Shown here: one piece after another, positions 1 through 31,594 of the stretch
Layout of the letters: each line of letters starts with the position of its first letter
Position numbering within the stretch: the stretch's first letter is position 1
UHGV virus genome: UHGV-0304743
Origin: a virus
Length of the DNA stretch: 31,594 nucleotides
Reading direction: 5' to 3' (one strand)
Program-made: the position numbers and the translations under genes
The notes under the pieces: generated by a model
The model's database searches: none
Told to the model about the DNA's origin: nothing
The model's input: the letters and a program-made list of their open reading frames with translations, nothing else

Positions 1-21
1 TTTTTAGATAGGCTAAATTAC

Positions 22-83
22 ACATCAACGGGGAGGGAATGACCTTCCCCACTAAATAAAGTCCTAAACTGGAGATTCTGAAA
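22..83 (+). promoter_or_regulatory. Conserved early-gene leader cassette: hairpin (GGGGAGGG...CCTTCCCC) followed by ACTAAATAAAGTCCTAAACTGGAGATTC and the start codon
   Basis: Near-identical ~60-nt sequence recurs before five early ORFs (22, 1573, 2135, 2733, 3063); contains a GGAG RBS ~10 nt before the ATG. Confidence 0.6.
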
Positions 84-287
84 ATGGCTATTATTAACGG
101 TTTAACTATTGAAACAACTCACATCAAAGATATTAAAGTCGGTGATACAGTTCTTTTTCACGGAGTAGAAAAAACCGTCACGGCGAAAGATATTACAGAG
201 GACTCCTTCATGGGCCGGTCGCTCTTCGGTGATTCCTATTGCTTAGGTTACCGTGCAGTTTTAAAAGTTGTAAAAAATAACAAATAA
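84..287 (+). CDS. hypothetical small early protein
   Basis: ORF track; preceded by conserved leader cassette with GGAG RBS. Confidence 0.6.
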   Translation: MAIINGLTIETTHIKDIKVGDTVLFHGVEKTVTAKDITEDSFMGRSLFGDSYCLGYRAVLKVVKNNK

Positions 288-288
288 A

Positions 289-374
289 GTACTTTACAAG
301 GGGCTTAAAAGTTGATATCTTAAGCCCCAGATAAAGAGCTTTACCACTCAATCCTTAAACTAGGAGATTCAAAA
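289..374 (+). promoter_or_regulatory. Leader cassette variant: hairpin GGGGCTTA...TAAGCCCC followed by AGATAAAGAGCTTTACCACTCAATCCTTAAACTAGGAGATTCAAAA
   Basis: Almost identical copy at 624-710; hairpin has 9-bp stem; AGGAG RBS before ATG. Confidence 0.6.
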
Positions 375-623
375 ATGATGAACTATTTCAATATCCCTGA
401 TACCTGCCGACTGTTGACACAAGAAGAAAATTTGGGTAAACCTTTTCTTTACCACATGCCAGATAGCACACCAAAAACTTATAGTTACAATGTTAACCGT
501 TTTACCGCATACGCTGCAAAGAACGGTTATAAGTTGGTTACTCAAAAAGTAATGCTGGTTACAAGCGCTGACGAGATTCCTACGGTTGCAGTTAAACTAA
601 TTTTCTCAAAGAAAGTTAAATAA
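375..623 (+). CDS. hypothetical small early protein
   Basis: ORF track; preceded by cassette and RBS. Confidence 0.6.
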   Translation: MMNYFNIPDTCRLLTQEENLGKPFLYHMPDSTPKTYSYNVNRFTAYAAKNGYKLVTQKVMLVTSADEIPTVAVKLIFSKKVK

Positions 624-710
624 AGTACTTTACAGGGGGCTTATAGTTCGATAAAGTAAGCCCCAGATAAAGAGCTTTACCACTCAATCCTTAAACTAGG
701 AGATTCAAAA
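624..710 (+). promoter_or_regulatory. Leader cassette (second copy of the 289-374 variant)
   Basis: Direct repeat of 289-374 with a few substitutions. Confidence 0.6.
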
Positions 711-1253
711 ATGAAATGTTTTCACGGTACTACTCAAGAAAATTTCCTCAACCTTATTAATAACGGTGATAAACCATCAGGCGCATGGAATTGTTCTGAT
801 ATGGATGGGAATTTTTACGTTTACCCAGAGAATAAAATCTATGGCGACGATGAGGAAGAAATAATCTTTGAAGGTATCCAGCAAGCTCTGGGCAATGCCA
901 CTATCACCGCAGCTTTTCAGATGAAAACTCAAAACATTGTTATCTTGGAACTTGAGATTCCAGAAGATGAGCTAAACGATGATTATTCTTGTGATAATAT
1001 GTCGAGCGTGGCAAGTTTTACAGAATATTTCGATTTAAATTGGATTAAAAAGGTTTACATCACTGAATTTAATGCTATGTATTCGCCTTTTTGTCTTCCT
1101 TCACTGGATAACCCAAATATGAATTATCTTGATGAGACATTAGAACTACTTGCTAAAAGTGTTCAACAATCGGACAGTATTCAGGTTTTTTGTGACATCA
1201 TGGACACACTAACGGAAAACATCGCAGAAGAGGATTTAAAGAGTTTTTTCTAA
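711..1253 (+). CDS. hypothetical protein (acidic, 180 aa)
   Basis: ORF track; AGGAG RBS in upstream cassette. Confidence 0.6.
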   Translation: MKCFHGTTQENFLNLINNGDKPSGAWNCSDMDGNFYVYPENKIYGDDEEEIIFEGIQQALGNATITAAFQMKTQNIVILELEIPEDELNDDYSCDNMSSVASFTEYFDLNWIKKVYITEFNAMYSPFCLPSLDNPNMNYLDETLELLAKSVQQSDSIQVFCDIMDTLTENIAEEDLKSFF

Positions 1254-1285
1254 AAACCTATGCAATCACCTTATAAACACTATTC

Positions 1286-1305
1286 AGCCCCTGTAAGGGG
1301 CTTTT
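1286..1305 (+). terminator. Intrinsic terminator-like hairpin AGCCCC-tgtaa-GGGGCT followed by TTTT
   Basis: 6-bp GC-rich stem plus T-run directly after the stop of the 711-1253 ORF. Confidence 0.5.
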
Positions 1306-1319
1306 AAGAGGCTTAAATC

Positions 1320-1553
1320 ATGCTTACAACCGTTTACCTTATCCTTTCTATTTGTAATGGTCATTCATGTGATTTTAAAGAGCTTGAGGAGTTTACAGGG
1401 AGTAAAGAAAATACTATTCAAGTTTGCCAGATAGCGAGACAAGACTATCCCGCAAGTGATGATATTCAGTGTTACTTTAAGACAGAAGATGAAGACGGTA
1501 TCTATTTTGACAGTGTAGATGGTCAGTATGAAATTATCATTGAAAAAGACTAG
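1320..1553 (+). CDS. hypothetical small protein
   Basis: ORF track; AAGAGG RBS upstream of ATG. Confidence 0.55.
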   Translation: MLTTVYLILSICNGHSCDFKELEEFTGSKENTIQVCQIARQDYPASDDIQCYFKTEDEDGIYFDSVDGQYEIIIEKD

Positions 1554-1572
1554 ACAAGCCTGATAAAAATCT

Positions 1573-1642
1573 GTAAATTGTCAATCAACGGGGAGGGGAT
1601 GACCTTCCCCACTAAATAAAATCCTAAACTGGAGATTCAAAA
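1573..1642 (+). promoter_or_regulatory. Leader cassette (TCAATCAACGGGGAGGGGATGACCTTCCCCACTAAATAAAATCCTAAACTGGAGATTC)
   Basis: Repeat family member, see 22-83. Confidence 0.6.
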
Positions 1643-1984
1643 ATGGCTTATGTAACCGTAATTACCGATAAAGCTGGCGCATCTTGGTCAACTCAAGTAA
1701 GCGATAAGATGTCACCTATGCAGTGCCTAAAATACTTTGAGCAATGGAACAAAGGCGAGGATGTCAGCCCCTTTCAAGTAATGCAGATTATCCATACAGA
1801 TAACGAAGGGAAGAAAACTGTTTTGAATAGTGAGTACTACGCAACCAGATTTGAAACGAGATGTAAAGCAATGAAGCTCTTGCGTGAGTCTGGTTATTCT
1901 CATATTGCGGCAATAATCTGGGATGACTTGCTAAAAAGTCAGCGTATCAGCTATGTAAAACCTGAAAAAATATTCATCAGTTAA
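1643..1984 (+). CDS. hypothetical protein
   Basis: ORF track; cassette and RBS upstream. Confidence 0.6.
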   Translation: MAYVTVITDKAGASWSTQVSDKMSPMQCLKYFEQWNKGEDVSPFQVMQIIHTDNEGKKTVLNSEYYATRFETRCKAMKLLRESGYSHIAAIIWDDLLKSQRISYVKPEKIFIS

Positions 1985-2016
1985 TCAATAACTTACAAAA
2001 AACTTTTAAAAAAGTG

Positions 2017-2045
2017 TTGACAATACCCCTTGACATTGGTAACTT
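2017..2045 (+). promoter_or_regulatory. sigma70-like promoter candidate (TTGACA-17-TAACTT); a second TTGACA lies 13 nt downstream
   Basis: Two TTGACA hexamers at 2017 and 2030; -10-like hexamer at appropriate spacing from the first. Confidence 0.35.
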
Positions 2046-2134
2046 TGTTCGAGGGGGTTTATCTAAAAGGGATTCACTTAAAAGATTCTTTATAGATAAG
2101 CTCAAAAAATTACTTGCAATCAACTATCAAAACA

Positions 2135-2205
2135 AGTAAATTACTAATCAACGGGAAGGCAATAACCTCCCCACTAAATAAAGTCCTTAAACTAGGAGAT
2201 TCAAA
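2135..2205 (+). promoter_or_regulatory. Leader cassette (degenerate copy: AATCAACGGGAAGGCAATAACCTCCCCACTAAATAAAGTCCTTAAACTAGGAGATTC)
   Basis: Repeat family member. Confidence 0.55.
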
Positions 2206-2736
2206 ATGAACAAGTTCAAAGCTATCAACTTCATTCGTTCAAATGCTGTAATGTCAAAGCCTGTTAAAGATACCTATGAATTTCGTTGCAATGGTGTACA
2301 CTTTGCAACCATCACTAAATCAGAAAACGGGGCTTATTACGTCCATCGTCGTAATGTTTCTACTGTTGTAGTTTCTCATTTTATGCAAGCTGTCGCGGAA
2401 CTTCTCCCGATGTTTTTAGGTCTTTACTTAGATGAGTGTAAAAACGTTCACAACCACGTTAAAAACCTTTTAAACGGTTATAAAATGGCTTATGAACGTT
2501 CTATCAAGTCACTAAACAAGTTCTATAAAGCCCCTGTAAATACCGTTTCAATGGCCTACGGCGTAAGTGGCTGGACTGTTAACCTTTCTCTAGTGGAAGA
2601 AATCGAGCTTTATGATTTACGCCCTAGTGGTGACTCTAAGACACTGGGAGAAGGTTTAACGTTCAATATCAAGAACTTAGAGAAAACTTTAAAAGATATT
2701 GAAAAAGATATTGACGAGACAACCAAAAGTCTGTAA
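2206..2736 (+). CDS. hypothetical protein
   Basis: ORF track; cassette and RBS upstream. Confidence 0.6.
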   Translation: MNKFKAINFIRSNAVMSKPVKDTYEFRCNGVHFATITKSENGAYYVHRRNVSTVVVSHFMQAVAELLPMFLGLYLDECKNVHNHVKNLLNGYKMAYERSIKSLNKFYKAPVNTVSMAYGVSGWTVNLSLVEEIELYDLRPSGDSKTLGEGLTFNIKNLEKTLKDIEKDIDETTKSL

Positions 2737-2802
2737 ATTGTCAATCAACGGGGAGGGAATGACCTTCCCCACTAAATAAAGTCCTAAACTGGAGTTATCA
2801 AG
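2733..2802 (+). promoter_or_regulatory. Leader cassette
   Basis: Repeat family member; identical hairpin core to 22-83. Confidence 0.6.
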
Positions 2803-3066
2803 ATGGAAAACGTAGAATTAACCACACTTTTACAAATTGCTACCGACAAAGAAGACGTAGCATTATTTCACCGTATCGAAAGCGATTTATTCAATGGTGA
2901 AATCATTAAAGAATCTTACGAAGTTGTCGGATTCAAAGACGGTAAAGCGTTCGGATTCTTTGACCTCGACAAAGGCAAAGCGGTTACAAAATATGATGTT
3001 TTATCTTGTGAGATTCTGACAAAATACAATGAAAAAAGGCTTGCAACATACGCCAATATGCAGTAA
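2803..3066 (+). CDS. hypothetical small protein
   Basis: ORF track. Confidence 0.55.
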   Translation: MENVELTTLLQIATDKEDVALFHRIESDLFNGEIIKESYEVVGFKDGKAFGFFDLDKGKAVTKYDVLSCEILTKYNEKRLATYANMQ

Positions 3067-3132
3067 ATTACTAATCAACGGGGAGGGATAACCTCCCTAC
3101 TAAGTAAAGTCCTTAAACTAGGAGATTCAAAA
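3063..3132 (+). promoter_or_regulatory. Leader cassette
   Basis: Repeat family member. Confidence 0.55.
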
Positions 3133-3381
3133 ATGGCAACTATCCGCGCAACTGTCAATGCTTATGGCTGTTATACTCTGGATGTTAAATTCGATATTGG
3201 TGGGACTGACGAGTGTTTTTCATTAGTGAAGACAGTTATCAAGCAAGTTATCCCAGATTATAACCCTACTGATGACTTCTGGAAAGACGCCGTAAAAGAG
3301 GCATTAAACGACGAGCACCACTATCATTACTGGGGTGACTTGATTATCTCACTGTACTACAATAAACAAGGTTACAACTAA
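3133..3381 (+). CDS. hypothetical small protein
   Basis: ORF track; cassette and RBS upstream. Confidence 0.6.
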   Translation: MATIRATVNAYGCYTLDVKFDIGGTDECFSLVKTVIKQVIPDYNPTDDFWKDAVKEALNDEHHYHYWGDLIISLYYNKQGYN

Positions 3382-3419
3382 TCGACGCAGCGGGGCTAAA
3401 TAGCCCCAGATACCTGAAC

Positions 3420-3444
3420 AGCCCCTTTAAATAGGGGCTTTTTT
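3420..3444 (+). terminator. Intrinsic terminator AGCCCCT-ttaaat-AGGGGCT followed by TTTTTT; a second GGGGCT/AGCCCC hairpin lies at 3392-3407
   Basis: 7-bp GC-rich stem plus T-run at the end of the rightward early cluster. Confidence 0.7.
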
Positions 3445-3840
3445 ACGTCTATCCAATCCTTATACAATCCCTTTCCCTTTCCTTTCCAGAATCTTATCAG
3501 ACCTTAAAAGCAATAACTCTATAGTCTACTCTATAACCTCTTATCAAATCAACTTAAATATAAGCCAATAACCCCAGAAAGGGGATGGCCCACTTAAACG
3601 CTCTATAAAGCGCTATAACAGCCTTATCAACCTAACTTAAGGGATTGCATTAACTCACCCTTAAAAGCTCTTTACAGGGCTTTATAGAGGCTTAAAAGAA
3701 TCTTATAAGGGTATGAGCTTTATTATCTCGTTAGTATCTTGTGAATAGTTAAACAACCCCTTGATAGTCACTAAAAAGTATGTTATAGGGGCTTTAAAGT
3801 TACTTTGAAGTAGCTTAAAAGTTACGTAAATGCTAGCCCC

Positions 3841-4421
3841 CTTAACATTTTCTTAACAATTTCTTAACAATCCCTACATAGTTATGCTTTTAAGACACTT
3901 GTTAGCAACTTGTTAGCCCCTTGTTAAATCTCTGTTAATACCACGTAAAAGCCTTGTAAGAGTCTTTGACATAGCCTTAAAAGCTCCTGTGAAGCCCTAT
4001 AAAGAGTTATCTGTACAGTTGGGGTGTAACTACTAGGAAGAGACTTAAAAGAGCTTATAAAGAGCTATAGAGAGCTTTTAAGAGGTATGTTTAAGGAATC
4101 ACTAAGAAAGGAAAGGGAACGATAAGAAAAGAGTAGTGACCATGTTAATAGCTTGTTAAAAAGATTAAACACTTGTTAGAAACTTGTTAATTATCTTAAC
4201 AAAATAACTCTTTAAAATTAACTTGTTAGCTCTTGTTAGTCATCTGTTAAGAGACTGTAAAGCCTATGTATCAACTGTTAAGAAACTGTTAAGCCCTTGT
4301 TAGTTCTGTTAAGAATCTGTTAAGACCTCTGAAGAGATGTTAAGAAGATGTAAGAGTTGTTAAGAGATTGTTAAGGATATTTTAAAATTTTGCAAAGTAC
4401 TTGTAAGGGAGTTGTTAAGGG
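3841..4421. repeat. Iteron array: ~20 copies of (C/T)TGTTA(A/G) in direct orientation plus ~4 inverted copies (CTTAACA), spaced 8-12 nt
   Basis: Counted by eye, e.g. 3896-3945, 4141-4200, 4221-4250, 4271-4380; no ORF of significant length in the region. Confidence 0.6.
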
Positions 4422-5002
4422 CTACCAAGCAGATATACATCTTCTACAGATATTTTTCAGTTCCTTCAAAGACCCTAAAAAATGACTTGATAGTCCTATT
4501 TTATAAAAATTTTAAAAATCTGAATAATTACCTATACAGTCTTTCTAAAATACAGGTAGAAACAGGCTTATAAGATACCTTGTTAGTACCGTGTTAGACC
4601 TTGTGAGATAAGGTCTGTAAAGATATTCCTGTTAAGTTTGTTAAAACAGTCTATATAGAGGCTTAGTAGTACCTAGTGAACACCTATAGAGAGTCACATA
4701 GCTGACATAGAGATTAAGAGGTGTATAGGAGCTTCTAAGAGGGTGTAGAGGGATGGTTAAGGTGATTGTATAGGCTGTTTAGAAGGCTTGTTAGAGGGCT
4801 AGTTAGAAGGGTTATACAGAGGGCTATTAAGACCACTAGATAGATACTAAGATACTATATAGTACTATATAACTATATATAGAGAGTAAGATTAAGAAGG
4901 TTGTTAAGAAGGATAGATGTTTTGTTCACATATGATGGTGACCCAGAGGTTGGGACAACCGATAAAATTTTATAAAAAATATAAATTTCGTAAATTTTAC
5001 TC

Positions 5003-5029
5003 AATAAAAAGCCCCCAATTAAGGAGGCT
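5003..5029 (-). terminator. Intrinsic terminator for the leftward operon (minus-strand hairpin AGCCTCC-ttaatt-GGGGGCT then TTTTTATT)
   Basis: 7-bp stem with one G.U pair, T-run on minus strand, immediately downstream of the minus-strand gene ending at 5042. Confidence 0.55.
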
Positions 5030-5041
5030 CTTAAGATATTT

Positions 5042-5635
5042 TTAAATCAGTGTTTCCAGAACTGTCTTCAGTGATGACTTGGTTGTCTGATAAAAATGAG
5101 TAAATCCATTGTTGTTATCGAATATCTGCATCATGATATCATCTCCCTTGATTGGGTACACTCGGATATCATAGTGAAACCCATTAAAGACAGCAGAACC
5201 ATTGCAGAATACACTAAAATCATCCACTGAGATATACTCTTCATGTCCTGTGATTTTTATACAGATGCCTTTGCTCGGTCTCTTAGGGTTGATATCTTCC
5301 ATCACAGACATATTCTGCCCACCAAGAGATACCATAGTGACCACTTTACGGTTCTTCTGTCTAAAGTACATTTTAACTTTCTGCAAAGTGTCTTCATAGA
5401 ACGGATAAGACCTTTCTACAAAGATTCCTTCAAGTGGCTCTTTACCATTTTCAACTTCTCTGTTATGCCGTACTGCAAAGATAATTTGTTCGAACCAGTC
5501 AAGATTTTCTTCGGAGAGTGCTTCCCGAATATCACTCCAATCAAGAACTAGATAGTTACCTTCAACTTCTTTTAAGTTATCTTTTTCCATATCTATCACA
5601 CCATTATCGTAAAACTTGGTAAGCTGGAACTGCAA
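5042..5635 (-). CDS. hypothetical protein
   Basis: ORF track; last gene of tightly packed leftward operon; start may be the internal Met. Confidence 0.55.
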   Translation of the reverse strand: MQFQLTKFYDNGVIDMEKDNLKEVEGNYLVLDWSDIREALSEENLDWFEQIIFAVRHNREVENGKEPLEGIFVERSYPFYEDTLQKVKMYFRQKNRKVVTMVSLGGQNMSVMEDINPKRPSKGICIKITGHEEYISVDDFSVFCNGSAVFNGFHYDIRVYPIKGDDIMMQIFDNNNGFTHFYQTTKSSLKTVLETLI

Positions 5636-6068
5636 ACTTGTTGCCGTTGTTCTTAATGAGGTCTTCTTCTGTTACTAAGAATGTAATCCCACACAAGTGT
5701 GTGTATTGGCTATCATACTCAAATATTTTAAGTAAGTATTTACCATCGTGATAAACAGATTCTACTACACCTTTTGCAACAATCTTTCCAGTCTTGAAAT
5801 CTTTAAGAGGGTATACATTACCAACTTTAGGGACTGTTTTCATCTCAGGTTCTTTTAGTTTCTCACTAACTTCTACATCACCTAGTAAGTGAGAACTCTC
5901 AAACGCTACATATTGCATATAAGCTTCTGAGCATTCCCAGATAAAACAATGTACAAGAATCTTAGCAGCATGTCTTGAGCAATTCAACTTATCACAAATT
6001 TCTTTGTACATTTCATCTTTAGTTGAGTTGTCAAGCATTGCTTTTCGAACTGTTTCTTTAATTTTCAT
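5604..6068 (-). CDS. hypothetical protein
   Basis: ORF track; overlaps neighbours by a few codons. Confidence 0.55.
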   Translation of the reverse strand: MKIKETVRKAMLDNSTKDEMYKEICDKLNCSRHAAKILVHCFIWECSEAYMQYVAFESSHLLGDVEVSEKLKEPEMKTVPKVGNVYPLKDFKTGKIVAKGVVESVYHDGKYLLKIFEYDSQYTHLCGITFLVTEEDLIKNNGNKFAVPAYQVLR

Positions 6069-6486
6069 AAGCTCTCCGAATAACTCTATTAAGCATCTCT
6101 AAAGTCAGCTTTCCAGATTCTAAATGTGGCATAACAAGCTTTAAAGCTTTTTCAACATCATGCACAACATCTATTATACCTTCTGCATAGGCTTCTACAA
6201 GGATATCTTTTACATTTTGTGATTTACCTTTTTGTGGTATCACTAGACGCATATCAAACTCATTTGCTTGAGGATGATTCTTACCACGCCAGAAACCGTC
6301 CTTATCAAAGCTTATAAAGTTATCCTCATTAAAATTAATACCACAAACAACAAACTTATCTAGCACTATGCAGTTGAGAGGGTAATCATCACTTGCATCA
6401 TTCATTCCAAGAAACTTAACAGTAGCTATATACCTCTGTGTCTTTGCATCTACAATGTCAAGTTCTTTACCTATGTACTCTTTCAT
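6058..6486 (-). CDS. hypothetical protein
   Basis: ORF track. Confidence 0.55.
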   Translation of the reverse strand: MKEYIGKELDIVDAKTQRYIATVKFLGMNDASDDYPLNCIVLDKFVVCGINFNEDNFISFDKDGFWRGKNHPQANEFDMRLVIPQKGKSQNVKDILVEAYAEGIIDVVHDVEKALKLVMPHLESGKLTLEMLNRVIRRAYEN

Positions 6487-6489
6487 CTC

Positions 6490-6762
6490 TTAAATCCTAT
6501 CAATTTGAAACTCTTCAGGTAACTCAGCCACCACTTTTAAATAGTAAGCATCAGAGATTGTATGCTTTGTCTCATAGCTACCATTCTTAATCCAGTTATA
6601 ATTTTCTGGTATTCCATCATCATTACAAAAACCTGAGTACATAATTGCTCTGTGGATTATATTTTTATTAGAGTATGCAACATCTACAATATAGTATGTT
6701 TTTTCTTTCCAACCACCTTCAGGTTTACAAATACCTGAGATACCCTCTAATTCTGGTGTCAT
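6490..6762 (-). CDS. hypothetical protein
   Basis: ORF track. Confidence 0.5.
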   Translation of the reverse strand: MTPELEGISGICKPEGGWKEKTYYIVDVAYSNKNIIHRAIMYSGFCNDDGIPENYNWIKNGSYETKHTISDAYYLKVVAELPEEFQIDRI

Positions 6763-6815
6763 TTCACTACCTTCTAAGTTTCTACAAAGGGGCTATCAAG
6801 TAACCCCTTAATCTA

Positions 6816-7040
6816 TTACTCAGACTTTTCAGTCTTCTTATCGGATTTCTTACTGGTCTTCTTCTCAGCTTTCTGTTCAGGTTCCTTCTCAGAAGTTGCC
6901 TTGATAAACATATCAAGAAGCTCTGATAAGTCACTTTTCAGCAAAGTAACAGGCTGCTCATTGTAGAAGTTTTTGTCAAGATAAACTTTGAACTCTTCTA
7001 TAGAAGGAAATCCAAAAATTGGTACAGGTGTCTTAATCAT
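6816..7040 (-). CDS. hypothetical protein with lysine-rich C-terminal tail
   Basis: ORF track. Confidence 0.45.
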   Translation of the reverse strand: MIKTPVPIFGFPSIEEFKVYLDKNFYNEQPVTLLKSDLSELLDMFIKATSEKEPEQKAEKKTSKKSDKKTEKSE

Positions 7041-7116
7041 TACTTAGTCTCTCCATAGGCATCTTTCAAGATTGCCTTGTTAATCATTTCAGCGATTGCA
7101 AAACGAACACATACAG

Positions 7117-7650
7117 CTATAATTGTAGGTTGCATTCTTTACTTACCTCTTCAAGTTTAATCTCCGAGTCCTTAAGTCGTTTCTTATGAACTCTGAATCT
7201 CATTAGTGAGATGATGATACCAACTAAAGGAACAGCATACAAGTACCAAACATCATATACCTTTGCAGTAATCTGTGTAATAGTCAAGTCTTGAGCTATG
7301 TAGCTGATTGCTGATACGGCTAGTAATGTTGCTAAGAAGAAAACCAGTATCATAACAATATTCAGACAACCTCTGGCATGGTATTCATGCTTAATGCACT
7401 TATTCTTTTCGTCAACAACCCTGTTGTAGTCATTTGTAAAGTCTCTGTAGAAAGCTTTCAAGTATTCTTGAGTGTAGCCTTCAAAGCAACCTGTACCGTA
7501 CCAATAATCACCACCAAAGTGTGCTATGATACCGGTATCCCCATTCGGTTTGGTTACTCTCAAAGAGGTGTGATGACGAGTATCTTGATAGTCTATTTTG
7601 TATCTTTCTTCATAAATCATTTTCCAATCCCTCTCAGTCGTTTGTTCCAC
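7117..7650 (-). CDS. hypothetical membrane protein (two predicted TM helices in C-terminal half)
   Basis: ORF track; hydrophobic stretches LNIVMILVFFLATLLAVSAISYI and VWYLYAVPLVGIIISL. Confidence 0.55.
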   Translation of the reverse strand: MEQTTERDWKMIYEERYKIDYQDTRHHTSLRVTKPNGDTGIIAHFGGDYWYGTGCFEGYTQEYLKAFYRDFTNDYNRVVDEKNKCIKHEYHARGCLNIVMILVFFLATLLAVSAISYIAQDLTITQITAKVYDVWYLYAVPLVGIIISLMRFRVHKKRLKDSEIKLEEVSKECNLQL

Positions 7651-7835
7651 TCAATGTCAACAAGTCTTTGCAGGACTTTCCCTCTAGGTGTTACACCTTT
7701 TAAATCTGCATCGTAGCAACGGTAAAAGTCACCTTCAGCGTGTTTACTATAGCATTTTCTGATATTCTGACTTCTACGATATTGCTCTAATAGGGACAGC
7801 TTGTAGTAATCTTCAACTGTAGTTAGTTTTTTCAT
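7617..7835 (-). CDS. hypothetical small basic protein
   Basis: ORF track. Confidence 0.45.
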   Translation of the reverse strand: MKKLTTVEDYYKLSLLEQYRRSQNIRKCYSKHAEGDFYRCYDADLKGVTPRGKVLQRLVDIEWNKRLRGIGK

Positions 7836-7918
7836 TCTTTCACCACGTATCTTCTCAAGAAACTAAAAAGGGAACTACCTCTCGATAGCTCCCATCATAG
7901 TTAATGTTGTATATTTGG

Positions 7919-8500
7919 TCAAGAGTATTTTTTAGGCAGTAATGCACTGCGCTTGTTCCTCTCTTCACTCAATAGTGCGATAAATTCGTCGCCTTTACCT
8001 TTCCACGGGCTGAATGAAGGGATATGCTCACGAATAGCCTCAATAACCGTCTTAAGTGCTGTATTTTTCATCCACCAATCAGAATCTGCTGATGCCACTA
8101 CGTAGTATCCACCTTCATCAGTCAGAATTGGCTCTGAGATACATGGAGAAATCAAAGTTGTGACGATTGAACCATTGTTCATGTAGTATGTACGCTTAAT
8201 AACCTTTTCAAGAAGCTTGTGAAGGTCACCGAACAGTGTTACAAGTTCTTTGTGGTCAATGTCTTTTTCGAGGCTTGCTCGATACTTCAATAGTGCAGCA
8301 TCAACCTCTCTGTCATTGAATTTGAAGTACTGGACTTCATCAACAAGGCAAACACTGATATTGTTGACATTCATAGTCAACTTACAGACTTTTGCAGGAG
8401 AATTGATACTTGGTTGAAAAAGTGCAACACAACCTTCAATGTTCCCAAAATGTTGTACTAGTGTTACTTGTGGGGTAATATTCTGTTGCTCTTCGGACAT
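7919..8500 (-). CDS. hypothetical protein
   Basis: ORF track. Confidence 0.55.
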   Translation of the reverse strand: MSEEQQNITPQVTLVQHFGNIEGCVALFQPSINSPAKVCKLTMNVNNISVCLVDEVQYFKFNDREVDAALLKYRASLEKDIDHKELVTLFGDLHKLLEKVIKRTYYMNNGSIVTTLISPCISEPILTDEGGYYVVASADSDWWMKNTALKTVIEAIREHIPSFSPWKGKGDEFIALLSEERNKRSALLPKKYS

Positions 8501-8844
8501 TATAGTTTCCTCATTAAATACTTTTTAAGTTGTGTGTTAGGTTTCTCAAAAACTTCTATAGAAGATATCTTGACAGATTCACCACGCATACCTGTGTGTT
8601 TGAATATATAGTACTCTAACATCCCTATATACTTTGCTGGTAAGTCATGTTTGACATACACCGTTACAGAATCTTCAAATTCAACAACCTTTGTACCATC
8701 TTTGTAGTTAAACTCTTTAGGATGGTTGTAGTTGTCGATGTCGTACATTAAAAAGAGTCTTTTCCGTTGCATATCAAGCTTATTTGTTAAAGACTCTTTG
8801 ATATCTGAGAAGTTTTTGTACACTGTGACATGGAGCTTACTCAT
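8500..8844 (-). CDS. hypothetical protein
   Basis: ORF track; stop/start overlap with neighbours. Confidence 0.55.
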   Translation of the reverse strand: MSKLHVTVYKNFSDIKESLTNKLDMQRKRLFLMYDIDNYNHPKEFNYKDGTKVVEFEDSVTVYVKHDLPAKYIGMLEYYIFKHTGMRGESVKISSIEVFEKPNTQLKKYLMRKL

Positions 8845-9130
8845 CGTTAAACTCTCTGACGAAGAAATAGTTGACTTTGTTATTACCTACCATAAGGTCA
8901 AAGCAGGTATTCTCAAAAGGTTTGTTGTAGGCATCATATGAAACATATGGGTCAGCTACTTGCTTAGTAGTGAGCTTTTTACTTGATGGATTTAAGAGGC
9001 CACCATACAGTTTCTTGATAGCCTCTTCTACAACAGACCAGATGATTTCGTCAGTAATTTCTTCGTACAGGTCAAGTTCACGCTCTAGTGAGAAGTCACA
9101 AATAGGGAAAATAACCTGTACTTTACTCAT
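8837..9130 (-). CDS. hypothetical protein
   Basis: ORF track. Confidence 0.5.
   Translation of the reverse strand: MSKVQVIFPICDFSLERELDLYEEITDEIIWSVVEEAIKKLYGGLLNPSSKKLTTKQVADPYVSYDAYNKPFENTCFDLMVGNNKVNYFFVREFNDE

Positions 9131-31594: not shown

Follow-up and report, generated by a model that had tools for sequence, protein, structure and literature searches.

The window analysed here, a stretch of 31,594 nt, belongs to a phage of the genus Felixounavirus in the Ounavirinae (Felix O1-like). At positions 1-3381 it contains eight small early ORFs, and seven of them (starting at 84, 375, 711, 1643, 2206, 2803 and 3133) are preceded by a repeated cassette of 85-95 nt. The cassettes fall into two classes, with five copies of class 1 and two of class 2 in the window. 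Seven copies in two variants, of which variant 1 corresponds to class 1 and variant 2 to class 2, had been listed in the preliminary description, and all were found again within a few bases of the positions given there. With the -10 box and the ATG as limits, the class 1 copies lie at 14-86, 1574-1645, 2137-2208, 2734-2805 and 3064-3135; those at 14, 1574 and 2734 constitute sub-type 1a and those at 2137 and 3064 sub-type 1b. The class 2 copies at 282-377 and 618-713 are 92% identical over 97 nt. All eight ORFs were assigned to PHROGs of unknown function, and none of them had a Pfam match. The cluster adjoins the genome terminus with its terminal repeat. Its features are as follows:

1..86, plus strand: class 1 cassette upstream of ORF 84-287, 5' part cut by the window start; -10 box TAAATT 14-19, predicted start A27, hairpin 30-50, Shine-Dalgarno sequence (SD) GGAG 71-74, ATG 84.
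292..377, plus strand: class 2 cassette upstream of ORF 375-623; upstream stop codon TAA 285-287, -35 box TTTACA 293-298, -10 box TATCTT 316-321 (preceded by TG), predicted start A329, stem-loop 292-336 (inner stem 300-308 with 320-328), SD 363-366, ATG 375; in the generic promoter scan at 293..321 (9/12 matches, TG present).
628..713, plus strand: class 2 cassette upstream of ORF 711-1253; upstream stop codon TAA 621-623, -35 box TTTACA 629-634, -10 box TAAAGT 652-657, predicted start A665, stem-loop 628-672 (inner stem 636-644 with 656-664), SD 699-702, ATG 711; also in the generic promoter scan (629..657).
1286..1322, plus strand: terminator-like hairpin with a UUUU run (1286-1302), then SD AAGAGG and ATG 1320.
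1551..1645, plus strand: class 1 cassette upstream of ORF 1643-1984; -35 box TAGACA 1551-1556 (whose TAG ends ORF 1320-1553), -10 box TAAATT 1574-1579, predicted start A1587, hairpin 1590-1610, SD 1631-1634, ATG 1643; also in the generic promoter scan (1551..1579).
2114..2208, plus strand: class 1 cassette upstream of ORF 2206-2736; -35 box TTGCAA 2114-2119, -10 box TAAATT 2137-2142, predicted start A2150, hairpin 2153-2172 (the weakest copy, with one A/C mismatch), SD 2195-2198, ATG 2206.
2711..2805, plus strand: class 1 cassette upstream of ORF 2803-3066; -35 box TTGACG 2711-2716 (within the preceding ORF), -10 box TAAATT 2734-2739 (its TAA is the stop of that ORF), predicted start A2747, hairpin 2750-2770, SD 2791-2794, ATG 2803; also in the generic promoter scan (2711..2739).
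3041..3135, plus strand: class 1 cassette upstream of ORF 3133-3381; -35 box TTGCAA 3041-3046 (within the preceding ORF), -10 box TAAATT 3064-3069 (its TAA is the stop of that ORF), predicted start A3077, hairpin 3080-3098, SD 3121-3124, ATG 3133.
3392..3445, plus strand: cluster end; hairpin GGGGCTAAATAGCCCC 3392-3407, AGATA, intrinsic terminator (stem 3420-3439, T-run 3440-3445).

The -35 box of the first cassette would lie approximately 9 nt ahead of base 1 of the window; its homologue in phage ASO1A (L001, ATG at 1098) reads TTGACA-17-TAAATT. Among the eight, only the ORF at 1320-1553 has neither a cassette nor its own recognisable promoter. It is preceded instead by the hairpin with four U residues at 1286-1302, as had been noticed before; the records of Barry and wV8 list this hairpin as a terminator. 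The hairpin at the cluster end is of the cassette type but lacks a promoter, and it is followed by a true terminator. This order is kept in 11 listed loci of Felixounavirus, Mooglevirus and Suspvirus, the window included, and thus throughout the three enterobacterial genera.

Profile HMMs built from the copies recovered the window copies with E-values of 1e-22 to 1e-39 and had no match in the 31.6 kb window beyond the known cassettes. When the motif was searched for in the complete genome of Felix O1, cassettes were found only in the homologous cluster of genes 15-23. The 23-mer CTAAATAAAGTCCTAAACTGGAG has three matches with at most three mismatches, while 0.00 are expected, which excludes chance. 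The core ATAAAGAGCT, which was proposed to recur in the non-coding region 3600-4080, is indeed present there in one exact and four one-mismatch copies (12 matches in the whole window vs 4.25 expected), but the copies at 4038-4088 are not cassettes and belong to a separate tandem array of 10-11 bp. In GenBank records the cassette copies are labelled as direct repeats or terminators. Rfam covariance models gave no match at or near the gathering score over positions 1-5200; two sub-threshold chance matches (20-24 bits, cut-offs 55-114) were located at 1913-1995, which stops short of the cassette at 2114, and at 5002-5063, past the cluster.

Judged by consensus and conservation, each element probably carries a promoter of the host sigma-70 type. 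In class 1, the conserved TAAATT immediately 5' of the hairpin corresponds to a -10 box. The contexts were anchored on this box and the hexamer at each spacing was scored against TTGACA. At a spacer of 17 bp, all 48 distinct upstream contexts from three genera had at least 4/6 matches (mean 4.85); these contexts form 15 groups with dissimilar flanks, many of the "distinct" copies not being independent because copies spread by recombination. The background for at least four matches is 5.2%; none of the contexts reached 4/6 at either of the adjacent spacings, and other offsets had means of approximately 0.8-3.3. The class 1 -10 box always has the form TAnnnT (TAAATT, TAAAGT, TAGTAT, TACTAT, TATAGT or TAATAT), and A+T makes up 76% of the 25 nt preceding the -35 box vs a background of 61-63%. 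In class 2, TTTACA and TAnnnT are separated by 17 bp in 23 of the 26 distinct cores and by 18 bp in the remaining three, and TAnnnT (background 2.3%) is retained in the hairpin loop despite the variable loop sequence. A generic promoter scan independently picked the sites 293-321, 629-657, 1551-1579 and 2711-2739; in the 5.2 kb region as a whole, promoter-like matches were not above those in shuffled sequences (19 vs 16.0 ± 3.5). The boxes TAAATT and TAAAGT (-10) and TTGCAA and TTTACA (-35) match the consensus at just 4/6 positions.

In view of these hexamers, the earlier exclusion of a sigma-70 promoter was wrong. The -35 box of class 1 could not be seen as a part of the repeat, since it lies 17 bp upstream and thus outside of it, often within the preceding ORF. 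The conserved block has the -10 box at its 5' margin, directly before the string quoted in the preliminary description. That description had named a promoter among its candidates, favouring a phage-specific one, and of this the promoter could be retained and its phage specificity could not.

A phage-specific transcription system, either T7-like or using hairpin promoters of the phage N4 type, would be in line with the conserved block of approximately 23 nt followed by GGGGAG, with the constant position of the hairpin, and with the superficial resemblance of AAATTGTCAATCAACGGGGAGGG to TAATACGACTCACTATAGGGAGA, a T7-like promoter. The promoter of the N4 virion RNA polymerase, which is phage-encoded, has a stem of 5-7 bp and a loop of 3 nt. 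In our hairpins the loops comprise 4-6 nt in class 1 and 8-14 nt in class 2, and the hairpin sequence is free to vary provided that pairing is kept. Further, the sigma-70 hexamers fully explain the conserved upstream block, and the Felix O1 genome encodes no RNA polymerase and no known RNA polymerase specificity factor (PMC3185647). The N4-type hairpin promoter was therefore rejected on account of the loops and the missing polymerase, and we consider a phage-specific system in general to be extremely unlikely. In favour of early expression from the cassettes, ORFs 16, 20, 21 and 22 of Felix O1 were found by RT-PCR to peak 5 min after infection; against it, ORFs 17, 19 and 23 of the cassette cluster peaked at 25 min and not at 5 min (PMC3185647).

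The hairpins are maintained through compensatory changes. Class 1 stems of 6-8 bp with loops of 4-6 nt occur in the variants GGGGAGGG/CCTTCCCC, GGGGAGG/CCTCCCC, GGGGC/GCCCC, GGGC/GCCC and GGGA/TCCC. The class 2 element forms an interrupted helix of 15-17 bp with an internal loop of 2x2 or 3x3 and a terminal loop of 8-14 nt. In its arms 94.9% of the cells are paired vs 86.4% in shuffles, five pairs are changed on both sides, and the covariation score is 0.229 vs 0.081 (0 of 500 shuffles reach 0.229; slid partners give at most 0.022). In 28 of 40 class 1 hairpins and 19 of 25 class 2 hairpins, G·U pairs give the sense strand a higher stability than the antisense strand; these pairs fit the sense strand only, suggesting folding as sense RNA. 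GNRA loops (GAAA, GAGA) are present in Mooglevirus and Suspvirus copies.

With respect to the promoter, the class 1 hairpin is located after the -10 box and the class 2 hairpin over the spacer and the -10 box; in Sf17 (L007, ATG 691) it lies within the promoter spacer. With respect to the preceding gene, the hairpin is positioned 15-22 nt past the stop codon in both classes, with approximately 50 nt in a minority of copies. The class 2 stop codon lies 8-15 nt ahead of the -35 box and the class 1 stop codon within the -10 or the -35 box, being the TAA of the -10 box in 22 of 31 adjacent class 1 cases. The hairpin may not serve one and the same role in both classes, since its position relative to the start site differs between them.

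This location behind stop codons would fit plain Rho-independent terminators between monocistronic genes, the remaining conservation being leader and ribosome-binding site. Such an identity is annotated in ASO1A (WebGeSTer terminators, plus strand) and for some hairpins in KhF1 and wV8 (minus strand), and the promoter-early stem-loops (PeSLs) of phage RB49 lowered the expression of a downstream lacZ to the same degree as rrnB T1 (PMC2839356). However, the GC-rich stems are not followed by a U-tract in any cassette, which argues against efficient intrinsic termination. Their tails, ACUAAAUAAAG or AGAUAAAGAG, are A-rich, and a terminator scan which detected the true terminator at 3420-3445 detected none of the seven, in agreement with the initial impression of a hairpin without a T-run that is not a canonical terminator. 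In addition, the separate canonical terminator behind the cluster-end hairpin would be redundant if that hairpin terminated efficiently, and the conservation of the -35 and -10 boxes would be left unexplained. Thus, while the identity with intrinsic terminators was rejected on the basis of the tails, the terminator explanation as a whole appears quite improbable.

Alternatively, a single polycistronic early transcript could be cut at the hairpins by RNase III or RNase E to yield stable monocistronic mRNAs, the promoter matches being incidental. The interrupted class 2 helix with its internal loop, the AU-rich single-stranded leader after each hairpin and a strong promoter-like site ahead of the first cassette in relatives are compatible with processing. 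However, typical RNase III substrates need longer helices than the 6-8 bp of class 1. Moreover, perfectly spaced promoter hexamers in 48/48 and 26/26 contexts, partly in coding sequence, would be unexpected, and variants without the hairpin (HP1 L010, ATG 4694; mistaenkt L008, ATG 5763 and 6300) retain the promoter and the leader. Processing as the main purpose of the cassettes is therefore very unlikely in our opinion.

Each unit is closed by a near-invariant leader consisting of CCTAAACTGGAG, approximately 8 nt and the ATG. GGAG is found 7-9 nt upstream of the ATG in 116 of 121 copies and is the SD throughout the enterobacterial genera. The conservation of CCTAAACTGGAG and AGATAAAGAGCTTT far exceeds the needs of an SD and reaches the Erwinia phages; the earlier view of a conserved regulatory cassette whose conservation goes well beyond the ribosome-binding site is borne out. 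An anti-SD CCU(U) is located 5-6 nt upstream of the SD, and its complementarity is preserved by two linked indels (T/- in 89 copies, TT/A in 31, mixed in one). Based on this, the leader with or without the hairpin could, in addition to the promoter, be an operator for a phage RNA-binding regulator or nuclease that shuts off all early genes co-ordinately in the manner of T4 RegA or RegB. However, the mini-stem has just 3-4 bp, the linked indels could equally represent a single allele spread by recombination, and a RegA- or RegB-like protein was not identified, the eight ORFs being without Pfam match. We regard the operator as unlikely.

Cassettes are conserved in Felixounavirus, Mooglevirus and Suspvirus, and the cassette query matched Ounavirinae-type records only. 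In Erwinia phage phiEa104, in which the neighbouring protein is 31% identical, the same architecture exists with diverged sequence and compensated stems (GGTG...CACC). A gene-order map revealed that whole cassette-plus-ORF units are present or absent between related phages. In Michonne a unit is duplicated in tandem with a 9-codon scar, and the same ORF carries different cassette classes upstream in different phages. In Felix O1 and UAB_Phi87 the N-P junctions are chimeric and combine the N-O and O-P cassettes of the window, with two distinct crossover points. These junctions suggest that whole genes are gained, lost or exchanged when copies recombine.

The closest parallel are the PeSLs of the T4-like phages RB49/phi1, PST and nt-1 (Arbiol et al. 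2010, PMC2839356; Comeau et al. 2014, PMC4122927), whose description agrees with the cassettes feature by feature (PMC2839356). Both are composite motifs located between genes. The stop codon of the preceding gene lies in an A/T-rich segment, and -35 and -10 boxes of the sigma-70 type are present; a GGGG...CCCC stem-loop containing G-T pairs occupies a variable position (in the promoter spacer, across the -10 box or behind it), and the 3' end holds the SD and the start codon. Both occur in clusters among the small ORFans of a hyperplastic region, where indels or replacements between related phages have breakpoints inside the motif. However, the cassette phage belongs to the Ounavirinae and not to the T4-like Straboviridae. 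Its cassettes have a much more uniform leader, the TAA of the -10 box frequently serves as the upstream stop, and the cluster adjoins the terminal repeat. Promoter and terminator/attenuator activity as well as mini-circles belong to the PeSL family as characterised by experiment and are putative in the cassettes. There is no blastn-level similarity of the cassettes to T4-like genomes, and no link between PeSLs and Felix O1-like phages was found in the literature searched. Thus, the cassettes may be viewed as an analogue of PeSLs in another phage lineage, without implying sequence kinship.

Other known systems resemble the cassettes in part. The ompA 5'-UTR and the T7 phi10 leader GGGAGACCACAACGGTTTCCC are mRNA stabilisers with a 5'-terminal stem-loop. 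Similarly, the predicted class 1 start is approximately 3 nt before a stable GC-rich hairpin, followed by an AU-rich leader and a strong SD; but start sites are predicted here, and a 5' hairpin is missing from class 2 and from some variants, so that stabilisation of the 5' end cannot be the sole role of the hairpin. Lambdoid morons, which are promoter-gene-terminator units, are likewise gained or lost whole between related phages as autonomous expression units. They are, however, single heterogeneous insertions with canonical terminators, whereas the flanks of the cassettes are a repeated homologous family in tandem. The T7 early region also has conserved stem-loops in the gaps between its small early genes, and there, too, the upstream message keeps a 3' hairpin. 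At these RNase III sites the helices reach approximately 20 bp or more and contain a characteristic internal loop, and the individual sites have no promoter, in contrast to the short class 1 stems and the promoter in each cassette.

Taken together, we consider it likely that the repeat is a self-contained early-expression cassette composed of a sigma-70 promoter, a hairpin and a leader with ribosome-binding site, which is reshuffled by recombination. An A/T-rich stretch, often with the stop codon of the previous gene, would be followed by -35 and -10 boxes 17 bp apart, which the host sigma-70 RNA polymerase would use, then by a GC-rich stem-loop folding in the sense-strand RNA, and finally by the standard leader, which would supply the ribosome-binding site. 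Class 1 transcripts are predicted to start at a conserved CA approximately 3 nt 5' of the hairpin; since the hairpin begins 10 nt past the -10 box, they would carry a 5'-terminal stem-loop, which should guard against 5'-end-dependent decay as in ompA and the T7 phi10 leader. The class 2 hairpin is predicted to cover the spacer, the -10 box and the discriminator, and for this reason it would be present only in read-through transcripts from upstream. With its position past the preceding stop codon, the hairpin would most likely insulate the gene units, either by serving as an attenuator or by blocking 3' exonucleases. At the DNA level, homologous recombination between cassettes would delete, insert, duplicate and re-pair whole units, since the copies provide 60-95 nt of near-identical DNA flanking unrelated small genes, and this would turn the cluster at the genome terminus into a hyperplastic region.

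Last but not least, the role of the cassettes may go beyond that of passive patches of homology, although this is rather unlikely. The invariant parts, namely CTTTACAnGGGG ... CCCCAGATAAAGAGCTTT, which constitute an imperfect inverted repeat of 12 bp, and the leader CCTAAACTGGAG, could be recognised by a phage-encoded protein, either a recombinase-like factor or a global regulator of early genes that acts on DNA or RNA. A recombinase-like factor could act in an integron-like way, capturing ORF units and excising them as mini-circles. If true, either function would mean that the Ounavirinae possess a dedicated gene-cassette system at their genome terminus.

Bases 1-6000 of the window matched approximately 260 phage records in a sequence search. 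The best matches, all of them Felix O1-like myoviruses (Ounavirinae, Felixounavirus), have an identity of about 92% along the full length. The region contains a row of eight small ORFs, which corresponds to Felix O1 genes 15-23 and is followed by approximately 1.6 kb of non-coding, repeat-rich DNA:

84, + strand, start of small ORF, class 1 cassette
375, + strand, start of small ORF, class 2 cassette
711, + strand, start of small ORF, class 2 cassette
1320, + strand, start of small ORF, terminator-like hairpin
1643, + strand, start of small ORF, class 1 cassette
2206, + strand, start of small ORF, class 1 cassette
2803, + strand, start of small ORF, class 1 cassette
3133, + strand, start of small ORF, class 1 cassette
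3420-3445, canonical terminator closing the row

Each of the eight ORFs has a match among PHROG families of unknown function (E = 1e-32 to 1e-92), and Pfam yielded no match for any of them; their products are real but anonymous accessory proteins. The preliminary description had placed five copies of one repeat variant (our class 1) and two of another (class 2) before seven of these ORFs, and a terminator hairpin before the eighth. The terminator-like hairpin is indeed present, and all seven copies were recovered by repeat finding and alignment. A search with a 23-mer motif gave three matches against 0.00 expected, which excludes chance. Profile HMMs built from the copies matched only the seven cassette sites in the window and, in the complete 86 kb Felix O1 genome, only seven sites in the homologous cluster. 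As described, each copy folds into a GC-rich hairpin and none carries a T-run. The core ATAAAGAGCT, said to recur at 3600-4080, is present there, but those grouped at 4038-4088 form a tandem array (10-11 bp) unrelated to the cassettes. The original observation is confirmed, and its interpretation is supported in part.

The part that did not stand is the dismissal of a sigma-70 promoter: both classes have -35 and -10 boxes at conserved spacing. The class 1 conserved block opens with TAAATT, 10 nt upstream of the hairpin, and 17 bp 5' of it are the following hexamers, which fall outside the repeat, two of them within the preceding ORF:

1551, TAGACA, class 1 -35 hexamer
2114, TTGCAA, class 1 -35 hexamer
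2711, TTGACG, class 1 -35 hexamer
3041, TTGCAA, class 1 -35 hexamer

Cassettes were gathered from twelve stretches of eleven genomes in three genera, the Kolesnikvirus locus being examined separately. With class 1 anchored at the -10 box, which is variable and always TAnnnT, TTGACA was matched at four or more of six positions with a 17-bp spacer in all 48 distinct contexts (mean 4.85); at 16 or 18 bp no context had a four-of-six match. Sorted by flank, the 48 contexts make up 15 dissimilar groups; the background rate of such a match is 5.2%. In class 2, CTTTACA is invariant and represents the -35 box, and TAnnnT follows TTTACA after 17 bp in 23 of 26 distinct cores and after 18 bp in the other three. 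The hairpin's loop and 3' arm hold this -10 box, and the rest of the loop is free to vary. Further, the 25 nt 5' of the -35 boxes are 76% A+T, hairpin-less variants retain promoter and leader, and both classes have a CA dinucleotide 7-8 nt downstream of the -10 box, where transcription would be expected to start. Since neither a phage RNA polymerase nor an RNAP modifier was reported for Felix O1 (PMC3185647), the simplest reading is that the cassettes are predicted early promoters for the host sigma-70 polymerase.

Several other promoter types were considered. The GGGGAG after the conserved block and the hairpin suggested a T7-like or N4-like phage polymerase promoter, which was rejected: no such polymerase is reported, the loop sizes do not fit and the sigma-70 boxes account for the block. 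A MotA box as in T4 middle promoters was considered for GTGCTTTACA in class 2 and rejected. By inspection against the MotA consensus, its distance to the -10 box would be 19 nt, where approximately 12 is expected; many copies read GTACTTTACA, and RNAP modifiers are reported to be absent from Felix O1. The stretch ACTAAATAAAG, which might be read as a T4 late promoter, is not conserved in the Mooglevirus and Suspvirus copies (AACAATCC, ACTTCC). Finally, the upstream TAAAGT of class 2 was rejected as an alternative -10 box: it has no -35 box at 16-18 bp and is not conserved. TTTACA with TAnnnT at 17 or 18 bp is invariant.

The hairpin is a selected structure, most likely one of the sense RNA. 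Since loop lengths differ, the inner stems escaped RNAalifold when plain MAFFT alignments were used, and an arm-anchored alignment of 17 distinct class 2 versions, including Erwinia phage copies, was used instead. In this alignment 94.9% of the arm cells are paired and both partners have changed in five pairs; the covariation score was exceeded in none of 500 shuffles and is about tenfold above slid controls. Class 1 stems differ in sequence among lineages and always keep their pairing. G·U pairs, whose antisense equivalents are A/C mismatches, give the sense strand the higher stability in 28 of 40 hairpins of class 1 and 19 of 25 of class 2, and some copies have GNRA tetraloops. An Rfam search returned nothing relevant.

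The hairpin starts 15-22 nt after the preceding stop codon (approximately 50 nt in a minority of copies); among 31 adjacent class 1 cases, the TAA of the -10 box doubles as this stop codon in 22. In each of the three enterobacterial genera, a hairpin of the cassette type that lacks a promoter separates the last ORF from the real terminator. On the upstream message, the hairpin would probably serve as attenuator or as barrier to 3' exonucleases. The class 1 hairpin would also be the 5'-terminal structure of the downstream message, approximately 3 nt from the predicted start. The same arrangement, a 5'-terminal hairpin, stabilises the ompA and T7 gene 10 mRNAs.

In 116 of 121 copies the leader consists of CCTAAACTGGAG, or of CCTTAAACTAGGAG with two linked insertions, and 7-9 nt separate it from the ATG; a recognisable version is retained in Erwinia phage phiEa104. 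The two forms, exemplified by 2186-2198 and 2783-2794, are two linked single-base insertions apart (CCT-AAACT-GGAG in 89 copies, CCTT-AAACT-AGGAG in 31, mixed in one), and the insertions preserve complementarity between an anti-Shine-Dalgarno (UCC or UCCU) and the Shine-Dalgarno (GGA or AGGA). Self-complementarity is also seen in the leaders of phiEa104 (CCTTATAAAGG and similar). The leader could form a small stem sequestering the Shine-Dalgarno, or the two forms could merely be alleles spread by recombination.

The cassettes are best described as an Ounavirinae family of early promoter, stem-loop and RBS elements similar to the PeSLs (promoter-early stem-loops) of T4-like phages, whose published description they fit point by point. 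In a PeSL, the upstream stop codon is embedded in A/T-rich DNA and accompanied by sigma-70 boxes, a Shine-Dalgarno and an ATG; the GGGG...CCCC stem-loop, which includes G-T pairs, can stand between the two boxes, overlap the -10 box or follow it. PeSLs cluster among ORFans, and indel breakpoints lie within the motif (PMC2839356, PMC4122927). In contrast to PeSLs, the cassettes belong to another host lineage, have a very uniform leader, lack detectable sequence similarity to T4-like genomes and are described here from sequence. In the literature searched we found neither a link between PeSLs and Felix O1-like phages nor a transcriptome or start-site map of a Felix O1-type phage.

Earlier records contain these elements under other names. 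Two are given in the Felix O1 paper, only as 'direct repeats' (PMC3185647); the text of the wV8 genome paper does not mention the repeats, the wV8 record names them DR_1 to DR_9, and other records annotate the hairpins as terminators on the + or - strand. In Felix O1 (locus L004, 9983-10300) the annotated ORF19 start is an ATG in the hairpin loop (GGGGAGGGAATGACC); the true start is likely the cassette's own ATG at 10028 with a standard leader (90 aa). In IMG/VR, CCAGATAAAGAGCTTTA had multi-copy matches only in contigs of approximately 54-94 kb (mostly 80-94 kb, the Ounavirinae size), the few single matches elsewhere being near chance level by a rough estimate. The Felix O1-type 176-aa ORF with its cassette also occurs, in a 90%-identical copy, in the 147-kb record GU169904.1, which is titled Staphylococcus phage SA1; this suggests a mixed or chimeric assembly.

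As the gene-order map revealed, whole cassette-plus-ORF units are gained, lost or duplicated, and a given ORF may have a class 1 cassette in one phage and a class 2 cassette in another, varying with the upstream neighbour. In Michonne (locus L006, approximately 1200-1380) an 85-aa ORF unit is tandemly duplicated. Between the copies is a 9-codon scar, in which cassette leader and ATG are joined straight to the next class 2 cassette; it is a footprint of unequal crossing-over between cassettes. The 87-aa ORF 2803-3066 is missing from Felix O1 and UAB_Phi87, whose junction cassettes are chimeras of the two cassettes flanking it in the window. The crossover is at TAAATT in one phage and within ATCAACGGG in the other; these are two independent homologous recombination events between cassettes. 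Within the gap of approximately 220 nt between ORFs 1643-1984 and 2206-2736 lies a promoter-like TTGACA-17-TAACTT, at 2018-2046. The space corresponding to 1985-2113 is occupied in Michonne and mistaenkt by an additional 46-aa ORF, which has a promoter and leader of its own and was apparently lost from the window.

In the non-coding region, 3836-4426 shows homology (75% identity across 594 bp) with a terminal repeat of 570 bp annotated at the end of the record for Citrobacter phage HP1; the record for mistaenkt stops at a point equivalent to approximately 3837. Therefore, the physical genome end with a direct terminal repeat is probably located here, which would place the early cluster approximately 450 bp from the terminus and transcribed towards it. 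Tandem arrays with a helical period of 10-11 bp are present at 3841-3926, 4038-4088 and 4224-4375 (CTTAACAATTT x2.8, ACTTGTTAGCA x2.7, AAGAGCTTATA x4, and CTGTTAAGAGA x12.7 with a 31-bp super-period). Most fall within the putative terminal repeat, and they look like phased protein-binding sites for packaging, end recognition or an origin. Elsewhere in the window, 25 tRNA genes with interspersed small ORFs (14976-20557, + strand) lie between the gene for a 471-aa DUF2828/DUF7788 protein (13395-14810) and the large terminase gene (20989-22605).

For most of the genome, the authors of the Felix O1 paper found no promoters, and they left temporal control unknown (PMC3185647). The cassettes offer a coherent set of predicted early promoters for host RNAP, and of start sites predicted for them, in a group of phages that finds wide use in typing, biocontrol and therapy. 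They also correct inconsistent database labels, since 'direct repeats', '+ strand terminators' and '- strand terminators' are one type of element, and at least one start codon, that of Felix O1 ORF19, has been put in a hairpin loop. Being compact and portable (promoter, 5' hairpin, strong RBS), they may serve as expression parts. The PeSL principle, in which regulatory cassettes are at the same time recombination linkers shuffling small accessory genes, reaches a second, unrelated myovirus lineage, which supports it as a general route of accessory-gene turnover in phages.
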